A stretch of 64,000 nucleotides of DNA, taken from positions 154,790 to 218,789 of the forward strand of contig JAJZJS010000001.1 of NCBI GenBank assembly GCA_021810025.1, read 5' to 3'. The notes beneath the pieces were generated by a model, which was not told the DNA's origin, did not search any database, and saw only the letters and a program-made list of their open reading frames with translations. Made by a program: the position numbers and the translations under genes. Origin of the DNA: a bacterium. Lineage in GTDB: Bacteria; Patescibacteriota; Saccharimonadia; Saccharimonadales; UBA4665. This document shows, piece by piece, positions 1-64,000 of the stretch. How positions within the stretch are numbered: position 1 is the first letter of the stretch; every line of letters begins with the position of its first letter.

Positions 1-251
1 TTCTCTAGATTAAAATCAAGCATAGCGTTAGGACTTAAATTAAAACCAAAGAGAGTGTTAAACTTTGTGATTAGACTTTGAGCAGCTTTTAGGCTTAATT
101 GTTGCGAGATAATCGTTTTAACCAGAAATTCAAATTCATTAAGAGGTTTTTGTAACTTAGGTCTCGGGTATCCTAGAATTAGTTTGTTCATTGAAGAATC
201 TGTCCGAGAAAGATGACTCAGCGCATCTTCAATGAGCTGATTATCAAACAT
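1..251 (-). CDS. HhH-GPD base-excision DNA glycosylase (AlkA / 3-methyladenine glycosylase II-like), N-terminal part only; the gene continues beyond the window start
   Basis: Hand translation of the minus strand from ATG 251-249 gives MFDNQLIEDALSHLSRTDSSMNKLILGYPRPKLQKPLNEFEFLVKTIISQQLSLKAAQSLITKFNTLFGF... The block fe.Lv..IisQQlS.kAA matches the start of the HhH-GPD fold. The ORF is open to the window edge. Confidence 0.55.
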   Translation of the reverse strand, partial: MFDNQLIEDALSHLSRTDSSMNKLILGYPRPKLQKPLNEFEFLVKTIISQQLSLKAAQSLITKFNTLFGFNLSPNAMLDFNLE

Positions 252-299
252 TTTAATATTCTAAGCTATTTATTAGGAATTTAGTATTACAATATAATC

Positions 300-1130
300 A
301 TGGACAATCTAAATCAGAAGTTCAAAGTCCATTCATTTGAAGAAGGGGCCAACCGAAACTATCAAGAGCCTCCTCTGAAAGACTTTAGTTATACGAAAGT
401 TCCTCCTCCTAGGAAATCGGGCAATAATTATCGCCCATTAATAATAGCTATTATTGCCATAATTATAATCGGGATAGGGTCACTATGGTTAGGTTCATCT
501 TCTAAAGATAAAGCTCATGCTAGCCCCACAAAACCAGTAGCAGCCGTTAAAAAGCAGACTCAGAATTTATCGAGTGCGCCTTCTGGAAACTTAACTACTT
601 ATTCTTCTAATAATTTTAATCTTGGAGTAACGTATCCTAGCAACTGGGTGATTAGCGATACGCCAGCTACAATGAGTATAACTTCTCCCATAACGAAAAT
701 TGTAAATGAGTACAATAAGGTCGTCGAGGGAAAGATAATTATAAATGTTAATCCTCAAGGACAACTTCCAACTCAGTTTGGCTCTAGCCCTGCCACAGCA
801 GTATTAAATTCTCAGTTAATAAGCTACAGTGCCCCAACCCCTGCCCAAGATGCTCAAACTTATTTAAGTTTTGCCCAATATAGCTCCAGTAATATAATCG
901 GATCTTTGAATGGGATCTATGTAACAGGCAATTTTGGCTACCTTAAAGGCCAAAGTATTCCCCAAAGCGATATTCAAAGCGTAAGTCCACTTGTCAGCGT
1001 TAGCTTTGAGCAATGTAGTAACCTAAAGTGTTCAAGCTTGTCTAATTTAACGATTTCCGCCACAGATTGGTCGAGCAGCAGTTTTGCTAATCCGATAATC
1101 GCTATTATAAAATCTTTTCAATTTTCTTAA
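300..1130 (+). CDS. hypothetical membrane-anchored extracytoplasmic protein
   Basis: 276-aa ORF with one TM helix (LIIAIIAIIIIGIGSLWLG) followed by an S/T/N/Q-rich domain. No recognisable family. Confidence 0.6.
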   Translation: MDNLNQKFKVHSFEEGANRNYQEPPLKDFSYTKVPPPRKSGNNYRPLIIAIIAIIIIGIGSLWLGSSSKDKAHASPTKPVAAVKKQTQNLSSAPSGNLTTYSSNNFNLGVTYPSNWVISDTPATMSITSPITKIVNEYNKVVEGKIIINVNPQGQLPTQFGSSPATAVLNSQLISYSAPTPAQDAQTYLSFAQYSSSNIIGSLNGIYVTGNFGYLKGQSIPQSDIQSVSPLVSVSFEQCSNLKCSSLSNLTISATDWSSSSFANPIIAIIKSFQFS

Positions 1131-1312
1131 AAAAGCTCTTGTTTTTAATTCGCTTTGAGAGTAAAACAAACAATAGGCGATCAAATAAAAGATTAAAAAT
1201 AAATGCGTACCACCATAATAATCCACAAAATGCTCCACATTGTCTTGCTCCATATTTTTGTTCATTAAGCAAATAGTATAATTCTGTTTATTGCTTATGC
1301 TATGCTATTTCT

Positions 1313-3379
1313 ATGAGTTTTATGAAAAAGAAATCTCAGCCGACTGATCCTCAGCAAGAGCTTGAGAAAAAAGTTGATGAGATGATGTATCTCGACTCTA
1401 CTTCTTCAAACAAAGAAGAACATTCTGATTCATCAATTAAGACCCTAAAAATAGATGAAGATCAATTAAATTTGGAGCCTGAATCAGAAACTAAATCCGA
1501 TCCATTGCCATCCACAACAAATGAAGAACCCAAACCAATGTTAGCTAATGTAAGCGCTGATACTGATTCTGAACTTTCTAAGGAACCCAGTGCTGAAGTC
1601 ATAGAAGCCCCTGAACCAGACTTTAAAGTTAACGATTTACCACCTAAGGAGCTTAGCATTAGTCAGATCGAATCAATCACTAAAGATAATCTAGATGATA
1701 AATTAATCGACCAAGCTATTGACGATATCGTAGCCAAAGAAAGTGATACTGTTTTAGAAAGTGAAGATAACCTCAGTTTAGGTGAAGTTCAAGTAGCTCC
1801 ATCGAAAAACTTTTCTTTTATAAAGATATTGAAGAGTAAATGGACTTATTTAATAATACTAGTAATTATTGGAGTCGCGTTAGGCCTGCCTTCAACACGT
1901 TATACCTTACTGGGGTTATTTATTAAAAATAAGGCTCAGATAATGTTAACAGATAGCGTTTTAGGTAGTCCGATCAGTAATGCTACACTTAATATCGATC
2001 ATCAAAGCTTTCAATCGAATCAAGCTGGAGATTTTAGTTTTAAATTACCGCTGGGAATTTATAGTTATTCAATTAGCAAAGCCTATTACGAGACATATTA
2101 CTCAAAACTAACGCTCGGATATGGAGCGAATCAGTTTAATCTTAAGCTTGTTGCTAATGGTCGAACAGTAACCCTAAAAGTTATTAATAAAATAACCAAT
2201 ACTCCGATTAGTGATGCTCAAATTTCTTACCTTAAAGAGAATTCACTAACCACAAACAATGGATTAGGTTCGATTGTTTTACCATCTAAAATTGCGAGCT
2301 ATGCCCTAAATGTTTCAGCTAATGGATATAACTCACGGAGCATAAATGTTTCCTATCAAGTCAATAAGCCTGTTATAACGGTTGGGCTTATTCCGGCTGG
2401 AAAGATCTATTACCTTAATCAGAGCCAGTCACCAGTAACCCTACAGAGCGTTAATTTAGATGGATCAGACGTTCAAACCGTTTTACCAGCCTCAGTCACC
2501 AATCAAGACAGTATTACTAATCTTTATCCATCTCCCGATTGGAAGTATTTGGTATTATTGGTAACTAAGAATAATGAGAATGGTCTTTTCCTTTACAATA
2601 CTCTAAATAGTCAATTAATTGAGTTTGAATCTAATGTCTCAAACTTTGTTTCAATAGGCTGGATTAATGATCAATATATTTATAGTATAACTAATAGTTT
2701 ATCCAATAATTCTATAGCTGGTAACTTCCAATTAAAGAGTTACGATGCCCTAAATGCCAAGTTAAATATACTGGATCAGAGCCAAGTTAATGGAAGTGGT
2801 GGATCTTATGCCTTTCAAACTTTAACTAATTTTGTTATTGATTCTAACCAGATTTACTACTTAACTTATTGGAACCAAGTAGGTGGATATAATCTAAATA
2901 ACTTAAATAATACAATCCGAGTCGTTAGTCCAGATGGCTCTAACAAAAAAGATATATATACAACTCCTGCCAATAGTTCCACCCCTCAAAACTTAGTGTT
3001 AGCTCAGCCTGATTTGCTTGATGCACAAATTATGAGCAATTCAAACAATAGCTCAACTTATTTAGAAATTAGGGGCAATACAGTATCGGCAGATTCATCG
3101 TTAAACACGTCTATTTTTAATCAAAATACCAATTATTATTTAGCTCCAAACAATAATCAGATTGTTTTTAATAGTACCGCTAATAATCGTTTCGTTGTAA
3201 ATTATTTAAGTAATAATAATTCTTCTAAAATTCTCTCTAATATGGCTGGATACCAGGTAGTAGGATGGTACGATAATCAATATATACTTTTAAGTGAAGG
3301 CAATAATTTGTACATAGCTAGCATAGAAGGCACGAACAGTCCGTTGTTGGTGGCTTCCAACATCTCATTAAATCTTTAA
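1313..3379 (+). CDS. hypothetical large membrane-anchored surface protein (acidic disordered N-terminus, TM helix, carboxypeptidase-regulatory-like beta-sandwich repeats, propeller-like C-terminal region)
   Basis: 688-aa ORF with an E/D/S-rich N-terminal 170 aa and the TM helix WTYLIILVIIGVALGL. It has two repeats of the pattern ...SPISNATLNIDHQ...GDFSFKLPLGIYSYSISKAYY and ...TPISDAQISY...GSIVLPSKIASYALNVSANGYN. The N/S-rich C-terminal half contains repeated W/Y motifs. Confidence 0.65.
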   Translation: MSFMKKKSQPTDPQQELEKKVDEMMYLDSTSSNKEEHSDSSIKTLKIDEDQLNLEPESETKSDPLPSTTNEEPKPMLANVSADTDSELSKEPSAEVIEAPEPDFKVNDLPPKELSISQIESITKDNLDDKLIDQAIDDIVAKESDTVLESEDNLSLGEVQVAPSKNFSFIKILKSKWTYLIILVIIGVALGLPSTRYTLLGLFIKNKAQIMLTDSVLGSPISNATLNIDHQSFQSNQAGDFSFKLPLGIYSYSISKAYYETYYSKLTLGYGANQFNLKLVANGRTVTLKVINKITNTPISDAQISYLKENSLTTNNGLGSIVLPSKIASYALNVSANGYNSRSINVSYQVNKPVITVGLIPAGKIYYLNQSQSPVTLQSVNLDGSDVQTVLPASVTNQDSITNLYPSPDWKYLVLLVTKNNENGLFLYNTLNSQLIEFESNVSNFVSIGWINDQYIYSITNSLSNNSIAGNFQLKSYDALNAKLNILDQSQVNGSGGSYAFQTLTNFVIDSNQIYYLTYWNQVGGYNLNNLNNTIRVVSPDGSNKKDIYTTPANSSTPQNLVLAQPDLLDAQIMSNSNNSSTYLEIRGNTVSADSSLNTSIFNQNTNYYLAPNNNQIVFNSTANNRFVVNYLSNNNSSKILSNMAGYQVVGWYDNQYILLSEGNNLYIASIEGTNSPLLVASNISLNL

Positions 3380-3978
3380 TTAAAAAATTTATTCCAGCCC
3401 ATAAAGACTAGTTTTAGAACAAAACAAATCCAGGCGATAATAGCTGCAATCACTAACCATCCTGCCAAATCGGGAGACCAACTCGGAGATATAAAATCAA
3501 ACTCATAAAGGGAGGTTGGAATAGCACCGTTATTAAGACCGTGAGTTGAGATATATTGTTCGATACATGGAACGCGGTAACGGCCCGAAAAGCCAACAGG
3601 TATTTTAGATTGACAATAATATTCAGCGTCACTATAAATCTTAGAATTACTGTTAGCACTAGAATTGTTTTGAGCTTGGACCAATCGTTGATAAGTATAC
3701 TTGAGTTGAATGGGTGGATAGACAGAAGTATTTCCAGAAGTTAATGATGTGTTCATATGAGACGTAACATAGGATTGCAGGTTATTTAAGGCTCCCTGAA
3801 CATTTTGTCCGCTCTTGTCAGCCTGGTAAACAGCATTACGTAGTCTAACCATCTCTTCATTATTAGCCCTTAGGGCAAAAACGGTCAGAATGGTCAAAAC
3901 AAGGGCTAGAATTAAAAAGAAACGAGCTTTTAACCGTCGGATAATTTTGATTTTGCCCACAACTTTATTTACCATCAT
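3376..3978 (-). CDS. hypothetical membrane protein (N- and C-terminal TM helices)
   Basis: 200-aa ORF with TM helices FFLILALVLTILTVFAL and WLVIAAIIAWICFVLKLVF. It overlaps the convergent neighbour by 4 nt. No family recognised. Confidence 0.55.
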   Translation of the reverse strand: MMVNKVVGKIKIIRRLKARFFLILALVLTILTVFALRANNEEMVRLRNAVYQADKSGQNVQGALNNLQSYVTSHMNTSLTSGNTSVYPPIQLKYTYQRLVQAQNNSSANSNSKIYSDAEYYCQSKIPVGFSGRYRVPCIEQYISTHGLNNGAIPTSLYEFDFISPSWSPDLAGWLVIAAIIAWICFVLKLVFMGWNKFFN

Positions 3979-4012
3979 CTTTTATTATAACCTTATCTTT
4001 AAATATCGATAA

Positions 4013-5344
4013 GTGCTTGCTCTAATTAGAAACAACTGGGATACTTTTAATATGCATATTCATTTTCTGGCAATTGGAGGAGCGGGTATTAGCCCGTTAG
4101 CTCTAATGGCAAAACAAGCTGGGTTTTCGGTAAGCGGTTCCGATAAACAGGACTCAGAGAACATTCAATATCTTCGCCAAAAAGGCATTACAGATATTGA
4201 TCTTGGGGATCAACAAGATTTTTTTAATGAAATGCATCAAAAACTACCTATTGATTGGTTAGTTTATAGTTCAGCTGTTAGTTTCGAGGACCCCGGCAAT
4301 GAGGTTATAGCACAAGCTCAAAAACTTAATATCAAAACTTCCAAAAGAGACCAATTTATTAATTATCTACTCGAAGAATTGAATTTAAAAATGGTAGCTA
4401 TCGCTGGGACTCATGGTAAAACAACGACTACGGCCATAATAGTGTGGGTTTTAAAGAGTTTAGGTCTAGACATTAGCTACTTATTGGCGGCAAAAGTTGA
4501 CTTTGCTCCGATGGCTGAATATAACCCAAGCTCCACTCATCTTGTTTATGAGGCCGACGAATTTGATCACAACTTTCTGTCGTTTTATCCAGACTATAGC
4601 CTTATTTCAGGAATAGGTTATGATCATCATGAGATTTATCCGACCTTTGAAAGCTATAAAGAAGCCTTTAAAACATTTATCACACAAAGTAAAAATGTTT
4701 TCATTTGGGAAGAAGACTATAACTTGCTTAGTTTAAATTCTAAACTTAGAATATTAGACCAAACTAATTCCGATATCGACAAAATTAAGCTAATCGGAAA
4801 ATATAATCGAAGAGACGCCTATTTAGTTATTAATGCTGTTCATCAACTATACCCAAACTATAGTTTAGCTAAATTAAATCAAGTTGTTTCACTGTTTCCA
4901 GGTTTACATCGGAGGATGGAACAAATCATCCCTAATTTATATAGTGATTATGCCCATACTCCCGAAAAAATACGGGCTGCCTTAAATGTCGCCTCTGAAA
5001 TGGTGCAATCAACTGGCCAGAAAATAGTAGTTGTTTATGAGCCATTAACCAATCGCCGTCAAAAATATATTAAAGAAGCTTACCGTAGTTGTTTTAAGGA
5101 AGCGTCCAAAATATATTGGATTGATAGCTATTTAGCCCGAGAAGACCCTAATGAAACTATTCTGGAACCGAAAGAACTAATAACTTATTTACCCCATCCC
5201 GAACTGGCTCAGCCTGCTCACATGGATCAAGCATTGGTGGACACAATCAAACAAGATCTTAAGGATGGACAAATGGTTCTAGTCTTAAGTGGTGGTGGTG
5301 GCAACAGTCTGGATAGTTTTATTAGGAATAAATTTAATCCCTAA
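4013..5344 (+). CDS. Mur ligase family protein (MurC / Mpl-like UDP-N-acetylmuramate ligase)
   Basis: N-terminal Rossmann motif HFLAIGGAGISPLALMAKQAGFSVSGSD, ATP-binding motif IAGTHGKTTTTAII, EADEFDHNFL, and FPGLHRRME near the C-terminal domain. The track start at 4013 is GTG; ATG at 4052 (MHIHFLAIGG) is an equally plausible start. Confidence 0.75.
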   Translation: MLALIRNNWDTFNMHIHFLAIGGAGISPLALMAKQAGFSVSGSDKQDSENIQYLRQKGITDIDLGDQQDFFNEMHQKLPIDWLVYSSAVSFEDPGNEVIAQAQKLNIKTSKRDQFINYLLEELNLKMVAIAGTHGKTTTTAIIVWVLKSLGLDISYLLAAKVDFAPMAEYNPSSTHLVYEADEFDHNFLSFYPDYSLISGIGYDHHEIYPTFESYKEAFKTFITQSKNVFIWEEDYNLLSLNSKLRILDQTNSDIDKIKLIGKYNRRDAYLVINAVHQLYPNYSLAKLNQVVSLFPGLHRRMEQIIPNLYSDYAHTPEKIRAALNVASEMVQSTGQKIVVVYEPLTNRRQKYIKEAYRSCFKEASKIYWIDSYLAREDPNETILEPKELITYLPHPELAQPAHMDQALVDTIKQDLKDGQMVLVLSGGGGNSLDSFIRNKFNP

Positions 5345-5891
5345 ACCGATAGTCTCCTTGACGAACTATTTCAACAGCATCATCGATAACCCTAATAATG
5401 GTCGAGGGTTTATTTTGAAGCTTTCCTCCATCAACATAAAAGTCTACTTCTGATTTAAAAACAGCTTGAGCTTCTTTAATTGTTAACGCTGGGCTCTCGC
5501 CAGGTCGATTAGCGCTACTAGTTAGAAGAGGCCCTGTAATCTTTAGAAGATCAAGCAGATTTTTGTTGGCGGGTATTCTAATTGCTAGACTTTTTCGGCC
5601 TAGATCCAAATAACTTAGACCAGGAGATGTTGGCACAATGACACTAAGTGGTGCTGGCCAATAAATCTTGAAAGGATTTAGGTATTTTGGTTTAAACCCT
5701 AATTCAACTAACTGATTAATGTCACCCGCAATTAGGGTTCCAGGTTTACTGTCTCTTTCTTTAAGCTCGTAAAGTCGTTTTACGCTTTTTGGATCACTTG
5801 CTCTGGCCACTAATCCATATACCGTGTCGGTTGGAATAACTCCAAGAGCACCTTTTGTACAAATTTTTTGGGCTATGACTGAACTCTTCAT
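5334..5891 (-). CDS. tsaC: L-threonylcarbamoyladenylate synthase (TsaC/YrdC/Sua5 family)
   Basis: 185 aa with YrdC-domain motifs GVIPTDTVYGLVARA, SKPGTLI, LLTSSANRPGESPA and STIIRV. Confidence 0.8.
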   Translation of the reverse strand: MKSSVIAQKICTKGALGVIPTDTVYGLVARASDPKSVKRLYELKERDSKPGTLIAGDINQLVELGFKPKYLNPFKIYWPAPLSVIVPTSPGLSYLDLGRKSLAIRIPANKNLLDLLKITGPLLTSSANRPGESPALTIKEAQAVFKSEVDFYVDGGKLQNKPSTIIRVIDDAVEIVRQGDYRFRD

Positions 5892-5897
5892 CTGTCG

Positions 5898-6119
5898 CTA
5901 TTTTTTTAAGTAAGCCAATAGAACCAGTTCACTTATAACAATTACTACTCCAATTATGATAGCAATTGTAACAGCATTGGACTGTTTTTTAGGCTTATAT
6001 TCTAAAGGGGGCTTTATATTTGAAGTCTGAGCTTGGGCCTTAAGCTCTAAATCCGATGGCTGTCTTAGATTCGGATTTTGGTATATGTCTTGAATAACTT
6101 TAGGTCTTAATTGATCCAT
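5898..6119 (-). CDS. hypothetical small C-terminally TM-anchored protein
   Basis: 73-aa ORF with the C-terminal TM helix VTIAIIIGVVIVISELVLLAYL. It is co-oriented with and 6 nt upstream of tsaC. Confidence 0.45.
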   Translation of the reverse strand: MDQLRPKVIQDIYQNPNLRQPSDLELKAQAQTSNIKPPLEYKPKKQSNAVTIAIIIGVVIVISELVLLAYLKK

Positions 6120-6161
6120 CTAAGCAAAAGATTAAGGCTTACACCCTAAAATAATTGGGGA

Positions 6162-6812
6162 CTAAGGTTTAACGGCAGGTGTTGAGCTAGAAGTCTTGTT
6201 GGTAGCGTTTTGAGGAGTGTTGCTGCCACTTGTTCCAGCTGTAGTTTGATCGGAACATTTTTGACCATTTGGATTTTGTTTCCAGAAAGCTGCAACCGCT
6301 TTAGAGACCTGACCATTTGGAGACAAATTTTCCCAGAACGTTACTTCTCTGGTGTTAATTATCATCTGGTCCAAAGGAGCATGTAATTCACATCCTAGCT
6401 TCACTAGTGTGACATTTGATGCTGAATTTGATGTGCTACTCGTGCTACTGCTTGTATTAGATTGAAGATAAAAAATATTAACCAGGTTAAAGTATGAACT
6501 GTTGATATCTTTGATATTTCCAAAATAGACCTGACCAGTATTTAGGAAAACGGCCTGTAGATCATTAGTATTGATGTATTTGCTTTGAGAGTCGCTTTTG
6601 TTGCCATAGATTAAAAAGACCAATAATCCAATTAAGACAATGCTAACAGCAACAAATAATACTGCTTGGCTGGCTCGAAAGAAACGATCCTTCATATTAC
6701 TATTTTTACCCTCACTACCTAAGTGTGGCTTAGGGCTATAATCAACGCCATTAACACCATTAACTCGAGATACGTTATTACTTTGCTGCGAACCACGATT
6801 GTTTATGTCCAT
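6162..6812 (-). CDS. hypothetical membrane-anchored protein
   Basis: 216-aa ORF with the TM helix VLFVAVSIVLIGLLVFLIY followed by an extracytoplasmic domain containing an S/T tract. Confidence 0.6.
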   Translation of the reverse strand: MDINNRGSQQSNNVSRVNGVNGVDYSPKPHLGSEGKNSNMKDRFFRASQAVLFVAVSIVLIGLLVFLIYGNKSDSQSKYINTNDLQAVFLNTGQVYFGNIKDINSSYFNLVNIFYLQSNTSSSTSSTSNSASNVTLVKLGCELHAPLDQMIINTREVTFWENLSPNGQVSKAVAAFWKQNPNGQKCSDQTTAGTSGSNTPQNATNKTSSSTPAVKP

Positions 6813-7032
6813 TTTACTCCACCTATACTTTATTTATACTGTTAAAGTTTATTATAGCGCATTTTTAAAAGCAAGCGAATCTTTATTTAAATTAAATGCT
6901 TAAAGCAATAAGGGTGCTTTAATCTGTTAATAGGCTAAGAGTAACCTAGATTACAACGAAAAAGAGTTGACAACTAAAATATTTAAAGAGTATCTTAAGG
7001 GGTACATTACTAAATAAGAGAGGGAGATAAGC

Positions 7033-7227
7033 ATGGCTTACAAGCACACAAACTCAAAGGGTGTAACATATTACTTAAATTCAAAGGACGTTACCCTACG
7101 TGGCGGAAAACAACAGACAATTTATTACTTTTCAAAGGATCAACGTCCTGAAGGTTGCGACCTTCCAGCTGGGCGAGAAGTAAATGAAAATCCTAGAAAC
7201 GGTTTCTTGACCGTTAAAAAGAAATAA
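7033..7227 (+). CDS. hypothetical small basic protein
   Basis: 64-aa ORF preceded by the strong SD GAGAGGGAG and followed by a canonical intrinsic terminator. Confidence 0.6.
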   Translation: MAYKHTNSKGVTYYLNSKDVTLRGGKQQTIYYFSKDQRPEGCDLPAGREVNENPRNGFLTVKKK

Positions 7228-7245
7228 TTTAATAGTTATTTTATT

Positions 7246-7282
7246 GAACCTCCATTATTTATAAAGGGGGTTCTTTTTTTTT
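7246..7282 (+). terminator. rho-independent terminator
   Basis: Stem GAACCTCC / GGGGGTTC (8 bp including one G.U) with a 12-nt loop, followed by a T9 run at 7274-7282. Confidence 0.75.
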
Positions 7283-7298
7283 CTTAAAATTATATATA

Positions 7299-8066
7299 AT
7301 GAACTCAATGTCAAAAACTATTCTAAAGGTTAATAACCTTCAAAAATATTACGATAATAAGGCGGTTGTTGACGGCATTAGTTTTGAGGTTGCAAAAGGA
7401 GAGATATTTGGGATTTTAGGACCAAATGGAGCAGGCAAAACCACAACCCTAGAAATGATTGAGACAATGCGTGAAATTGACGGCGGAACTATTATGATCG
7501 ACGGGATTAATGTTAAAAATAATCCCCTTGGCGTTAAAAAGATTATTGGAGTTCAGCCCCAGACCCCATCCTTTCAGGACAAACAAAAACTTTCTGAGAT
7601 TATACAAATGTTTGCCGCTGCATATGGAGAGAAAGTGAATCCTAAAAAATTTTTAGAAGAGGTGTCGTTGGGTGAAAAAATAAACTCTTATGCCGAAAAC
7701 TTAAGTGGTGGCCAAAAACAGCGTCTTAGTATTGCCGTAGCGTTAGTCCATAATCCTAAGGTATTTTTCTTGGATGAGCCTACAACTGGGCTTGATCCTC
7801 AGGCTCGACGTAATTTATGGGATTTAATTAAGATGGTTCGAGATCGGGGTGTAACAATTTTAATGACAACTCATTATCTTGATGAAGCTGAACTGCTCTG
7901 TGATCGAGTCGCTATTATGGATAACGGCAAGATCATTGCTCTGGATAGTCCCAAAAATCTAATTCAACAACTTTTAAAAAGAGGTTTTAAGAAGAAGCAA
8001 CATATTGAACAGGCTAGTCTTGACGATGTTTTTATTGATTTAACTGGGAAGGCTTTGCGGGACTAA
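7299..8066 (+). CDS. ABC transporter ATP-binding protein (ABC-2 / DrrA-like exporter type)
   Basis: Walker A GPNGAGKTT, signature LSGGQKQRL, Walker B VFFLDEPTTGLD and H-loop TTHY. Confidence 0.9.
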   Translation: MNSMSKTILKVNNLQKYYDNKAVVDGISFEVAKGEIFGILGPNGAGKTTTLEMIETMREIDGGTIMIDGINVKNNPLGVKKIIGVQPQTPSFQDKQKLSEIIQMFAAAYGEKVNPKKFLEEVSLGEKINSYAENLSGGQKQRLSIAVALVHNPKVFFLDEPTTGLDPQARRNLWDLIKMVRDRGVTILMTTHYLDEAELLCDRVAIMDNGKIIALDSPKNLIQQLLKRGFKKKQHIEQASLDDVFIDLTGKALRD

Positions 8067-8067
8067 A

Positions 8068-9189
8068 GTGTATAAAGATCTCAAAATAAAATTATTTACG
8101 GTTTATGTTTTTACTAAAATTGGAACTAAGAGATTTTTTAGGGATCGACTCGCTATCTTTTTTGGAGTGTTATTTCCCCTGATATTTTTATTTGTTTTCG
8201 GTGAGATAGCCAATGGAAATAGCCACGTATCATTTAAAGTTGCAATTATTAATCAATCCAACAGCTCTTTCTCCAAACAATTTGTAACAGAACTTAAATC
8301 CCAAAAAATATATAGCATCAATAGCTCTATCAAGACTATTGAGGCTGCTCAAGCCGAAATGAATAAGGCCCAAATTGATAGCACGATTTTACTTCCTAGA
8401 AATTTTGGTCAAGTAAATCCAATTAGTAAAATTCCAGAGGGTCAGGTCAAGGTCCTTTATACTGAGAATAATCAAACAGCTGGTCAAACCATCAGCACAA
8501 TCCTAGATGCTAACCTAAAAAGTCTAAACGCTAAATATGTAAATATTAAAACCCCATTCACAGTTATGACTAAACAGCTGAACTACAGCAGTTTGACGCC
8601 CTTTGATTATACTTTTTCGGGTTTACTAGGTTTTTCGATTATCGGGATAGGTATATTTGGTCCGATTAATGTTTTTCCAGAACTTAAAAAACAGGGAATA
8701 CTAAGACGACTTCATACCACTCCTCTTAAAGTATGGCAGTACTTCATGGCAATGATGTTTAGCCAAGCTATTATTGGAATATTTTCAATTGCCGTTCAAT
8801 TTGCGGTTGCTTTAACGGTTTTCCACCTCAAGATAGATGGAGATTTTTTAAGTATTTTAACCTATACCATACTCAGTATTTTTATGATTCTAGGAATAGG
8901 ATTAGCTATTGGGGGATGGGCCAAAAATGAACGGCAGGCTGCCCCGTTGAGTAACATTGTGGTATTCCCTATGTTATTTCTTTCGGGAACCTTTTTCCCG
9001 CGGTTTGATATGCCGGTTTGGCTTCAATCCGTTACGACATATTTACCACTTACTCCCGTAATAGATGGTTTAAGACTCTTAACAACTAGTGGAAAGACGC
9101 TCTTTCAAATAGGTCCTCAGCTTGGATTAGTTCTTGCTTGGTTAGTTATTGTATACTTTATAGCCTTCAGGGTTTTTAAGTGGGAGTAG
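8068..9189 (+). CDS. ABC-2 type transporter permease
   Basis: 373 aa starting 1 nt after the ATPase gene (GTG start). It has an N-terminal TM helix, a large extracytoplasmic loop and a C-terminal cluster of five TM helices, as typical for the ABC2_membrane family. Confidence 0.8.
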   Translation: MYKDLKIKLFTVYVFTKIGTKRFFRDRLAIFFGVLFPLIFLFVFGEIANGNSHVSFKVAIINQSNSSFSKQFVTELKSQKIYSINSSIKTIEAAQAEMNKAQIDSTILLPRNFGQVNPISKIPEGQVKVLYTENNQTAGQTISTILDANLKSLNAKYVNIKTPFTVMTKQLNYSSLTPFDYTFSGLLGFSIIGIGIFGPINVFPELKKQGILRRLHTTPLKVWQYFMAMMFSQAIIGIFSIAVQFAVALTVFHLKIDGDFLSILTYTILSIFMILGIGLAIGGWAKNERQAAPLSNIVVFPMLFLSGTFFPRFDMPVWLQSVTTYLPLTPVIDGLRLLTTSGKTLFQIGPQLGLVLAWLVIVYFIAFRVFKWE

Positions 9190-9223
9190 ACAGAAACTAT
9201 ACTTTATATTATAATATAAATAT

Positions 9224-9517
9224 ATGTCAGAAAGATTATCAATCACAACATTATACGAAATCATGGGAGATAATTTAAGTAATCTCGGTCATGTTAATCC
9301 TAGTGTTATTAAGGATATGGGCTATACTCTACCATACGAGTTACCAGCCTTGTGGGAAAATACAAGTAGCTTCCACCAGGTAGAAGTTGATAAGAGTGAT
9401 TTACCCCCAGCGGTTACTGCTGCCCTGGGAGACCAAAGGCTATCTAAACTCACTAAAGTTGCTATTTTAAAAGAAATTCTACGGGAGAATGATAGTGGCT
9501 CTGACCATACCACCTAA
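9224..9517 (+). CDS. hypothetical protein (weak call)
   Basis: 97-aa ORF with no recognisable motif. It is followed by about 270 nt without a convincing gene. Confidence 0.35.
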   Translation: MSERLSITTLYEIMGDNLSNLGHVNPSVIKDMGYTLPYELPALWENTSSFHQVEVDKSDLPPAVTAALGDQRLSKLTKVAILKEILRENDSGSDHTT

Positions 9518-9789
9518 AACTTATCCTATTCAAAACGCGAACCCCTCTACAGTCAAATCTAGATTAGCCTACATAGAACTTGATCCGAAAAGAAGATATC
9601 TCTCCCTAGCACTATTTGGAGAATCGACTTTAGGAAGAGTATATTTAATCCAAACCCTAAGCTTAGTGAGCTTCGTAGGCAAGATTTTGAATACCGTAAA
9701 TTATCTTAAGCTATTTCTAGCGAGATATATTCCTAGCACTCTTTTACAGAGTTTTTATGTCGAATTGACAGGTTGTTATTTAAATAAGC

Positions 9790-10788
9790 TTGCTTCATTT
9801 AATCTTAATAAAAATGTATCCTAATTTTAAAAAAGATAGACCCTTATTAATTCTTGCTCCAATGGATGATGTAACGGATAGTTCGTTCCGAAGTATTGTT
9901 AATCTGTGTTGCCCGCCAGACATTTCTTTTACTGAATTTTGTAATGTTGATGGTCTCAATAGTTCTGGCAAAGATCGACTTAGGGTTAAACTTGATCATT
10001 CTAAAACTGAGACCAATTTAATTGCTCAGCTCTGGGGCTTAAACCCTAACAATTTTTATCAAACGGCTCAAGAAATAATTCGAGGAGAATATGGGAAGTT
10101 CGTGGGAGTTGATCTTAATATGGGTTGCCCCGATAAGACGATTGTTAAAAACGGAGCGTGTAGTGCGCTTATTGAGAATAGAGACCTTGCCTTAAATATT
10201 ATAAAAGCTACTCAAAAGGGGCTTAACGGGAAGTTACCTCTTAGTGTTAAAACTAGGCTAGGTACCAGTAGCATAGATTATTCTTGGCACAAATTTTTGC
10301 TCGAACAAAATTTAGATATGCTTATAATACATGGACGAACGAGGTTAGAAATGAGTAAAGTTGCTGCTCATTGGGGAGCTATTAAGAAGATTCGAGAACT
10401 ACGTGACGAAATTAGTCCCTCAACCCTAATAATTGGTAATGGAGACGTTACAAGTTACGATCAAGCTCTTAGCTTAAGCCATAAATATCAATTAGATGGT
10501 GTTATGGTAGGGCGTGGAATTTTTAATGATCCCTATCTGTTTAGTCCTCAAGAAATATGGGAACAAACTAGTCCTCCCCAAAAGATTAAACTGTATTTAA
10601 GACATGTCCAGCTATTTAATAAAGCTTGGGGAAATAATAGACCTGTCTATATCCTTAATAAATTTTGCAAGGTATATATCAATAATTTTCCGGGTTCAAA
10701 GGAGCTCAGAGAACAATTAATGCAAGCTAAAGATATCATTGATCTCCAATCTAAGCTCAGAACTATTCTAGATACTCTAAAAAAGTAA
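9790..10788 (+). CDS. dus: tRNA-dihydrouridine synthase
   Basis: Dus motifs LILAPMDDVTDSSFR, catalytic-Cys region DLNMGCPDKTIVKNGACSAL, and HGRT. The likely true start is ATG 9814 (MYPNFKKDRP...). Confidence 0.85.
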   Translation: MLHLILIKMYPNFKKDRPLLILAPMDDVTDSSFRSIVNLCCPPDISFTEFCNVDGLNSSGKDRLRVKLDHSKTETNLIAQLWGLNPNNFYQTAQEIIRGEYGKFVGVDLNMGCPDKTIVKNGACSALIENRDLALNIIKATQKGLNGKLPLSVKTRLGTSSIDYSWHKFLLEQNLDMLIIHGRTRLEMSKVAAHWGAIKKIRELRDEISPSTLIIGNGDVTSYDQALSLSHKYQLDGVMVGRGIFNDPYLFSPQEIWEQTSPPQKIKLYLRHVQLFNKAWGNNRPVYILNKFCKVYINNFPGSKELREQLMQAKDIIDLQSKLRTILDTLKK

Positions 10789-10974
10789 AAATTGAATTTG
10801 TCGGCAAGTAAATTAAAACGACTCTCGCGGATTAATTAGATTATGAGTTGTGCTTGTGCTATATCCAATCAGTGAAGAGGTTATCTTAATGAGGCATATT
10901 ATATTTCGAGTATTGAAATTTGATTTTTTAAAGATAATTACAATATAGTAAGGGGTATACTAAAAATACAATAA

Positions 10975-12441
10975 ATGAATCAAAATCCACTCGAACCACA
11001 AAATGTCCCCAATGAAGATAAGAGCTTGTTAAGTCCAATTAATTCTGTCCCAGAGGAAGGTTTTTCATCTGACACCAAAGAGCAGTCCTCATCCATAGAA
11101 TCTTCACCTTCAGTTTTGTCACCACTAAACAATGAGCTGGATAAAAAAAGTCCTGAGTCGTCTATAACAAGTTACAGCGCGAACGATGTCCAAAAAGTAC
11201 GAAAAAAAGTTAAACTAAAATTAATAATTCCCATCATTCTCGTCATCTTATTAATAGGTTTAGTCTATGGATACTTTGGTTATTATATGAGTCCTAATAC
11301 AATATGGAATAATAGTTTAGGCAATGCATCTATTGGATATAATAAACTAGTAAATTATTTCAATGCAGGATCGCGTCAACATTATTCTGGTGTTAATATC
11401 AGCGGAACGTTTAATTTACAATCAGGTACCAATCACTATAACGGCGTCGTAAATATTCAAAGTGAGGGTCAAACATCGCTAGCTACAATAAATCTTGATC
11501 TAGGTTTAGGTAAAGTTGAGCTCAATGAACGAAGCCTTCCCGCGACAGGATCTCCAGATCCCAATGTTTACCTCCAAATTAATGGAATTAATCAATTCAA
11601 TAATTATTTTTCGGCTTATGCACCACTTTTAGATAATTTAAACGGGCAGTGGGTAGAAATTGATCACAATATAATCGCTGATGCAGTAAGCCAATCGACC
11701 AAAAATCAAACGTCAAATTTGCTCCCGACATGGTCTAATATTGGATCATTTTTATTAACAACAGACTTAATCAACAAGAAGTATCTTTTCAGTACAAATA
11801 AATCCGATGCGGTATTAATAATAAAGAAAAATTATGGTGCACAAAACATTAACGGTATTTATGCCGAGCATTATTTGGTTGGATTTAATAAAATCAATGC
11901 CAGATTTTATCTATCTGCTCTTTGCAACGCTTACATGAATAGTAGCCTAGGAAATTATCTTAAACAAAACACAAATAGCTCATCGACCAACAATAGCTCA
12001 ATTTGTAATACTTTTGCCGACAGAGCTAATAGTTTAAATAATGCGGACACTTTCCAGCTTTGGGATGACGTCAATAGTCGTATACCTTATATGATTAGAT
12101 TCACTTCCAATAATAATCCATTAGAAAATTATATAGATGTCGGCTTAGATCAAAACGCTTCTAATAACTATCCGTTTTTTATTGAAGCGATAGGTAAAAC
12201 AGGTAATACAACGATACATTTATTGTCCAATATTACATTAGACACATCAAATAGAAGTATTGTTGCTGGTATTAAGGTTGCTGATGGAAGTACCATTTTT
12301 AACGGTAGTTTTAGTTTTTTGCCAAGCAATAAAACAATAAGTACGCAAGCGCCAACTGCTTCTGTGCCCTTGACCACAGAATTAAACAATTTAAACCTAG
12401 GTGCTTTAGCTAGTACTCTTCCTGTTGGTAAAGGCAACTAG
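10975..12441 (+). CDS. hypothetical membrane-anchored extracytoplasmic protein
   Basis: 488-aa ORF with a disordered S/E/P-rich N-terminus, the TM helix LIIPIILVILLIGLVYGYFGYY and an N-rich ectodomain. Confidence 0.65.
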   Translation: MNQNPLEPQNVPNEDKSLLSPINSVPEEGFSSDTKEQSSSIESSPSVLSPLNNELDKKSPESSITSYSANDVQKVRKKVKLKLIIPIILVILLIGLVYGYFGYYMSPNTIWNNSLGNASIGYNKLVNYFNAGSRQHYSGVNISGTFNLQSGTNHYNGVVNIQSEGQTSLATINLDLGLGKVELNERSLPATGSPDPNVYLQINGINQFNNYFSAYAPLLDNLNGQWVEIDHNIIADAVSQSTKNQTSNLLPTWSNIGSFLLTTDLINKKYLFSTNKSDAVLIIKKNYGAQNINGIYAEHYLVGFNKINARFYLSALCNAYMNSSLGNYLKQNTNSSSTNNSSICNTFADRANSLNNADTFQLWDDVNSRIPYMIRFTSNNNPLENYIDVGLDQNASNNYPFFIEAIGKTGNTTIHLLSNITLDTSNRSIVAGIKVADGSTIFNGSFSFLPSNKTISTQAPTASVPLTTELNNLNLGALASTLPVGKGN

Positions 12442-12547
12442 TTTATAAGATTAAAGTTTAGGTACTTTGACGTTGCTTGAGGTAATCAATTTTGGTGTTA
12501 GGTGATGCCAGTAAAGATTAGTTGGATTTAAATATGTATAGATGTTC

Positions 12548-12623
12548 TGGTGGGGGCGGTAGGAATCGAACCTACTACCAAGCGGTTATGAGCCGCCTGC
12601 TCTAACCGATGAGCTACGCCCCC
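12548..12623 (-). tRNA. tRNA with CAT anticodon, probably tRNA-Ile2 (lysidine-dependent)
   Basis: The reverse complement GGGGGCGTAGCTCATCGGTTAGAGCAGGCGGCTCATAACCGCTTGGTAGTAGGTTCGATTCCTACCGCCCCCACCA folds as a cloverleaf with a perfect acceptor stem and encoded CCA. The anticodon arm GGCGG-CTCATAA-CCGCT plus TGGT variable loop resembles my recollection of E. coli ileX more than metT. Confidence 0.85.
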
Positions 12624-12686
12624 ATATTAGTCTACCCAACGGGGTAAAGTATAGCAGATATTAATAAATTTGGTAATATTAAGATA

Positions 12687-13139
12687 ATGTTAACTAAAAT
12701 TAAAATCGACCAATATTTAAAGAAACTTAATATACTCATTAACAAGTTTTCAGATATCAGATTTACTGGTCAGGTTATTTTTGGGATAATAGTGATTTTG
12801 GTCTTTTGGAGTGGAGCAAGCGCAATTGAGGCTAATTATAACCTTCAACAACAGATCACACAACTCAAGGAGCAGAATTTAATTATGAAACTTCAAAATA
12901 ATAATATTATTCTTCAAAACAAATATTATAAAACTAATCAGTATCAAGAATTATCAGCTCGGGCTAATCTAGGGCTAGCTTATCCTGGGGAGACAGAGTT
13001 GATAGTTCCTTCTAGTGTTGCCCTAAAATATACAGTTAACCTAAACCCTAATTTAAATTCATCTCACAACACAGTTTCAAACATTGGATATTTAAAGAAT
13101 CTCAATGATTGGCTAAACTTCTTTTTTGATAGAAATTAA
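12687..13139 (+). CDS. septum formation initiator family protein (FtsB/DivIC-like)
   Basis: 150 aa with a single TM helix (VIFGIIVILVFWSGASA), a coiled coil (QQQITQLKEQNLIMKLQNNN) and ARANLGLAYPGETELIV, the usual DivIC-family C-terminal block. Confidence 0.65.
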   Translation: MLTKIKIDQYLKKLNILINKFSDIRFTGQVIFGIIVILVFWSGASAIEANYNLQQQITQLKEQNLIMKLQNNNIILQNKYYKTNQYQELSARANLGLAYPGETELIVPSSVALKYTVNLNPNLNSSHNTVSNIGYLKNLNDWLNFFFDRN

Positions 13140-13193
13140 TTAAGCTCTTTATTTTCTACTATTTTTATGCTTTAATTGGAACATTAATATTAA

Positions 13194-13268
13194 CGCGGGG
13201 TGGAGCAGCGGCAGCTCGATTGGCTCATAACCAATAGGTCGCAGGTTCGAGTCCTGCCCCCGCAACCA
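13194..13268 (+). tRNA. tRNA-fMet (CAT), initiator type
   Basis: CGCGGGGTGGAGCAGCGGCAGCTCGATTGGCTCATAACCAATAGGTCGCAGGTTCGAGTCCTGCCCCCGCAACCA has the C1xA72 mismatch diagnostic of bacterial initiators. Only two of the three canonical anticodon-stem G:C pairs are present (stem ATTGG/CCAAT). CCA is encoded. Confidence 0.9.
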
Positions 13269-13345
13269 GATTATACACCAACAGAGGTAGACTTGGTTCC
13301 TAGACCGGTCTTTTTAATTACTCCTTGAATCTTTATCTCTGTTGT

Positions 13346-13364
13346 CAGGTTCGAGTCCTGCCCC
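13346..13364 (+). repeat. 19-nt direct repeat of the T-arm / 3' part of tRNA-fMet (att-like scar)
   Basis: CAGGTTCGAGTCCTGCCCC occurs at 13242-13260 inside the tRNA and again at 13346-13364. A further T-loop-like GGTTCGAAC follows at 13370-13378. Confidence 0.7.
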
Positions 13365-13706
13365 TATTCGGTTCGAACTGTGTAATTCATTGAAAATCTC
13401 ACAATAACTTCTCACGGGCGGTTCCATAACCGTCCGATTCTCTATATGAAGACTGGACACTTGCAACTTAGACCGGGTTCCATGATCGTTTCGTGCCCAA
13501 GTCGAAGTTAAGAATTGTTTCCTAGCTTCTTATACACCCGATCACGTTGCTTAAATTGTCTATTGAGAAACGCAATGTTCTTATCATGATAAGCAATAAG
13601 AACTTTTGGACTAGAACCATGCATTAAACGTTCAACATATTGCGTTAGCTTGCCCTCATTGGCTCGAACCTTGCTAATTTACCAGTAAACTAATAATACC
13701 TCTATT

Positions 13707-14284
13707 TTGTGGTCCAGAAGCGACTGCGACTCTGTATGGGGGTTGGACAATTGTACCCCCTTGGCCGAGTTCTATGAACGGAGTTGTCTGAGCGTGTCTA
13801 TAACTCTAATGCCATCGAATACTATTATGGAAATTGAACGTATTCTACTTGAGCTTCAGGTATTTCGAAACGTCTCAGTACGAGAGTTGTTTGAAGCTAA
13901 AAACCTGGTCCGAGTCAGTGAGTACCTATACTCAAAGCCTAATCTCACACTTACTATAGAAAATATTCTATTGCTCCATCAAATGTTAATCGGTGGCATC
14001 AATGATTCAATTGCCGGAAGATTACGTAAGCTAATGAATATGTAAGAGTCGGGACGCACATAGCTCCGACTCCGGAACACGTTGAGCAATTACTTGAGAA
14101 TTTAATAACAACTTTTTCTAGCAGTCATGACACATATTTCTTAGATAATATTGCGCATTATCATTTAGAGTTTGAGAGAATTTATCCTTTTTGTTATGGT
14201 AACGGTCGTATCGGTAGAGTCTTGATTAATCAACAGCTAGCTCAGCTTGGTTATCCAATAGTGATTCTTCTAATTATAAAGTGA
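13707..14284 (+). pseudogene. Fic/Doc family protein pseudogene (frameshifted, catalytic motif degenerate, C-terminally truncated)
   Basis: The first frame ends ...LLLHQMLIGGINDSIAGRLRKLMNM*. A different frame continues from about 14030 as ANEYVRVGTHIAPTPEHVEQLLENL...HYHLEFERIYPFCYGNGRIGRVLINQQLAQLGYP...*. This is the Fic core, but with YPFCYGNGR in place of HPFxDGNGR. Confidence 0.7.
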
Positions 14285-14573
14285 CCTCTTTTGAGAACAA
14301 TATATTTTGGAAGGTAATAGTTAAGACTAATCTTCATTCTGTTACTTGTTTGTCTTTGTTATTCATGATATTTACTGGCTTTTTATTTACTTAATTTGGC
14401 AAAAAAATAAATTTTGTTTCTAAATGTATCTGATCAACTAGACCGTGTTCTTAAGAGACGAGATTGTGTTCCTTTATCAATCTTTTAAGTCAATAATATT
14501 TAAATTTCATTGACGCTATTAAAACTTATAGGCATGGTCAAAATTTAAATCTTTATCTATAATAAAGATAAGC

Positions 14574-16133
14574 ATGAGAACTAAAGAAGGTGGTTTTACT
14601 TTAATCGAATTAATGGTGAGTTTGGCGGTTCTCTCTATCTTAGCGTTAGGCTTTTTTGAATTATTTAATGCTCTTTTAAATAGTGCCTTTCTAGCGCAAA
14701 AAGAGGCAACTGCATTAACTTTAGCTAATACTCAAATGGAATATCTAAAATCTCTCCCATATTCAGAATTGGCGGTAGCGGGCGGACCAATCATATCGTC
14801 TCAAACTATTCCGGGAACTATCTATAAAACGGTTAATGGGCACCAATATATCATAACTACCACTATTGTTTATGTCGACGATGCTTACGATGGATGTGGC
14901 TCTTACCCTTCTTTAGCCCTAGAAAAAATCTATTGCCGTAATTATCCTCCTCCGGCCAATGCTCCAACTACTAATGTTGACACCGCTGACTATAAAGACG
15001 TTAGAGTGGCCGTAAGTGATTCTGTGACGGGCTCAGTTTTAGCGACGCTTGATACCTATATCGCTCCCAATGTTTATGGCAATACTGGCAACAACGGAAC
15101 TTTGTTTGTGAAAGTTATTGACAACAATGGTAATCCGGTTTCAGGAGCAACAGTCGAGGTAACCAATAATAGTCTAGATCCGACCGTTAGTGTAGGTTCA
15201 ACTACCGACTCAAATGGAATGGCCTTATTCTATAATCTTCCACCCGATAATAAGTATGATTATGTGATTAGTGCATCTGATGCGAATTATTCAACCTTAA
15301 CAACCATTGGAGCTCAAGGAAGTTTGGAACCGAATTATCCTAATCAGAAATTAATTAATCAAAGTTCATCTTTGGCCACTCTAATGATTGAACCACAAGG
15401 ACAGTACAGTTTATTAATGCAAACCACCGATGTTAATGGCAACCCTATTCCAGGGGTAAAAGTGTATGTTAAGGGTGGCTATAAAGACTATACAAGCTCT
15501 TCAAATACGCAATATTATTATGATACGATTGCCCAGAATGATAGTCCTGTTACCGACTCAAATGGAATGGCAGGATTAACTAATTTAGTTCCAGGTAGTT
15601 ATATTTTCTGTGGCGATACCGGAAGTACAGGCTGTAGCGTTGGAGGAACAACTTATTATTTAGCTGCCGCAGTTCCGTATGGTGGAAATAACCCTCTTAA
15701 TCCAATCGTTGTACCGACTTATTTAGCCTCTAATCCACCTTCCACAACGTATAGCTATAACGGTAATAGTTACCTCCAGGAAGTTCGTTTAATGTTGACT
15801 ACCTCATCTACATTTCCCAGAATTAACAGCATTACTCCGTATAGTGTCAGCTTATCAACCAGTAACTTATCTGACTTTAGTTTTACCTTAAATGGTCAAA
15901 ATTTACCTTGTTCGGCAAGTTCAACCAATTGTTCAACAACAGTGAGTTTTAAGCAGGGCAGCACTTCTTTTCCAGCTTCATGTACGGGCTCAGGGGCAGG
16001 ATTAGTTTTAAATTGTACCGTTAATCTATCAAATGTTACAACTGGCAACACTCAGTTAGTGGTTAGCTCCAATGGATCAACCTTAACTTTACCACCCAGT
16101 CCATTGATAGGAGGATTAATCATTGATCAATAA
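14574..16133 (+). CDS. large pseudopilin / minor pilin with prepilin N-terminal methylation motif and adhesin-like beta-sandwich repeats
   Basis: The N-terminus MRTKEGG|FTLIELMVSLAVLSIL is a type IV prepilin cleavage/methylation site. Two CarboxypepD_reg-like repeats follow (NGNPVSGATVEVTN...TDSNGMALFYNLPP and NGNPIPGVKVYVKG...TDSNGMAGLTNLVPGSY), then a Cys-containing Ig-like C-terminal domain. Total length is 519 aa. Confidence 0.85.
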   Translation: MRTKEGGFTLIELMVSLAVLSILALGFFELFNALLNSAFLAQKEATALTLANTQMEYLKSLPYSELAVAGGPIISSQTIPGTIYKTVNGHQYIITTTIVYVDDAYDGCGSYPSLALEKIYCRNYPPPANAPTTNVDTADYKDVRVAVSDSVTGSVLATLDTYIAPNVYGNTGNNGTLFVKVIDNNGNPVSGATVEVTNNSLDPTVSVGSTTDSNGMALFYNLPPDNKYDYVISASDANYSTLTTIGAQGSLEPNYPNQKLINQSSSLATLMIEPQGQYSLLMQTTDVNGNPIPGVKVYVKGGYKDYTSSSNTQYYYDTIAQNDSPVTDSNGMAGLTNLVPGSYIFCGDTGSTGCSVGGTTYYLAAAVPYGGNNPLNPIVVPTYLASNPPSTTYSYNGNSYLQEVRLMLTTSSTFPRINSITPYSVSLSTSNLSDFSFTLNGQNLPCSASSTNCSTTVSFKQGSTSFPASCTGSGAGLVLNCTVNLSNVTTGNTQLVVSSNGSTLTLPPSPLIGGLIIDQ

Positions 16134-16716
16134 CAGGCAACAATCTGGTTTTACTCTAGTTGAGCTATTAATTTCGATTGTTCTAGTGGTTATTTTATTT
16201 GTTTCATTTGGAACCTTTTTTATAAATTACATGACTCTTTATTATGGACTACAATCGGACTCAACTAATGCCATCGAAATGACCCAGGAGATTGAACGAA
16301 TGGCCTCGGTTTTAAGAGGTTTAACTAACATTACTTCCGCCACTCCTAACAGCTTAACGGCTTATGCGTATTTCTCGCCAAACGATACTTTTGTATCTTT
16401 AATAAATTATTATGTTAATGCCAGTGGGAATGAGGTCATGGCTACTGTTACTCCAATGACCGGTAATCCTCCAGACGGAACACCAATTAGTAGTGAGGCT
16501 ACGACCTATACTATCATTAGTCATTATTATCAGCCATCAGGGAAATCCTTGTTTACCTATTATGATTCAGCTCAAGATGTTTTAAGTCAGCCTATTACCA
16601 ACCAAGAACTAATCAGTAGCATCGGTATCAATTTATCGGAACCAGCTACCCATAATGCTAATGGACAGCAATTAAGTACTGAAGTAACATTAAGGAATAG
16701 GATTGCTAGCTCATGA
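16123..16716 (+). CDS. minor pilin / pseudopilin (prepilin-type N-terminal domain)
   Basis: MINNRQQSG|FTLVELLISIVLVVILFV is a prepilin motif. The gene overlaps the upstream gene by 11 nt. Confidence 0.8.
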   Translation: MINNRQQSGFTLVELLISIVLVVILFVSFGTFFINYMTLYYGLQSDSTNAIEMTQEIERMASVLRGLTNITSATPNSLTAYAYFSPNDTFVSLINYYVNASGNEVMATVTPMTGNPPDGTPISSEATTYTIISHYYQPSGKSLFTYYDSAQDVLSQPITNQELISSIGINLSEPATHNANGQQLSTEVTLRNRIASS

Positions 16717-18266
16717 TACCAGCTCTATTATCGGTTATTATAGCTTTTTCAATAATGGCAACGGCTGTTGGCAATATTGTTTTAACCAATATTTCGGTGG
16801 CAGCCAATACTATTAAGAGCGAGCAAGCTTTTAATATTGCTGAAGCCGGTATCAATTATTATAAGTGGCATCTTGATTATAATTCCACAGATTACGAAGA
16901 TGGTCATACTGGCGAAACCATTAACTCTAGTATGGGATATGGTCCATTTGTTCATCAATATATTGACCAAAATGGAGTAGATGAGGGAACTTATACTTTA
17001 TATATTGAACCACCTAAAGTAGCAGGATCAACTATTGTTACGGTAACTTCAATTGGACAAGTAGCCGGTAGTAATTTTACTCGTACTATTCAAGCCGAAA
17101 TAGGTTCACCTTCGTTTGCAAGTTATGGAGTTGCGTCTGATTCAGCGCTTTGGTTTGGCAATAACGAAACAGCCGATGGTCCTATTTTCTCAAATCAAGG
17201 AATTCGAATGGATGGACCTAATACCTCAACCGTAACAAGCGCTAACAGCACCTATGTGCCATCAGTAGCGTTAGGAGGGAATGGATATACGACAGAGCCA
17301 GGCGTTTGGTGTAGTGATACCGTTACGTCACCAGTTGATTGTGCAACTCGTAATACTAGTAATTGGGTATATCCATCAAATAATATAGATTTTAATCAGA
17401 TAAATAATAGTTTATGTAATTTAAAAAAGATTGCCTTTTCTAATAACAGTACAACCGCATCGATTGCTACTGCATCAAATGCTTGTACTCAAACTCCCAA
17501 TACTCTAACTACTAGTTATTTGCCCAGACGAGGTTTTTATAGCGACAGTCAGAGGGGATATTTAATTATGCTTAATTCGAATGATACTTATAACCTCTAC
17601 GATGTTAATAACGAGAATGACACCTTAACACCTTACACATCTGCCTTAAAACTTAAGCTGGTGGCGGATAATATTGCTATACCATCATCTGGAGTAATAT
17701 TTGCCGAGGATAATGTGTGGGTTCTGTCGAACCCAACTTTTACAGGTCGAGTTACAATAGCTGCCGGTCGAATGACAAGCTCTAATACTTTTTCAGAAGC
17801 TAATATTGTAATTGCGGGACCTCTTCAATATGGAATAAAAAATGGTACAGATGCTATTGGATTAGTGGCTCAAAATTCAGTTATTTTAGCTCCTTATGCC
17901 CCACCAACGAGTGGAGCCTTTACCTTTGAAATAGATGGAGCTTTAATGGCTGTCAATGGAAATGTTTGGTACCCCCCTAATTATCGCAATAATTATTATT
18001 ACTGTACTCAAGGTTGGACTCAGTCTGACCAAACTCTACTGTTTTATGGCTCGGTTACAACAAGACAAGTTTGGACTTGGAATTGGCTAGACGGCCAGTA
18101 TCAGTGTGGTAACGCTGCTTACGATCCAGTCAATGGATATATATCTGGTATTGAGAATACTGTTACTCAATATGATTATAATCTAGAATTTAATCCACCT
18201 CCGCACTATCCCAACATTGGGGGCAATGCTATTATCTCTTGGCGCGAAATATTAACTAGACCTTAA
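16713..18266 (+). CDS. PilX-like large pilus-associated protein (hydrophobic N-terminus without the G-F-T-x-E site)
   Basis: 517 aa with an ATGA overlap onto the upstream pilin gene. The N-terminal TM helix LLSVIIAFSIMATAVGNIVL is followed by EQAFNIAEAGINYY, which resembles the PilX N-terminal domain. The remainder is large and N/T/S-rich. Confidence 0.6.
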   Translation: MIPALLSVIIAFSIMATAVGNIVLTNISVAANTIKSEQAFNIAEAGINYYKWHLDYNSTDYEDGHTGETINSSMGYGPFVHQYIDQNGVDEGTYTLYIEPPKVAGSTIVTVTSIGQVAGSNFTRTIQAEIGSPSFASYGVASDSALWFGNNETADGPIFSNQGIRMDGPNTSTVTSANSTYVPSVALGGNGYTTEPGVWCSDTVTSPVDCATRNTSNWVYPSNNIDFNQINNSLCNLKKIAFSNNSTTASIATASNACTQTPNTLTTSYLPRRGFYSDSQRGYLIMLNSNDTYNLYDVNNENDTLTPYTSALKLKLVADNIAIPSSGVIFAEDNVWVLSNPTFTGRVTIAAGRMTSSNTFSEANIVIAGPLQYGIKNGTDAIGLVAQNSVILAPYAPPTSGAFTFEIDGALMAVNGNVWYPPNYRNNYYYCTQGWTQSDQTLLFYGSVTTRQVWTWNWLDGQYQCGNAAYDPVNGYISGIENTVTQYDYNLEFNPPPHYPNIGGNAIISWREILTRP

Positions 18267-18291
18267 CGCCAATAAGAAATAGACTAGAGTA

Positions 18292-18606
18292 GTGAATAAT
18301 CAAAATAATATTAGTCCTTCGAACCCGGCAACTGTTAATCCACAGGCCTTTAGTTCAAGCTTAAGTAATGTTGTAAATTCCCAGACTCAAACTTCAGCAT
18401 CTAACTTGAATACGAGCTCAACAGTTAATACGGGCATAAATCTTAATATTCCTAGCACAAATAGCTTTATTGGTTCTAGTCCGATTCAACCACCATCCAA
18501 AACCCATAATGGTTCATATATAGTTGGAATAGTAGCGGTTATTTGTTTTGGGTTAATTTGTTTTATGTTATATAGACTTTTTCTGCCTAGTTCTAAAAAA
18601 AGCTAA
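18292..18606 (+). CDS. hypothetical S/T/N-rich protein with C-terminal TM anchor
   Basis: 104-aa ORF with a GTG start, low-complexity sequence and then the TM helix IVGIVAVICFGLICFMLYRLF. It is the last gene of the pseudopilin operon. Confidence 0.5.
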   Translation: MNNQNNISPSNPATVNPQAFSSSLSNVVNSQTQTSASNLNTSSTVNTGINLNIPSTNSFIGSSPIQPPSKTHNGSYIVGIVAVICFGLICFMLYRLFLPSSKKS

Positions 18607-18638
18607 TATATTATTGTTGAAATGACAAAATAAGCTAC

Positions 18639-18667
18639 TTGATAAAATAAATTGTTTCAGGTATAAT
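18639..18667 (+). promoter_or_regulatory. near-consensus sigma70-type promoter
   Basis: TTGATA (18639-18644), an exact 17-nt spacer, then TATAAT (18662-18667). Confidence 0.55.
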
Positions 18668-18713
18668 TAAGACAGTTAGAATAAAATAAAAAATAATAAA
18701 AAGGATAGTAAAA

Positions 18714-18797
18714 ATGAGTGCAGACATTAATTTTGAATTAACATCTACAACCGAAGGCGACATCTTAAAAATTGATCGTTGGTTAAAGAATCTCTAA
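18714..18797 (+). CDS. 27-aa upstream micro-ORF (MSADINFELTSTTEGDILKIDRWLKNL)
   Basis: Hand-translated; the ORF is below the track cutoff. It has an AAGGA SD-like element about 10 nt upstream, lies downstream of the consensus promoter, and its stop sits inside a perfect palindrome. Confidence 0.3.
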   Translation: MSADINFELTSTTEGDILKIDRWLKNL

Positions 18798-18810
18798 ATT
18801 TAGAGATTCT
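18787..18810. repeat. perfect 24-bp palindrome AGAATCTCTAAATTTAGAGATTCT
   Basis: I checked the reverse complement base by base and found no mismatch. No T-run follows. It lies at the transition from the pilin operon to the accessory region. Confidence 0.8.
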
Positions 18811-18845
18811 ACACTGCTTTAGGTCGATATTCTCTTTTAAGTTGG

Positions 18846-19361
18846 ATGAAAAGAATAGAGAAGCTAAAATATAAGAATTTTGTTGCGCTATTTATATTTG
18901 GTGTTGCATTTGGATTTGTTGAGTCTGTTGTCGTTTACTATCTTAGACATTTGGCTAATATTCATCAGAATTTTAACGTTAAGAAATATCACACTATCTT
19001 AAATTTAGGTTTTATTGCGTTTATTAAACCCTTGTCGCCACTTCTGGTTAGTAGCAATATTACTAACGTTGAGTTTATAAGAGAAGCAGCCACAATCATT
19101 ATGTTGCTTGCAGTTAGTTTTATTGTATCTAAATCCTGGAAAGATCGAATCGGAGCTTTTCTAATTGCATTTTCTGTATGGGATATTTTTTATTATGTCT
19201 TCCTAAAAATATTAACTAATTGGCCAAGTACATTTTTTGCCAAGGATGTTTATTTTTTAATTCCAGTCGTTTGGGTTGGCCCCGTAATAACGCCATTAGT
19301 GATTTCACTCTTTATGTTTCTTACAGGGTCAAAGCTTTATCTCTTTTCTAAATCAAATTAG
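18846..19361 (+). CDS. hypothetical polytopic membrane protein
   Basis: 171-aa ORF with 4-5 predicted TM helices. No family recognised. Confidence 0.55.
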   Translation: MKRIEKLKYKNFVALFIFGVAFGFVESVVVYYLRHLANIHQNFNVKKYHTILNLGFIAFIKPLSPLLVSSNITNVEFIREAATIIMLLAVSFIVSKSWKDRIGAFLIAFSVWDIFYYVFLKILTNWPSTFFAKDVYFLIPVVWVGPVITPLVISLFMFLTGSKLYLFSKSN

Positions 19362-19473
19362 AGACTAGCTTCTATTAACTGAGTGAGGTTGGACATTCTT
19401 AATTTCGGAATAATTATAGCTCTAATGTGACTTAGTGTTAATTTTTTCAATTCTATAAAGTAGGTTTGAATTC

Positions 19474-19572
19474 ATGAGCGTGATAGGAACGAATTGGAAC
19501 CAAATTAAGTCCGAATTAATAACTATGAGGGAAATAGTTAAGACAGTTAGAGGAGAACAATACTATGTTTAG
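19474..19572 (+). CDS. 32-aa micro-ORF, paralogue 1 (MSVIGTNWNQIKSELITMREIVKTVRGEQYYV)
   Basis: Hand-translated. A second copy at 20676-20780 conserves the peptide pattern although the DNA has diverged after the first 28 nt. Confidence 0.35.
   Translation: MSVIGTNWNQIKSELITMREIVKTVRGEQYYV
19478..19505 (+). repeat. 28-nt perfect direct repeat, copy 1 (GCGTGATAGGAACGAATTGGAACCAAAT)
   Basis: Identical to 20683-20710. Confidence 0.9.
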
Positions 19573-19574
19573 TT

Positions 19575-19808
19575 TTAGTTTATTTCGAGTATAATTTTTA
19601 GTTTTTCTTTGACTTCATTGAGTTTTGCTTCTGTAATTACTCCAAGCTCTCGTTTTATCTTAGCCTTATCAAGTGTTGCTATTTTGTCTGGACGAATAAA
19701 ACTATTAATTACAATTGATCCAACATTATTTAGTATGATAAAGGAATGAACAATGATGATATTGAACATAATGCTGTTTTGTGAATAAGGCGATCTAGCA
19801 ATAAACGT
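19575..19808 (-). pseudogene. MazF/PemK-family toxin remnant (5'-truncated)
   Basis: The C-terminal block SFIRPDKIATLDKAKIKRELGVITEAKLNEVKEKLKIILE matches the MazF pattern (q)iRtlDk.Rl.k.lG.ls...l..v. The N-terminal 25-30 aa, including the conserved G-D/E region, are missing, and the frame closes at 19809-19811. Confidence 0.55.
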
Positions 19809-19874
19809 TTACTTATAAATAAGTTTGCCTCCATCAATGATTATCCGTCACCCCAATATCCTATTATTATTTTT

Positions 19875-20474
19875 ATGGCAGGTTCTCCAGGAGCAGGACA
19901 ATCTGAATTCGTAAAACAATATAAAAAGTCTGTAGAAATAGTTGTGGGTTCACCGCCAGTAATAATTGATCCAGATGCTATTAGAGAAGACTTGCCTGGT
20001 TATACAGGTGCCAATTCGTATATTTTCCAAAGGCCAAAATCAATAGTTGTTGATGATCTTTTCCATTCGGTTTTAAATAATAATCAAAGCGCAATCATAG
20101 ATAGTACCTTTTCAGAATTTACTCGAGCTAAGCATAATATTGATAAAGTTTTAATTAAGTACCCAGTTGTAAGCATTTCTTATATATTTCAGCATCCGCT
20201 TATTGCATGGCATTTTACTCAGATTAGAGAAGCGGTAGAAGGTAGAAATATAAGAAAAATTGATTTTATAAATAAATTTTTAGGGGCTAGAGAAACCGTA
20301 AACAGAGTAAAGAAAGCATATGGAAAAAAAGTTCAACTAAACTTAGTTTTAAAAGACTATAAGGATACCCAATCTAATAAAGCTGTTGAAAAAGTATTTA
20401 ATAGCGTAAGTAATGTTAAAGAATGCATTGATTTTCCGTATACTAAAGAAAGTTTGGAAAGGTTATTAAAATGA
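19875..20474 (+). CDS. zeta-toxin-like P-loop kinase, probably inactive (Walker A Lys replaced by Gln, N-terminus missing)
   Basis: PIIIFMAGSPGAGQSEF corresponds to the zeta/PezT Walker A G-x-x-G-x-G-K-S/T but carries Q. It is followed by IIDPDAIREDLPGY and AIIDSTFSE. The frame is open upstream only to 19785, with no upstream start, and abuts the MazF remnant head-to-head. Confidence 0.5.
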   Translation: MAGSPGAGQSEFVKQYKKSVEIVVGSPPVIIDPDAIREDLPGYTGANSYIFQRPKSIVVDDLFHSVLNNNQSAIIDSTFSEFTRAKHNIDKVLIKYPVVSISYIFQHPLIAWHFTQIREAVEGRNIRKIDFINKFLGARETVNRVKKAYGKKVQLNLVLKDYKDTQSNKAVEKVFNSVSNVKECIDFPYTKESLERLLK

Positions 20475-20615
20475 GATTACTACAAAGTAAAAAACAAGAC
20501 TTCCTGAAATTACCAAAAAAAAGAACAAAGAAAGCTACTTCTTAAGGCGGCTAAGTTTGCTAATGCTGAACAAAAAAGGCTCGAAAACAAATATTTACGG
20601 CTTCAGACGCAGTAA
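20471..20615 (+). pseudogene. small basic ORF interrupted at an A8 homopolymer, start coupled (ATGA) to the zeta-like gene
   Basis: Frame 1 reads MRLLQSKKQDFLKLPKKRTKKATS* (stop 20543-20545). After the A8 run (20515-20522) the +1 frame reads EQRKLLLKAAKFANAEQKRLENKYLRLQTQ* (stop 20613-20615). Loss of one A would fuse them into a protein of about 47 aa. Confidence 0.35.
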
Positions 20616-20675
20616 AAATAGTATTATTCTATAACCCTAAAATAGGTTAATTAAACTAATTAATACTATCTGTTA

Positions 20676-20780
20676 ATGGTAGGCGTGATAGGAACGAATT
20701 GGAACCAAATAAAACGAGAGCTGATAGATATGTACCAAATAGCTAAACAGGTTAGAAAAGAAACTCTAGTAAATGTATGA
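20676..20780 (+). CDS. 34-aa micro-ORF, paralogue 2 (MVGVIGTNWNQIKRELIDMYQIAKQVRKETLVNV)
   Basis: Hand-translated. It shares VIGTNWNQIK.ELI.M..I.K.VR.E with the ORF at 19474-19572. Confidence 0.35.
   Translation: MVGVIGTNWNQIKRELIDMYQIAKQVRKETLVNV
20683..20710 (+). repeat. 28-nt perfect direct repeat, copy 2
   Basis: Identical to 19478-19505. Confidence 0.9.
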
Positions 20781-20945
20781 GTGAATATACATAAACCATG
20801 GATAATTATCCAAGTGGAAAATATTTATTAGGAAAAGAATTAAAGATGTTCAATGATTTAGTTAATAAAACAAACAATTGGCACTAAGGTGGAGAGATTT
20901 GACAAAAATCTTTACCCTAAACTCTCCAATAGAAAAATGGTTAAT

Positions 20946-21638
20946 TTATAAACTTTCACAATTGTTAATTCCTTGTTGAATTTGATTTAATTCAGTTGTC
21001 AAAGAATTTATAGCACTACTTAAAGAGGCATATTGATTACTATATGCTTGAGTTATTTCACCGGCAGTTGCTCCTGAATAGCCACTTTCTTGATTTGCTG
21101 CATTAGGAAGATTTGCCAAAGAGTTTTCGGTTGATGTTAATTGCTGTTCCAAGCTCGAAAAGTTAGAATAATTCGGTATGTTATTTAGGCAAGATAGTAT
21201 TGCAGTTTGGCTTTGATTTGTTGTTGAATAAGTACTTAGGTTTTGTTGATCAGTATTGTATTGTTGTTGATATTGTTGATATTGTGCTTCTTCTTGTTGA
21301 ATCTCTTGCTCCATCTGATTATAGTTGTTTTGTTGTTGATTTGCAGCATTTTGAGCATTGAGTGTATCTTGGTTGGCCTGATCTTGGTATTCTTGTGCCA
21401 GAGCTTTATCTTGTTGATATTGTGCTTCTTCTTGTTTGAGAGTAGATTGTTGATTGGTTGGTGAGGGGGTAGTAGAGATAGAATTTTTATTTATTTCATT
21501 TGGTTGTTGACTTTTCTGATAGTGAGAAGAGGTATCTTTAATATTTACTGTGCTTGGACTATGGATATGAGTCAGTAAAGTACTGATAACCAATAATGAT
21601 AATAATGCTCCTCCAATAATGCCAAAAACTTTTTTCAT
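20946..21638 (-). CDS. hypothetical N-terminally anchored Q/N-rich coiled-coil protein with internal repeats
   Basis: 230 aa with the signal/TM helix IIGGALLSLLVISTLL and a Q/N-rich body containing a duplicated QEEAQYQQ unit. The underlying DNA repeat GTTGATATTGTGCTTCTTCTTGTT occurs at about 21273 and about 21413. Confidence 0.6.
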   Translation of the reverse strand: MKKVFGIIGGALLSLLVISTLLTHIHSPSTVNIKDTSSHYQKSQQPNEINKNSISTTPSPTNQQSTLKQEEAQYQQDKALAQEYQDQANQDTLNAQNAANQQQNNYNQMEQEIQQEEAQYQQYQQQYNTDQQNLSTYSTTNQSQTAILSCLNNIPNYSNFSSLEQQLTSTENSLANLPNAANQESGYSGATAGEITQAYSNQYASLSSAINSLTTELNQIQQGINNCESL

Positions 21639-21809
21639 AAAATACTTTGTACTTCTATAGTGTAATTCTAAATAAATTGTACTCCAGATATAACATTTTT
21701 CATATTTTCAAACGATTCATTTTCTATTATTTTATGATTTGTCATAATCATTCGGTTAAATTGAATTTAAAAAAGCTGTTATTTATGATTAAGAATAACA
21801 TGGTATCTT

Positions 21810-22745
21810 TTAAAACACCTCTCTTGGTCGTGAACCGCTAGCTTTACCAATAATCTTTCTTTCCTCCATATCTTCTAAATATCTAGCGGCCTGGCTATAA
21901 CCAATCCCCAATTCTCTTTGTAACAAAGAACTACTTGCTATTTTATATTCTCGAACAATCTTAATTGCATCTTCTAGCGTTGCATCTTTTCCCTTAAGTC
22001 TATTAATCAATCCTCTCTCTTCCATTATTTTAACTAATTCCAATGCCCTAGACTTCGAAATATGCAATCTATTTACCAAGTTATCGACAGATGGTCTTCC
22101 TACTGAATTTAGCATATTTATAGAATCTTCAATGTCTATTTCTAACTCTGATTTTTTTTCTTTTACCATTTTTAGATATTTATCATTTAAACTTTTCAAT
22201 TCAGCATGCAATTCATTAAGAATACTCCATCTACTATCACCCATGGAATTAACATATGAATCGTCAGATGGAAATGGTGAATCTAAATTATATAACGTTC
22301 TCATTGTTGCCAAATTATTTGTGTAAAAACCTCTTTTTTCAAAACCATCCCTTACTTTTACATATTCATTTTCTATTTCTTTTGTACGCTCTTCAATGTT
22401 TTTTATATACATCTCTTGAATGTTTACGAGTTCTTTTTTAGTATATAATTTTGGCTTATCGTCATTAATGCTTTGTATTTTTTTAGTTTTAAATAGCTCG
22501 TTTTTTAATCCTTCCAAACGTATTTTTTCTCTAAGCACTTCAATTTGGTTTGTTCTTAAATTACTTAAAAAGTCTAAATATGCCATATCACATTCTTGTT
22601 GGGTCAGAGAGTCTTTATAGGTCTGAGAATTTAAGTATTTTTGTTGAGCTATGGCAATATTATTATTAGAGTTCTGTTGTATTGCTCTATAAATAAAATA
22701 TCCTACAATTATTACTGCCAGAATTAACCAAAACATAATATCCAT
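21810..22745 (-). CDS. membrane-anchored coiled-coil protein with a C-terminal FtsK-gamma winged-helix domain and no translocase motor
   Basis: The C-terminus DATLEDAIKIVREYKIASSSLLQRELGIGYSQAARYLEDMEERKIIGKASGSRPREVF matches the FtsK gamma pattern (aS.SllQR.l.iGY.rAar..d.mEe.giig...gsk.ReV) closely. It is preceded by a second wHTH-like segment, and there is an N-terminal TM helix FWLILAVIIVGYFIY. No Walker A/B motifs are present. I chose the start at ATG 22745; the track ORF extends to 22811 and would overlap the divergent gene. Confidence 0.7.
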   Translation of the reverse strand: MDIMFWLILAVIIVGYFIYRAIQQNSNNNIAIAQQKYLNSQTYKDSLTQQECDMAYLDFLSNLRTNQIEVLREKIRLEGLKNELFKTKKIQSINDDKPKLYTKKELVNIQEMYIKNIEERTKEIENEYVKVRDGFEKRGFYTNNLATMRTLYNLDSPFPSDDSYVNSMGDSRWSILNELHAELKSLNDKYLKMVKEKKSELEIDIEDSINMLNSVGRPSVDNLVNRLHISKSRALELVKIMEERGLINRLKGKDATLEDAIKIVREYKIASSSLLQRELGIGYSQAARYLEDMEERKIIGKASGSRPREVF

Positions 22746-22796
22746 GCTTATAATACAACTGAAATTAATTTTAATAAATAGTATAATTAAGGTGTT

Positions 22797-23207
22797 ATGA
22801 CTATAAGACAAAGAAAAGTAATAAAAGAATTAGTGGAATATGGTGGAACTATGTCCTCTGCCATGAGAAAAGCAGGATATTCTGATGCTATGATAAAAAA
22901 TCCTCAAAAAGTAACCAAATCTAAAGGCTTTAAAGAAATTTTAGAAATTATGGGAATAAATGATAATGCTCTTGCTAAGACCCTTAAGGAAGGTCTTGAG
23001 GCTGTTAAGATTGTAAAATTACGTAATACATATACTGCTATACCAGACTTTTCTACCAGACATAAATTTCTTGAAACGACATTAGAACTTAAGGGATATA
23101 TAGGTCGTAATTCTAAACCTAATTTAGATAATGTTAATGTTGTTTTTGTGAATAATATTCCCAGACCTTCTTTTGATAAAAAAACAGTAAAACAATTAGA
23201 AAAATGA
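22797..23207 (+). CDS. phage terminase small-subunit-like HTH protein
   Basis: The N-terminus IRQRKVIKELVEYGGTMSSAMRKAGYSDAMIKNPQKV follows the Terminase_2 pattern (L..kq..F..eY...gn...A...AGYS...A......l..n..V). Length is 136 aa, with TATAAT and AAGGTG signals upstream. Confidence 0.45.
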   Translation: MTIRQRKVIKELVEYGGTMSSAMRKAGYSDAMIKNPQKVTKSKGFKEILEIMGINDNALAKTLKEGLEAVKIVKLRNTYTAIPDFSTRHKFLETTLELKGYIGRNSKPNLDNVNVVFVNNIPRPSFDKKTVKQLEK

Positions 23208-23238
23208 ATGATCCTGTTGATAACTCCATTTTAAGCTT

Positions 23239-24018
23239 ATGATAGGTTCATTATCTGAGCCGAAGGATGCAACGCTCAATGATGTTATTAAGTTGCTAAA
23301 AATAGATTATGATATTGGATTGATTGTTAAGAAAAGAGTACTAAAAGATTGCAATAATTATTTAGATGGGACATATAGTCCTAGGATAATTAGGGGTGGC
23401 GGTAAACAAGACCCTGAACTTGAATTTATCTATCGTAATTGGTTTGAGGGAGTATTGGCTACTCTCAATTTTCCTATTATCCCACATAGGTACTTACATG
23501 ATTTTTCGTCGACTAGTTCTAGCATTAATCTTAATCTTGCACTTTCAGCAAATAGTTTTTCACAAGGTGAAAATTTAATTAACAAATCATTCGACGCTGC
23601 TCTAAAAGCTTTATCGATAATAATAGATAGACTTAAAAAAGAAGAATCTTCAAATATAAAAATAGTAAATCTTAAAAAGATAAAACAAAGCATTTATATC
23701 AATATTGAGCCTGACGGGGTTGATGTTAAATTACATGAATTTGAAGAGGGTTCGCCCTTAGAGCAACTTTTTGATTATGTTTATCTTCATCAAAACGAAA
23801 TAATAAGTGGAGACCAAATAAACCTAGATACAAGAGGATACAGCAAAAAACGTCATCTTTCAGAGGATTTTAGGGCTATGGGATTTAATAATAAACTCAA
23901 GAAATTATTCTTTTCAATATGTACTTCTATGGAAGTAAAGATGAATATAAAATCAAATATTGCTTCGGAGAATCTCAAAGAACTTTTAATCGGACTCAAA
24001 TCGGATTTAAACAAATAG
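23239..24018 (+). CDS. hypothetical protein
   Basis: 259-aa ORF with no recognisable motif; island cargo. Confidence 0.55.
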   Translation: MIGSLSEPKDATLNDVIKLLKIDYDIGLIVKKRVLKDCNNYLDGTYSPRIIRGGGKQDPELEFIYRNWFEGVLATLNFPIIPHRYLHDFSSTSSSINLNLALSANSFSQGENLINKSFDAALKALSIIIDRLKKEESSNIKIVNLKKIKQSIYINIEPDGVDVKLHEFEEGSPLEQLFDYVYLHQNEIISGDQINLDTRGYSKKRHLSEDFRAMGFNNKLKKLFFSICTSMEVKMNIKSNIASENLKELLIGLKSDLNK

Positions 24019-24111
24019 TTTTGCTAAATTAACACTTTAATTATGTATTAGACCAAGATTTAAAATCGGACTTTCCTAACTAAGCTTATCTAATAACCTA
24101 TAGTCGGTAGT

Positions 24112-24423
24112 ATGACAAATGGCATTAAAGAAATACTTAATAATTCTCAGTTGGCAAATGATTCATTTAAAAAAAGAGATTTAGTTAAGAATGTTTCACT
24201 TGATGAAGTCGATAGATTATCGGATGAACTAGTTAGGATCTACAAAAACCCTAGTTATAAAAAGTGGTATTGCAAAGCAATTTATAGGTTTGGAGCTCAA
24301 CAAATCCGTGATTGGATGGCTCGAGCAAGCGATGGTAAATACCCAGAGAGATTATTTACTACTTACGTAAATCAGGCCAATGGTTTTATTAGGGGAGATG
24401 GACAAAATGTTGATCTCCGATAA
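24112..24423 (+). CDS. hypothetical protein
   Basis: 103-aa ORF. The segment KKWYCKAIYRFGAQQIRDWMARASDGKYPERLF feels like replication- or DNA-binding-associated helical modules, but I cannot assign a family. Confidence 0.5.
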   Translation: MTNGIKEILNNSQLANDSFKKRDLVKNVSLDEVDRLSDELVRIYKNPSYKKWYCKAIYRFGAQQIRDWMARASDGKYPERLFTTYVNQANGFIRGDGQNVDLR

Positions 24424-24562
24424 ACCAATTATAACCATTAAAGAAGCCAGAAAATTATTAGGAAAAGATTTTAGGCATTTAGCAGATGGACAAATAGAGG
24501 ATTTGATAGCCTTATTAAATAGTATTGCTATAGATAAAATAATTGATTCGGTTCCAAATTAG
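24380..24562 (+). CDS. hypothetical small protein directly upstream of the recombinase (candidate directionality or regulatory factor)
   Basis: ORF of 52-60 aa; the more likely start is ATG 24407 (MLISDKPIITIKEARKLLGK...). It overlaps the end of the previous gene. Its position immediately 5' of int is the only functional hint. Confidence 0.4.
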   Translation: MVLLGEMDKMLISDKPIITIKEARKLLGKDFRHLADGQIEDLIALLNSIAIDKIIDSVPN

Positions 24563-24608
24563 AAATCGATAGATGCAAATAAAAGACTAATAATGTTAAA
24601 ATGATTCC

Positions 24609-26153
24609 ATGAGTGTAGGAATCATCTATACAAGAGTTTCAACAAAAGAACAGGCAGAGAAACGATTAAGTTTAGATAACCAAGAAAAAGAGTGCAAAGC
24701 ATTTGCATATAAGCAACAAAATATACAAATTCCAGATATAAATATATTTAGTGATAGAGGAGAATCTGCTAAATTTGCAGATCGTCCTGAACTACAGAGA
24801 ATGCTCCAATTTGTTAAAAACAATAAGGGAAAGATAGAAGTTTTATATATCTGGAAAATCGATAGATTAGCAAGAAACTTAGGAGACTATTATGGGATTA
24901 AGGTTGCTCTTGGGAAGTATGGAGTAAAGATAGTATCGGTTACAGAGCCCATAGACGATGATCCAGTGGGAAGATTTCTAGAAGCCATATTAGCTGCTGC
25001 AGCTCAATTTGATAATGAAATTAGAGCCATTAGAAGTGTAACAGGCATGAGACAAAGAGTTGAACAAGGAGAATGGCCTCATAGTGCACCGATAGGTTAT
25101 ATAAAACGAAACAGGAGCGTAGTTATTGATTCAATATATGGATCTAAAGTACAAGATGTTCTTAATAAGTTTGCAACAGGACTTTATAGTGTAACCGATA
25201 TTTCTCGTTATGCATTCGAGATAGGCATTAAAACAAAGAGCGGTAAGCCAAAATCATACGAGGCAATGAAAAAGCTCCTCATAAATTTCTTCTATTCTGG
25301 TTATACTAAAAATAAACTTAGCGATAAGGTTATCAAGGGCAGACATACTCCCTTAGTTGATGAAGAAATTATTTATAAGAATATAGATATTATCAACAAA
25401 AATAAAAAAATTATCGTAATAAAAGGAGATGATCTTTATTCTCTTAGAGGAACATTGCTTTGTACTAATTGCGGAAATAAATTAACGGCTAGTGCACCAA
25501 GAGGAAGAAGTAGAAACTACTCATTATATCAATGTGGCCGTAAGACGTGTACTAGAGCCATTACAGGTAAAAAAGCTAGCGTAGACGTAGATAAAGTTCA
25601 TAAACAATTTAGAGAGCTTCTAGAAGCTCGTAGACCGTTAAATAAAGGAATTGCAAGACTGTACAAGACCTTAGTAATAAAAGCATGGAATGATGAGTAT
25701 GGAAAAGCTCTAGAAACTTCTACACAAGTTAATCGTGAAATAGAGACGTATAAAGAGCTTAGATTCTCGACAAATCAAAAATTTATTGCAGATAAGATTA
25801 CCGAAGAAGACAAGAATGAACAAATAAATAGATTGGATGAAAAAATAGAAACTTTAGAACAAGAAAAGGTCGAAATGGACAGTTACGTTAAAGAAAAAGA
25901 ACAGGTAGTAGATGAAGCTATGACTTTTATTCAGACTCCCGATATTTTCTGGAACCGAGCCAGTACAAGAAGTAGGCGAGCTATTCAGTCATTACTTTTT
26001 CCATCCGGAATACCTTATGATTTTGAAACCGGATTTGGAACCACAGAAGATATAGATTCCTATCTGTTATTAAACAAAATTACTGAAAAAAAAGCAAAAA
26101 AAGACGATTTGGTAGCGACGAGTGGACTTGAACCACTGACCCCAGGCTTATGA
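24609..26153 (+). CDS. large serine recombinase (serine integrase)
   Basis: The resolvase catalytic domain reads VGIIYTRVSTKEQ...DRGESAK...IDRLARN. A recombinase domain follows, then a Cys-rich zinc ribbon (LLCTNCGNKL...YQCGRKTC) and a long coiled coil. Total length is 514 aa, and the last 44 nt are antisense to the tRNA. Confidence 0.9.
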   Translation: MSVGIIYTRVSTKEQAEKRLSLDNQEKECKAFAYKQQNIQIPDINIFSDRGESAKFADRPELQRMLQFVKNNKGKIEVLYIWKIDRLARNLGDYYGIKVALGKYGVKIVSVTEPIDDDPVGRFLEAILAAAAQFDNEIRAIRSVTGMRQRVEQGEWPHSAPIGYIKRNRSVVIDSIYGSKVQDVLNKFATGLYSVTDISRYAFEIGIKTKSGKPKSYEAMKKLLINFFYSGYTKNKLSDKVIKGRHTPLVDEEIIYKNIDIINKNKKIIVIKGDDLYSLRGTLLCTNCGNKLTASAPRGRSRNYSLYQCGRKTCTRAITGKKASVDVDKVHKQFRELLEARRPLNKGIARLYKTLVIKAWNDEYGKALETSTQVNREIETYKELRFSTNQKFIADKITEEDKNEQINRLDEKIETLEQEKVEMDSYVKEKEQVVDEAMTFIQTPDIFWNRASTRSRRAIQSLLFPSGIPYDFETGFGTTEDIDSYLLLNKITEKKAKKDDLVATSGLEPLTPGL

Positions 26154-26186
26154 GTCCTGTGCTCTAACCAGCTGAGCTACGCCGCC
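26110..26186 (-). tRNA. tRNA-Met (CAT), elongator type, with non-Watson-Crick pairs in the acceptor and anticodon stems
   Basis: The reverse complement is GGCGGCGTAGCTCAGCTGGTTAGAGCACAGGACTCATAAGCCTGGGGTCAGTGGTTCAAGTCCACTCGTCGCTACCA. The D and T stems are perfect, while the acceptor stem has G1.U72 and G5.U68 and the anticodon stem has A31.G39. The D arm and variable loop resemble E. coli metT as I recall it. Confidence 0.8.
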
Positions 26187-26282
26187 CCAAGTCTTCATTA
26201 TATTAAAAAAGTGTTCATAAACCCAAAGTTTTTTCTTATAGATTTTTGAAGGATTTAATTGAATTAACTTTGATTAATTAGA

Positions 26283-27200
26283 TTGGGTATACTTATGGAT
26301 AGTATGTTGAGCCCTATTATTATCAAAGAACCTTCTTTAGTTGCCGTAAGTGGTGGCGTGGATTCGGTTGTCTTACTCCATTTACTTCTAAGTTCCAATA
26401 TAGACAATAAGCTTAAACTAACTGTTGCTCATTTTGATCATGGGATTAGGCCGAATTCTGATCAGGATCTTCGGTTCGTACAAAATCTGGCCAAAAAATA
26501 TGGACTGCAATTTGTATCAGATAAAGCTTATCTAGGACCAAATGCTTCAGAAGATGATGCCCGTAAAGCACGTTATCAATTTTTTGAACAGGCTTTAATT
26601 GATACTAAGTTGACTAAACTTATAACTGCTCATCACCAAGATGACTTAATTGAAACAGGTTTGATTAATTTAATCAGAGGAACTAAAAGTCGTGGTTTAA
26701 GTGCCATGATAGATAATCCAAATATTAAACGACCTTTACTAGCATACCCTAAGCAATCCCTGATTAGATATGCCCAAAAAAATAAACTAGTCTGGAAGGA
26801 GGATAATACTAATCAAGATCTTAAATACTTACGCAATTACCTTCGAATTAAGATTGTTCCTAAGATGTCTAATGAGCAACGACAGGCAATGGTTAAAATC
26901 GCATTCAATTCCAGTCAAATTAACCGAAAGGTCGAACAAGAATTAACACATATCTTTCATTCAATTGACATAAAACACATCGAAAGAGAATGGTATAATA
27001 GTTTAGATTTAACGATTCAACGTGAAATAATTGCATTTATGTTGCGTCAACATGAATATAGGAACTATTCTGAAAAAAGTTTAGAACGATTAGCAGTCTT
27101 ATTAAAAGTTGCTCAATCTGGTAAGTTTATTGAGGTTAATCAGTGCTTAGGCTTTAAAATAACTGAGAAATCACTGGCACTCATTACTAAAGAGCGCTAG
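26283..27200 (+). CDS. tilS: tRNA(Ile)-lysidine synthase
   Basis: PP-loop VAVSGGVDSVVLLHLL, plus HFDHGIR and TAHHQDDLIET. The probable start is ATG 26295. Confidence 0.85.
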   Translation: MGILMDSMLSPIIIKEPSLVAVSGGVDSVVLLHLLLSSNIDNKLKLTVAHFDHGIRPNSDQDLRFVQNLAKKYGLQFVSDKAYLGPNASEDDARKARYQFFEQALIDTKLTKLITAHHQDDLIETGLINLIRGTKSRGLSAMIDNPNIKRPLLAYPKQSLIRYAQKNKLVWKEDNTNQDLKYLRNYLRIKIVPKMSNEQRQAMVKIAFNSSQINRKVEQELTHIFHSIDIKHIEREWYNSLDLTIQREIIAFMLRQHEYRNYSEKSLERLAVLLKVAQSGKFIEVNQCLGFKITEKSLALITKER

Positions 27201-27234
27201 AATATATAATTAAAAGGTGTATAATTAATTTAGT

Positions 27235-29103
27235 ATGGACAATAAATCTGTTAAAAATAAAGGCCCAATGGTTCCTAATAGAAAGCCCGGCATGAGAAAT
27301 GCCGGGTTTATAGCACTTATCATTTTATTTGTCTTAATTATTTATTCGGCCCTAAATCGACCAAGTAATCTCAAAACTATTCCCATTACGACTGCTGTTA
27401 AAAATGCTAACAACGGACAATATTCAAACCTAAGCGTTAATGGTAACGAAGTTAAGATTACTGTGAAAGGTCAAAAATCTGCCACCCTTCGTACATACGA
27501 GGAACCTAACGCTACCTTAAGAGATGAAGGTCTTAACTACAACAAAGTTCAAGTATCGGCAGCCCCAATTACTTCTAGCTCTTCGACTTGGATTGGTATA
27601 CTTGAGACTGTTGGTCCGGTTATTGCGATTGGAATAATTCTGTATCTAATGATGAAAAGTGCCCAGGGTCAGGGTAATCAAGCTTTAAGTTTTGGAAAAA
27701 GTCGTGCACGACTATATGGTAACGAGAAAGATAAAGTAAGCTTTAAAGATGTAGCGGGTTCAGACGAAGCTAAACAAGACTTAGAAGAAGTCGTAGAATT
27801 CTTAAAGTTTCCTAAAAAATTCTCTAGCCTTGGAGCCAAGATTCCGAAAGGGGTCTTGTTGGTTGGTCCTCCTGGAACTGGTAAAACAATGCTTTCCCGA
27901 GCGGTAGCTGGAGAGGCCAATGTTCCTTTTTTCAGTATTTCAGGATCTGAATTTGTGGAAATGTTTGTTGGAGTTGGAGCAAGTCGAGTTCGAGATCTTT
28001 TTAATAAGGCCAAAAAAAATTCACCCTGTATAATATTTATTGACGAGATTGATGCTGTTGGTCGCAAAAGAGGAAGTGGTATGGGTGGTGGTCACGATGA
28101 AAGAGAACAAACTTTAAATCAAATTTTGGTTGAGATGGATGGATTCGAGCAAGGTCAAAATGTGATTGTTCTAGCTGCTACAAACCGATCTGATGTTTTA
28201 GATCCAGCTTTGCTTCGACCAGGTCGTTTTGATCGACGAGTAAATATAGGCCTACCAGACCGTAAAGATCGGGAGGCTATCTTAAAAGTACACTTTACCA
28301 AAAAGCCATTGGCTAAAGATGTTGACCTTGATGCTTTAGCAGCCAAAACGGCAGGTTCTTCGGGCGCCGATTTGGCTAATATTGCTAACGAATCAGCAAT
28401 TATAGCAGCCCGCAATAATCATACTCAGATCTCACAGGGTGATGTTACGGAAGCTTTTGAGAGAGTTGCTATTGGTCCAGAACGAAAAAGTAAAGTTATG
28501 ACCGATAAAGACAAATTTATCACCGCTTATCATGAATCTGGGCATGCGTTGGTTGGTCATGTTTTGCCCGATAGTGATCCTGTTCATAAGGTTACTATTA
28601 TTCCTAGGGGCGGGACAGGTGGTGTAACTTGGTTTATACCTCCAGAAGATCGCGTTTATGTGAGCTTAGTTCAGTTTAAGGACATGTTGGCACGAGGTAT
28701 GGGGGGTAGGATTGCCGAAGAGATAATTCTAGGACCTGACCATATTACAACTGGAGCTAGCTCTGATTTACAGAGTGCAGCCGAATTAGCTCGAGATATG
28801 GTTGTGAATCAGGGAATGGGCAAGAAACTTAGAGATCAAGTTTTTAAAGTTGATGATGGAATGATGATAGATCGACTTGTTCACGAAAAAGACTTCTCGG
28901 ATGAAACGGCTAAGGTTATAGACGATGAAGTTGAAGCGCTAATTACTGAAGCTGCCAATAGGGCTCGAATGGTAATTAAGGAAAACACTAAATACCTGGA
29001 AGCCTTAAAAGATCGCTTAATGGAAAAAGAAACTGTAGACTCCAAAGAGGTGGCAGAGGTTTTAGATGGTGCAAAACTGCCATCCAAAGCTAAATTATAC
29101 TAA
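27235..29103 (+). CDS. ftsH: ATP-dependent zinc metalloprotease FtsH
   Basis: Walker A GPPGTGKT, Walker [12 protein letters not shown] region [20 protein letters not shown], and zinc site HESGHAL. Two TM helices sit at the N-terminus. Confidence 0.97.
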
Positions 29104-29156
29104 AAAGCCAATAATTTTTAGCGTTTTAAAAAACTATCCTCTATTATACTTGTTAT

Positions 29157-30761
29157 ATGGTTGCAAATAGCAAAAAATCATCAAGCTCTCGAGCTCTTAA
29201 AATTAGCGTCCCAAATGCAGCTGCTCTTTTAATGGCTGCCACTTTTTTTGGACAACTCTTAGGATTTTTAAGAACTAAGCTTGTTAATGCTAACTTTCCA
29301 ATTTATGGACCGCATAGCACCGACGCTTACTTCGCGGCCTTTAACATACCAGATTTCTTTTTCTTTACTCTTTCAGCCGGTGCTTTAGGAGTCGCGCTAT
29401 TGCCAGTTTTATCTGATAGGTTACATAGCAAAGGAACTAAAGCTGTTTGGGAAATATCAACTTCAATTATGAATCTTTTGGCTATTATTATGTTTATTCT
29501 GGGAGTATTAACCGTTATTTTTGCCCATCAACTCATTCAATACATTGTTGCCCCAAATTTGCCTCCAGCTGATATAGATACAGCTGCTACTATTATGAGA
29601 TTTTTAGCCTTTAATCCTTTGATTTTCACTATCTCTGGGATATTAACTAGTGTTCAGCAATCACTCGGAAAGTTTTTTTTCTATGCAATTGCCCCTTTAT
29701 TTTATAACACGGCTATTATTGTTAGTATTTTTGTTTTTAAGCACAATATTGGAATTGTAGGTCTTGGCATAGGGGCTTTAGTGGGAGCTATATTACAGCT
29801 CGTGATTGTAGTAATAGGAGCTTATAATTCTAATTTTCATTGGTCGTTTCACATTCCATGGAAAAACAAAGACTTTAGAACAGTTCTTAAAAACTTACCT
29901 CCTCGATCTCTGGATCAAGGAATGGACCAAATTGAAGCTATTGTCGAAACACACATTGCCAGTGGTCTTGGAGTCGGATCAATTACGAACTATAACAATG
30001 CCTATATATTAAGTACTGCCCCTATTTTACTACTCGGAACAGCTATTAGTACGGCTGTTTTCCCAAAACTTACAAATCGCTTAAGCCAAAGCAGGCCGGA
30101 TTTATTTCGAAAGGATTTTCTTAAGACGATTAGAGTTATGATATGGATCAGTGCGCCCGTAGTTGTAACTGGTTATTATTGCCGAGGTTATTTAGCTCGT
30201 TTAATTTATACTCAAGGCAATCAAGAAATCTCAATTATTTTTGGCTATTTAACAGCGGCCATTTTCTTTGGGATTCTATATTCTCTTATTTCTCGTTGGT
30301 TTTATGCTCATAAAGACACCAAGACTCCGTTAATTGTTTCAGTCTTCACTATAATTATTAACGTTATCCTGGCTATTTCTTTATCTCGACCCAGCGTTTA
30401 TGGTGTGGCAGGTTTGGCTATTGCCCAGTCTATTGTGGCGGGTACAGAGGTTGCCATTCTAACTATTATTATGTTAATTAAAGATCACAAACTGTTAAAT
30501 GGTGAGTTTATTAAAGGATTAGTAAGGATAGTGTCAGTAACAGGATTTAGTATAGTTGCTGGCTTTATTATGATCTCAATTTTTCCTCTTTATATTAACG
30601 AAAAAGGTATTTTTGTTCTAGGAAGTCGATTGTTGTTTATCGCAGGTGTAACGATTTCAGTTCATATTATTGTCTCGGCCCTATTTGATATAGAAGAAGT
30701 TAAACCCGTTATAAGACGCTTGAAGCAAATTGTATTTAAGCCGGTAAAGTGGGGGGTTTGA
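29157..30761 (+). CDS. murJ: lipid II flippase MurJ (MviN family)
   Basis: 534-aa polytopic protein. The N-terminal pattern MAATFFGQLLGFLRTKLVNANF...AYFAAFNIPDFFF is typical of MurJ/MviN. Confidence 0.8.
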   Translation: MVANSKKSSSSRALKISVPNAAALLMAATFFGQLLGFLRTKLVNANFPIYGPHSTDAYFAAFNIPDFFFFTLSAGALGVALLPVLSDRLHSKGTKAVWEISTSIMNLLAIIMFILGVLTVIFAHQLIQYIVAPNLPPADIDTAATIMRFLAFNPLIFTISGILTSVQQSLGKFFFYAIAPLFYNTAIIVSIFVFKHNIGIVGLGIGALVGAILQLVIVVIGAYNSNFHWSFHIPWKNKDFRTVLKNLPPRSLDQGMDQIEAIVETHIASGLGVGSITNYNNAYILSTAPILLLGTAISTAVFPKLTNRLSQSRPDLFRKDFLKTIRVMIWISAPVVVTGYYCRGYLARLIYTQGNQEISIIFGYLTAAIFFGILYSLISRWFYAHKDTKTPLIVSVFTIIINVILAISLSRPSVYGVAGLAIAQSIVAGTEVAILTIIMLIKDHKLLNGEFIKGLVRIVSVTGFSIVAGFIMISIFPLYINEKGIFVLGSRLLFIAGVTISVHIIVSALFDIEEVKPVIRRLKQIVFKPVKWGV

Positions 30762-30789
30762 TTCTAATCATTTGATATAATGTTATGTC

Positions 30790-32568
30790 ATGAAAGATAA
30801 TTTAATTCGCAATTTTTGTATTATTGCTCATATTGATCACGGAAAATCCACTTTAGCTGATCGTCTGCTTGAGATTACGCATACGGTTGAAAAAAGAGAT
30901 ATGAAGAATCAGCTTTTAGATAAGATGGATTTGGAGCGAGAAAAAGGGATAACAATCAAGCTAGCTCCCGTTCGAATGAGTTATAAAGGGTACGAGTTGA
31001 ATTTAATAGATACACCAGGTCATGTTGATTTTAGTTACGAAGTATCTAAAAGTTTAGAGGCATGTGAAGGGGCTTTATTAATTGTTGATGCAACCCAAGG
31101 GATTCAAGCTCAAACTTTAGCCAATGTTTACTTAGCGCTGGCCGCTGAACTGGTTATCATACCGGTAATTAATAAAATTGATTTACCAGCTGCTGATCCA
31201 GACTTAGTGTCTAGAGAAATAATTAATTTATTGGGTTGCAACAATAAAGACATTCTCCAGATATCAGCTAAATCGGGCGATGGTGTTGAAATGGTTTTAA
31301 GTCATATCATCGATCGTATTCCAAGTCCTCGAGCTGATATTATTGAGCAAACCAGAGCTCTAATCTTTGATTCTTATTATGATGAATATAGGGGCGTTAT
31401 ATTATATGTAAGAGTTTTTGATGGACAAATTAAAAAGGGCGACTCAATCCAAATGATGTCTAATCAGGCTCATGGTATTGCCCTTGAATTAGGCTACTTA
31501 AATCCAAATATGATTTCTGAAACGAATTTAGCAAGAGGGGAGATTGGATATATAGTCACTAATCTTAAATCGACTTCTCAGGCTAGAGTTGGCGATACCA
31601 TTACCCTAGCTAAAAATCCAGCCAGAAGTTCACTGCCTGGATATAAAGATGTTAAGCCTTTCGTTTATGCTGGATTCTTCCCAACCTCCAATGAGCGTTA
31701 CGAAGATCTTAAAGAGGCAATTGAGAAATTAAGTTTGAGTGATTCAGCTTTAGTATTCGATCTTGAAAACTCTCCAGTTTTAGGTTTTGGAGTTCGGATA
31801 GGCTTTTTGGGAATGCTCCACATGGACATTATTAAAGAAAGATTAGAGCGAGAATATAACTTAGAATTGGTTGTTACTAATCCTTCTACCGACTATCTTG
31901 TTGTCTTAAATAATGATAAAGAGATTGATATAAAAAGCGCCTATGAATTACCAGATATCTCTTTAGTCAAAGAAATCAAAGAGCCTTGGATTAAAGGAGA
32001 AATAGTTGTTCCCAATGAGTATATAGGTGAAGTACTGCAACTTATTATTAATAAACGCGGATTGCAAAAGAATATATCTTACGTTGAAAATAGGGCCGTC
32101 ATCAATTTTGTGGCTCCGCTCGCCAATCTATTAACTGACTTTTATGATCAACTGAAAAGTATAACAAGCGGCTATGGCTCATTTAACTATGAGATGGATC
32201 AATACATCAGCGAAGATCTGGTACGTGTTGATTTCTATATTGCGTCTGAAAAAATTGATTCCTTGAGCGTCATCGTTCATCGCAAGGAAGCCCCATTCGT
32301 TGCTCGAACTACAGTTGAGAAACTGAAGGGAATTGTCCCTAGACAGAATTTTAAAGTTGCTATTCAGGCTGCAATTGGAGGAAAATACATTGCTAGAGAA
32401 GATCTAAGCGCTTATCGCAAGGATGTAACCAGTGGTCTTTATGGCGGTGATGTTAGCAGGAAGAAAAAAGTCTTAGCAAAACAAAAGAAAGGAAAAGAAA
32501 GGCTTAAGAAGTTTGGCCGTATTGAATTACCTTCAGAAGTATTCCGAGTTATGATTAGGCGAGATTAA
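30790..32568 (+). CDS. lepA: translation elongation factor 4 (LepA)
   Basis: IRNFCIIAHIDHGKSTLADRLL, DTPGHVDF, NKIDL, and the LepA-specific C-terminus ...YGGDVSRKKKVLAKQKKGKERLKKFGRIELP. Confidence 0.97.
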   Translation: MKDNLIRNFCIIAHIDHGKSTLADRLLEITHTVEKRDMKNQLLDKMDLEREKGITIKLAPVRMSYKGYELNLIDTPGHVDFSYEVSKSLEACEGALLIVDATQGIQAQTLANVYLALAAELVIIPVINKIDLPAADPDLVSREIINLLGCNNKDILQISAKSGDGVEMVLSHIIDRIPSPRADIIEQTRALIFDSYYDEYRGVILYVRVFDGQIKKGDSIQMMSNQAHGIALELGYLNPNMISETNLARGEIGYIVTNLKSTSQARVGDTITLAKNPARSSLPGYKDVKPFVYAGFFPTSNERYEDLKEAIEKLSLSDSALVFDLENSPVLGFGVRIGFLGMLHMDIIKERLEREYNLELVVTNPSTDYLVVLNNDKEIDIKSAYELPDISLVKEIKEPWIKGEIVVPNEYIGEVLQLIINKRGLQKNISYVENRAVINFVAPLANLLTDFYDQLKSITSGYGSFNYEMDQYISEDLVRVDFYIASEKIDSLSVIVHRKEAPFVARTTVEKLKGIVPRQNFKVAIQAAIGGKYIAREDLSAYRKDVTSGLYGGDVSRKKKVLAKQKKGKERLKKFGRIELPSEVFRVMIRRD

Positions 32569-32587
32569 ATTTTAAATAATATAAGAA

Positions 32588-33313
32588 ATGAACGATGAAT
32601 TAATTAAAGTAGTTAAAAATTATCAGCCTGACCCGAAGGTAACATCTGTCTTAAAAGACCAAAAAATCCTTTTTATGGTTGGTCCAACAAGTTCTGGAAA
32701 GAATACGATAATTAATCTATTGCTAGAAAAAGCAAACTATTTTTATAAGGTTATAACTTATACGACTCGGTCGCCTAGAATTAACAACGGCGTAATGGAA
32801 ATAAATCATCAAGATTATAACTTCATAGGAATTAATCGGGCTAAACAATTTATTCAAGAAAAACGTTTCATAGAATTAGCTATTTTTAATAATCAAATTT
32901 ATGGAACTGTCTTAGATCAATTTCAGGAAGCAGCGCGTTTAAATCTAATGCCTCTTCTGTCGGTTGATGTTCAAGGGATTGAGAAATATCAATCAATTTG
33001 TCCTGAAATGATAGCGATTTTCTTATTACCTCAATCCCTAGATCAACTTATTGAACGTTACTATATTCGTCATCCTAAAAACAAGATTACGGCCTTAGAC
33101 CTAAAAAAGAGACTACGATTTGCCCTGGATGAGCTGGAAAGCTTAATAAATAATAATTATTATTACCCAATCCTAAACAATGACAGTGAATTTGCCGTAA
33201 ATTCAATTTTAAGAATTATTGACAATCCCCAATCTCAACCCGATCGAACAGAATTAATAACATTAGCCAAAAAGATTCGACACCAAATAGAGACTTATTT
33301 AACCGACTTCTAG
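32588..33313 (+). CDS. gmk: guanylate kinase-like protein
   Basis: P-loop VGPTSSGKNT and TYTTRSPRINNGVMEINHQDYNFI (TTR.pR..E..g.dY.F). At 241 aa it is longer than typical Gmk. Confidence 0.6.
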   Translation: MNDELIKVVKNYQPDPKVTSVLKDQKILFMVGPTSSGKNTIINLLLEKANYFYKVITYTTRSPRINNGVMEINHQDYNFIGINRAKQFIQEKRFIELAIFNNQIYGTVLDQFQEAARLNLMPLLSVDVQGIEKYQSICPEMIAIFLLPQSLDQLIERYYIRHPKNKITALDLKKRLRFALDELESLINNNYYYPILNNDSEFAVNSILRIIDNPQSQPDRTELITLAKKIRHQIETYLTDF

Positions 33314-33322
33314 AAGGTCTCT

Positions 33323-33360
33323 CTAGCACTCTTGACTACAGAGTGCCAGAAGGGTATAAT
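33323..33360 (+). promoter_or_regulatory. CIRCE operator (HrcA site) overlapping a consensus sigma70-type promoter of hrcA-grpE
   Basis: CTAGCACTC-N9-GAGTGCCAG (33323-33349), compared with the consensus TTAGCACTC-N9-GAGTGCTAA. The -35 TTGACT (33332-33337) lies inside the spacer, followed by 17 nt and then TATAAT (33355-33360). Confidence 0.85.
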
Positions 33361-33377
33361 AGCGCTAGGTAAACATT

Positions 33378-34082
33378 ATGACAGAGCGCCAACAAAATAT
33401 TCTATCATCCATTATTGAACAGTATGCTGAAGTTGCCAGTCCTGTAGGTAGCAATCTATTGGCAAAGCTTTATAATGTTTCTTCGGCTACTATTCGTTCT
33501 GAGATGTCGGTCCTGGAAAGAGGCGGCTATATTAGCCAACCCCATACAAGCGCTGGACGTATTCCGACAGATAAAGGATATCGATTTTATGTTAATAATT
33601 TGGTTTTTAAAAATGACCAACCTCATGAGCTTAATGCTGAACGAGCCCTAGTTTCAAGAGTACAGAACGCTGGAGCTCCAGAACGCATGATCAAGAATGC
33701 CGTCGACACCTTGGTTGAATTAACGCATAACCTGGGACTTGCTACAATAGGAGATCAACTGTACATAAGCGGTTTAAGTAATCTTTTTGGACAACCAGAA
33801 TTTTTAAGCGGAATCAATGTTAGACAAGTAGCTCGCCTCCTGGACAATCTCGAGCCTTGGCTTCGGGAAGTTGCTCCGAACGAGCCCTTAAACGTATATA
33901 TTGGGCAAGAGAATCCAATTGGTCGTTCAGCTAATTGTAGTTTGATTATATCGCGCTTTAGGGGCCCTTATTCGGACCACAGCTATATAGGAATGTTAGG
34001 TCCAACTCGTCAAAGTTATCGAGAGGTAATGTACCTAGTGGGTCGTGCTGGTAGAGAACTAGAACAATCATTTTCAGTTTAA
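33378..34082 (+). CDS. hrcA: heat-inducible transcription repressor HrcA (short form, 234 aa)
   Basis: The N-terminal wHTH reads RQQNILSSIIEQYAEVASPVGSNLLAKLYNVSSATIRSEMSVLERGGYISQPHTSAGRIPTDKGYRFYV. It sits in the genomic context CIRCE-hrcA-grpE-CIRCE-dnaK-dnaJ. Confidence 0.9.
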   Translation: MTERQQNILSSIIEQYAEVASPVGSNLLAKLYNVSSATIRSEMSVLERGGYISQPHTSAGRIPTDKGYRFYVNNLVFKNDQPHELNAERALVSRVQNAGAPERMIKNAVDTLVELTHNLGLATIGDQLYISGLSNLFGQPEFLSGINVRQVARLLDNLEPWLREVAPNEPLNVYIGQENPIGRSANCSLIISRFRGPYSDHSYIGMLGPTRQSYREVMYLVGRAGRELEQSFSV

Positions 34083-34093
34083 GGAGTATAAAT

Positions 34094-34588
34094 ATGATTA
34101 ATAACACCAAGAAACAATTTAATTCAAAATCAAACGATCCAAGTCCAGAAGAGCTTTTGCATAAACTGGATGAGCTTACTCAGGCTCTACAAAGGGAAAG
34201 AGCTGATGCTATTAATGTTCGACGACGTGCCGATGACGAGAAGCTTAAAATGGCTAATTATTTTAAGGCTCAAGTTATTCAAGAGCTCTTGCCCTTTATT
34301 GAGAACTTTGATTTAGCTATTAAACATTTGCCAAAGTCTGATCAGGTTCGTGATTGGGATAAGGGCTTAATTTCGGTACATGCTCAATTATGGCAAATTC
34401 TAGATACGATTGGAGTCAAGAAAATTAAATCAGTTGGGACGCCATTTGATCCAAAGCTTCACGAAGCAATTCAAATGGATGATTCAACTAAGGGTTCAAA
34501 AGAGGTCGTAATAGAGGAATTTCGCGCAGGCTATGTCTTGAATGATGAAGTAATAAGACATGCAATGGTAAAAGTTGGCTTAAAATAA
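34094..34588 (+). CDS. grpE: nucleotide exchange factor GrpE
   Basis: LQRERADAINVRRRADDE coiled coil and C-terminal beta domain FDPKLHEAIQ...GYVLNDEVIRHAMVKV. Confidence 0.9.
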   Translation: MINNTKKQFNSKSNDPSPEELLHKLDELTQALQRERADAINVRRRADDEKLKMANYFKAQVIQELLPFIENFDLAIKHLPKSDQVRDWDKGLISVHAQLWQILDTIGVKKIKSVGTPFDPKLHEAIQMDDSTKGSKEVVIEEFRAGYVLNDEVIRHAMVKVGLK

Positions 34589-34589
34589 A

Positions 34590-34627
34590 CTAGCACTCTT
34601 GACTAATGAGTGCTAGTAGACTAATAT
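34590..34627 (+). promoter_or_regulatory. second CIRCE operator overlapping a sigma70-type promoter of dnaK-dnaJ
   Basis: CTAGCACTC-N9-GAGTGCTAG (34590-34616), with -35 TTGACT (34599-34604), 17 nt, then TAATAT (34622-34627). It begins 2 nt after the grpE stop. Confidence 0.85.
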
Positions 34628-34694
34628 AAAAAGTATCTTAGCGGTTAACTATTTAGACTGCTAAATATATTAATAAAGTAATTGGAGATTTAAA

Positions 34695-36629
34695 ATGGCT
34701 AAAATTATCGGTATCGATCTAGGAACAACAAATTCTGCAATGGCAGTTATGCAATCTGGAAAACCTGAAATCATTGCTAACAACGAAGGTAACCGTACTA
34801 CTCCCTCGGTAGTTGCTGTCAATAAGAATAAAGAGCGTCTCGTGGGACAAGTGGCCAGAAGACAACAAGTTACTAATCCTAAAAATACTATTTATGAAGT
34901 AAAACGCTTAATCGGTAGAAATTGGGACGATAAAGAAGTCCAACGTGACTTGAAGTTAATGGGATATGAGATTATTAAAAGTGGATCTGGCGTAAAAGTC
35001 AAAATGGCCGACAAAGAGTATAGCCCAGAAGAGATTAGTGCTATGATTTTAGCCAAGCTTAAAAGTGATGCTGAAGCTTTCTTGGGCGACAAAGTTACAG
35101 AAGCAGTCATTACTGTTCCAGCATATTTTGACGATAATCAACGTCAAGCCACTAAAGACGCCGGAAAGATCGCCGGTCTTGAAGTCAAGAGAATTATCAA
35201 TGAGCCAACAGCTGCTGCTTTAGCCTATGGTCTCGATAAAGGTGGAAAAAAGAATGAGAAAATTGCTGTCTATGATTTAGGAGGAGGAACATTTGATGTT
35301 TCAATACTTGAATTAGGAGATGGAGTATTTGAGGTTAAGTCTACAAACGGAGATACTCACTTGGGTGGGGCTGATTTTGACCGCATTATTATTAATTATT
35401 TTGCCGATGAATTCAAAAAAGAGCATGGAGTTGACATTACAGAAGATAAAGCTGCTATGCAAAGACTTCGTGATGAAGCCGAGAAGGCCAAGATTGAATT
35501 ATCAACTGCACAAGAGGTAGACGTCAATCTACCCTTTCTAACTGCTGATGCGGATGGTCCAAAACATTTTGAACATAAGTTAACTCGCTCTAAGCTTGAG
35601 AGTTTAGTTAATGATTTAATTGATGAGACCGCTCAACCATGCGAAAAGGCCTTAAAAGACGCTAAGTTAAAGGCTTCTGAAATTGATGCCGTTGTGTTAG
35701 TTGGAGGAATGACTAGAATGCCGGCGGTACAAGAAAAAGTTAAGAAAATATTTGGCAAAGATCCTATGAAGGGAGTTAACCCAGATGAAGTCGTAGCAAT
35801 AGGTGCTGCCATTCAAGGCGGTGTTTTGCAGGGAGATGTGAAAGATGTTTTGCTACTAGACGTTACTCCTTTAAGTCTTGGAATTGAGACTATGGGCGGC
35901 GTAATGACTAAGTTAATTGAACGTAATACTACTATCCCTACTTCTAAGTCTGAAGTATTTTCAACGGCTGCCGATAATCAACCCCAGGTTGAAATACATG
36001 TTGCCCAAGGGGAACGAGAAATGATCGATGGCAACAAATCTTTAGGGCGATTCGTTCTTGATGGTATTGCTCCAGCTCCAAGAGGTATTCCTCAAATCGA
36101 AGTAACATTCAATATTGATGCCAATGGTATTTTAAATGTAACCGCTAAAGATAAGGGGACTAATAAGGAACAGAGTATTACTATTTCTGGATCAGGGAAT
36201 CTTAGCAAGGATGATGTTGAAAAGATGGCCAAAGAAGCTGAAGCTCATGCAGAGGAAGATAAAGCGCGTAAAGAGACAATTGAAAATCGTAATCTTTTAG
36301 ATAGTGCCGTCTATCAAGCCGAGAAGTTAATAAAGGACAATAAAGATAAGATTAACTCTGAAGACCAGAAAAGCACAGAGGAAGCCGTTAAGGACGCCAA
36401 AAAAGTTCTTGAAAATCAAGATGCAACTAAAGACGAGCTGGAAAAAGCCGCTAAGGATTTAAACGATAAGATTATGCCGATTGGTGCAAAACTTTACGAA
36501 GCAGCTTCTAAGGATCAGTCTGAAGACTCTGAATCTAAAGAAAAGCAGTCTAGCAATAAATCTAAAGACGACCAAGCTGTTGAAGGAGAAGTAGTAGATA
36601 AAGGACAAAAAGACGACGCTAAAAAATAG
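34695..36629 (+). CDS. dnaK: molecular chaperone DnaK (Hsp70)
   Basis: [22 protein letters not shown] and [10 protein letters not shown] signatures; 644 aa. Confidence 0.98.
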
Positions 36630-36674
36630 TTTTGAAGTACAATTAAAGGATTAAAAAAGGGCTAACACTAAATT

Positions 36675-37778
36675 ATGGCTAAAGACGATTATTATGAAGT
36701 TTTAGGTATTAAAAAAGATGCTAGCCCTGACGAGATTAAGACGGCATTTCGAAGATTAGCTATTGAACACCACCCTGATAGAGGTGGAGATGAGGCAAAA
36801 TTTAAAGAGATTAATGAAGCCTACGAGGTTTTAAAAGATCCCGAAAAACGAAAACGCTATGATCAATTTGGTCACGCTGGAGTTGGTGGTAATTCCGGGG
36901 GATTTGATGGTTTTAATGGTTTTGGAAGTCAGGGTCAAAATATTAATTTTGATTTTGGAGATTTAGGACTGGGGGACATTTTTAGTAGCTTTTTTGGCGG
37001 AGGAGGTCAAACTCAAGCAAATCGCTCAAGGAGTGGCAGGGATGTTCAGACTGAGATAGAGATAAGCTTCGAACAAGCAATATTTGGTACCGAAGTTCCA
37101 TTATCATTAAATATTGAAGATATTTGTGAGCATTGTAAGGGAACCACAGCCGAACCTGGATATGATCTTAAGAAATGTCCTACTTGTGACGGTAAAGGTC
37201 AGGTTATAACAGTAACAAGAACTATATTTGGGAATATCCAACAGGCATCAATTTGTCCTAAATGTTCGGGAACTGGAAAGATTCCTGAAAAAGTATGTTC
37301 AGTTTGTCATGGAAAGGGCACACTCCTTAGAAAACAAGAAATTAAACTTAAAGTTCCAGCTGGAATTGAAGATGGAACGACTATTAGACTTCGGGAACAC
37401 GGAGAAGCTATTGCCAATGGACCTAAGGGCGATCTATACGTAAATGTTAGAGTTAAGGCCCATAAGCAATTCACAAGAGAAGGTGATTTAATTTTAAGCA
37501 CTGAACATGTTTCGATGGTTGATGCTGCCCTTGGCACAGACATCGAAGTAGCGACAGTAGATGGAATTATTAAAATGAAAATACCTCCTGGAACGCAATC
37601 GGGATCTGATTTTAAACTTTCGGGTCATGGAGTCCCACATTTAAAATCAAATGGCAGGGGCGCGCATATCGTGACAATATTAGTCGATACACCAGTTAAA
37701 TTATCTAAAAAACAAGAAAATTTACTAAAAGAATTTCAGGAAAATAGTTCTAGCTCCAAATTCCATATTTGGAATTAA
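36675..37778 (+). CDS. dnaJ: co-chaperone DnaJ
   Basis: J domain with HPD (DYYEVLGI...HHPDRGG), a G/F region and four CxxCxGxG zinc-finger repeats. Confidence 0.97.
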   Translation: MAKDDYYEVLGIKKDASPDEIKTAFRRLAIEHHPDRGGDEAKFKEINEAYEVLKDPEKRKRYDQFGHAGVGGNSGGFDGFNGFGSQGQNINFDFGDLGLGDIFSSFFGGGGQTQANRSRSGRDVQTEIEISFEQAIFGTEVPLSLNIEDICEHCKGTTAEPGYDLKKCPTCDGKGQVITVTRTIFGNIQQASICPKCSGTGKIPEKVCSVCHGKGTLLRKQEIKLKVPAGIEDGTTIRLREHGEAIANGPKGDLYVNVRVKAHKQFTREGDLILSTEHVSMVDAALGTDIEVATVDGIIKMKIPPGTQSGSDFKLSGHGVPHLKSNGRGAHIVTILVDTPVKLSKKQENLLKEFQENSSSSKFHIWN

Positions 37779-37821
37779 GCGATTAGCTGTCCATTTTTAT
37801 ATTATGGATTATACTTAGGCT

Positions 37822-37938
37822 ATGAGTCGTAAAATTATAAATGAAGATGGCTTTATCCCCCTTTTATTATTTTTTATTGCTTTATTGGTAATAGTCGTAA
37901 TATTTGCCTATTTAAGGGTTATTCATGCTCACAAGTAG
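37822..37938 (+). CDS. 38-aa hydrophobic micro-ORF (MSRKIINEDGFIPLLLFFIALLVIVVIFAYLRVIHAHK)
   Basis: Hand-translated; single TM helix. It lies in the 310-nt gap after dnaJ with no strong SD. Confidence 0.3.
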   Translation: MSRKIINEDGFIPLLLFFIALLVIVVIFAYLRVIHAHK

Positions 37939-38089
37939 GAACATTTCGGGTGATTTTTGGGCTTTAGATAAAATAAATCAACTACAACATCATACTTGAC
38001 TTTTTGTTAAAAAATGATAGTATATTAAGGTTGCTAAAATAAAATAAAAAAAGATTGCATTAATAGTTTAAATAGGATTTTATATTGAT

Positions 38090-39394
38090 ATGTCTAGTTT
38101 TGAGAATGCCCAAGAAAGAGATATGATTCTGTTTGTAGGATCTTTCTTAAATACACAAGTAGATGCCATTAAGAAGATATCAACGATGCTAGGAAGGAAT
38201 ATCAGAGCTTGCGTATTAATAGATATAACTGATCCTAAAGCCAAAGAGGGTATAGCTAAACATAATAAGGCTGTTTATTTAGAGTGTGATTTCTCGTCTC
38301 CCTTAGCTATAGCCAATACGATTAAACCTTATAAAGATCGTTTTTTGGCCGTAACATGTCGAGCCGAAAAAAACATTCCTCTTTTTAAAAAAGTTATTCC
38401 ACATGTTCCATATTTAAATACGCCTACGGAACTATCGCTTGACTGGACTACTGATAAAATTAAAATGCGTCAAATGTTGAGAAATTTTGATAAAACAATT
38501 TCTCCTAAATTCCTAGTTGCTCATGATTCAACTAAAGAAACATTGGATCGCATTGAAAAGCAAATTGGTTTTCCTTTAATCTTAAAGCCTTCCGGATTAG
38601 CCGCCAGCCTTCTTGTTACTATTTGTTATTATCGTGAAGAGCTTGAGGACGACATGAAGAACATGGTTCGTAAAATAAACCAGATTTACAAGAAGAATAA
38701 GGGTAGAGGAGAACCTCAAATCTTAGTAGAAGAATTCATGGAAGGGTCTATGTATTCTATTGATGTTTATGTCAATCAAAGAGGAGTAATGTATTTTGCT
38801 CCCATGGTTCACGTTAGAACGGGTAGAGCAATTGGATTTGATGATTTTTTTAACTACATGAGAACAACCCCAACCCAACTTCGGCCCCATAAAATTGAAG
38901 CAGCAAAGAAAGCTGCCGAAAAAGCGATTGAAGCTTTAAATATTCGCAGTTTAACTTGCCATATTGAACTTATGAAGACAGAAGATGGATGGAAAATAAT
39001 CGAACTGGGTCCCAGAATTGGCGGCTTTAGGCATGAGATGTATGAATTGTCTTTTGGTATCGATCACACCATGAACGATATCTTAATTAGAATTCCTAAG
39101 AAACCTATTCTAAACAAAAAGCTTAAAGGATATACGGTAGCTCTCAAGTTTTATGCACGTAAAAAGGGCCGATTAATTAATATCGTGGGCATCAATAAAG
39201 TTCGTAAGCTAGATTCATTTGTGAATTTAAAACAGTATAAACAAAAAGGTGATATGTGTGACTTTGCTCGAAATGGCGATAATTCTGTCTTTGACATAGT
39301 CTTATTTAACAAAAATAGATCTAAAATTTTGGCAGATATTCGCCGGATAGAAAAAAGTGTAGAAATACAAGTAACTGGTCTTAAAAAGAAGTAA
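38090..39394 (+). CDS. ATP-grasp domain protein (L-amino-acid ligase / carboxylate-amine ligase-like)
   Basis: 434 aa with the central ATP-grasp fold FPLILKPSGLAASLLV...ILVEEFMEGSMYSIDVYV...CHIELMKTEDGWKIIELGPRIGG. The upstream promoter candidate is TTGACT-N16-TG-n-TAGTAT near 37996-38025. Confidence 0.7.
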   Translation: MSSFENAQERDMILFVGSFLNTQVDAIKKISTMLGRNIRACVLIDITDPKAKEGIAKHNKAVYLECDFSSPLAIANTIKPYKDRFLAVTCRAEKNIPLFKKVIPHVPYLNTPTELSLDWTTDKIKMRQMLRNFDKTISPKFLVAHDSTKETLDRIEKQIGFPLILKPSGLAASLLVTICYYREELEDDMKNMVRKINQIYKKNKGRGEPQILVEEFMEGSMYSIDVYVNQRGVMYFAPMVHVRTGRAIGFDDFFNYMRTTPTQLRPHKIEAAKKAAEKAIEALNIRSLTCHIELMKTEDGWKIIELGPRIGGFRHEMYELSFGIDHTMNDILIRIPKKPILNKKLKGYTVALKFYARKKGRLINIVGINKVRKLDSFVNLKQYKQKGDMCDFARNGDNSVFDIVLFNKNRSKILADIRRIEKSVEIQVTGLKKK

Positions 39395-39430
39395 CTCCTT
39401 AGATAAAGCTTATGTTATTATAGTTATATA

Positions 39431-39940
39431 ATGATGCTTGATATTTTAGTAATAGGTTTAATAATAGCTCCTGTTATATTAATCAGTATTTTAGAAGTTA
39501 ATTCTATTTTTGCATATTTCGCATTATGTTTAGGAGCCGTCCTATCGGTATCCTTAAATAACAACGTTTATGTATTAAGATTTATACATGCTTCAAATTA
39601 TATTCAGCATATTAATTATTTAAACAATCTTAAATTAGTATTTTTAATACTACCTCTTTTGCTTGTTATGATCCTTATGATTAAGACGGCTAAAGGAGGG
39701 GGCTTATTTTCATTAAATATCCTGGGATCTATTGCGACAGGATTTTTATTAATCTATTTCATAATACCAGTCTTACCTGCAAGTTTAACCTCAGGTATTA
39801 ATACAAACCCTCTTTGGACTAAAATTCTATCATGGCAAAGTAATGCTATCGGAATAAGTGCTATTGTTATCTTAGCCATGTTAATTATTCAAAGAGGTAA
39901 ACTTAGCAACAAATCTTCTAAGTCAAAATATAAAAAATAA
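39431..39940 (+). CDS. hypothetical polytopic membrane protein
   Basis: 169-aa ORF with about 5 TM helices and a basic C-terminal tail. Confidence 0.55.
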   Translation: MMLDILVIGLIIAPVILISILEVNSIFAYFALCLGAVLSVSLNNNVYVLRFIHASNYIQHINYLNNLKLVFLILPLLLVMILMIKTAKGGGLFSLNILGSIATGFLLIYFIIPVLPASLTSGINTNPLWTKILSWQSNAIGISAIVILAMLIIQRGKLSNKSSKSKYKK

Positions 39941-40004
39941 CTTTACGTCTTGACTTTTATCTTAAAATAACAATAATTTAAGTGGTAATACTTACAGTAT
40001 AAAT

Positions 40005-40081
40005 GGGCCCATAGCTCAGCCGGTTAGAGCACCTGCCTTTTAAGCAGGGTGTCGTGGGTTCGAGTCCCACTGGGCCCTCCA
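40005..40081 (+). tRNA. tRNA-Lys (TTT)
   Basis: GGGCCCATAGCTCAGCCGGTTAGAGCACCTGCCTTTTAAGCAGGGTGTCGTGGGTTCGAGTCCCACTGGGCCCTCCA forms a canonical cloverleaf with anticodon loop CTTTTAA and encoded CCA. Confidence 0.92.
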
Positions 40082-40159
40082 AGAAAACTTTTCAGATGAC
40101 ACTTTTATTTTACTCAACAATTGCATCTGTTAAAAAGTTATAAATCCTACTGGCTGTAA

Positions 40160-40780
40160 TTAGATTTTAGAATCAAAAAATAGCTTAGCGGGAGTATTGA
40201 CAAGCTCGGCAGCAGTTTTGCTTACTTTTTGTGAATAGGATTTACTTATCTTATATCCATAAGTATATGCAAACCACCTCTGAGTATCTTTACCTCCAAA
40301 AAACCAATCACTATGATTGTATTCTTTATTGTTTAAGCTCTTGTTAGCTTTTTCAATTTCTTCTTGTTTGATTTTGACCTGGGCGTATAGTGGAGTTATA
40401 CCACTATATTCTTCTTCAAACAACGTAGCTAACCCCTCAGAAATCATTGCTTCGCCAAGCGATAAGCCATAGCCTGGGTTACGCCATCTCATACAGTGAT
40501 GCGTTTCATGAAGAATAGTTGATGTCATATCTTCAACCGTAAAGGTCGTGAACTTGGGGTCTAAGCTAACGTAGATATTGTAAGGACCAGGTGAATAACC
40601 TCCAATGCCAATCTCTGGTATTACATTCATTGGAGCATTGACGAATATAATGTCAATTTTGTCAGCATTGAGTTTGTTGCGAATAATTTTTAAGCCTTCT
40701 CTAAATCCTTCTTCTATTTTTCTTAGAATCTCTATCCCAAACTCGTTACTTGCATTTGCGATATATTTATTGATTGGCAT
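40160..40780 (-). CDS. predicted zinc-dependent protease (DUF2268-like)
   Basis: 206 aa with the HExxH-type motif ILHETHHCMRW and overall similarity to the DUF2268 pattern as I recall it. Confidence 0.5.
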   Translation of the reverse strand: MPINKYIANASNEFGIEILRKIEEGFREGLKIIRNKLNADKIDIIFVNAPMNVIPEIGIGGYSPGPYNIYVSLDPKFTTFTVEDMTSTILHETHHCMRWRNPGYGLSLGEAMISEGLATLFEEEYSGITPLYAQVKIKQEEIEKANKSLNNKEYNHSDWFFGGKDTQRWFAYTYGYKISKSYSQKVSKTAAELVNTPAKLFFDSKI

Positions 40781-40850
40781 AACTTATATTAACATGCTGA
40801 ATTTTATAAGCTTTACTAAGAATATATTGCGTTTTGCCTTTTCTTGCTAA

Positions 40851-40943
40851 GCTACTCTTGTTTATATAGATTGTCCAGAAGTACTCTCCATCTAAGGAGT
40901 TCTTGTGTGAAAATATATAACTTATTTCCTTGGTGAACCCCCA
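40851..40943 (-). repeat. about 91-nt direct repeat, copy A (degenerate ORF fragment)
   Basis: ...CCAGAAGTACTCTCCATCTAAGGAGTTCTTGTGTGAAAATATATAACTTATTTCCTTGGTGAACC... aligns with 42937-43027 with about 10 mostly transition differences. On the minus strand it encodes ...KEISYIFSHKNSLDGEYFWTIYINKS.... Confidence 0.8.
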
Positions 40944-41074
40944 AATGTTCTTCACAACATTTTTCTTGAAATCGGGATTGGGAAAGAGAATACCTGACAT
41001 ACCTATGTATGTAATTGATCCTATTTAGACCTATAACAAAAAATTTAGTGGAACTAAAATATTGCCCATTATTA

Positions 41075-41103
41075 TTGACAGGAGGTATCCTAAAAAGTAC
41101 AAT
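41075..41103 (+). promoter_or_regulatory. sigma70-type promoter of the yefM-yoeB pair
   Basis: TTGACA (41075-41080), a 17-nt spacer, then TACAAT (41098-41103), about 10 nt before the antitoxin start. Confidence 0.6.
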
Positions 41104-41113
41104 ATAACGTACT

Positions 41114-41368
41114 ATGAATGTTACAACTATATCAAAGTTTCGTAAAAACTCTAAGAGCTATTTTGACCAGGTGATTGATGACCAGGATACGCTACTTATT
41201 ACTCGCAACGATGGTCAGACAGTAGTAGTTATGTCCCTTTCTCAATATAACTCTCAAGCTGAAACAGATTATCTCAACAGCACTAAAGCCAATAGAGAAC
41301 ATTTAGAAAAGTCTATTGCCCAAGCTAAGGCAGGTAAAGTTGAGAGACATAAGCTAATAGAGGTTTAA
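41114..41368 (+). CDS. yefM: type II antitoxin, Phd/YefM family
   Basis: The sequence MNVTTISKFRKNSKSYFDQVIDDQDTLLITRNDGQTVVVMSLSQYNS...TDYL has the YefM fold pattern. It is immediately followed by a YoeB gene. Confidence 0.85.
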   Translation: MNVTTISKFRKNSKSYFDQVIDDQDTLLITRNDGQTVVVMSLSQYNSQAETDYLNSTKANREHLEKSIAQAKAGKVERHKLIEV

Positions 41369-41632
41369 GTGCCTGACCGAAAAATTTCATTCACTCAAAG
41401 TGGTTGGGAGGAATATCAATACTGGTTGAGTCAAGACAAGAAAACACTTAGAAAAATCAATAAGCTTATTGATGAAACTTGCAGGACGCCGTTTAGTGGT
41501 TCTGGTAAACCCGAACCACTAAAAGAAAATTACTCTGGCTATTGGTCTAGGCGCATAGATAAGCAAAATAGATTAATATACTCAGTTTCCGATACTGACA
41601 TTACTGTAGTTGGCTGCAGATTTCATTATTAG
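41369..41632 (+). CDS. yoeB: type II toxin, YoeB/Txe family mRNA interferase
   Basis: FTQSGWEEYQYWLSQDKKTLRKINKLIDE...GKPEPLKENYSGYWSRRIDKQNRLIYSV...VGCRFHY is a classical YoeB sequence. It uses a GTG start abutting the yefM stop. Confidence 0.88.
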   Translation: MPDRKISFTQSGWEEYQYWLSQDKKTLRKINKLIDETCRTPFSGSGKPEPLKENYSGYWSRRIDKQNRLIYSVSDTDITVVGCRFHY

Positions 41633-41828
41633 CTACATTCCTATAGCTAAAGGCCTTAGCAATTAATTAACTAATGCTACTATATACGTATCCTTATATC
41701 TATCTAGTTTAGTTGCAATAGTTTCACACAAGGACCTCCAAGACACTTCTTACAGATATAAATTATACCCACGATATTTGTGCTTTTTGTTTTACAGAGG
41801 CAGGGTATATAAAGTACTATAAGGACAT

Positions 41829-42272
41829 ATGCTAGATGAAAACGTCATAAGAGATAGGGCAGCTAAAGAAGGCATAACTCATATATCTACTGGAATTGCT
41901 GTTATTAGAGACAACAAGATTCTATTAGTGCGTCGTTCAATTGACGACTTCCTTGGAGGTTACTATGAATTACCTGGCGGAGGCGTTGATGATGAAACAA
42001 TTGAAGAAGCTGCTATGCGAGAAGTTAAAGAAGAAACGGGTTTAGTACCTTCCAAGGTTATAACTACGTTTGAGGGATTTGATTACTCAACAGACAAAAA
42101 GCCAAAGGTAAGACAAATTAATTTACTCATAGAAACTAAACCAGGAGAGGTTAAGTTAAGCTCTGAGCATGATAAGTTCTTATGGGCAAAAGAAGAAGAC
42201 TTAAACGATATTAAGATGACTAAAAGCATGGTCAACTGTACTAAAGATGCGTTTAATAAAATAGCGTCTTAA
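41829..42272 (+). CDS. NUDIX hydrolase
   Basis: Nudix box GGGVDDETIEEAAMREVKEETGL (GX5EX7REUXEEXGU). Confidence 0.85.
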   Translation: MLDENVIRDRAAKEGITHISTGIAVIRDNKILLVRRSIDDFLGGYYELPGGGVDDETIEEAAMREVKEETGLVPSKVITTFEGFDYSTDKKPKVRQINLLIETKPGEVKLSSEHDKFLWAKEEDLNDIKMTKSMVNCTKDAFNKIAS

Positions 42273-42293
42273 TTCAAAGCAAGTAAGCGTAAT

Positions 42294-42863
42294 TTATGAT
42301 TTGTTCTTGGCCCAGTTTTTAAACTCTTCTATATTATTTACATTATTATTTAGAACCGCTAAATAAATATCATGACTATCTGTTATTATTTCCCCGTCAT
42401 TTCTAGCGGCTTTTAACTCAAGTATAAGCTTCTTATTTTCATCATTAAGATTGTCTTTTATCCAGCTCTTATTTACCCTAAGGGTTTCTTCTTGTCCAAA
42501 CCAAATATCTACCTTCCACCTATTACTAGAAAAATCACATTTTACTCCCACATAATATGACTTGGGAAAGCCTGGGTGATTTTTAGAACTATGCTTAACA
42601 AAGTCGTAATATAAGTACCCATTCCAGTAGTTTTGTTTAATAAGTTTATTTAATGCATCTAAAGCTGCGGTTTTTGCTATGTCACTAGGAACAAAGACAT
42701 ATATATCTATGTCTGGACCTAGCATTAAGTTGTAATCATAACTTCCAACAATTTTTACTTTGCCTATTGTAGAAAGTAGAGAACAAATCTGAGAGTAATT
42801 GAGAAGTTTATCTGCTTCTTCATGCCACATTCTTGATAAAGTAAAAAGGTCAATCTGTACCAT
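42294..42863 (-). CDS. nucleotidyltransferase-fold protein (pol-beta superfamily)
   Basis: IVGSYDYNLMLGPDIDIYVF fits the G-S-x(n)-D-x-D minimal NTase motif. The 189-aa protein has a helical C-terminal half. No HEPN partner is adjacent. Confidence 0.5.
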   Translation of the reverse strand: MVQIDLFTLSRMWHEEADKLLNYSQICSLLSTIGKVKIVGSYDYNLMLGPDIDIYVFVPSDIAKTAALDALNKLIKQNYWNGYLYYDFVKHSSKNHPGFPKSYYVGVKCDFSSNRWKVDIWFGQEETLRVNKSWIKDNLNDENKKLILELKAARNDGEIITDSHDIYLAVLNNNVNNIEEFKNWAKNKS

Positions 42864-42936
42864 ATCATTATTCTACAAGCTATAAGCTATAACTCCCACT
42901 AGGAATATATTGAACCTAACCTTCTCTTGTTCATTT

Positions 42937-43027
42937 GCTCTTGTTTGTATGGATTATCCAGAAGTACTCTCCATCTAAGAAGTTCTTGAGTGAAAGTATA
43001 TAACTTATTTCTTTGGTGGACCTCCAG
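42937..43027 (-). repeat. about 91-nt direct repeat, copy B (degenerate, frame-broken ORF fragment)
   Basis: Aligns with 40851-40943. The minus strand encodes ...STKEISYILSLKNFLDGEYFWIIHTNKSK*, and the flanking parts are in another frame. Confidence 0.8.
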
Positions 43028-43203
43028 TACGACAAATTCATCAAATTTGACTTTAAAAACCTTACTTTTGCATCTGTTAAACCTTGGGGGTAAACATTGT
43101 CGAAACTGACCCGCAAAAATTAACTGTATATTTTTGCTATTGTTTACCCCCAACCAAGGGATTTCGACTTGCATTTTCAATACACGTAATATACAATGTT
43201 TGT

Positions 43204-43443
43204 ATGAGTACACAAACTTTTAATATATCAATGCCTGAAAAACTAGTTGAGCAAATAGACGCTCAAACTAAAGCTCAAGGGGGCAGTCGCAGTGATTTTA
43301 TACGTCAAGCCGTTCGTAAACAGTTAACCACTTTAGAGCGTTGGAATAATTTAACTAGTAAAACTCGTAGCCTGTATAAGGGTAGGCAGTTAAGTGAAGC
43401 TGAAGTGGCAGATATTGTTCGTGCTGAGCGCTCAAAAGGCTAG
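43204..43443 (+). CDS. ribbon-helix-helix (CopG-like) antitoxin
   Basis: MSTQTFNISMPEKLVEQIDAQTKAQGGSRSDFIRQAVRKQL is an RHH motif. The start is taken at the internal ATG 43204 of the track ORF, and a PIN toxin gene lies 12 nt downstream. Confidence 0.75.
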   Translation: MSTQTFNISMPEKLVEQIDAQTKAQGGSRSDFIRQAVRKQLTTLERWNNLTSKTRSLYKGRQLSEAEVADIVRAERSKG

Positions 43444-43455
43444 TATCCTGAAACA

Positions 43456-43851
43456 ATGAGAGTAGTCCTTGATACAAACGTTCTAATTTCTGCATTACTG
43501 TTTGACGGTAATCCTGAAAAGGCAGTGTTATCTACACTTAATGGCCTAGAAGAGCTAGTCCTATCAGCCTATATAGTAGCTGAGACAACACGTATTCTTG
43601 AAGATAAATTTGGAGTTGAACCATACAGCCTAGAACTTTTACAACAGCTATTAAGCGAAGCTGAATTAGTATATTTTCAGCCATTTCTGAATGTAATAGA
43701 AGATGAATTGGACAATAGAATACTAGAAACGGCTGTTAGGGGTAAGGCAACCTATCTTGTAACAGGAGATAATCTCCTACTAAAATTAAAGCAATATAAA
43801 GATATAAAAATAGTTAGTATCAAAGAATTCTTAGAGATAATTGAATCTTGA
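43456..43851 (+). CDS. PIN-domain toxin (VapC-like, TIGR00305-type)
   Basis: MRVVLDTNVLISALL (first acidic residue), ...AETTRIL..., and LVTGDNLLL (C-terminal acidic motif); 131 aa. Confidence 0.8.
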   Translation: MRVVLDTNVLISALLFDGNPEKAVLSTLNGLEELVLSAYIVAETTRILEDKFGVEPYSLELLQQLLSEAELVYFQPFLNVIEDELDNRILETAVRGKATYLVTGDNLLLKLKQYKDIKIVSIKEFLEIIES

Positions 43852-43980
43852 CGACTATTAATGGCGGTGTCAAGGACCCCAAATATGAGACACCTTGCGA
43901 ATGACTTTTTTAAACCTTTAATGTTTCGGCATAAGTCTTTCACATTTTTGCTATAATTAAGGTAATAAATTGGAGAAGAA

Positions 43981-44712
43981 ATGAGCGGACATTCAAAGTG
44001 GTCAACCATAAAACGCCAAAAGGGAGTAAAAGATGCAGCTCGAGGTGCTATTTTTACAAAACTTGGTAATGCAATTGCTATTGCCGCTAGATCTGGAGTT
44101 GATCCAGAAACTAATTTTACGCTTCGCCTAGCCATAGATAAAGCTAAGTCTTTTAATATGCCAATGGCAAATATTCAACGTTCGATAGATAGAATTAAAG
44201 ATAAATCATTGAATGATCTTCAAGAGCTTTTATATGAAGGATATGGTCCAGGCGGAGTTGCTATATTGGTTAGTGTTGCTACAGACAATATAAATCGAAC
44301 TTATCCTGAGGTAAAATTAGCCTTTTCAAAACACGGTGGCAGTATTGCTGAAAAAGGATCCGTTGCATTTCTATTTGATCAAAAAGGGATGATTAGACTT
44401 AAAGGACATTCCGACGAGATTGAGTTAATGGCGATTGATGCTGGTGCTGAAGACGTTATAATTGAGGATGAGGATACTATTATCTATACTCCATTTCATG
44501 ATTTAGCCCGCGTTCGAGATTATTTACAAGACCATAATGCCGATATATTGGAGGCTGAGCTTAGTTATATCCCAAATTCAGTCATATCGGTGGAAGATAA
44601 AGATACTGCTCTTAAGATTGTTAGACTAATGAATGCTCTAGACGACATAGATGACGTAACTGATACTTATACCAATTTCGAAATTAATCCAGACCTTTTG
44701 GAATCAAATTAA
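43981..44712 (+). CDS. YebC/PmpR family DNA-binding transcriptional regulator
   Basis: MSGHSKWSTIKRQKGVKDAARGAIFTKL is an invariant YebC N-terminus. It is followed by ruvC, as in many bacteria. Confidence 0.92.
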   Translation: MSGHSKWSTIKRQKGVKDAARGAIFTKLGNAIAIAARSGVDPETNFTLRLAIDKAKSFNMPMANIQRSIDRIKDKSLNDLQELLYEGYGPGGVAILVSVATDNINRTYPEVKLAFSKHGGSIAEKGSVAFLFDQKGMIRLKGHSDEIELMAIDAGAEDVIIEDEDTIIYTPFHDLARVRDYLQDHNADILEAELSYIPNSVISVEDKDTALKIVRLMNALDDIDDVTDTYTNFEINPDLLESN

Positions 44713-45188
44713 TGCGTTTAATCGGAATTGATCCTGGTACAGGTATCTTGGGATTTGGAGTGATTGATAGGTTAGATTACAATAGCCTTCAAATTATTGA
44801 TGCTGGTGTTATTAGAACTCCCGCTAAACAGAACGACGCCGATCGACTCAAAATTATCTATGATGAATTAAGAGCTATTATACTCCAGACTAAGCCATCC
44901 GTAATGGCGGTCGAAAAACTATTTTTTGCTCAGAATGTAACAACTGCCATGAGTGTATCTCAAGCCAGAGGTGTCATTTTGCTCTGTGCAAAGGAAGCGG
45001 AGTTAGAAATATTTGAATATACTCCTCTTCAAATAAAACAGTCATTAACTGGTTATGGTCGCGCCGAAAAAAAACAAGTACAAGAAATGGTTAAAGTTAT
45101 TTTAAAATTAGACCATATTCCAAAGCCAGATGATTGTGCTGATGCCTTAGCGGCAGCTATTACTCATTCAATGAGTATTGGTTCCTAA
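44712..45188 (+). CDS. ruvC: crossover junction endodeoxyribonuclease RuvC
   Basis: MRLIGIDPGTGILGFGVI and AVEKLFFAQNVTTAMSVSQARGV, followed by DDCADALAAAITH. Confidence 0.92.
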   Translation: MRLIGIDPGTGILGFGVIDRLDYNSLQIIDAGVIRTPAKQNDADRLKIIYDELRAIILQTKPSVMAVEKLFFAQNVTTAMSVSQARGVILLCAKEAELEIFEYTPLQIKQSLTGYGRAEKKQVQEMVKVILKLDHIPKPDDCADALAAAITHSMSIGS

Positions 45189-45206
45189 GTGTTATAATAA
45201 TTATAA

Positions 45207-45785
45207 ATGATCTCATATCTAAAAGGTAAGATAGTCCAAAAACAACTCGACGGTATTATCTTGGAAGTAAACAATATTGGATATCGACTTATGTTGAGCA
45301 GTTTCGAGACAGATCAATTAAATCTTGATCAAGAGTTTAAAATTTATGTCTATGAAAATATCAAAGAAGATCTTTATGATTTGTATGGTTTTTTAGGGCT
45401 TGATTCCAAACAACTTTTCGAACAACTAATAAGCGTTAAAAATATTGGTCCAAAAGTTGCTATTAGTATCTTGGGTATTGCTCAAGTCGATGTAATCAAG
45501 TCGGCTATTGCTGGAGGAGAAGTGAAGTTTTTAAGAACTGCCAAAGGAGTAGGGCAACGGGCGGCAGAACAAATAATTGTAGAATTAAGAGATAAGGTTG
45601 GTTTAATCGTCAACGATAAAGCTGCAACGATTATTAATAGACCTGGTAAACATAATTTAAATGATGAAGCCGTAGAGGCATTAATAAGCTTAGGGTATAG
45701 TCAAGAGGATGCTCTCAGTTTATTGTTAGCTGTAGATCCTACACTATCGACCGAGGAAAGAATAAAACTAGCCCTGAAAGGATAA
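45207..45785 (+). CDS. ruvA: Holliday junction DNA helicase RuvA
   Basis: MISYLKGKIV..., the HhH motifs LISVKNIGPKVAISIL and LRTAKGVGQRAAEQII, and a C-terminal domain III. Confidence 0.9.
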   Translation: MISYLKGKIVQKQLDGIILEVNNIGYRLMLSSFETDQLNLDQEFKIYVYENIKEDLYDLYGFLGLDSKQLFEQLISVKNIGPKVAISILGIAQVDVIKSAIAGGEVKFLRTAKGVGQRAAEQIIVELRDKVGLIVNDKAATIINRPGKHNLNDEAVEALISLGYSQEDALSLLLAVDPTLSTEERIKLALKG

Positions 45786-45786
45786 A

Positions 45787-46605
45787 ATGAATATTCCAAC
45801 TGTTAAGCTTAATAACAATCTTACGATACCTCAAATTGGCTTAGGTTTATGGCAGGTAACTAACCAAGAAGATTTCAACAAGGCTTTTAAGTCAGCTTAT
45901 GACGAAGGATACAGGATGTTTGATACAGCTCAATTTTACAGAAATGAGCAATACCTAGGCTTAGCTATCCAAAAATACAAAATTAATAGATCTGATCTTT
46001 TTATTACTACCAAAATAGCTGTTAATAATTTTGGATTTAAAAAAACCATTAAGAGTTTTAAGGAGTCCTTAGCTAAACTTAATACTGATTATATTGATCT
46101 AATATTATTACATTTTCCGGTAAGTGTACTTCGCAAAAAATCATATTTGGCACTAGAAGAGATCTATTCAAAAAAAGAAGCTTTATCTATAGGGGTCAGC
46201 AATTATACGATTAGGCATCTAGAGGATCTATTTAAATACGCTCAAATAGTTCCAGTCATTAACCAGGTCGAATTACACGTCTTCTTGCAACAACCCGAGT
46301 TAATTATTTATTGTAAGGAGCATCAGATTGCCGTAGAAGCTTATTCTCCGCTAGCCCATGGTTTAAAAATGGAAAACGATATAATTACCAAATTAGCTTT
46401 AAAGTATCATAAAACTTATGCTCAAATTATGCTTAGGTTTCTAGTTCAGCTCGATCTGATCGTAATTCCGAAGTCAATTACACCCAAGCGAATCAAAGAG
46501 AATTTTAATATTTTCGATTTTAAAATTGACGAATCAGATATGGATGAATTAAAGTCATTAAATAAAAACTTAAGAACTTGTTGGAACCCAACCTTGGTTC
46601 CTTGA
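45787..46605 (+). CDS. aldo/keto reductase
   Basis: IPQIGLGLWQ, FDTAQFYRNEQYLG, YIDLILLHFP, VSNYTIRHLEDL, NQVELH and IPKSITPKRIKENF are AKR signatures. Confidence 0.9.
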   Translation: MNIPTVKLNNNLTIPQIGLGLWQVTNQEDFNKAFKSAYDEGYRMFDTAQFYRNEQYLGLAIQKYKINRSDLFITTKIAVNNFGFKKTIKSFKESLAKLNTDYIDLILLHFPVSVLRKKSYLALEEIYSKKEALSIGVSNYTIRHLEDLFKYAQIVPVINQVELHVFLQQPELIIYCKEHQIAVEAYSPLAHGLKMENDIITKLALKYHKTYAQIMLRFLVQLDLIVIPKSITPKRIKENFNIFDFKIDESDMDELKSLNKNLRTCWNPTLVP

Positions 46606-46608
46606 AAT

Positions 46609-47610
46609 ATGATTGATAGAATTATAACTGATACCAAACAAGATCCAGACGAAATTGAGCTTGAAAATAGTTTACGGCCCAAAGACTTTAAAAATTATAT
46701 TGGTCAAGTTCGCCTAAAACAAAATTTAAATTTAGCAATTAAAGCAGCTAAAATGAGGTCCGAAGCACTCGACCATATTCTATTATATGGTCCCCCAGGA
46801 CTTGGTAAAACAACCATGGCGAGCGTCATAGCCCATGAAATGCAAGCACAGATTAGGATCACTTCTGGTCCGGCAATTGAACGAGCTGGAGATTTGGCCA
46901 GTCTTTTGACTAATTTAAAAGATGGAGATATTTTATTTATCGACGAGATTCATCGCCTTAACCGGAATGTTGAAGAAGTTTTATTTTCGGTTATGGAGGA
47001 TTTTAAGTTAGATATTATGTTGGGAAAAGGCCCAAGCGCTCGATCACTTCGACTTGATTTACCCCACTTTACAATAATTGGGGCTACAACCAGAGCGGGG
47101 GCATTATCTGCTCCATTTCGAGATCGTTTTGGTTTAGTGCATCGGCTTGAATTTTATAGTAATCATGAAATTGAAATAATTCTGAAAAGGACGGCCAAAA
47201 TCTTAAATGTTAAAATTGATGAAGAAGCTCCTAAAACCCTATCTACTCGATCTAGGCTTACTCCAAGAATAGCCAACCGTCTTTTGAAACGAGTCCGAGA
47301 CTATGCTGACGTTAATGGTGATGGGATAATTAATCAAAAAATAGCTCAAGATGCTCTTGAGCTACTAGAGATCGACGAAATGGGTCTAGAACCTGCCGAT
47401 CGATCTTTCCTAACGGCTATAATCGATCATTATGATGGAGGGCCAGTCGGAGTAGAGACTTTAGCAGCGATTACATCTGAAGAACGTGCTACAATTGAGG
47501 ATTTTATTGAACCTTATTTAATGCAGATTGGTTTTTTAGAACGTACCCCCAGGGGCAGAAAAGTTACGCCCAAAGCCTATCAACATATTCAAAAAGAACA
47601 GTTTAACTAA
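46609..47610 (+). CDS. ruvB: Holliday junction DNA helicase RuvB
   Basis: [12 protein letters not shown], Walker [10 protein letters not shown], Walker [11 protein letters not shown], and the [15 protein letters not shown] sensor region. Confidence 0.97.
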
Positions 47611-47915
47611 AAGGGATTATTTCGAGACTGTTGAAATAGAGCTTGAACGTTAACGCTATTGTTTCGAAGTGAGTTGATCTGATTAATTACCTGTTGGTTG
47701 ATATGGATCAAGACAAATGAATTCGAACTTGATTGAACCTCGCTAGCATTAGGGGCTTGATTAAAGGCTGAATCGAACCCGTTAATGATATAGCCATATA
47801 CACCAACCACTAAAACAATAAAAATAATAATTATATATTTTTTAATAATTCCTAAAACTTGTTTTAGTTGTTCGATAATGTCATTTAAATTTAAACTTTT
47901 TTTATTTTCATCCAT
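47607..47915 (-). CDS. hypothetical small membrane protein, last gene of the pilus machinery operon
   Basis: 102-aa ORF with the TM helix [20 protein letters not shown]. It starts 1 nt after the pilO-like stop. Confidence 0.5.
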
Positions 47916-47916
47916 G

Positions 47917-48567
47917 CTATGCTCCAGGTTTTACGTAAATATCTACTATTAGATTAAAACTAAAGTAGTTTGGGTTATTTTGTTGAGGCGTAATACTGAT
48001 TGAATTAATCAAAGCCGTTAGACGATTATTTTCTAGGGCACTTAAGAATCCAATTAGTTCTGGATAAGTTACGGCTTGATTGGTTTGATTTGAACTTTGA
48101 ATCGTAATTGGCAGTTCATAAATACCAGGTATGTTAGGTACTGGTGTTAATTGCGATAAGCTTGATGAGTTAGTGCTAGGAGAAGGAGCGTTAGGGGTAA
48201 CTTTAGGCGCAACTCCGGTTGAGACAATTGTTCCGAGGTTAGAAGTTGGAAAGCTAATTGAAGCCAAGAATACGTTATTGGCTGAGGCTAGGTTAACAAT
48301 TTGACGGACCGCTTCTGCCTGATCTTTATTTTCTGGAACTATATCCTGAGCAATTTTATAAAGATTGCTGTATTTTGCAATATCTTTTTTGTCTTGAATT
48401 AGGCCTGTTTGTTCTTGTTCAAGTCCATTTGTTTTTGCTTTTAGGGAAGTTAAGGTTCCTGCTTTGTTAACTAGAATAACGTTAAGTTCATATCCTAGAA
48501 GTAAAAAGGCAATAATGCTTAATCCCAATATACCAATCAATATAAAATGAAATCTTTTATAGTTCAT
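47917..48567 (-). CDS. pilO: PilO-like type IV pilus assembly protein
   Basis: 216 aa with an N-terminal TM helix followed by a coiled coil (LKAKTNGLEQEQTGLIQDKKD). The call rests mainly on its position after pilM and pilN and its 4-nt overlap with pilN. Confidence 0.5.
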   Translation of the reverse strand: MNYKRFHFILIGILGLSIIAFLLLGYELNVILVNKAGTLTSLKAKTNGLEQEQTGLIQDKKDIAKYSNLYKIAQDIVPENKDQAEAVRQIVNLASANNVFLASISFPTSNLGTIVSTGVAPKVTPNAPSPSTNSSSLSQLTPVPNIPGIYELPITIQSSNQTNQAVTYPELIGFLSALENNRLTALINSISITPQQNNPNYFSFNLIVDIYVKPGA

Positions 48568-49223
48568 GCTTTATTTCCTTGATTGATGAATAAGAATTGA
48601 TTCTTAGCATTAAATAAGGCTCGCAATGACACGGTACAAGGGTATACAGAATTGTTGGAAGCACTACTTGAGCTATTGGTTATTGTATTAGTATTGGAAC
48701 TCGTATTTCCGTTTCCGGCCATACAACTTATGCTAACAATATCAACCTTAGAGAATATTCCGTTGCTGGGAGCACTTAAATTAACTTGAGCTTGAGTAGC
48801 TGTTTGATAATTTGTGCTAGCTATATTTAAATCTAAACCACCACTTAAGCCAGCTCCAATTTGATTAATATTCAGGCCAGTTAAAACGGCTCCACTGGGC
48901 ATAACTGCCCCAATCTGCTGGATTAATTTGGAAAATAAGATTTCATTGCTTAAAACTTTAACAACTAAATTTAAAGTATTACTAATGTTCTGAACGTCTT
49001 GTTTTGTTTTAATTAATTGTTCTTTGGTCAATGTTACATTTAAAGATTTTATTTGAGAATTATAGTTATTGCTAGATTGATGAACTTTTAACATGCCATA
49101 AGTTGCAATAACTCCTAGTCCGACTATAACTATTAAGAAGGCCGCTAACCATTTTGCGATCTGAACATTCTGTTTAGCATATTTATAGGCCTTTTTATTA
49201 TCTTCGGGTAATAGATTAAGCAT
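48564..49223 (-). CDS. pilN: PilN-like (fimbrial assembly) protein
   Basis: 219 aa. MLNLLPEDNKKAYKYAK followed by a TM helix is the typical PilN N-terminus (NLLP motif). It overlaps pilM by 8 nt. Confidence 0.6.
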   Translation of the reverse strand: MLNLLPEDNKKAYKYAKQNVQIAKWLAAFLIVIVGLGVIATYGMLKVHQSSNNYNSQIKSLNVTLTKEQLIKTKQDVQNISNTLNLVVKVLSNEILFSKLIQQIGAVMPSGAVLTGLNINQIGAGLSGGLDLNIASTNYQTATQAQVNLSAPSNGIFSKVDIVSISCMAGNGNTSSNTNTITNSSSSASNNSVYPCTVSLRALFNAKNQFLFINQGNKA

Positions 49224-50316
49224 TACTAAAAACTTTCTTGGGGTTAATTATGCTAAGGCCTGCAACGGTAGCATACATTGGTTTATCTTCGGTGGAAGGA
49301 ATTTCAAGTTTATTAAAATCAAAATATTGCCAAGGGTCACTATGTCGAACTGCTAAGCGCATGCTGGATGTTAGATAATCATTTAATCCGGGCATATTGG
49401 CTCCTCCTCCCATGGTCACAATCTGTTTAATCGACTGTTTGCTATCTGAGTCAAATTGCTCTTCATAATATCTAATAACTCTTTTTAGCTCTCTAACAAT
49501 ATCATTTAAGATTGGTTCAACTGCCTTATTGATCTCGTGTTGTTTTTTGCTTAATCCTAGTCCGTATTTATCTTTTATAATCTTAGCTTCAGCTTCAGTA
49601 ACATCTAAGGCCTGCTTAATCTTTTCTGTAAAAGTATCTCCTCCGGAATTAACTGTACCTGTAGCCATTACCCTATTGACAAATATACTCATATCCGAGG
49701 ATTGTGATCCGAAATCAACAATAAGAGAAGGTATATTATTGTTCTGGTCGAATGAGAATAAACGACTCGAAGCTGATAGAGTCGGTTCAATTAAAATTGT
49801 TTCAAGACCCAAGATGTCAACTAGATCTAGATAAGAATCAATTATATTACGGGGCAATGCTACAAAAAATACTTCATTTTGGGTTTTTGAAGAAGTAGTT
49901 ATTTCCCAATCAACATAAAGTTCTTCTAGGGGAGATGATAAATATTGTTCTACTTCAAGTCGAACTGCTTCATCCATCTCGCTGGCCTTTAATTTGGGTA
50001 AAACCATATATCTTGTATAAATTCGATAAGCAGGTACTGCGATGACTGCTCGATTTGTTGTAATGTCTCCCACCAGCTTATTCTTAAAGAGATCATTGGC
50101 GGCTTGGGCAATTATTTCCGGCTTTTCAATAACTCCATCTTTAATGGCACTTTTGTCAAAGCTAGTTGAACCGTAACCGATAATGCGGGGACGTTTTGAC
50201 TTGTTATTTGGAATCCCAAACGAAGATTGCATTACTTTTAAGGAGCTATGTCCAATATCCATTCCAAATATTGGTTTATCTTTGTAAAAATAGGGTACTT
50301 TTTTATTACTAATCAT
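49216..50316 (-). CDS. pilM: type IV pilus assembly ATPase-fold protein PilM
   Basis: 366 aa with an actin/FtsA-like fold, supported by GMDIGHSSLKVMQ, LIVDFGSQSSDMSIF and TMGGGANMPGLNDYL. Confidence 0.8.
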   Translation of the reverse strand: MISNKKVPYFYKDKPIFGMDIGHSSLKVMQSSFGIPNNKSKRPRIIGYGSTSFDKSAIKDGVIEKPEIIAQAANDLFKNKLVGDITTNRAVIAVPAYRIYTRYMVLPKLKASEMDEAVRLEVEQYLSSPLEELYVDWEITTSSKTQNEVFFVALPRNIIDSYLDLVDILGLETILIEPTLSASSRLFSFDQNNNIPSLIVDFGSQSSDMSIFVNRVMATGTVNSGGDTFTEKIKQALDVTEAEAKIIKDKYGLGLSKKQHEINKAVEPILNDIVRELKRVIRYYEEQFDSDSKQSIKQIVTMGGGANMPGLNDYLTSSMRLAVRHSDPWQYFDFNKLEIPSTEDKPMYATVAGLSIINPKKVFSNA

Positions 50317-50382
50317 TACTTACATATTGCCCATCATAAAGCATAAACTTGTGTATGAATTATATAGCATAAGCATTAAAAT

Positions 50383-50412
50383 AAAAACCCCTCAAATTAA
50401 TGAAGGGTTTTT
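50383..50412 (-). terminator. rho-independent (bidirectional-looking) terminator after the major pilin gene
   Basis: The plus strand reads AAAAACCCCTCAAATTAATGAAGGGTTTTT. This forms a 12-bp stem including one G.U, with A/T runs on both sides, 20 nt downstream of the pilA stop. Confidence 0.75.
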
Positions 50413-50431
50413 ATTAGAAGCGTAAACTAGC

Positions 50432-50920
50432 TTAGTCAAGATTCTGTTTAACGTAAGTAGTTTGTCCGTTAACTGTTCCTTCGTAAGTAGCAACTAAAGT
50501 ATAAGCTGAACAAGTGGTGTCGTTAGCTTCACAGTTGGCTGAAGAACCGGTGCTATCTACGGGGTAGTAAGAATACTCTTTAGCTTGCCCTGTAGAATTA
50601 TCGGCAACTTGGACGTTGCTTGTAGTATCTCCACTCGATGGATCAATTAAAGCATTTGGATCTAAGCTAGGCATATTAGCTGCCCTCCAGGAAGCGCTGT
50701 TTAGATCTGCGTTAGATGGATAGTGTCCATTTTGGCTATAATAAGCTTCAAGTTGAGTTTGAATTGACTGAATGTCAGTTTGACGAACAGCATTTCGTGC
50801 TTTTGCTTGAATACCACTATAGGTTGTAATGACAATAGCTGCCAAGATGCCTATGACGACGATTACGATCAAAAGTTCAATGATCGTAAATCCTGAATCT
50901 TTATTTTTTAATTTTATCAT
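50432..50920 (-). CDS. pilA: major type IV pilin (PilA-like)
   Basis: MIKLKNKDSG|FTIIELLIVIVVIGILAAI is a canonical prepilin leader and methylation site. The 162-aa protein has a C-terminal Cys pair (CEANDTTC) and its own terminator. Confidence 0.9.
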   Translation of the reverse strand: MIKLKNKDSGFTIIELLIVIVVIGILAAIVITTYSGIQAKARNAVRQTDIQSIQTQLEAYYSQNGHYPSNADLNSASWRAANMPSLDPNALIDPSSGDTTSNVQVADNSTGQAKEYSYYPVDSTGSSANCEANDTTCSAYTLVATYEGTVNGQTTYVKQNLD

Positions 50921-51046
50921 AAGGTCCCACCCTCCTTAATTTGTGATGGATATGTTTTTAATATTGTTTACATCGAGCCTAATCCTTAGAGACTAAGCTT
51001 TCATGAATCTAATTATAACCATAAGTTGAATCAAATCAAGTATTTT

Positions 51047-52324
51047 TTAGTTATTCCCGACCTGTTTTGATAGATCGGCAATTGGACCCATAACTGATGC
51101 TGCAATTAAACCAACTCCAGCCCCCAATAGAATAATCATAATTGGTTCAATAATGGCAGCTAAACCATCGATCATTACAGACACTTCTTCTTCGTAAAAA
51201 TCGGCTATTTTAGGTAAAACTTTATCAATTTGCCCAGTTTCTTCTCCGACTAGTAACATTTGAGAAACAATTGGAGGAAAATGTTTGCTCTTTGATATTG
51301 GCTCAGATAATTGTTTGCCATTTTGAACTTCAATAGCTGCTGCTCGTAGTTCCTCTTCAATAACCTTATTGCCGATAGCCGATTCAGTTGTGGCGAGTGC
51401 TTCAAGTACATTAACTCCTGCGCTCATTAAAGACGAAAAGGTTCGAGCAAAACGTGCAATTGCTATTTTCTGGATAATTATTTTAATGACGGGAATCTTC
51501 AGTAATAAACTATGCCATTTATATTTTCCTTGGGGGGTTTTAGTCTTTCGGTACAAGAAAAATCCAATAATCCCAACAATAATAGCGATCATAATTAAGT
51601 TCGGTAGTTTATTTAATCCCGGTACTTGATTCAGGAGAGGAATAGCTTTAATAAAGGAACTTTCAACGCAATAATGACTAAAGTCAACTAGGGCTCTAGC
51701 GTAAACTGGTAATTTAGCGTTTGGTCCACCTAATTCCGTAAAGAGAACCGTAATCTTAGGCATAATAAAGAGCATTATTCCAAAAAAGGCAACGATCGTA
51801 ACACAGAGAATAACGACCGGATACATCATTGCTGAGAATATTTTTTTTCGGATCGAGGCTTCGAGCTCGACCATTTCGGCTAGTCTTTTCAGAATATCAT
51901 CTAATATGCCCCCCTCTTCGCCAGCCCGAACCATGCTAACGTAAACTTCGCTAAATACTTTTGGATATTGTTCAAAAGCATCTGCTAATTGTTTACCGTT
52001 TTCAACTTCTTTAGTTACTGCTGTTAAGACCTCTTTAAGATAGAGGCTTTCGGTATCTCCCGCTAGAGCATTCAGCGATCTAACCAAAGGGACTCCAGCT
52101 CCAACCATAGTCGCCAATTGTCTTGAAAAAATTACTAAGTCTTGGAGTTTAACTTTCTTGCTAGACCAAATGTCAGCATTAAGTTTTCGTCTTTCAGTTG
52201 TAATTAGGACGGGTTGGTAGCCTTGTTTCTTAATCAAGGCAATAACGGCTGGTTTAGAATCTGAATCAACACTTCCAACTATCGTATGTCCTTCTTTGTT
52301 GGTTGCCCTATAGTTATATTTCAT
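51047..52324 (-). CDS. pilC: type IV pilus platform protein PilC (GspF family)
   Basis: 425 aa with two GspF repeats (FSRQLATMVGAGVPL... and FARTFSSLMSAGVNV...) and 3-4 TM helices. Confidence 0.9.
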   Translation of the reverse strand: MKYNYRATNKEGHTIVGSVDSDSKPAVIALIKKQGYQPVLITTERRKLNADIWSSKKVKLQDLVIFSRQLATMVGAGVPLVRSLNALAGDTESLYLKEVLTAVTKEVENGKQLADAFEQYPKVFSEVYVSMVRAGEEGGILDDILKRLAEMVELEASIRKKIFSAMMYPVVILCVTIVAFFGIMLFIMPKITVLFTELGGPNAKLPVYARALVDFSHYCVESSFIKAIPLLNQVPGLNKLPNLIMIAIIVGIIGFFLYRKTKTPQGKYKWHSLLLKIPVIKIIIQKIAIARFARTFSSLMSAGVNVLEALATTESAIGNKVIEEELRAAAIEVQNGKQLSEPISKSKHFPPIVSQMLLVGEETGQIDKVLPKIADFYEEEVSVMIDGLAAIIEPIMIILLGAGVGLIAASVMGPIADLSKQVGNN

Positions 52325-52325
52325 A

Positions 52326-54131
52326 TTAGTCTGCCGAAGTTACCCTAAATACTTCTTCGATGGTAGTCTGACCACGAAGTGATTTAATTAAACCGTCAAT
52401 TTTCATTGTCACCATTTTATCTGTAGATATAGCATAATTTTCGATATCTTCTGAGGTAGTATTGTTAATTATCATATGTTGTAGTTCCTCTGTATTGGGC
52501 AATACTTCATATATTCCGATTCGACCTTTATAACCTGTTTGGCTACAAATTTCGCATCCATCAGGATTAGCCTTCCAGAGTCGTTTGATATTACTCGAAC
52601 TGGAGCTAAGATCATTGGTGGTATTTTTAATAGTTGGATTGATATTATCTTTAATAGCTAAAGTTTCGAGTTTATTAATCTCCAGAATTGAATCATCACC
52701 ACTTAATCCAAAATCTTTCTTTATTCTTTGAAACATGTCGTTATCAACACTTATTTCTTGAGCGCAGTTGGAGCATAGACGACGTACTAAACGTTGAGCT
52801 ATAACGACTCGAATAGTTGAAGCGATTAAAAAGGGCTCAACTCCCATATCCAACAAGCGAGGCAAACAAGTTGCAGCATTATTGGTATGAAGGGTACTAA
52901 AGACCAGGTGGCCGGTTAAAGCAGCCTGAATTGCTAAATCAGCTGTTTCGATGTCACGAACTTCTCCGACCATAATAATGTTGGGATCTTGTCTAAGTAG
53001 AGCCCTTAAACCACTTCCAAAGGTCATTCCGGCTGCTGGGTTAACTTGAGTCTGATTAGCTCCTACTATGTGATATTCGACCGGATCTTCAACCGTGGAG
53101 ATATTGACGTCTGGTGTATTCAGCTTACTTAAAATACTAAACAGAGTAGTCGACTTTCCAGACCCGGTCGGTCCAGTCACTAGAATCATGCCGTGAGGTT
53201 GGATAATTGCATTTTCGAGTATTTCAAGTCCTTTTCCCCAAAATCCTAATTCATTAAAATTAGCAGCTCGAGAAGACTCATTTAAAATTCTCATAACAAT
53301 TTTTTCTCCATCTAAAATTGGGAGAGATGACACCCTAAGCGCATAATACATTCCGCCTATTTCCACCTTAAAGCGTCCGTCTTGAGGGGCACGGTGTTCA
53401 TCAATTTTCATATTGCTCAAAATTTTAATTCTACTAATTAAGGAGTTCAGTAGTTTTCGAGGAAGCTTATTAGCTTCTTTTAAAATTCCATCAATTCTGT
53501 ACCGAATCAAAACGTAATCTTCGCGAGGTTCAATGTGAATATCACTTGCGCCCGACTTAACCGCATAATCGATAATTATATTAACGGACTGTGCCACGGG
53601 AGAATCCTCGGCAATATCCTTTTCATCAATTTCTTCATCACTCCCTCCATCTTGGTCTTGATCAGTATCAATGACCTTAGTTAGTTCTGAATCAATATTA
53701 TCTCGGTATTGATCAATACCGGCTTGAATTAGAGAAGAAGGAGTACTAAAAATCTTTAGTTTGTCGCCTAATTGTTTGCGCAGAAAGTTAATAGCCTGGA
53801 CGTCATCGGGATCATCAAGAGCCAGAGAAATATTGTGGTTTTCATCGACATCAAAGACTATTGCTCCATATTGCCGAGCAATTCTTTCAGGTAATAACTT
53901 TAAGTACTCCCTTTTAATTTCTTTAGGGCTTAAATTAACGAAAGGTATATCTATTTCATCGGCATAAAGCTTAGTCAACTCTTCTTCGCTTAAGAGATGA
54001 TTGATTAAGACTAAGTCTTGAAGAGGTTTCTTGGTTTTTTCTTCTTGAGTCCTTAAATTCTTAATCTCTTCTTCGGAAAATTTTCCGCTTGATTTAAGTA
54101 ATTTCTCAACTAAATTGTCCGGAATACGCAT
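52326..54131 (-). CDS. pilB: type IV pilus assembly ATPase PilB (GspE family)
   Basis: N-terminal GSPII_E_N domain, Walker A GPTGSGKST, Asp box, Walker B IIMVGEVRD, His box STLHTN, and a tetra-Cys motif (CSNC...CEIC). Confidence 0.95.
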   Translation of the reverse strand: MRIPDNLVEKLLKSSGKFSEEEIKNLRTQEEKTKKPLQDLVLINHLLSEEELTKLYADEIDIPFVNLSPKEIKREYLKLLPERIARQYGAIVFDVDENHNISLALDDPDDVQAINFLRKQLGDKLKIFSTPSSLIQAGIDQYRDNIDSELTKVIDTDQDQDGGSDEEIDEKDIAEDSPVAQSVNIIIDYAVKSGASDIHIEPREDYVLIRYRIDGILKEANKLPRKLLNSLISRIKILSNMKIDEHRAPQDGRFKVEIGGMYYALRVSSLPILDGEKIVMRILNESSRAANFNELGFWGKGLEILENAIIQPHGMILVTGPTGSGKSTTLFSILSKLNTPDVNISTVEDPVEYHIVGANQTQVNPAAGMTFGSGLRALLRQDPNIIMVGEVRDIETADLAIQAALTGHLVFSTLHTNNAATCLPRLLDMGVEPFLIASTIRVVIAQRLVRRLCSNCAQEISVDNDMFQRIKKDFGLSGDDSILEINKLETLAIKDNINPTIKNTTNDLSSSSSNIKRLWKANPDGCEICSQTGYKGRIGIYEVLPNTEELQHMIINNTTSEDIENYAISTDKMVTMKIDGLIKSLRGQTTIEEVFRVTSAD

Positions 54132-54302
54132 CTTTATTTTATTCCACCCATATACATAGTTATATAATAGCAGAACAATCTATAATTTTTAAGCTTATCG
54201 AATCATGTTTAATTTTTATTAAAATAAACCAAGATTAAATTAGAAGTTGATGTAGATTTAAGTTATTATTTAAGTAAAGGGTGGCTAAAAGGAGGGTATT
54301 AA

Positions 54303-55301
54303 GTGGTTAAAAATGACAATGAAAATCGATCCAAAGCGCTTGGTTTGGCATTAGAACAGATTGAAAAGCAGTTTGGAAAGGGATCTATTATGAAGCTTGG
54401 AGAAAATACTCACGCTAAGGTGGAAATAGTACCTAGTGGATCAATTTCTTTAGATTTAGCTTTAGGCGGAGGTCTTCCCAAGGGCCGAATTATTGAAATT
54501 TATGGACCAGAAAGTTCCGGAAAAACAACCGTTACTCTTCATGCCATTGCCGAAGTTCAAAAAAGAGGTGGAACTGCAGCTTTTATCGATGCTGAACATG
54601 CTCTTGATCCAGCTTATGCCAAAAGAATTGGAGTTGATATAGATAATCTTCTTTTGTCTCAACCCGATAATGGAGAACAGGCTCTCGAAATAGCTGAAAC
54701 ACTAGTTAGATCCAACGCAGTTGACTTGATTGTCGTTGATTCCGTTGCAGCTTTAGTTCCACGAGCCGAAATAGAAGGAGATATGGGCGATTCATTGCCT
54801 GGTTTACAAGCCCGTTTAATGAGTCAAGCTCTCCGGAAACTAGCCGGAGTCATAAGTCGTTCTAATGCTACGGTTGTATTCATTAATCAAATTCGAATGA
54901 AAATTGGGGTTATGTTTGGTAATCCTGAAACAACAACAGGAGGAAACGCTCTAAAATTTTATGCTTCAATTCGAATGGATATTCGACGCATCGGTCAAAT
55001 TAAACAAGGTGATAATATTATCGGGAATCGAACCAGAGTTAAGGTAGTAAAGAATAAAATAGCACCACCTTTTAAAGAGGCTGAGTTTGATATTATGTAC
55101 AATGAAGGCATTTCTAGATCAGGAGACGTTTTAGACTTAGCTACCAATAAGGGAATTGTTGAAAAAGCAGGTGCTTGGTATTCATATAAGGGAGAGAAAA
55201 TTGGTCAAGGTCGAGAAGCTACTAAGCTTTATTTAGATAAAAATCCAAAATTATTAGAAGAATTAATTAAAAAAATAATGGAGCCAGCTCAAGAAGAATA
55301 G
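54303..55301 (+). CDS. recA: recombinase RecA
   Basis: [11 protein letters not shown], Walker [20 protein letters not shown], and the L2 region. The start is GTG 54303, 7 nt after AAGGAGGG; ATG 54312 is an alternative. Confidence 0.97.
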
Positions 55302-55308
55302 TAATGAG

Positions 55309-55914
55309 ATGCGAATTACTAAGATTGTTCAAATTGGAAAAGAAGATAAATTTGGCATATTTGTTGATGATAAGCTTAGCTTCTATCTAGATAGTCAAAC
55401 TATTTTAAAGAGCAGTTTAAGTATTAATCAGGATCTTAGCACGGTTCAACTTGATAAAATCCAGGCCCTTGCTACTTATCACAAGTTTTATTTATTAGCC
55501 CTCCGGTATGTTAGTCGCCGCTTTAAGAGTGAAGCCGAAGTCATCAAATATCTTACTCAAAAAGGAGCTTCGAAGGAAGACATAAAAACTATCATGGATA
55601 GATTAATTGAACTTGATTTGGTCAACGATGAACGGTATGTTCAAAGTTATATTCAAAATAGATTAGAGTTTCGGCCTGCTTCAAAACGAAAGATTATGTT
55701 CGAGTTAAAGAAACATCTAATAGCCAGTGAAATTATTAACAGATCTCTCTTAAATGATCAAATTAGTGATCTTGATGCTCTTCGCAGCATAATGCAATCT
55801 AAACGACATCTTGCAAAATACAAAGATCCATTAAAGTTAATGCGTTATTTAGTTGGAATTGGTTTTAATTATTCTGACATTAAAGAGATTTTAGCTGAAG
55901 AAGAAATTAAATAG
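55309..55914 (+). CDS. recX: recombination regulator RecX
   Basis: 201 aa directly after recA, with three-helix repeat architecture (ALRYVSRRFKSEAEVIKYLTQKG..., ...ERYVQSYIQNRL...). Confidence 0.75.
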   Translation: MRITKIVQIGKEDKFGIFVDDKLSFYLDSQTILKSSLSINQDLSTVQLDKIQALATYHKFYLLALRYVSRRFKSEAEVIKYLTQKGASKEDIKTIMDRLIELDLVNDERYVQSYIQNRLEFRPASKRKIMFELKKHLIASEIINRSLLNDQISDLDALRSIMQSKRHLAKYKDPLKLMRYLVGIGFNYSDIKEILAEEEIK

Positions 55915-56422
55915 AAACTCCTGCCTGAGCTAGAAAGGGACTTAAAAGTTCATTAATAATAATTTTTTGAGGAGTGATTTCATTTATTTGAGATCGATCG
56001 ATCATAAGCCTGTTATTATTTAACTTCTTGTAGATTGGTTTGGAAGAATAAATCTTCTGAATAAAGAAAGATTGATTGTCAACGGCATAATCTTCTACTT
56101 TCCCAACTTTATTACCGCTAATTGTTTCGACTTTCTTATTTATAAGCTCGAAATTAATAGTCATAATATTTTTTAGGCGTATTAAATCTTCAGCATTGCT
56201 CAAACTATCATGATCATTGACAATATAACCATTGCCTTGAAATTCTCGAATATCTTGTTCGAGCAAGATTAAGACTTGTTTTGTTGAATAATCTCGACAA
56301 TAAAATCCTTCAATTTTTAGATTATTTGGATTAATAATGGGCTTAATGATGCTTGCTACTGCAGAAGCGGTTCGAAGTGATAAAACTTCTTGATTGAGGA
56401 TAACGGAACTTAGGAAAAGCAT
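55907..56422 (-). CDS. PRC-barrel-like domain protein (tentative)
   Basis: 171 aa with two segments of the type ...VLSLRTASAVASI... and ...ISGNKVGKVEDYAVDNQS..., reminiscent of PRC-barrel repeats. Confidence 0.4.
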   Translation of the reverse strand: MLFLSSVILNQEVLSLRTASAVASIIKPIINPNNLKIEGFYCRDYSTKQVLILLEQDIREFQGNGYIVNDHDSLSNAEDLIRLKNIMTINFELINKKVETISGNKVGKVEDYAVDNQSFFIQKIYSSKPIYKKLNNNRLMIDRSQINEITPQKIIINELLSPFLAQAGVSI

Positions 56423-56485
56423 ACTTTTATTATATTACTTTTATATCCATAATTACTAAAGGTTATGTAATATAATTTAAAGATT

Positions 56486-56947
56486 ATGACTTTATATAAT
56501 GAGTTGACTATCAACCGGTTGGATCTAGAACAGTTCCAGCAATTTGGGCTAAAGATTGGCAAGAAGCTTAAGGGCGGTGAGGTTATAGAGTTAAGTAGTG
56601 ATCTAGGGGGCGGTAAAACTACTTTAGCAAAGACTATTGTTAAAGGAGCTGGCTCTAATGATAATGTAACGAGTCCTAGTTTTACTATTGCTAATTTATA
56701 TCAAGCTATTAATTTTAATATTCAACACTTTGACTTTTATCGATTAACTGAACCCGGCATAATTAAACTCCAGATAGAAGAGAGTATTAATTCAAAGAGA
56801 GATGTTATTATTGTTGAATGGGGGCAGAGCGTAGCTCAAGTACTTCCACCTCAACGCTTAATAATAAAGATTAATTTTGAGGACTTTGATACTAGAAGTT
56901 TAAGTATTCGTTTCCCTAAAAGTTATGATTATTTATTGAAAGAGTAA
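56486..56947 (+). CDS. tsaE: tRNA t6A biosynthesis ATPase TsaE (YjeE)
   Basis: GGEVIELSSDLGGGKTTLAKTIVKG, SPSFTI, HFDFYRL and VEWG are TsaE signatures. Confidence 0.85.
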   Translation: MTLYNELTINRLDLEQFQQFGLKIGKKLKGGEVIELSSDLGGGKTTLAKTIVKGAGSNDNVTSPSFTIANLYQAINFNIQHFDFYRLTEPGIIKLQIEESINSKRDVIIVEWGQSVAQVLPPQRLIIKINFEDFDTRSLSIRFPKSYDYLLKE

Positions 56948-56949
56948 TT

Positions 56950-57342
56950 TTGTATTTTTTATATTTAGACAATCAAGAGGATGTGACAGAGATAGGCTTG
57001 ATCTTAAACGATATCAAGCTTGATTCTTGCAGCATCACTGATCGAACAAAGTTAGCTGAGTGTTTATTGGTAGAAATTACTCAACTGTTCCAAAAAAATA
57101 AAATTCAAATTAAGGACCTCGATGGAATTGTTTGTTTTTTGGGCCCTAGTAGTTTTACTGGCCTTCGGATAACGCTTAGTACCGCTAACGCTCTAGCCTA
57201 TAGTTTAAATATCCCAATTAGTGGCGCTGGAGGCAAAAACTGGTTAAGTAGTTCTTTGAGAAAATTAAAGAAAAATCCATCTCACGAGCCACTTTTGCCA
57301 AATTATGGGGCTGATCCAAATATTACTACCCCTAAAAAATAA
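56950..57342 (+). CDS. tsaB: TsaB (YeaZ)-like protein, N-terminal half only (130 aa)
   Basis: LGPSSFTGLRITLSTANALAYSLNIPISG is the TsaB/TsaD-family motif. It uses a TTG start 2 nt after tsaE and is only about half the usual length. Confidence 0.65.
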   Translation: MYFLYLDNQEDVTEIGLILNDIKLDSCSITDRTKLAECLLVEITQLFQKNKIQIKDLDGIVCFLGPSSFTGLRITLSTANALAYSLNIPISGAGGKNWLSSSLRKLKKNPSHEPLLPNYGADPNITTPKK

Positions 57343-57523
57343 GTTGGTGCAATAGTGGTCAAAGAGTATACTATAGAACAGGAAGAATCGTTTGAGGAAA
57401 AGACCAAAGAACGTGTTAACCTATTTTTGTTATTAATTATTCAAGATAATCCTGATCTGTTAGATAAAGCTAGTGAAGTGATAGCGACGCTTTAGTCCAG
57501 GCGGGGTCTATAAGGGAGGAAAC

Positions 57524-59032
57524 ATGTTAAGTGCCGTACTTGCGATAGTAGGACTAGTTATTGGCTTTGGAGCCAATTCTGTAATTTCTAAAAAAAGAAT
57601 GGGATCGGCTGAAGCTGAAGCCAAGAAAGAACTTGAAAAAGCTAAAAAAGAAGCAGCCAAATTAGTTGATCAAGCTCGTGAGGAAGCTCTTGAGTCGACA
57701 AATCAAGCCAAAAAGGACGAACAATCACGTCGTAAAGAATTGCAGGAGCTTGAAAGAAGACTGATTGCTCGAGAAGAAAATCTAGATAAGAAACTTGACG
57801 ATTTAGATAAACGTACCGAAAAATTAAGAGCTAACGAAGATGACATTGAGAAACTTAAAAATGAGATTAGGGATATTAGAGTTAAGCAACAAGAGAAACT
57901 TGAAAAGATAGCTAAATTAACAAAAGCTGACGCAGCCCAAAAATTGATGGAAATGACGGAGCGTGATATTCGGAATGATCTTACTGGACTTATCGTTAAG
58001 CTTCAAAATGAAGCTAAAGATAACGCCGAAGAACAAGCAGCCCTTATTATTACTACCGCCATGGAAAGAATGTCTTCAGAAGTGACTGCTGAACGCACGA
58101 TAACTAGCTTGAAGCTCGAGGACGAAGAGATGAAAGGTCGTATTATTGGAAAAGAAGGTCGTAATATTCAGGCTCTTCAAAAAGCAACTGGGGTAGATAT
58201 TATGGTTGATGATACTCCTGGCTATATTGTATTTAGTAGCTTTGATCCAATTCGTCGAGAAGTTGCTCGACAAACTCTAGAAATGTTAATGAAAGATGGG
58301 AGAATTCATCCAGGTCGAATTGAAGAAGTGGTGGCAAAAGCTCAAGCCAATGTCGAAAAAGACGTTATACGTGCTGGCGAGGATGCTGCTAGAGAAGTTG
58401 GAATCATTGGAATACCAAAGGAGATTTTACAATTACTGGGAGAACTAAAATATCGAACTAGCTATGGTCAAAACGTCTTAAAACATAGTACTGAGATGGC
58501 TCATATGGCAGGGATTATCGCCGAAGAAGTTGGTGCTGATGTTAAAACATCTAAGTATGCGGCCTTAGTTCATGATTTAGGCAAAGCCTTAACTCATAAA
58601 ATGGAAGGAAAGCATCACCATATTTCAGGCGAGATTCTTCGCAAGTATGGGGCCCCTGAAGAGGTAGCTTTAGCTGCTGAACAGCATCATGACGATGTTG
58701 AGGCAACTAGTGTTGAAGCATTGATAATTAGGGTGGTAGATGCTATTAGTGCCTCTCGTCCAGGAGCTCGTAATATTAGTGCCGAGAATTTTGTGGAACG
58801 CATGAAAGATCTTGAGAATGTTGCTAATAGCTTTAAGGGCATTGAAAAAACTTACGCGATTAGTGCCGGAAGAGAAGTAAGGGTTTTTGTTAAGCCGAGC
58901 CAAATCGATGATTTATCAGCGATTAAATTAGCTCGCGATATAGCAACTAAAATAGAATCTACTATGCAATATCCTGGAACCATCAAAGTTAATGTTATTA
59001 GGGAAACTAGAGCTATTGAGTTTGCGAAGTAG
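57524..59032 (+). CDS. rny: ribonuclease Y
   Basis: N-terminal TM helix, a long coiled coil, a KH domain (GRIIGKEGRNIQAL) and an HD domain (HSTEMAHMAG...VHDLGKA); 502 aa. Confidence 0.95.
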   Translation: MLSAVLAIVGLVIGFGANSVISKKRMGSAEAEAKKELEKAKKEAAKLVDQAREEALESTNQAKKDEQSRRKELQELERRLIAREENLDKKLDDLDKRTEKLRANEDDIEKLKNEIRDIRVKQQEKLEKIAKLTKADAAQKLMEMTERDIRNDLTGLIVKLQNEAKDNAEEQAALIITTAMERMSSEVTAERTITSLKLEDEEMKGRIIGKEGRNIQALQKATGVDIMVDDTPGYIVFSSFDPIRREVARQTLEMLMKDGRIHPGRIEEVVAKAQANVEKDVIRAGEDAAREVGIIGIPKEILQLLGELKYRTSYGQNVLKHSTEMAHMAGIIAEEVGADVKTSKYAALVHDLGKALTHKMEGKHHHISGEILRKYGAPEEVALAAEQHHDDVEATSVEALIIRVVDAISASRPGARNISAENFVERMKDLENVANSFKGIEKTYAISAGREVRVFVKPSQIDDLSAIKLARDIATKIESTMQYPGTIKVNVIRETRAIEFAK

Positions 59033-59041
59033 GCTTCTACG

Positions 59042-59842
59042 ATGCGTTTCTTATATCTTGGTGACATTATGGGGGAGTTGGGTGTTCAAACAGTTACTCA
59101 ACTTTTGCCTGAAATAAAGAAGCAATATAGTCCAGATTTTATTATTGCTCAAGCTGAAAATGTTACAAACGGGAAAGGAATATCAATTCGAGATTTTAGA
59201 ATTCTTCAAGAACTAGGTATAGATTTTTGTACCGGAGGGAATTGGACTTTTAATATTGATGAAATATATGAATTACTGAATGATCCTTCAGAGCCCATTA
59301 TTAGACCCGCAAATTATCCAAGTGGAACTGTCGGGAGAGGCTATAAATATTTAAAAATTTCCAATGGAGATATCCTAATTATTTCGATCATAGGAAAGAT
59401 TGTTGGGAAAGATTCTGATCTTTTATTAGACAACCCACTTTTAAGCGTTGACAATATTATTGATCAAGAACAAGCTCACCCTAAAATTGCCACTATTGTT
59501 AATTTTCATGGAGATTATTCAAGCGAAAAAGTAGTTATTGGACATTATCTAGATGGACGAGTGACGGCTGTTTTAGGTGATCATTGGCATGTTCCAAGTT
59601 CTGACTATAGGATACTTCCTAAGGGAACTGCTCATGTTTCAGACGTTGGTATGAATGGAGCCCTGAACTCTTCATTGGGAGTAAAACTTAATATAATTAT
59701 TGATCGTTGGAAAAATAATATTAAAAGTCGTAACGTTCTAGAAAAAGATGGCCCTACTCAATTCAATGCTATATACGTTGATTTTGAACCAAAGACTGGC
59801 CTAGCGCAAACGATTGATCGCATTCAGATTTACACTAAATAA
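59042..59842 (+). CDS. ymdB: YmdB-family metallophosphoesterase (2',3'-cyclic-nucleotide 2'-phosphodiesterase type)
   Basis: MRFLYLGDIMG, AQAENVTNGKGI, TGGNWTF, NFHGDYSSEK, and GDHWHVPSSD...VSDVGMNG. The conserved rny-ymdB synteny supports the call. Confidence 0.9.
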   Translation: MRFLYLGDIMGELGVQTVTQLLPEIKKQYSPDFIIAQAENVTNGKGISIRDFRILQELGIDFCTGGNWTFNIDEIYELLNDPSEPIIRPANYPSGTVGRGYKYLKISNGDILIISIIGKIVGKDSDLLLDNPLLSVDNIIDQEQAHPKIATIVNFHGDYSSEKVVIGHYLDGRVTAVLGDHWHVPSSDYRILPKGTAHVSDVGMNGALNSSLGVKLNIIIDRWKNNIKSRNVLEKDGPTQFNAIYVDFEPKTGLAQTIDRIQIYTK

Positions 59843-59881
59843 TTTTAGATTAAAAACTTTTAATATATAATTAAAACAAAT

Positions 59882-59958
59882 CGGGGATTGGCGCAGTTGG
59901 CTAGCGCGCCGCGTTTGGGACGCGGAGGTCGGAGGTTCGAGTCCTCTATCCCCGACCA
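59882..59958 (+). tRNA. tRNA-Pro (TGG)
   Basis: CGGGGATTGGCGCAGTTGGCTAGCGCGCCGCGTTTGGGACGCGGAGGTCGGAGGTTCGAGTCCTCTATCCCCGACCA, with anticodon loop TTTGGGA. Confidence 0.92.
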
Positions 59959-60445
59959 AATACAGAGACTTTGTCTAAAGACAGCAATAACCTTATCTAC
60001 CTAGCCTTTAATATAATAGATACACGGAAAGATGGTTTGACGGTCTTAAAACAGAACTAAGTTCACTTGCTAAATTCAATAATCCAGCAGAAAATACATG
60101 AAGCACTCTTCAAATTTATTATTGCTACAATAAAAGAATCTACGCTACTTTAAAAACTACACCAGAATAATATGCTAAAAAATTATTTCAGACTAGACAT
60201 AAGGTATTCAAAAATAAGAGAGCTTGAGGGTTCAGTTTTTTAGCACCTAACAAAATTACGTAGCAAAGGTCTATCAACTTATTGGTTAATACCACATTAC
60301 TTTTTAATGTTGTCTTATAGAGATGATTTGATTTTAACTTTATCATTATAAATGTTTGGTATATGCTCACGCCTGTTGAATGTTGCCTTTTAACCCAACC
60401 TTTCGGGAGATTAGCAACCGTATTAGTCTGTCATTATTGTCTTAA

Positions 60446-60883
60446 TTATTTATTAGAATTAGAACTATTTGCTATTGGTACGGCATCAGCTGAATGGGCA
60501 GGTAAATAAATCGTTTCTCCAGGCATTAAATTACCATTTTGATTTTTTGGAATTTGATTTTCGATTTGTTGTTCCTGTTGGAATAATAATTCTGGGTTAT
60601 CTGCCACTTTTTGACTTTCTCCGCTCGCAATGCCCCAAACTGTTTGATTGGGCTCTACGGTATGCTCCATAGTGTTTTTGGGCAAACTAGGGTTATCGTT
60701 TTGGATCTCTTGTTTTATTCCCAAGACTGCTAAAGTGGTTAAACCAAGAGCTATGGCCCAGTGTCGTCCATAATGATTTTTTTGACGTTTTTCCTTATCG
60801 AAAATTGGTAAAGAATCCTTTTTATTTATTTCCATAAACATACTATAACAAACATTAGCACAATAGTCAATAAGATAATACAA
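60446..60883 (-). CDS. hypothetical membrane-anchored protein with a LysM-like C-terminal segment
   Basis: The TM helix WAIALGLTTLAVLGI is followed by HTVEPNQTVWGIASGES...LMPGETIYLP, which resembles a LysM pattern. The start is uncertain because several in-frame ATGs exist. Confidence 0.5.
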   Translation of the reverse strand: MYYLIDYCANVCYSMFMEINKKDSLPIFDKEKRQKNHYGRHWAIALGLTTLAVLGIKQEIQNDNPSLPKNTMEHTVEPNQTVWGIASGESQKVADNPELLFQQEQQIENQIPKNQNGNLMPGETIYLPAHSADAVPIANSSNSNK

Positions 60884-60927
60884 TATAAAATATTATATTA
60901 TAACTTTTTAATCTATAATTTAGGATA

Positions 60928-61004
60928 CGGGAATTAGCGCAGCTCGGTAGCGCGCCGCGTTCGGGACGCGGAGGTCGTGGGTTCAAATCCCGCATTCCCG
61001 ACCA
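60928..61004 (+). tRNA. tRNA-Pro (CGG)
   Basis: CGGGAATTAGCGCAGCTCGGTAGCGCGCCGCGTTCGGGACGCGGAGGTCGTGGGTTCAAATCCCGCATTCCCGACCA, with anticodon loop TTCGGGA. Confidence 0.92.
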
Positions 61005-61025
61005 TTTGGAGTACAATAAATATTT

Positions 61026-61661
61026 ATGAATGCACTGATAATATTATTAGTTTTAGGAATCGTATTCCTAGTCCTAATAATTAATGAGATTTTATGGAGA
61101 AAGAGAAAGATCTATGACGAACTTAGCCGTAAGTTTATCCATATTTTAGTGGGATCTTTCGTAGCATTTTGGCCCTTTTTTCTTACTTGGCGAGAAATAG
61201 AATATTTTAGTTTGGCATTTATGGCGGTGGTTTTAATTTCTAAGAAAATTAATATATTCAGAGCAATTCATTCTGTTCAACGTACAACTTGGGGTGAACT
61301 CTTCTTTGCGATGTCGGTGGGAGGAATTGCGCTATTAACTCATGATAAATGGATATTTATGATAGCTCTCCTGACGATGAGTTTAGCGGACGGTTTAGCT
61401 GCTGTAATAGGTTCAAATTTTAAAATCGGATTTCGTTATCAGGTTTTTGGACATACTAAAAGTACGATTGGATCGTTTACTTTTTTTGTAGTCAGTTTAA
61501 TCTTATTAATTAGTTACGGACTATTTGTTCCTGCCGAAAGCTTTAAGCTTGTCTTAGTCTTGTATGCTTTTATCGCAACATTTCTTGAGAATATATCAAT
61601 TGCTGGTTTTGATAATCTAACAATACCGATATTTATTGCCTTAGTTCTAAGATTTTATTAA
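61026..61661 (+). CDS. polyprenol/diacylglycerol kinase-like or cytidylyltransferase-family membrane protein
   Basis: 211 aa with 6-7 TM helices. The SRKFIHILVG...SLADGLAAVIGSNFG...HTKSTIGS pattern matches the dolichol kinase / phytol kinase / CdsA superfamily. Confidence 0.5.
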   Translation: MNALIILLVLGIVFLVLIINEILWRKRKIYDELSRKFIHILVGSFVAFWPFFLTWREIEYFSLAFMAVVLISKKINIFRAIHSVQRTTWGELFFAMSVGGIALLTHDKWIFMIALLTMSLADGLAAVIGSNFKIGFRYQVFGHTKSTIGSFTFFVVSLILLISYGLFVPAESFKLVLVLYAFIATFLENISIAGFDNLTIPIFIALVLRFY

Positions 61662-63499
61662 TCATTTAGGTAATGAGCCCTAAGGGCATTAAAGATAACT
61701 ACAACGTCAACGACTTCTTGCAGAATAGCTCCATAAATTGGTAAGAAAAATCCAGTTGCAAAAATAAGCATTAATGCAAAACTAAGTCCAATTCCCCACA
61801 AAATACTTTGTCGGGCAATTTTAAAGGTATGCTTAGATATAGCTAAAATATCTGCCACCTTCGTTAAATCATCCTCTAGAATAACTATGTCGGCTGATTC
61901 GCTAGCAGCAGTTGATCCTTTGGCTCCAAGAGCTATACCTATATCTGCAGCCGTCAAAACCGGCGCATCGTTTACTCCATCTCCAACGAAAGCAATTGGT
62001 CTATCTTTAATTTTTTCAACTGTTAACAACTTATCACTTGGTAGTGCCTCAGCCACAACTTCATCTATTCCAAGCTTAGTCGCAACATTTTTAGCAACTT
62101 CTTTTCCGTCTCCTGTTATCATTAATGTTTTTAAGATTCCTAGCAAATGGATTCTTTGTAGTGTTTCTTTTGATTCTGATCGGATATTATCTTTGAGAGT
62201 TAAGTATCCTAAAAGTTGTTCGCTATCCGAAATAAATACTGTAGTGGATTTAAGTTTTCTAATATTTAATTTAGGGGGAAATTTTATGCCTTTTTCTTTC
62301 AAATAAGTAACTCTACCAACTATATAGTGGTGTCCTTTATATGATGCTTCAAGACCTTTCCCAGTTTCTTCTTTGACTGATTTAATTTTAAGTAGTTTAA
62401 GATTATGTTTTTTGGCATATTTAACAATTGCTGTTCCTATAAGATGCGAGGAAAACATTTCTAAACTTGAAATTAGAGTTACGATATCTTCTTGAGTATG
62501 CTTTGATTCGAAACTAACAATATTATCTACCGCTAATTCGCCAGATGTTAGTGTTCCTGTTTTATCAAAAGCAATTGTTTGAGTTTCTGCCAGTTTTTCA
62601 AGAGAAGAACCATTTTTAACAATGATTCCTCGCTTGCTAGCTAAACTCATTCCTGACACTAATGCAATCGGAGCTGCCAATAGTAAGGGGCAGGGGGTAG
62701 CTACGATAATGACCTCCAGGAATCTAATGGCCTGACCAGATATATACCAAACGGTTCCAGCGATTATAAAAGAAATTAGGGTAAAAGGTATACTATATCG
62801 ATCAGCAAGTCTAACAAAGGGCGAGTTAGAAGCGGCGGCTGATTCCACTAGCTTAATAATCTGTTGGTATTGGCTATCTTTGGCGCTAGCGGTTGCTTCT
62901 ACCGTAACAGACCCTTCAATATTAATTGATCCACTAAGAATCTTGTCACCGACATGCTTAATCACCGGTAGGCTTTCTCCCGTTAAAGAAGCTTCATTAA
63001 AGCTTGACTCTCCTTCAATAATTTTTCCATCGACTGGAACTAATTCACCGGGCTTTACTATAAACCTATCTTTAAGCTTGACCTCTGCGACGTTAACATC
63101 TAATAGTTTTTTGTTTTTAAGTAAATGGGCTTTCTTGGGCGAGTTTTTAATTAGGCTATCTAATTCTCTTTTGGCTTTTTTATCGGCATATTTATCAAGG
63201 GCTTCTCCGCCTGTTAGCATGATTACCACGACTATTGCAGCATAGTATTGTTTCAAAAGAACAGCCGATATAATAGCTGTTAAAGCCAAGATATCTATGC
63301 CATAGCGACCAGAACGAATATCATCATACATATCTAACAGTAAAGGAATTGCCTCAAGAATAGCGATTCCCCCTAATACGATATCTGAAGCTAATTGAAG
63401 CTTTAAAATCCAAAGAACGAAGCCTATTAATAATCCTAGAATGGCTATTGAAAATAGTCTCCAGTTGTAAATAAATCTAAATATTTTCTTTAATTTCAT
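61658..63499 (-). CDS. P1B-type (heavy-metal) P-type ATPase with a TPCP transmembrane motif and no N-terminal metal-binding domain
   Basis: TGES (LTGESLP), VATPCPLLLAAP, FDKTGTLT, MITGD and GDGVNDAP. I moved the start to ATG 63499 (MKLKKIF...) because the longer track ORF reads through tRNA-His. Confidence 0.9.
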   Translation of the reverse strand: MKLKKIFRFIYNWRLFSIAILGLLIGFVLWILKLQLASDIVLGGIAILEAIPLLLDMYDDIRSGRYGIDILALTAIISAVLLKQYYAAIVVVIMLTGGEALDKYADKKAKRELDSLIKNSPKKAHLLKNKKLLDVNVAEVKLKDRFIVKPGELVPVDGKIIEGESSFNEASLTGESLPVIKHVGDKILSGSINIEGSVTVEATASAKDSQYQQIIKLVESAAASNSPFVRLADRYSIPFTLISFIIAGTVWYISGQAIRFLEVIIVATPCPLLLAAPIALVSGMSLASKRGIIVKNGSSLEKLAETQTIAFDKTGTLTSGELAVDNIVSFESKHTQEDIVTLISSLEMFSSHLIGTAIVKYAKKHNLKLLKIKSVKEETGKGLEASYKGHHYIVGRVTYLKEKGIKFPPKLNIRKLKSTTVFISDSEQLLGYLTLKDNIRSESKETLQRIHLLGILKTLMITGDGKEVAKNVATKLGIDEVVAEALPSDKLLTVEKIKDRPIAFVGDGVNDAPVLTAADIGIALGAKGSTAASESADIVILEDDLTKVADILAISKHTFKIARQSILWGIGLSFALMLIFATGFFLPIYGAILQEVVDVVVIFNALRAHYLND

Positions 63500-63511
63500 A
63501 ATTTTAACTAA

Positions 63512-63589
63512 TGGGGCGAAAGATGGGACTTGAACCCACGGCCTCCGGAGCCACAATCCAGCGCTCTAACCAACTGAGCTACTTCCGCC
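63512..63589 (-). tRNA. tRNA-His (GTG) with encoded G-1
   Basis: The reverse complement is G-GCGGAAGTAGCTCAGTTGGTTAGAGCGCTGGATTGTGGCTCCGGAGGCCGTGGGTTCAAGTCCCATCTTTCGCCCCA. The anticodon loop is TTGTGGC, an extra 5' G lies opposite C73, and CCA is encoded. Confidence 0.9.
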
Positions 63590-63650
63590 AGGTCATATGA
63601 TCTAACAGAGGTGATTATATCTTAAATTAAACGTTTTAACAAATATAAAT

Positions 63651-64000
63651 TTAATTATTTTGAATTGTTCGACCGTAAGATACATTAGCTAGATCAATAA
63701 ACGTTTCCTTTTCTTTAATTATAACCTGAGGTGGAATTTGAGCCGTATTAGTTGATAAGCCGTCGACTTTCTTGATAGCTGTTCCAATTGACAAGAATTC
63801 AATCATTCCCGATCCAAGATCATAAATATAATTTTTAATTCCAAGAACATCGTCGGCACCAATTTCTTCAGCTTGAGCTTTAAGTTTTTGAATAGATTCT
63901 TCGCGGGCTCCATAAATAAGATCAGTTAGACTATTAATCTCTCCTTTCACTAAATTAGCAAAAGCAGATTTAATTCCTCCCACAAATCCTAAGGCGTAAA
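63651..64000 (-). CDS. YbjQ/UPF0145 (putative heavy-metal-binding) domain protein; the 5' end lies outside the window
   Basis: ...GGIKSAFANLVKGEINSLTDLIYGAREESIQKLKAQAEEIGADDVLGIKNYIYDLGSGMIEFLSIGTAIKK fits the UPF0145 pattern (GGe...y...l...R..A...m...A..lGAdaV.g......g...e....GTAv). The frame stays open to position 64000. Confidence 0.6.
   Translation of the reverse strand, partial: YALGFVGGIKSAFANLVKGEINSLTDLIYGAREESIQKLKAQAEEIGADDVLGIKNYIYDLGSGMIEFLSIGTAIKKVDGLSTNTAQIPPQVIIKEKETFIDLANVSYGRTIQNN

Follow-up and report, generated by a model that had tools for sequence, protein, structure and literature searches.

A 5.43-kb integrative element with an orphan small terminase gene at the tRNA-Met site of a Patescibacterium

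Phage-inducible chromosomal islands (SaPI/PICI) are site-specific islands that combine their own integrase, a homologue of the small terminase (TerS) and variable cargo with no large terminase (TerL), capsid or tail genes, and the element described here resembles them in each of these respects. Concatemer packaging is described for small integrase-bearing satellites, of which some possess serine recombinases and TerS, and among the classical reference satellites only PLE have a large serine recombinase (LSR) (PMC9618062). Some Tycheposons are related to satellite recombinases. In the window, that is, the whole 64,000-nucleotide stretch analysed, from an ultra-small bacterium of the Patescibacteria, an earlier note had proposed that positions 19362-26153 form a single island, possibly of satellite type. 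The region is instead composite, with an older remnant (~19474-20675) followed by an intact integrative element of 5.43 kb (~20,680-26,115) that has its own LSR and targets tRNA-Met.

Boundaries, mobility and the remnant of an earlier occupant

All genes that the earlier note had listed, namely the toxin genes, those for the Q/N-rich, FtsK-gamma and 136-aa proteins, three unknowns and the serine recombinase, lie where it had placed them. The features are as follows.

19390..19446, no strand: conserved chromosomal flank motif of 57 nt, originally the flank of the insertion hot spot on the side away from the tRNA
19474..19572, + strand: degenerate older attL (repeat copy D1a), attP P' arm with a remnant, 32 codons long, of the recombinase tail ORF (MSVIGTNWNQIKSEL...)
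19575..19769, - strand: C-terminal fragment of a MazF/PemK toxin (Pfam PF02452, E = 3.3e-6, covering only positions 70-109 of the 109-position profile; phrog_1936)
19875..20474, + strand: zeta-toxin-like gene, N-terminally truncated (Pfam PF06414, E = 1.7e-21, covering positions 21-178 of the 199-position profile)
20676..20780, + strand: attP P' arm and tail ORF (MVGVIGTNWNQIKRELIDMYQIAKQVRKETLVNV), which would complete the recombinase gene at its 3' end once the element is excised as a circle; in frame with the recombinase across the core
20677..20682, no strand: attL core TGGTAG of the intact element, a hexamer also present at attR (26110-26115)
20946..21638, - strand: Q/N-rich, membrane-anchored or secreted cargo protein of 230 aa, conserved within the element
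21788..22747, - strand: swappable cargo cassette, with no match in G003, G002 or L113
21810..22745 (ORF to 22811), - strand: FtsK-gamma protein with TM, coiled coil and terminal FtsK-gamma winged helix (PF09397, E = 2.3e-23); likely ATG start at 22745
22797..23207, + strand: orphan TerS homologue, 136 aa (family profile search, gene neighbourhood in phages, AF2 model)
23239..24018, + strand: 259-aa protein of narrow distribution, its homologues forming three clusters only, all in copies of the window element
24112..24423, + strand: 103-aa protein, semi-conserved in the element family (97% in G003, 74% in L113, 42% in the tRNA-Glu variant L117)
24380..24562, + strand: small conserved protein directly upstream of the recombinase, ~51-60 aa (~51 aa if translation begins at 24407, the likely start)
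24609..26153, + strand: LSR, 514 aa when integrated (PF00239, E = 3.2e-31; PF07508; PF13408; phrog_95 integrase, E = 3e-73)
26106..26115, no strand: attR core GATTTGGTAG, made up of the tRNA-terminal CTACCA and the 4 nt that follow the tRNA
26110..26186, - strand: tRNA-Met(CAT), the integration target, left whole (ARAGORN; Rfam RF00005, 63 bits)

The AT-richness that had been judged by eye is real: windowed analysis puts the GC content of 19362-26153 at 31.2%, whereas the genome averages 36.0% (z = -3.2, the lowest 0.2% of equal-sized windows), with a tetranucleotide deviation within the top 2%. Neither is the region syntenic: of the 5 genomes available for the genus, 3 have the element, and a strain with identical flanks lacks it. 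In this isogenic pair, the empty G004 and the occupied L113 are 100% identical over 5,256 and 4,528 bp of flanking sequence and differ by a clean insertion of 5,419 bp, with the 10-mer core GATTTGGTAG at attB, attL and attR. The insertion point is the last six bases (CTACCA) of tRNA-Met, which stays whole; the window tRNA is 92-96% identical to those at the empty sites of G004, G001 and G002. The flank motif lies 26 nt from the tRNA 3' end in the empty G004 (77% identity) and 6.66 kb from it in the window. G003, a different species, carries the element at 95% nucleotide identity (recombinase 98%, 259-aa protein 97% and 103-aa protein 97% at the amino acid level), whereas identity of its flanking genes to those of the window drops to 70-74% (individual comparisons: FtsH 74% nt and 85% aa, the pseudopilin gene 69% nt, TilS 46% aa).

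The segment at 19,474-20,675, comprising the degenerate attL and the MazF and zeta fragments, represents the leftovers of an earlier occupant of the tRNA-Met site. D1a forms an 80-nt direct repeat with 20683-20762 (74% identity, identical over the first 28 nt) and aligns collinearly with the L113 attL junction; its core has decayed to ATGA where TGGTAG is expected. The zeta-toxin-like gene has lost ~20 N-terminal profile positions, its Walker A motif reads GAGQS, with Q replacing K, and in G003 it survives as fragments only (92-95% identity). The two decayed toxin genes listed earlier as part of the island are present, but both belong to the older remnant, outside the active unit. Similarity of 92-95% between G000 and G003 continues past the functional attL for ~600 nt on its left side and reaches the zeta remnant, indicating that the unit exchanged between these two lineages was larger than 5.43 kb. 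Decayed remnants accumulate at the tRNA-Met site.

All ORFs of the 5.43-kb element are undamaged. The conserved core of its sub-family consists of the orphan TerS, the ~50-aa protein adjoining the recombinase and the recombinase itself, with swappable cargo between the core genes, represented in the window copy by the Q/N-rich, FtsK-gamma, 259-aa and 103-aa proteins. At the amino acid level, the Q/N-rich protein is 94% identical in G003 and 64% in G002 and L113; the L113 copy is part of the 5,419-bp insertion. The cassette next to it is replaced by genes for 184-aa and 395-aa proteins in G003 and for 117-aa and 139-aa proteins in G002 and L113, and its edge at 22747/22748 is sharp in all three. 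Structure searches proposed earlier for the 259-aa and 103-aa proteins returned no PDB match, and neither has a family match; the former is unrelated to the 214-230-aa protein that occupies the equivalent position in tRNA-Glu variants. The same miniature layout recurs with other recombinases and tRNA targets in variants of 2.5-5.4 kb, the smallest of which consists of TerS, a 62-aa ORF and the recombinase, and nothing else.

A recombinase gene split by integration

The recombinase has the Resolvase, Recombinase and Zn ribbon domains and is 98% identical to its counterpart in G003 and 89% to that in G002. The final 44 nt of its gene overlap tRNA-Met, the last 15 codons crossing attR into the tRNA, and attP is located within the 3' end of the gene. 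Consequently, the C-terminus of the enzyme differs between the two states of the element: the free circle encodes a form with a conserved tail of 33 aa (...LVGVIGTNWNQIKREL...), whereas upon integration this tail stays at attL and is replaced by 15 residues encoded in the tRNA. The length of the tail ORF is kept in both window copies (D1a and D1b), L113 and L127. The genes of recombinases from five other genera, 27-36% identical, also run 41-44 nt into the 3' end of a tRNA, in every case reading ...LV... across CCA.

A 75%-identical recombinase of 533 aa (P0165) with a homologous tail occurs on five contigs that represent one identical, circularly permuted 4,499-bp unit, with terminal overlaps equal to the assembler's k (141, 141, 55, 30 and 30); this relative exists as a circle or tandem. 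It carries the recombinase and the small protein and lacks TerS, from which it follows that the basic life cycle of the recombinase family does not require TerS. The small protein has no family match, and its motif KPIITIKEARKLLGK...LSD..I is kept in all checked variants with a recognisable homologue (G003, L113/L114, L117, L112, L031 and the 4,499-bp circle). Judging from its position only, it is a candidate recombination directionality factor or excisionase.

The orphan small terminase and how the element might spread

The earlier identification of the 136-aa protein as a small terminase is borne out through its family, although the protein itself has no direct TerS match in Pfam or PHROGs. 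A profile search retrieved 2408 representatives, and 13 of 62 sampled family members match the phrog_51 TerS. Among homologues on viral contigs (30-51% identity), TerL is the next gene in 8 of 10 cases tested by Pfam and a TerL-sized ORF follows in 62 of 77. The alignment with phage TerS covers residues 2-126, nearly the full length and not the HTH alone. In the AF2 model (pLDDT 82.8), the N-domain matches the DNA-binding domain of SF6 G1P TerS with TM 0.71-0.72 and rmsd 2.0-2.3 A, at Foldseek E-values that are not significant. We conclude that the protein is a member of a genuine TerS family; a generic HTH regulator is ruled out by the phage members located directly upstream of TerL. The TerS genes of the element family fall into a single clade within phage TerS (support 100/96); for eight of these genes, linkage to a recombinase is confirmed. 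The window and L117 share 84% identity in TerS although their recombinases, which act on different tRNAs, share only 29%, and the clade is retained down to 44% identity across elements with recombinases only 20-29% identical. Between the window and G003, the first ~100 residues of TerS alone have been exchanged, the last 36 being identical.

As had been noted from the sequence, virion and transfer genes are missing: searches of the region against Pfam, PHROGs, NCBIfam and PADLOC found no capsid, portal, TerL, relaxase or Rep family. TerL (PF03237, PF04466, PF03354) was found in none of the 5 genomes of the genus, tblastn revealed no TerL or portal in the window's own genome, and no ComEC domain turned up in any of the 5 genomes. 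No replication initiator or primase was recognised in the element, nor a repressor or AlpA-type regulator in the window copy.

The combination of an integrase and a real TerS gene with no other virus genes makes spread in the capsids of another phage plausible. Given that TerS belongs to a phage family rather than to generic HTH proteins, that the region is non-syntenic and that its composition is deviant, a helper-dependent satellite-like element stays our leading reading, plausible at about an even chance. What has not come to light is a helper phage, a pac site, a replication module or a virion-borne copy; the search of viral contigs in IMG/VR yielded neither a copy of the element nor a related recombinase, and the nearest phage TerS are only 45-51% identical. 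In the putative life cycle, infection by the helper phage would trigger excision, TerS would bind a pac site on the element and recruit the large terminase of the helper, and helper capsids would be filled by the headful mechanism with multimers of the small genome; on arrival in another cell, the element would be inserted at tRNA-Met by the long recombinase form that the circle encodes. A 5.4-kb genome must form multimers to fill a capsid. If this cycle is true, the element is a minimal phage satellite of a Patescibacterium.

A less likely alternative is a self-integrating LSR island that is no satellite, in which the protein derived from TerS would have been co-opted to act on DNA as a regulator or as an architectural factor (in cargo or recombinase expression, or synapsis), with passive spread by generalised transduction, vesicles or cell lysis. 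This would fit the circularisation of the 75%-identical module without TerS, the lack of any TerS within 12 kb of distant recombinase relatives and the failure to find a satellite-typical replication or regulatory module. Furthermore, the N-domain of TerS is a plain HTH and its sole strong fold match is to that domain, while the gene sits at the left end of the element, by a promoter-like region facing the divergent cargo genes. However, co-option sits poorly with an alignment to phage TerS that extends beyond the HTH and with the retention of a single TerS clade alongside such divergent recombinases; the exchange of the N-terminal part alone suits a two-part protein that binds DNA and a partner, and the literature searched gave no known non-packaging role of TerS homologues. 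The TerS-less circle and the TerS-less distant relatives, with a recombinase module that works without TerS, likewise stand against the satellite reading.

It is improbable that the element is an integrative mini-plasmid alternating between a multicopy circle and a tRNA-integrated form, replicated by the 259-aa or 103-aa protein, with TerS as an incidental phage-derived passenger. Independent assemblies at three k values gave sequence-identical 4,499-bp contigs of the close relative, circular or tandem, implying many attP-spanning reads, and both proteins could conceal a replication function, the 103-aa protein reaching the tRNA-Glu variant at 42%. Nevertheless, none of the variants yielded a Rep, primase or partition family, the smallest variant encodes nothing beyond TerS, a 62-aa ORF and the recombinase, the five contigs may derive from only two or three related samples, and a circle leaves transfer between species unexplained when conjugation and competence genes are absent. 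Largely refuted and very improbable is an inert, immobile relic left by a phiC31-type prophage (int-attP-terS order) after loss of everything in its terS-to-int interval: the order recombinase-attP-TerS of the circle is the expected product of a large internal deletion, and decayed remnants do pile up at tRNA-Met, but strains whose flanks match at 100% differ cleanly in having or lacking the element, its copies agree at 95-98% in species with core genes 70-85% identical, its ORFs are all undamaged and its layout is repeated with different recombinases and tRNA targets.

Comparison with known systems

SaPI/PICI measure ~10-15 kb, compared with 5.4 kb here (2.5-5.4 kb among the variants), and use a tyrosine rather than a serine integrase. 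The element yielded neither a primase-replicase nor an Stl/AlpA-type regulator nor capsid-remodelling genes, its host is a Patescibacterium and its induction by a helper is putative. With PLE of Vibrio cholerae it shares a separate small factor, here a candidate, that sets the direction of excision. PLE differ in their size of ~18 kb, their own replication initiator and also in several anti-phage effectors and a phage-encoded directionality factor.

The recombinase resembles those of LSR phages and islands (phiC31, Bxb1, A118, SCCmec Ccr, XisF) in its Resolvase, Recombinase and Zn ribbon organisation, short att identity, unidirectional recombination and expected directionality factor. LSR phages and islands usually target protein-coding genes or intergenic sites, with attP outside the integrase ORF. 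By contrast, all members of the element's recombinase clade target tRNA 3' ends with an ORF that crosses attP. Integration-dependent immunity of mycobacteriophages of the BPs/Brujita type, reported by Broussard et al. in 2013, involves an attP within the repressor gene and a tyrosine integrase. The common principle is an attP within a gene, so that the C-terminus and the product depend on the integration state; in BPs/Brujita the repressor gene is split, whereas the element swaps the tail of its own recombinase, where a regulatory effect would be possible.

Tycheposons of Prochlorococcus (bioRxiv 10.1101/2020.12.28.424599) are likewise small, integrative, tRNA-associated, present in streamlined genomes and devoid of conjugation genes. 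[quoted passage not shown] 2022, PMC9618062). Some of their TerS are closest to those of co-occurring phages, and their concatemer packaging is the mechanism that a 5.4-kb element would need (PMC9618062). VEIMEs are defined by physical recovery from virions and our element from sequence; it further differs from them in its host phylum, its tRNA 3' end target and the position of attP inside the recombinase gene.

The insertion at tRNA-Met and an older remnant

Between the pseudopilin operon and tRNA-Met, all the ORFs listed in the earlier note were found again, and family searches upheld the identities given to them. The host genome is 703 kb in size. The gene content is as follows.

MazF/PemK: C-terminal fragment (family search)
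Zeta-toxin-like gene: lacks about 20 N-terminal profile positions (family search)
Q/N-rich protein: anchored
21788-22747: FtsK-gamma protein, with TM segment, coiled coil and C-terminal FtsK-gamma domain (E = 2.3e-23)
22797-23207: 136-aa protein, here called TerS
Further ORFs: 259 aa (p259), 103 aa (p103) and about 51-60 aa (p60)
Large serine recombinase (LSR), 514 aa: PF00239 (E = 3.2e-31), PF07508 (E = 3.8e-6), PF13408 (E = 3.6e-4), phrog_95 (E = 3e-73)
26110-26186, strand opposite to the LSR: tRNA-Met(CAT); the LSR ORF stops 44 nt within the tRNA

The domain set of the LSR, an N-terminal Resolvase domain followed by Recombinase and a Zn ribbon, is that required of an LSR. The earlier note had seen neither virion genes nor large terminase (TerL), relaxase or replication initiator, and searches of Pfam, PHROGs, NCBIfam and PADLOC gave zero matches to virion, TerL, relaxase and Rep families. 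Its impression of AT-richness also proved accurate: GC is 31.2% where the genome averages 36.0% (z about -3, the lowest 0.2-0.4% of equal-sized windows), and tetranucleotide usage deviates as well, within the top 2%. p259, p103 and p60 gave zero family, defence-system or PDB matches, and the tRNA was the sole family found in an Rfam scan. The possibility that p259 is a homologue of the 214-230-aa protein at the equivalent position in tRNA-Glu variants was rejected (hhalign probability 0.1).

The ends of the inserted unit are defined by a strain pair. The occupied site in L113 (GCA_023474145.1) and the empty site in genome G004 have 100% identical flanks over 5,256 + 4,528 bp, and L113 contains 5,419 bp extra. 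In this comparison, attB, attL and attR have in common the 10-mer core GATTTGGTAG, which combines the tRNA-terminal CTACCA with the four bases that follow the tRNA, so that the tRNA remains whole. The L113 insert comprises, in order, a short conserved segment (the "micro-ORF" repeat), the Q/N-rich gene, two small minus-strand genes, the 136-aa homologue, genes of 258, 102 and 60 aa, and the recombinase. The equivalent unit of the window extends over ~20,680-26,115 (5.43 kb), with TGGTAG at 20677-20682 (attL) and 26110-26115 (attR), and the inferred attP reads ...AAAAAAGACGATTTGGTAGGCGTGATAGG.... A displaced tRNA 3' fragment of the tyrosine-integrase-island type was sought at the left end and not found, as the crossover lies within the last six bases of the tRNA. 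That this 5.43-kb unit is a mobile element can be considered firm.

A sharp boundary at 22747/22748, common to three genomes, had pointed to a shorter unit of 3.4 kb (22748-26115). This was rejected because the L113/G004 pair puts attL at 20677; the boundary is an internal cassette junction, and unrelated genes occupy the place of the FtsK-gamma cassette (21788-22747) in G003 and in G002/L113. Contigs C13 and C28 of G002 were likewise rejected as a clean empty/occupied pair, since their flanks differ. Pattern scans for the attP junction in JGI metagenome contigs and IMG/VR returned zero matches, and a looser scan recovered only decayed attL-attR remnants (L127-L130).

The distribution of the element was assessed across four other species of the genus. 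G001 and G004 are without it, and G002 carries a copy at 78.5%. In G003, window segments 22747-26186 and 20386-21787 are matched at 95% nucleotide identity, with the flanking ftsH at 74% and pseudopilin at 69%. At the protein level, identity to G003 is 98% for the recombinase and 97% for both p259 and p103, compared with 85% for FtsH, 78% for pseudopilin and 46% for TilS. One element protein has a 73%-identical homologue labelled "Patescibacteria group bacterium" at NCBI. On the far side of the tRNA, a minus-strand gene of about 264 aa lies between tRNA-Met and tilS in G003 (L023), G004 (L024), L025 and L027, and is identified as Pfam TauE in L113-L116; it is missing from the window, where only 96 nt (26187-26282) separate tRNA-Met from tilS.

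The earlier note had drawn a single island at 19362-26153. The contents and composition were as claimed, but a second copy of the attL segment, at 19474-19572, divides the stretch into an older remnant and the separate 5.43-kb unit. The core of this outer copy is degraded, with ATGA in place of TGGTAG, and it is directly preceded by a 57-nt motif (19390-19446) that in the empty site of G004 is found 26 nt from the tRNA. Because the MazF and zeta fragments are located between the two attL copies, we read them as the leftover of an earlier occupant of the same tRNA-Met site; decayed attL-attR remnants of a similar kind occur in other metagenome contigs. Walker A of the zeta-like gene (19875-19910) is GSPGAGQSE, with Q instead of the expected K, a sequence that fits an inactivated toxin. 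Similarity between the window's genome and G003 (92-95%) does not stop at the functional attL but continues leftwards for about 600 nt, as far as window position 20076 in the zeta remnant. The block exchanged between the two lineages was thus larger than 5.43 kb, and may have been a composite whose boundary was the outer attL at a time when this was still intact. The 57-nt motif is itself kept at 77% identity where all its surroundings differ, and includes a short palindrome (ATTCTAAG/CTTAGAAT in G004), a candidate terminator or protein-binding site.

An attP site within the recombinase gene

The LSR reading frame is open across the core into the attL segment, where it would end ...KKDDLV-GVIGTNWNQIKRELIDMYQIAKQVRKETLVNV before the stop; the integrated gene ends ...KKDDLV-ATSGLEPLTPGL and stop, with a tail taken from the complement of the tRNA. 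In the two window copies, L113 and L127, the tail ORF is of unchanged length and retains a conserved peptide, at DNA identities of only 74-82%. Since attP lies inside the integrase gene, two tail forms are expected: the circle would encode a long-tailed integrase (534 aa) and the integrated copy a tRNA-tailed one (514 aa). More speculatively, this swap might bias integration versus excision.

Searching a protein collection with the reconstructed C-terminus retrieved P0165, a 533-aa recombinase that is 75% identical and has the tail ...LVGMVESNWNQIKRELITMWQIVNEIRKESPVTV. Its gene is present on five contigs from ENA and Logan assemblies, the terminal direct overlaps of which equal the assembler k (141, 141, 55, 30 and 30). 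Each unit is exactly 4,499 bp, with zero mismatches, and the five are mutually circularly permuted. This is the signature of a free circle or tandem array, with attP (TTTGGTAG) inside an unbroken recombinase gene, an attP-carrying form seen here for the 75%-identical relative. Other products of the unit (L134-L138) are a 304-aa protein that has CxxC pairs near its N-terminus, a Cys-rich secreted protein of 140 aa and a pair of small membrane proteins, all with zero Pfam matches.

Five other genera of the order have more distant recombinases, 27-36% identical (L118-L122, in genomes G019, G037, G030, G035 and G029). Their ORFs stop within the 3' portion of tRNA-Glu or tRNA-Met, after 41-44 nt of tRNA sequence, and all read L-V across CCA, indicating that the whole clade has its attP inside the recombinase gene, at a tRNA end. 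Apart from the question of what the element does, exact attB, attP, attL and attR are now available for a clade of tRNA-3'-end serine integrases. A recombinase gene that is rebuilt by excision represents a compact design, possibly of value where serine integrases serve as tools.

The 136-aa protein and its tie to the element family

The 136-aa protein itself is unmatched in Pfam, PHROGs, NCBIfam, PDB sequences and tblastn against GenBank phages, and its assignment builds on profile search and gene context. A word-indexed search returned 12 close relatives only, without Pfam domains. Exhaustive profile searching extended the family to 2,408 representatives of 110-220 aa, with most of the profile covered; among 62 sampled members, 13 match phrog_51, "terminase small subunit" (best E = 1.1e-5), and one matches Pfam Terminase_2 (PF03592). 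On IMG/VR viral contigs, 158 stretches encode relatives with 30-51% identity to residues 2 to ~110-126. Of 10 viral-contig homologues examined, 8 overlap a following ORF that Pfam identifies as a large terminase, and in 62 of 77 the ORF that follows is TerL-sized (at least 380 aa).

Structure prediction points the same way. A first AF2 model built from 12 sequences (pLDDT 68, non-significant Foldseek matches) was superseded by one from a deeper alignment (pLDDT 82.8), in which an N-terminal helix-turn-helix DNA-binding domain of the TerS type is succeeded by long helices and then a hairpin. The SF6 G1P TerS DNA-binding domain (4zc3, 2cmp) is matched by residues 1-53 with TM 0.71-0.72 and rmsd 2.0-2.3 A, with weak E-values, the domain being short, and TerS entries dominate the weak structure matches in a viral library. 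The small-terminase N-terminal motif recognised in the earlier note is thus borne out by the phage TerS-TerL context, the phrog_51 matches of family members and the SF6 G1P fit, and membership of a genuine TerS family is well supported.

All close TerS relatives with readable context are situated at the left end of a recombinase-bearing element.

Gene order in elements carrying close relatives of TerS
L031: TerS, 228 aa, 58 aa, recombinase ending in tRNA-Glu
L117: TerS, three genes on the minus strand (one for an ImmA-like peptidase), 214, 103 and 52 aa, recombinase ending in tRNA-Glu
L123: TerS, 62-aa ORF, recombinase, nothing else
L112, L028: element truncated by contig end or IS

The IS in L028 is represented by a DDE_3 transposase (10753-11760) just downstream of TerS, which disrupts the element. 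In a maximum-likelihood tree, the element TerS group together as a single clade (support 100/96) that falls within phage TerS, with the recombinase context confirmed for 8 of its 13 members. Between the window and L117, TerS is 84% identical, whereas the recombinases are 29% identical and the tRNA targets differ. Against G003, all else is 97-98% identical and TerS 73%. TerS is a mosaic in this comparison, with the first ~100 residues of the G003 protein (P0003) ~65% identical and the last 36 identical; a recombination breakpoint lies inside terS. The pattern across elements points to selection on TerS and modular exchange, not decay. In G003, the promoter and initial eight codons of TerS are present a second time, over 74 nt (L023 raw 9374-9265; 81% to window 22748-22821), and run into the final codons of the recombinase tail ORF (match to window 20754-20799). 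This has the look of a scar, within the cargo region, from recombination of element copies with each other.

The tie is confined to part of the recombinase clade. TerS is missing from the 4,499-bp circular relative, in which recombinase and small protein are both present, and the distant recombinases have none within 12 kb (tblastn over at least 12 kb upstream in the islands of L118-L122 detected neither TerS nor TerL). Across the order, the element TerS subfamily occurs in just 3 of the 401 genomes sampled. Such a distribution would suit a non-satellite recombinase island that co-opted a TerS-like DNA-binding protein, a main rival of the satellite reading that we judge less likely than it. 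An integrative episome, to which a circular or tandem form would be natural and for which a Rep protein would be expected, is improbable.

Possible satellite function and known systems

The leading reading, satellite function, is unproven and in our view about evenly balanced. The earlier note had compared the region with PICI/SaPI islands, and the comparison holds for the integrase, for TerS and for the lack of virion genes and TerL; it does not extend to a recognisable replication module. Of the features by which satellites are recognised, the element has an integrase without virion structural genes or a large terminase, and a gene of the packaging-redirecting kind (TerS, Ppi or Rpp), in this case a TerS homologue kept as one clade in recombinase-linked elements. 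Rep, primase and helicase families are absent from all variants; p259 and p103 are still possible candidates for replication proteins. No master repressor or regulator was recognised in the window. L117 contains at 473-1580 an ImmA/IrrE-like M78 peptidase (PF06114) and two small ORFs, absent from the window's copy, which could be a putative damage- or signal-sensing induction switch.

In these tiny Patescibacteria genomes, the element is 95-98% identical between species with core genes only 70-85% identical. DNA moves between these cells by some route, and the simplest candidate is an element that borrows capsids and carries an orphan TerS. Conjugation genes were not found in the genus, and the ComEC "Competence" domain (PF03772) was undetected in all five genus genomes, although the pseudopilin operon adjoins the island (controls positive in 10 of 14 genomes). 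Three TerL families likewise had zero matches in the five genomes, with control genomes positive, and tblastn of phage TerL and portal against the window's own genome found nothing. Searched with the recombinase, viral contigs gave zero relatives, and there was likewise none near phage TerS homologues; the element is absent from IMG/VR, and our searches brought up no helper phage, pac site, replication gene or regulator. By PICI/SaPI logic, packaging in helper-phage capsids would best account for finding an orphan TerS on an element that has crossed between species recently; the 5.4-kb genome would then travel as multimers.

More speculatively, and with a probability we consider low, these elements would be the smallest known phage satellites and the first in the Candidate Phyla Radiation, with a kit of only TerS, a ~50-aa directionality factor and a tRNA-end serine integrase that senses its state through the tail swap; the helper would give replication, capsid and motor, and packaging would be multimeric. 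The full-text literature searched yielded no description of satellites in Patescibacteria. Transfer in borrowed capsids, if true, would already extend phage satellites to the CPR and to a gene set far below that of PICIs, and would imply still-unknown helper phages.

A parallel is offered by marine VEIMEs, for which concatemer/multimer packaging is documented and some of which have serine recombinases and TerS (PMC9618062). VEIME concatemers come from virions, whereas the terminal-overlap contigs of the relative described here, the source of which was not a virion fraction, fit a circle or tandem array. Like VEIMEs, the element is a monomer of a few kilobases with an integrase, residing in host genomes, here at 5.43 kb and in its variants at 2.5-5.4 kb.

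What the first reader, a model, noticed from the sequence alone, without database searches (positions are those of the whole stretch)
21810..22745. Orphan FtsK-gamma (KOPS/XerD-interacting) domain on a membrane-anchored coiled-coil protein lacking any motor
Seen: the last 57 or so residues (DATLEDAIKIVREYKIASSSLLQRELGIGYSQAARYLEDMEERKIIGKASGSRPREVF) match the FtsK gamma winged-helix signature very closely. A second, weaker wHTH-like segment precedes it (VDNLVNRLHISKSRALELVKIMEERGLINRL). The rest of the protein is one N-terminal TM helix plus about 200 aa of charged coiled coil, and no Walker A or B motif is present.

Established knowledge: in FtsK/SpoIIIE the gamma domain reads KOPS/SRS polarity motifs and activates XerD at dif.

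Inference: a mobile-element-encoded, motor-less gamma domain tethered to the membrane could do one of three things. It could hijack or block Xer-mediated recombination, tether DNA to the membrane or septum, or act as a decoy against host FtsK. Any of these would be an unusual accessory function.
Basis: partly seen in the sequence, partly recalled or inferred. Interest (0 to 1): 0.65.

Follow-up and report, generated by a model that had tools for sequence, protein, structure and literature searches.

The report
Membrane-anchored motor-less FtsK-gamma protein
A small mobile element inserted in a tRNA gene of a Saccharibacteria genome encodes an intact membrane-anchored protein that carries the DNA-reading "gamma" domain of the FtsK chromosome pump but no pump; such motor-less gamma proteins turn out to be common and uncharacterised, so this is a new family of a known but unexplained kind.

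Summary
Window 21810-22745 (-) encodes a 311-aa protein with these parts:
- one N-terminal TM helix;
- about 190 aa of conserved, helical, 33%-charged sequence;
- a degenerate partial gamma-like wHTH at residues 215-252;
- a full FtsK_gamma domain at residues 253-311 (Pfam 82 bits, E 1.9e-23; best structural matches are FtsK gamma, TM 0.75-0.86).

It has no Walker motifs, and the window holds no FtsK motor. It is not a broken ftsK, because about 16 homologue clusters share the same N-terminus and carry 0, 1 or 2 gamma copies.

The gene lies on a roughly 5.3-kb integrative element (about 20.8-26.1 kb). The element's large serine recombinase gene runs into tRNA-Met. All six family contexts that could be read carry a serine recombinase, and five of them abut a tRNA gene.

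The claim that this is unusual is overstated. An exhaustive search gave 15,505 gamma-matching clusters. Most of the top hits are short and lack a Walker A motif, and several also have a TM anchor with tandem gamma domains. 122 phage records carry the domain, and the literature already notes orphan phage gamma genes of unknown function.

My best guess (about 0.4) is a membrane-DNA tether serving maintenance or transfer of the excised element. Xer/FtsK interference and membrane-bound regulation are not excluded. I found no target DNA motif.

The parts
21810..22745 (-). Gene for the 311-aa membrane-anchored, motor-less gamma-domain protein. Coordinates include the stop codon. An alternative start is ATG 22736.
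22680..22736 (-). N-terminal transmembrane helix, residues about 4-22. It is followed by R/K, so the rest of the protein is predicted to be cytoplasmic.
   Evidence: hydropathy scan; family alignment
22131..22673 (-). Family-defining helical module, residues about 25-205. It is 33% charged and contains the conserved motifs IAQQ.YLNS, PK.YTKKE, PFP..D and S.WS.
   Evidence: no Pfam or PDB relative
21990..22103 (-). Degenerate, truncated gamma-like wHTH, residues 215-252. Helix 1 and the wing are missing. The positions equivalent to E. coli FtsK R1289, R1300 and E1303 are replaced by N, E and K.
   Evidence: 10.4 bits, iE 2.8e-4
21813..21989 (-). Complete FtsK-gamma winged-helix domain, residues 253-311.
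20946..21638 (-). Downstream co-oriented gene for a 230-aa Q/N/S/T-rich protein with an N-terminal signal or TM segment. A compositionally similar secreted protein follows the gamma gene in the L001 and L013 elements.
22797..23207 (+). Divergently transcribed 136-aa protein, 61-62% identical to its counterpart in the L001 element. Its HTH-like N-terminus recalls small-terminase HTHs by eye, but no search supports that.
23239..24562 (+). Three element ORFs of 259, 103 and 60 aa with no family match. The 60-aa ORF (24380-24562) is conserved in L001. A PF12728 HTH_17 gene occupies the same position in L118.
24609..26153 (+). Large serine recombinase (Resolvase + Recombinase + Zn ribbon). Its last 44 nt run antisense into the 3' half of tRNA-Met.
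26110..26186 (-). tRNA-Met (CAT), the integration target and right-hand junction. It is 100% identical to the tRNA at the uninterrupted site in relative L019.
20766..26110 (.). Approximate extent of the integrative element, about 5.3 kb. The left limit is inferred from where homology to the element-free relative L019 ends (window 20765). The exact left junction lies somewhere in 20766-20945.

Best explanation
Shown:
- This is an intact, conserved gene for a single-pass membrane protein. Its cytoplasmic part ends in a genuine FtsK-gamma winged helix, preceded by a decayed second copy. It has no ATPase motor.
- It is a signature gene of a small family of integrative elements of about 5-12 kb. 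These carry a large serine recombinase and insert into the 3' half of tRNA genes. The host here is a Saccharibacteria (CPR) bacterium.
- The gene is transcribed divergently from the recombinase operon and is followed by a gene for a secreted low-complexity protein.

Inferred mechanism: the protein is a membrane-DNA tether, not a translocase. The conserved helical module would oligomerise at the membrane and present several gamma domains. These would bind double-stranded DNA, either the excised circular element or the host chromosome. That would hold the element at the membrane or septum, where it is replicated, inherited or handed over. This is functionally like the membrane DNA organiser p16.7 of phage phi29, or like the clt-binding end of Streptomyces TraB without its motor.
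For: Identity of the domain.

Conservation of functional residues. The gamma residues whose mutation makes E. coli FtsK KOPS-blind are partly kept: R1300 corresponds to R288 and E1303 to E291, but N1296 is replaced by S284. The XerD-contacting R1289 corresponds to R277. This follows from the alignment, with numbering derived from the E. coli sequence. The role of R1289 is from PMC5052618. The KOPS-blind residues are from my own knowledge of Sivanathan et al. 2006.

Membrane anchor and topology.

Intactness and selection: about 16 clusters at 50% identity share the same N-terminus.

Element context. A serine recombinase is present in 6 of 6 contexts with at least 3 kb of upstream sequence (window, L001, L013, L100, L102, L118). 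It overlaps tRNA-Met, -Glu, -Asn, -Gln and -Asn in five of them. The element-free relative L019 has the same tRNA-Met with none of the element genes.

Autonomous replication. One related element (L013) encodes a G2P-type rolling-circle Rep (Pfam 25.2 bits, gathering score 21.7). At least some of these elements therefore replicate once excised and would benefit from a tether.

Gamma as a portable module. In phages the domain is fused to small terminase, RdgC or the sliding clamp. TM + helical + two-gamma proteins recur in metagenomes.
Against: - No DNA target was found. There are no over-represented 8-10-mers in four elements beyond a coding repeat.
- Some family members are complete ORFs with no gamma domain (P0011, P0069). 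DNA binding is therefore not essential to the family's core function.
- No Rep was recognised in the window's own element.
- Oligomerisation and coiled-coil character are untested.
- The gamma surface that binds DNA overlaps the surface that binds XerD (PMC5052618), so residue conservation does not discriminate between the two roles.
- No experiment exists on any orphan gamma protein (PMC8190038).
Confidence: 0.4

Rival explanations
1. Xer/FtsK interference. The tethered gamma domain either contacts the host XerD or competes with host FtsK gamma for polar chromosomal motifs. By contacting XerD it would activate or sequester it, as FtsK gamma does and as the phage TLC factor XafT does functionally. 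By competing it would act as a decoy. Either way it would manipulate dimer resolution or segregation to the element's benefit.
For: The arginine equivalent to E. coli R1289, the key XerD salt-bridge residue, is invariant in the three-member alignment (R277) and retained in most gamma-bearing members. Its role is described in PMC5052618. The domain is a close gamma match.
Against: - That arginine is conserved in essentially all gamma domains, so it is not diagnostic.
- The elements carry their own serine recombinase and need no Xer.
- No dif-like site occurs above chance, and none lies in the element.
- The window holds no xer or ftsK to compare with.
- Gamma-less family members exist.
Confidence: 0.15
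2. Membrane-bound transcriptional regulator or immunity factor. The wHTH binds the 51-bp divergent promoter region (22746-22796). It would repress the recombinase and excision operon, cI-like, with membrane anchoring coupling this to an envelope signal.
For: The gene sits in the classic divergent position opposite the operon that ends in Xis-like and recombinase genes. This holds in every context. wHTH domains are common repressors.
Against: - Gamma domains are not known as operator-binding repressors.
- The intergenic region shows no repeats or palindromes.
- Promoter-like sites are not above chance.
- Gamma-less members keep the same N-terminal module.
- A conserved 136-aa HTH-like protein is a more ordinary regulator candidate.
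Confidence: 0.15
3. Envelope or division module. The conserved TM + helical module, together with the co-transcribed secreted Q/N/S/T-rich protein, acts at the cell envelope. Possible roles are superinfection exclusion, surface modification, or a YhcB/ZapG-like divisome contact. Gamma would be only an accessory add-on.
For: The N-terminal module is the conserved core, and gamma is present in 0-2 copies. A secreted low-complexity gene follows in three element types and is translationally coupled in L013. One member carries the JGI annotation 'membrane-anchored protein YhcB (DUF1043)'.
Against: There is no Pfam DUF1043 hit or any other hit for the module. No PADLOC defence-model hit was found. 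Most members do keep a high-scoring gamma domain, which argues that DNA or Xer binding matters.
Confidence: 0.15
4. Artefact: the 3' fragment of a disrupted ftsK, or a generic MarR-type wHTH miscalled as gamma.
Against: - No motor remnant lies upstream or anywhere else in the window.
- Homologues at 24-51% identity have the same TM start and architecture.
- The gamma HMM scores 82 bits, against less than 20 bits for MarR-type families.
- FtsK gamma tops the structure search.
Confidence: 0.01

Closest known systems
Gamma subdomain of FtsK/SpoIIIE DNA translocases (Pfam PF09397; PDB 2J5P, 2VE8/2VE9, 5DCF)
   Same: Same sequence family and fold: 82 bits, 37-38% identity, TM 0.75-0.86. Arg and Glu of the recognition helix, the wing Arg and the XerD-contact Arg are retained.
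   Different: It is not attached to an alpha/beta ATPase motor. It is preceded by a decayed second copy. It is anchored by one N-terminal TM helix through an unrelated 190-aa module. It is encoded on a mobile element. The residue equivalent to the KOPS-specificity residue N1296 is Ser.
Orphan FtsK_gamma proteins of phages (PHROGs 13700, 6152, 36563, 6576, 22882 and 4212; Gordonia phage Hedwig gp56; gamma-small-terminase fusion of Bacillus phages Sam46 and Sam112)
   Same: These are motor-less proteins of about 200-350 aa that carry the gamma domain and are encoded by mobile genetic elements. Their function is unknown.
   Different: Similarity is confined to the gamma domain. None shares the N-terminal TM + helical module. 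This family was not found in IMG/VR. It sits on tiny recombinase elements that have no virion genes.
TM + coiled-coil + tandem-gamma proteins of about 200 aa in uncultured bacteria (P0037, P0062, P0063, P0064, P0094, P0103, P0128)
   Same: Same overall design: an N-terminal TM helix, a helical spacer, one or two gamma domains and no motor.
   Different: The spacer is shorter and unrelated. The genomic setting differs: two of them lie next to restriction-modification operons, and one follows an FtsK_alpha-only gene. No serine-recombinase element is seen in those contexts.
TraB of Streptomyces conjugative plasmids and AICEs, with Spd membrane proteins
   Same: It is membrane-associated and encoded on an element. 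Its C-terminal gamma-like wHTH reads DNA of the element (8-bp repeats in clt). It is accompanied by small membrane or secreted proteins (PMC4447253).
   Different: TraB has the FtsK-type ATPase that does the pumping; this protein has none. No clt-like repeats were found in four elements.
Phage phi29 p16.7, a membrane organiser of phage DNA replication (own knowledge, not checked here)
   Same: Architecture and proposed role match: an N-terminal TM helix, a coiled coil, and a C-terminal dsDNA-binding domain that holds replicating element DNA at the membrane.
   Different: The DNA-binding fold is different and there is no homology. A replication role is untested here.
XafT of the Vibrio satellite phage TLC (own knowledge, not checked here)
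   Same: An element-encoded factor that substitutes for FtsK gamma in activating XerD.
   Different: It is not homologous to gamma and not membrane-anchored. It serves elements that integrate through Xer, whereas these elements carry a serine recombinase.

Membership tests
FtsK_gamma domain (PF09397) | Sequence match to the family profile above the curated threshold | tested here: met
   82.4 bits against a gathering score of 30.6, E 1.9e-23, profile positions 3-61 of 63. 74.5 bits against an HMM built from gamma domains of motor-bearing FtsKs only.
FtsK_gamma domain (PF09397) | Three-helix winged-helix fold superposable on solved FtsK gamma | tested here: met
   The AF2 model has 2j5p, 2ve9, 2j5o and 2ve8 as top PDB hits: TM (target) 0.75-0.86, rmsd 1.7-2.4 A. 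Foldseek E-values are weak (about 0.03) because the query was the whole 311-aa model.
FtsK_gamma domain (PF09397) | Residues needed for KOPS reading in E. coli (N1296, R1300, E1303) and for the XerD contact (R1289) | tested here: inconclusive
   R1300, E1303 and R1289 are conserved as R288, E291 and R277. N1296 is Ser284 (alignment; PMC5052618). Conservation is compatible with DNA binding, XerD binding or both.
FtsK_gamma domain (PF09397) | Binds a polar 8-bp motif and/or activates XerD | not testable with these tools
   Needs EMSA or SELEX and a Xer recombination assay. No candidate motif emerged in silico.
FtsK/SpoIIIE DNA translocase | RecA-type alpha/beta motor with Walker A and B (PF01580) N-terminal to gamma | tested here: not met
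   No Pfam motor hit. No Walker patterns. tblastn with six FtsKs matches only the gamma region in the window.
Streptomyces TraB-type conjugative translocase | FtsK-like ATPase, plus a C-terminal wHTH, plus repeated 8-bp recognition sites (clt) on the element | tested here: not met
   The wHTH and the membrane anchor are present. The ATPase is absent. No over-represented 8-10-mers occur in four elements.
Phage orphan FtsK_gamma proteins (e.g. PHROG 13700) | Full-length similarity to a PHROG family | tested here: not met
   Seven PHROGs hit, at E 1e-10 to 8e-5. Every hit covers only residues about 253-311.
Large-serine-recombinase integrative element | The element carries a resolvase-domain recombinase with recombinase and Zn-ribbon domains, abuts its target gene, and is absent from a related genome at the same site | tested here: met
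   (PHROG 95 integrase, E 3e-73). tRNA overlap. Element-free site in L019. The exact left junction is not resolved.
YhcB/ZapG (DUF1043) membrane-anchored coiled-coil proteins | Match to PF06295 / DUF1043 | tested here: not met
   No such hit at E <= 1. Only a source annotation on the distant member P0069.

The most novel reading that the evidence does not exclude
The TM-gamma protein is the DNA-recognition half of a minimal, ATPase-less transfer or inheritance system. It would bind the excised element and dock it at the septum or at a cell-cell contact, together with the co-transcribed surface protein. The host's own FtsK motor or the competence and type IV pilus machinery of a neighbouring cell would then do the pumping. 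This would be a 'TraB in trans' strategy suited to ultra-small epibiotic Saccharibacteria.
Probability: 0.07. Interest if true: 0.8.

Novelty: new variant of a known kind. Interest (0 to 1): 0.4.

Why it matters
The gamma domain is textbook biology only as the steering and Xer-activating tip of the FtsK/SpoIIIE pump. These data show it is widely used without a pump, on phages and small integrative elements and often tethered to the membrane, and nobody knows why.

This family gives a clean, compact test case: one TM helix, one good gamma domain, and a 5-kb element with a defined integration site. It also lies in a lineage (Saccharibacteria/CPR) whose mobile elements are almost undescribed. Finding what DNA or protein the domain binds would show whether mobile elements use gamma to read host chromosome polarity, to mark their own DNA, or to manipulate Xer.

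The serine-recombinase/tRNA elements themselves could be useful as integration tools for CPR genetics.

Tried and rejected
- GTDB genome scan with the three-member alignment: 72 pattern matches, none confirmed.
- Third homologue search with the C-terminal 110 aa: no scored candidates, so the search was wasted.
- Word-indexed search with the 17-member profile: added only P0011 and P0069.
- IMG/VR scan: no relative.
- Pfam, PHROG and PADLOC on the other element ORFs (136, 259, 103, 60 and 230 aa, and their counterparts in L001, L013 and L102): nothing significant except the G2P-type Rep in L013 and NUDIX and helicase genes in L102.
- Small-terminase-like HTH in the 136-aa protein: seen by eye, not supported by BLASTP against the Sam46 TerS or by any HMM, so left as a lead only.
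- clt- or iteron-like repeats: none in four elements. The only enriched 8-mer is a Gln-codon repeat inside the 230-aa gene.
- dif-like site: 5 matches against 4.0 expected, none in the element.
- Displaced tRNA 3' fragment at the left end: none. The left junction is therefore bounded only by loss of homology to L019.
- Promoter and terminator scan: at chance level.
- Rfam: only tRNAs.
- One literature search was wasted by a loose query.
- Rejected: the disrupted-ftsK reading and the generic-wHTH reading (see rivals).

Full report
**1. What is in the sequence**

The ORF at 21810-22811 (-) is best read from ATG 22745 or ATG 22736. The same protein is called as 311 aa and as 308 aa on other contigs. 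Homologues start directly at the hydrophobic helix.

The protein has one N-terminal TM segment at residues about 4-22. Basic residues follow it, which by the positive-inside rule places the rest of the protein in the cytoplasm (inference). Residues about 25-205 are 33% charged. AlphaFold2 predicts them as several long helices separated by low-confidence loops (mean pLDDT 64, pTM 0.57).

The C-terminal 59 residues match Pfam FtsK_gamma at 82.4 bits (E 1.9e-23; gathering score 30.6). The only solved structures found by sequence are FtsK gamma domains and the XerD-gamma fusion. FtsK gamma is also the best structural match for the model: TM 0.75-0.86, rmsd 1.7-2.4 A, 37-38% identity.

I built an HMM from gamma domains of motor-bearing FtsKs only. 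It gives 74.5 bits over its whole length for residues 254-311. It gives a weak, partial hit (10.4 bits, iE 2.8e-4, HMM positions 14-51) for residues 215-252.

There is no Walker A or B pattern and no motor domain. Six full-length FtsKs match nothing in the 64-kb window except this gamma region. Only the label 'coiled coil' remains unproven.

**2. It is a real gene family, not a broken ftsK**

The word-indexed search found few relatives. An exhaustive HMMER search of 1.84 billion cluster representatives found about 16 clusters that share the N-terminal TM helix and the roughly 190-aa module. That module contains conserved motifs (IAQQQYLNSPEYK, PK.YTKKE, PFP..D, NEDN.SSWSMYE). It has no Pfam or PDB relative.

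Members carry two gamma domains (P0004, P0006), one (P0003, P0007-10, P0013, P0015) or none. At least two gamma-less members are complete ORFs inside their contigs (P0011, P0069). So the N-terminal module defines the family, and gamma is a frequent but dispensable addition.

**3. Genomic setting**

LepA, FtsH, MurJ and TilS place the window in Candidatus Saccharibacteria. LepA is 65-75% identical to its matches in the 80 loci kept, most of them labelled Saccharibacteria or Saccharimonadales MAGs.

The gene is transcribed divergently from an operon of five ORFs: a conserved 136-aa ORF, ORFs of 259, 103 and 60 aa, and a 514-aa large serine recombinase (Resolvase + Recombinase + Zn ribbon; PHROG integrase E 3e-73). 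The last 44 nt of the recombinase gene run antisense into the 3' half of tRNA-Met.

The same geometry recurs with other tRNAs:
- tRNA-Glu in L001;
- tRNA-Asn in L013 and L102;
- tRNA-Gln in L100.

In L118 an HTH_17 Xis-like gene and the N-terminus of a serine recombinase sit at the contig end. Thus all six contexts with at least 3 kb of upstream sequence carry a serine recombinase.

The closest element-free relative, L019, has an identical tRNA-Met and the flanking pilin and tilS genes, but none of the genes between 18.8 and 26.15 kb. Homology is lost to the right of window 20765. That bounds the element to about 20.8-26.1 kb, roughly 5.3 kb.

A gene for a secreted Q/N/S/T-rich protein follows the gamma gene in three element types. 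In L013 the two are translationally coupled.

One related element encodes a G2P-type rolling-circle Rep (25.2 bits, above the gathering score of 21.7). No virion, terminase or T4SS gene was recognised in any of them. The family is absent from IMG/VR.

**4. How unusual is a motor-less gamma protein?**

Not very. The exhaustive search returned 15,505 clusters at E <= 1e-3. Of the 134 best non-family hits, 97 are 350 aa or shorter, 90 of those start with Met, and none has a Walker A motif. Many have two or three gamma domains (P0012, P0018). Seven have the same TM + helix + gamma-gamma design as this protein, with unrelated spacers.

Seven PHROG families match through the gamma region, six of them with profiles of about 250-355 positions. 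tblastn finds the domain in 122 phage records. By their annotations it is fused to small terminase, RdgC or the sliding clamp, or it stands in proteins labelled 'FtsK-like DNA translocase'. At least one of these records, H35, is a bacterial contig carrying a full-length ftsK, so the count is an upper bound. One of the 'translocases', Gordonia phage Hedwig gp56 (339 aa), has only the gamma domain by Pfam.

[quoted passage not shown] The best BFVD structural match is that paper's gamma-terminase fusion.

**5. Mechanism**

The gamma domain keeps Arg and Glu of the recognition helix (E. coli R1300 and E1303 correspond to R288 and E291) and the wing Arg. N1296 is replaced by Ser. The residue equivalent to R1289, which forms the key salt bridge with XerD, is also kept (R277) (alignment; PMC5052618). 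That paper also shows that the DNA and XerD surfaces overlap, so conservation cannot separate the two activities.

I searched for a DNA target and found none:
- no enriched 8-10-mers in four elements apart from a Gln-codon repeat;
- no dif-like site above chance;
- nothing notable in the 51-bp divergent intergenic region.

The evidence is therefore architectural: a cytoplasmic dsDNA-reading domain on a membrane stalk, encoded by a small element that excises and, at least in one relative, replicates. From this I favour a membrane-DNA tether (confidence 0.4). It would be analogous to phi29 p16.7 (own knowledge) or to the clt-binding end of TraB without its motor (PMC4447253).

Rivals at about 0.15 each are Xer/FtsK interference, a membrane-bound regulator of the divergent operon, and an envelope function of the N-terminal module with gamma as an accessory. 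The gamma-less members weigh somewhat against every DNA-centred model, including mine.

**6. Comparison and verdict**

Membership of the FtsK_gamma domain family is met by sequence and by fold. Membership of the FtsK/SpoIIIE or TraB translocases is not met, because there is no motor. Similarity to phage orphan families is limited to the domain.

The finding is a new family, and a new architectural variant, within a known but uncharacterised class. It lies on a previously undescribed type of serine-recombinase/tRNA integrative element in Saccharibacteria.

The mobile-element inference is right. The functional ideas are untested, and the sense of rarity is overstated. Interest is moderate (0.4).

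Noticed in passing
window 24609-26186; L001 6981-8571; L013 5589-7145; L100 5089-6825; L102 346-1988: In five loci the 3' end of a large serine recombinase gene runs antisense into the 3' half of a tRNA gene (in L100 through the whole gene). Four different tRNAs are involved: Met, Glu, Asn (twice) and Gln. The recombinases are only 24-29% identical to each other. This looks like a family of tRNA-targeting serine-integrase elements, in a Saccharibacteria host for the window and in undetermined hosts for the other loci.
   Followed up: partly
window 19475-19570 and 20680-20780; L019 3965-4047: An approximately 80-nt segment occurs twice (first 28 nt identical, 74% identity overall) and is conserved in the related genome L019. 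It reads as a small ORF of about 31 aa (VIGTNWNQIK.EL..M..I.K.VR.E). The two copies bracket a MazF/PemK fragment (19575-19769, -) and a zeta-toxin gene (19875-20474, +). It has no Rfam match.
   Followed up: partly
window 13194-13268 and 13346-13364: The last 19 nt of a second tRNA-Met (CAGGTTCGAGTCCTGCCCC) are repeated exactly, about 80 nt downstream of the gene's end. This looks like an att-type scar of another integration or excision event.
   Followed up: no
L110-L113 (gene at 6487-6990 followed by 7001-7606 in L110); L114 7001-7633: Other TM + helix + two-gamma proteins of about 200 aa occur in uncultured bacteria. One directly follows a 167-aa gene that has only the FtsK_alpha domain (no beta/ATPase), and type I/IIG restriction-modification genes lie about 5 kb upstream in the same locus. 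Another directly follows a type I R-M operon. Neither has a PADLOC match. They could be a split or degenerate FtsK, or a defence-island component.
   Followed up: partly
window 23263-23292 versus 21960-21989: The N-terminus of the 259-aa element ORF (EPKDATLNDVIKLLK) resembles helix 1 of the gamma domain (GKDATLEDAIKIV). It shows up as a 30-nt inverted repeat with 80% complementarity. The similarity does not extend further.
   Followed up: no
L116 1709-2728 (Gordonia phage Hedwig gp56) and other actinophage hits: A protein annotated 'FtsK-like DNA translocase' in Gordonia phage Hedwig contains only the gamma domain by Pfam (339 aa, no motor), so in that case the annotation is misleading; the similarly annotated Gordonia and Mycobacterium phage hits were not checked. 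In other phages the feature annotated over the gamma match is RdgC, the sliding clamp or the small terminase.
   Followed up: partly
L013 7170-8333 and 8290-8595; L102 2584-4818 and 11372-12097: Related elements carry extra cargo. L013 has a G2P-type rolling-circle Rep and a SpoVG-like gene. L102 has a ResIII/HNH-repeat helicase and a NUDIX gene. Element size therefore varies from about 5 to 12 kb around the conserved recombinase and gamma-protein pair.
   Followed up: partly

Follow-up and report, generated by a model that had tools for sequence, protein, structure and literature searches.

Several described systems share parts of the arrangement reported here. In archaeal viruses of the SSV type, the integrase is a tyrosine recombinase whose gene contains attP, the target is a tRNA gene, and integration splits the integrase gene into two large parts and inactivates it; a long stretch of tRNA-identical sequence is common to the att sites. 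Work by Williams from 2002 is said to place tyrosine-integrase islands at anticodon-loop, T-loop and 3'-end sublocations of tRNA genes. Such islands carry a copy of the displaced tRNA segment, producing a direct repeat of tens of bases. tRNA genes are likewise the targets of phages of the BPs type. These use a tyrosine integrase, and integration splits their repressor gene, whose lost tail has been demonstrated to be an ssrA-like degradation tag. In mycobacteriophage BPs, the viral form of the repressor is longer than the prophage form by 33 residues (PMC4557955). Elements moved by serine recombinases have been described as inserting within genes, insertion at tRNA ends being the habit of tyrosine integrases (reviews, PMC5704250). 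Type II conjugative elements of Elizabethkingia anophelis lie at the 3' end of tRNA-Leu-CAA and a few carry serine recombinases; the study describes neither att sites nor a mechanism and assigns no integrase to most of the elements (bioRxiv 10.1101/402107).

The window analysed here (the whole stretch of 64,000 nt) comes from a Candidatus Saccharimonadales bacterium and holds an integrative element of 5.4 kb (20677-26115; 5,427 nt between the TGGTAG hexamers at its ends). We propose, with a probability of about 85%, that this element entered by recombinase-driven insertion at the very 3' end of an intact host gene for tRNA-Met(CAU), with attP inside the end of the recombinase gene. The system resembles the Listeria A118/LI, Bxb1, phiC31 and TP901-1 integrases in its domain order, its short att sites with few common bases and a 5-bp shift between attB and attP. 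Unlike these phage-type serine integrases, which insert within protein-coding genes, it targets a tRNA gene at the 3' end, has one conserved attB half-site, and carries attP inside the coding sequence of the recombinase itself, which gives two integration-dependent protein forms. As in SSV, attP lies inside an integrase gene that is partitioned on integration at a tRNA; unlike SSV, the enzyme has serine-recombinase domains, its gene of 534 codons loses no more than the final 32, an intact ORF of 514 aa is left and the core is 6 nt long. The likeness to BPs integration-dependent immunity lies in an attP at the 3' end of a coding gene whose C-terminus is altered by integration, whereas here the serine recombinase itself is split and its lost tail is replaced by tRNA-encoded residues. 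Like tyrosine-integrase islands at tRNAs, the element leaves the tRNA functional, has its integrase gene beside it and can occur in tandem arrays, but no duplication extends past TGGTAG. With the E. anophelis elements (Bacteroidota) it shares the position at a tRNA 3' end and, in some of them, a serine recombinase. A full-text literature search returned no description of this arrangement, though an earlier mention may exist.

The element ends were defined by comparison with a contig of the same species (L092), in which a 589-nt cassette replaces the 5,427-nt element and the swap falls exactly between two TGGTAG hexamers. At attL, the two sequences differ by 3 mismatches in the 3,000 nt left of the core and by 30 in the 110 nt to its right; at attR, there are no mismatches over 3,000 nt rightwards from the core and 26 in the 40 nt to its left. 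A truly empty site did not turn up in this species, as the L092 variant retains its mini-cassette. The hexamer (C71 U72 A73 C74 C75 A76 read antisense) is the sole sequence common to attL, attR, the circular attP and the empty attB. Strand exchange takes place inside TGGTAG, and the exchanged dinucleotide is probably AG, judging from a single divergent junction (AAGCAG/GCGTG in L087).

The half-sites B' and P' each contain a GAACC box, at 26130-26134 in B' (antisense of G52 G53 T54 T55 C56; 15-19 nt from the core) and at 20702-20706 in P' (20-24 nt from the core). A search of 58 loci next to tRNAs, in which GAACC had to follow the core hexamer at a shift between 3 and 7 nt, gave 10 matches, all of them at +5 and none at 3, 4, 6 or 7; they include Acidobacteriota elements at tRNA-Ala, tRNA-Met and tRNA-Glu. 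This geometry agrees with the motif shift described for serine integrases: in the Listeria integrase, the motif bound by the zinc-ribbon domain lies 5 bp nearer the centre in attB than in attP (PMC3783163). By analogy with that enzyme, the zinc-ribbon domain would read the T-loop box here. On the opposite side of attB, no position rises above 0.24 bits across 59 distinct flanks; only the tRNA half of the chromosomal site appears to be specific, through its CCA end and T-loop box at fixed spacing. By eye, any inverted repetition of the P' arm in the left (P) arm is weak at best.

The predicted attP reads ...GATTTGGTAG joined to GCGTGATAGGAACGAATTGGAACC. For this element the circle junction is predicted as ...AAAAAGACGATTTGGTAG joined to GCGTGATAGGAACGAATTGGAACC, and the restored chromosomal site as ...CTATCTGTTAATGGTAG joined to CGACGAGTGGACTTGAACC. 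We also considered a crossover in the T loop, between GGACTTGAACC (tRNA) and CGAATTGGAACC (element), and rejected it because the stretch from core to motif is contiguous in the circular attP and missing from empty tRNAs.

Table 1. Features of the element, its target tRNA and the neighbouring remnant (window coordinates).
Feature	Position	Strand	Basis or remark
Second copy of P' arm and tail, ending ...SVIGTNWNQIKSELITMREIVKTVRGEQYYV and a stop	19477-19575		in decayed element
Older decayed element, left of the 5.4-kb element	19477-20676		present in both species variants
PemK-like fragment	19575-19769	-	Pfam PemK_toxin, 3e-6
Zeta-toxin gene	19875-20474	+	Pfam Zeta_toxin, 1.7e-21
attL core TGGTAG	20677-20682		sequence
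Detached final 32 codons of the recombinase, with TGA stop	20682-20780	+	frame, homology
P' half-site	20683-20706		sequence; same arm in L001 and L005 (circular)
Six cargo ORFs of the 5.4-kb element	20946-24562		ORF list
Large serine recombinase, integrated-state form, 514 aa	24609-26153	+	ORF list, Pfam, alignments, predicted fold of a homologue
attR core TGGTAG, antisense of tRNA positions 76-71	26110-26115		identity to L092 starts here
tRNA-Met(CAU), intact host gene with encoded CCA, integration target	26110-26186	-	ARAGORN, Rfam
B' half-site, tRNA 3' acceptor strand and T arm	26116-26134		sequence, motif spacing

Domain searches and a predicted homologue fold place the recombinase in the large serine integrase class, with a resolvase domain, a recombinase domain and a zinc ribbon with a predicted inserted coiled coil. 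Pfam matched Resolvase (PF00239) at residues 5-156, above the cut-off (E = 3.2e-31), and Recombinase (PF07508) at 27.5 bits against a cut-off of 21.1; Zn_ribbon_recom (PF13408) reached 21.3 bits, under its cut-off of 25.3. Cys285, 288, 309 and 314 are conserved in the family alignment; these four and the catalytic Ser11 occupy invariant or nearly invariant columns, and neither R9 nor S11 varies in either of two family alignments. By sequence, the catalytic domain matches the solved structures 3guv and TP901-1 integrase. The predicted model of a homologue (P0007) contains two long antiparallel helices (345-392 and 398-441), and among solved structures it most resembles full-length complexes of serine integrases with att DNA (Bxb1, phiC31 and 4KIS). 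Catalysis of attP x attB integration, with a directionality factor for excision, is a trait of this class and putative here. Searches of IMG/VR, GenBank phages and PLSDB plasmids returned no close relative of the recombinase, with identities of at most about 30% in each.

In the proposed mechanism, attP sits within the 3' end of the recombinase gene and the P' arm copies the T-loop box 5 bp further out than in the tRNA arm. The element contributes only the last tRNA bases (...ACCA), and because these are identical to the bases they replace, the tRNA stays native and whole. Integration strands the last 32 codons at the element's opposite end and fuses the gene body in frame to the tRNA antisense strand, which dictates 12 residues and then a TGA (complement of A35, C34 and U33). 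In the window, codons 1-502 (to ...DDLV) are element sequence, and the final 12 codons and stop are antisense of the host tRNA.

The sequence-only reading had proposed that the recombinase frame spans its own attachment site, and on this point it is supported: the element's far end holds 32 codons, encoding GVIGTNWNQIKRELIDMYQIAKQVRKETLVNV and then the stop, that come into frame with ...DDLV when the element ends are joined, giving a protein of 534 aa. The tail is homologous to the C-termini of 533-534-aa recombinases encoded as joined proteins on circle-closing contigs, and the long-form C-terminus follows the pattern ...LV-GxxxxNWNQIKRELIxMWQIVxxxRKxxxVxV. We conclude that the tail is coding because it is in frame, because differences across codons 9-32 of seven DNA copies are dominated by the third codon position (106:84:250) and because the stop is codon 33 in all seven. 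The exact 534-aa joined protein is missing from a collection of 15 billion proteins. Since the element's other end provides this alternative in-frame C-terminus, the idea that ...ATSGLEPLTPGL is a tail confined to the integrated state also held up.

Whether the exchange of tails has a function is evenly balanced in our assessment. The swap may be neutral, a consequence of a very small element having its attP packed into a gene end, with both forms alike and a separate directionality factor acting on them: the exchanged part follows the last conserved domain, behind a predicted disordered linker, the integrated tail is wholly dictated by the tRNA and therefore beyond tuning by selection, and small ORFs beside the recombinase gene could encode directionality factors. 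Against neutrality, the 32-codon tail is constrained as coding sequence well past the att arm of about 24 bp, a helical tail after W-N codons recurs in Acidobacteriota relatives, and Pfam and PHROGs searches, which are weak for such small proteins, detected no excisionase-like domain in the cargo. Structure prediction of the long form renders the tail as a helix, predicted to be amphipathic, behind the linker at low confidence (pLDDT 55-63), and finds no docking site for it. The two forms may differ in activity or stability. A further and rather unlikely step is that they constitute a built-in direction switch, in which the episomal helix form would favour integration and the integrated form would permit excision or differ in stability. 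An element of 4.5-6 kb could then toggle without a separate directionality factor, within a clade spanning several phyla that would read any tRNA through its CCA end and T-loop box.

The long form is encoded on sequences that close into circles. Four samples yielded one 4,499-bp sequence in circularly permuted versions, whose ends overlap by 141, 141, 55 and 30 nt, and a second circle-closing contig measures 6,325 bp; neither (4.5 and 6.3 kb) contains a tRNA. An assembler cannot distinguish a circle from a tandem repeat, and the same structure could be read with the long form occurring mainly at head-to-tail array junctions and the 'circular' contigs being collapsed tandem copies. Arrays of P'-type sites are common (three in L087, four in L150 and four in L017), and at position 4198 of L087 a 3' recombinase remnant (...NRLDLV) is fused to a tail inside the chromosome. 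We consider this reading improbable, however: the four permuted contigs start anywhere, with no break at the att core of the kind that chromosomal flanks at comparable coverage should cause, the circle-closing contigs lack host genes as well as tRNAs, and elements of this type must pass through a circle to integrate. Free circles, instead of head-to-tail arrays, are presumed to exist.

Repeated insertion at one tRNA end has built the arrays, the decayed remnants and the recombinase-less mini-cassettes. The 0.6-kb mini-cassette of L092, which has no recombinase, recurs with the same ends in another species (L087, 6256-6851). The cargo of the 5.4-kb element encodes proteins of 230 and 333 aa on the minus strand followed by 136, 259, 103 and 60 aa on the plus strand. 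The 333-aa protein ends in an FtsK gamma/winged-helix domain, and Pfam and PHROGs searches of the cargo returned nothing beyond this FtsK gamma match.

The tRNA itself (GGCGGCG...CGTCGCT-A-CCA; anticodon stem CAGGA/GCCTG) scores 63.3 bits against the Rfam tRNA model (gathering score 29) and, judging by resemblance, is probably the elongator species. A weak Rfam match to the antisense RNA HPnc0260 at 26009-26144 (37.5 bits; gathering score 59) was rejected, as it only reflects the tRNA-like segment. The sequence-level description in the sequence-only reading was accurate throughout: the ORF enters the antisense tRNA by 44 nt (26110-26153), all within the tRNA 3' half, its TGA at 26151-26153 overlaps the ATG complementary to the anticodon (26150-26152), and the stem pairing is as described, including G1.U72, G5.U68 and A31.G39. 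The position of the stop on the anticodon is a geometric by-product, because the recombinase frame is set at the CCA end (TTG GTA G..) and the complement of A35-C34-U33 reads TGA in a CAU tRNA.

From these features it had been argued that a crossover in the anticodon loop exchanged the native 3' half for an element-borne copy, leaving a chimeric tRNA with the imperfect pairs as scars. The stop does overlap the anticodon, and every imperfect pair joins the 5' and 3' halves; in L087, beside a 93%-identical recombinase, the tRNA has the same 3' half as in the window and three differences in the 5' half; and two Logan contigs of the species start at 26157, inside the tRNA. The last observation is probably explained more simply by conserved 30-mers of the tRNA 5' half that are common to species in the metagenome. 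We now give the chimera almost no credence. The breakpoints against L092 fall at TGGTAG and not at the anticodon. The 3' half said to have been imported is shared by 72 metagenome loci bearing the tRNA of this lineage, with at least 59 distinct downstream flanks, and at none of them does an intact recombinase read into the tRNA. Nor do the supposed scars behave as such: G1.U72 and A31.G39 are invariant (72/72), and pair 5:68 shows ordinary covariation, being G-C at 65 loci, G.U at 5 and A-U at 2. Relatives without a recombinase share the identical tRNA, non-Watson-Crick pairs included, an outcome that the sequence-only reading had itself named as refuting: it is found on the L092 contig, which still holds its 589-nt cassette at the site, and at four other metagenome loci. 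No displaced native 3' half was recovered when the complete tRNA, the half with the T arm or the acceptor strand predicted for the native gene served as query: with up to 3 mismatches allowed, neither the tRNA nor its 3' half occurs a second time in the window, and the island lacks GGCGGCG. What stands at the left end of the element belongs to the element and is no displaced piece of tRNA, because it is contiguous with the core in circular forms.

Insertion at the intact tRNA end is echoed across the family. Among at least 120 homologues listed (33-93% identity), nearly all have tails that are antisense-translated tRNA 3' halves, and the short tail tracks the host tRNA, a U at position 68 giving ATS and a C giving AAS. 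Using a family-alignment pattern scan of genome contigs, in which the patterns are generic to resolvases and the listed matches share 25-34% identity, we found that antisense tRNA contains the stop of 43 of the 73 evaluable ORFs among the distant relatives listed from other phyla; Bacteroidota relatives likewise terminate inside tRNAs. An incidental overlap, with att sites elsewhere and an ORF merely lacking an earlier stop, might be imagined of a reading frame that drifts into its neighbour in an AT-rich genome, or of elements reported to insert within genes and not at tRNA ends (PMC5704250), but it has next to no probability, because such tails recur in nearly all listed homologues and in those 43 distant ORFs, throughout the family and in other phyla, always in the same frame counted from CCA, with V502 invariant and E508 at least 90% conserved in a 32-sequence alignment and the element ends placed precisely at the end of the tRNA.

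Serine integrases serve widely as tools for genome engineering. Unusual 'GIEP/GLEP' tails at the C-termini of database proteins are tRNA antisense, not protein motifs, and because the elements leave no tRNA-fragment repeat, methods that seek such repeats would miss them. The clade inserts at tRNA 3' ends with the tRNA undamaged and appears to need only one sequence-specific chromosomal half-site. A half-site built from near-universal tRNA features would explain how its relatives have moved among at least 15 tRNA species in several phyla, and an enzyme whose C-terminus depends on integration offers a natural test case for directionality control within a protein.

The large serine recombinase ORF has above-cut-off Pfam matches to Resolvase (E = 3e-31) and Recombinase and a weak one to Zn_ribbon_recom (21.3 bits against a cut-off of 25.3), and it extends 44 nt into the antisense tRNA-Met, where its TGA stop overlaps the complement of the anticodon. 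This overlap, the stop on the anticodon and three non-Watson-Crick pairs in the tRNA, all described in the sequence-only reading, were present. Among 120 listed homologues (33-93% identity, nearly all 509-516 aa), tails such as LVAATGIEPVTLGL, LVAPTRIELVTSGL, VVGVVGIEPTTKRL and LVIPRGIEPLLPG are antisense-translated tRNA 3' halves, and their GIEP/RIEL alternation is covariation of the T stem in translated form. In a 32-sequence alignment, the invariant V502 derives from a GTN codon overlapping the CCA end, and E508 (≥90% conserved) from GAA, the antisense of T-loop TTC. A breadth scan using one genome per species listed distant matches throughout (25-34% identity), from Bacteroidota, Acidobacteriota, Patescibacteria, Planctomycetota and other phyla; among these listed matches, the ORF stopped inside an antisense tRNA at 43 of 73 evaluable loci, with at least 15 anticodon species. 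The tRNA overlap is a trait of the recombinase family. The stop falls on the anticodon because the reading frame is fixed: in this frame the complement of A35-C34-U33 in a CAU tRNA is TGA, and that of a UAC anticodon reads TAA, as at the tRNA-Val locus L037.

Features of the element, its att sites and the surrounding window (window coordinates unless a contig is named)
Feature	Position	Strand	Detail
Left core hexamer TGGTAG	20677-20682		
Detached tail segment GVIGTNWNQIKRELIDMYQIAKQVRKETLVNV, then stop	20682-20780	+	directly 3' of TGGTAG hexamer
Large serine recombinase ORF, 514 aa	24609-26153	+	ORF list, Pfam
TTG GTA G.., recombinase entry into tRNA	26109-26115		
tRNA-Met(cat), integration target	26110-26186	-	ARAGORN; Rfam 63.3 bits, gathering score 29
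Recombinase ORF within tRNA	26110-26153		
Recombinase TGA stop	26151-26153		
GAACC, P' arm	20702-20706		20-24 nt from core
GAACC, tRNA arm	26130-26134		15-19 nt from core
Second tRNA-like motif	20781-20797; L001 3463-3483; L005 3996-4016		
L092 versus window	3,000 nt left of TGGTAG at 20677		3 mismatches
L092 versus window	110 nt right of 20677 hexamer		30 mismatches
L092 versus window	40 nt left of TGGTAG at 26110		26 mismatches
L092 versus window	3,000 nt from 26110 rightwards		0 mismatches
Hit at +5	window		
Hits at +5	L087		two sites
Hits at +5	L017		Acidobacteriota, tRNA-Ala; four sites
Hit at +5	L026		tRNA-Met
Hits at +5	L053		tRNA-Glu; two sites
0.6-kb mini-cassette	L092 9227-9815; L087 6256-6851		
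Decayed older element	19477-20676		
CAU-anticodon tRNA	12548-12623	-	
CAU-anticodon tRNA	13194-13268	+	
D4 repeats	27174-27212; 33323-33361; 34590-34628		
D1 direct repeat	40792-40943; 42875-43026		2,083 nt apart

Using the neighbouring TilS protein for look-up, we recovered same-species contigs, most of them identical to the window; one, L092 (ERZ27237490), carries a different cassette without a recombinase. The mismatch pattern between the two indicates that a 5,427-nt cassette (window) and a 589-nt cassette (L092) replace one another, with both boundaries precisely at a TGGTAG hexamer, which reads tRNA positions 76-71 (CCA, A73, U72, C71) in antisense. The exchanged dinucleotide is probably AG, since one divergent junction in L087, from another species (GCA_027427715.1), retains AG alone (AAGCAG|GCGTG). 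Strand exchange on integration lies within TGGTAG at the CCA end, leaving the tRNA whole and replacing the recombinase tail; excision of the window copy is predicted. An earlier proposal had placed the crossover in the anticodon loop, with the native tRNA 3' half replaced by an element-borne copy. That crossover is refuted: the L092 breakpoints lie at TGGTAG, at the CCA end, and the displaced native half, for which a search had been suggested, was not found in the window.

The supposedly replaced 3' half was examined by matching 56 nt of it exactly against metagenome contigs, with either A or G accepted at position 68; this gave 73 loci, 72 with complete tRNAs. An intact recombinase reading into the tRNA was found at 0 of the 73, the longest in-frame upstream ORF being 103 codons. 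The left flanks were of 59 distinct kinds, with no position above 0.24 bits of conservation; many resembled terminator hairpins and, by eye, about 12 were recombinase remnants or mini-cassette ends. G1.U72 and A31.G39 were present in all 72 complete tRNAs, so these non-Watson-Crick pairs are features of this tRNA lineage. Pair 5:68 was G-C in 65, G.U in 5 and A-U in 2 (G5-C68 in L088, A5-U68 in L087), and the G5.U68 of the window tRNA is an intermediate of ordinary covariation. The tail of the recombinase tracks host base 68, reading ATS with U68 and AAS with C68. A chimeric tRNA is thereby refuted; the same 3' half stands in loci where no intact recombinase reads in, and the tRNA is untouched. 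Two Logan contigs of the species (L094, L096) begin at window position 26157, in the anticodon stem. These breaks probably reflect an assembly-graph branch at a tRNA 5' half shared among co-occurring Saccharibacteria, and are probably not a recombination junction.

Seven homologues (P0007, P0012, P0016, P0025, P0028, P0111 and P0118) have a longer tail, for example ending in LVGMVESNWNQIKRELITMWQIVNEIRKESPVTV, and all seven lie on contigs of 3.5-6.4 kb. The P0007 contigs from four samples are circularly permuted versions of a single 4,499-bp sequence whose ends overlap by 141, 141, 55 and 30 nt, and the P0016 contig closes at 6,325 bp; no tRNA was found in either circle-closing sequence. A collapsed tandem array could in principle also give contigs of this kind, and such arrays do occur. 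Long-tail proteins are interspersed among tRNA-tail ones (P0111 and P0018 share 86% identity, P0028 and P0019 76%), and the tails therefore mark two element states rather than two clades. In the window, the hexamer that precedes the detached tail segment at the left end is also the one by which the recombinase gene runs into the tRNA, in the identical frame. Joining the element ends yields a protein of 534 aa, as long as those of the circular forms; a look-up in the protein collection did not return this predicted product. The detached segment is coding sequence: its stop is codon 33 in 7 of 7 DNA copies, and pairwise differences over codons 9-32 fall 106:84:250 on codon positions 1:2:3. Over codons 1-8 the pattern is reversed (36:22:6), which fits constraint on att-arm DNA, not on protein. 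The sequence-only reading was thus half right: the in-frame codons at the far end and the circular-form C-termini bear out a recombinase gene that spans its own att site, with a tail found only in the integrated state, but the crossover site and the tRNA chimaera did not hold.

The AlphaFold model of P0007 (mean pLDDT 82) comprises catalytic and recombinase domains together with a zinc ribbon, and residues 345-441 form a long coiled coil. Its best structural matches were serine integrase-att complexes solved recently (Bxb1, phiC31, 4KIS). Disorder is predicted for residues 482-506, and the tail is modelled as a low-confidence helix (508-528, pLDDT 55-63), for which the model offers no docking site.

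The two att arms share GAACC, the antisense of the T-loop box G52 G53 T54 T55 C56, at different distances from the core; circular forms have the P'-arm spacing. Upstream of 58 tRNA-adjacent recombinase loci, we searched for each locus's own core hexamer and own T-arm pentamer, testing outward shifts of the pentamer from 3 to 7 nt, a rough chance expectation being ~0.1 hit per shift. All 10 hits were at +5. The same 5-bp shift between attP and attB is reported for the zinc-ribbon-domain motif of the Listeria integrase (PMC3783163), and by analogy the zinc ribbon may read GAACC in this recombinase. The conserved "WN" of the tails is TGG AAC read as protein. A second tRNA-like motif directly follows the detached-tail stop, with 12 nt and then (G/A)AACC. 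In two circular forms (L001, L005) its sequence, GGACTTGAACC, matches the T arm of tRNA-Met exactly but sits 2 nt nearer the stop than in the real tRNA. The motif may be left over from an older attP or may act as an accessory site.

The mini-cassette of L092 and L087 retains the element ends, lacks a recombinase and carries only a tail segment and a 139-aa gene with a weak Peptidase_C39 match (22.7 bits); the cassette itself ends in AAGCATAAGCGAAATGGTAG. Its recurrence in a second species with the same ends marks it as a mobile unit without its own recombinase, and it is apparently a passenger that full elements mobilize in trans through their recombinases. By eye, similar right ends (AGCATAAGCGAAA followed by TGGTAG) flank the tRNA in about 10 metagenome loci. 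Directly left of the active element, the decayed older element holds an intact zeta-toxin gene, a fragment of a PemK-like toxin and a second tail/P'-arm copy, whose mutated core reads TTCATGA in place of ATGGTAG; being present in both species variants, it appears fixed. The L087 and window recombinases are 93% identical, and, apart from the TilS of the window itself, every homologue of that protein stayed at or below 49% identity, L087 TilS not having been compared directly. This suggests that the element recently moved between Saccharimonadales that are only distantly related, entering the same tRNA beside tilS.

The target tRNA, presumably an elongator tRNA-Met, lies divergently upstream of tilS and is one of three CAU-anticodon tRNAs in the window. 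That at 12548 resembles tRNA-Ile2, the TilS substrate, and that at 13194 has a C1/A72 mismatch, typical of bacterial initiators. The D4 repeats, upstream of ftsH, hrcA and dnaK, consist of a CTAGCACTC-N9-GAGTGC(C/T)AG inverted repeat and then a TATAAT-like sequence, resembling CIRCE, the operator of the HrcA heat-shock regulon. The D1 copies span 152 nt at 78% identity.

Among the closest analogues is the SSV-type gene partition of archaeal viruses, which uses tyrosine recombinases where the present element uses a serine enzyme. The same difference separates it from the integration-dependent immunity of mycobacteriophage BPs, where the repressor gene harbours attP and its product loses 33 residues on integration (PMC4557955). 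According to a 2017 review, serine-recombinase mobilizable elements insert within genes and tyrosine enzymes use gene ends (PMC5704250). Serine recombinases occur in a few Elizabethkingia conjugative elements at tRNA-Leu, reported with no att sites or mechanism (10.1101/402107), and the word tRNA is absent from a large survey of serine recombinase att sites (PMC10083194). A full-text literature search of incomplete coverage found no published account of a serine recombinase split at a tRNA end. In Acidobacteriota, tails such as LVDQNSASWNRVGLWLRRLGRLRNVA, ending in a stop, come after the +5 sites, and the split-gene arrangement is therefore not confined to Saccharibacteria. The two forms of the recombinase may differ in function, and the long one probably matters, given the coding constraint on its tail.
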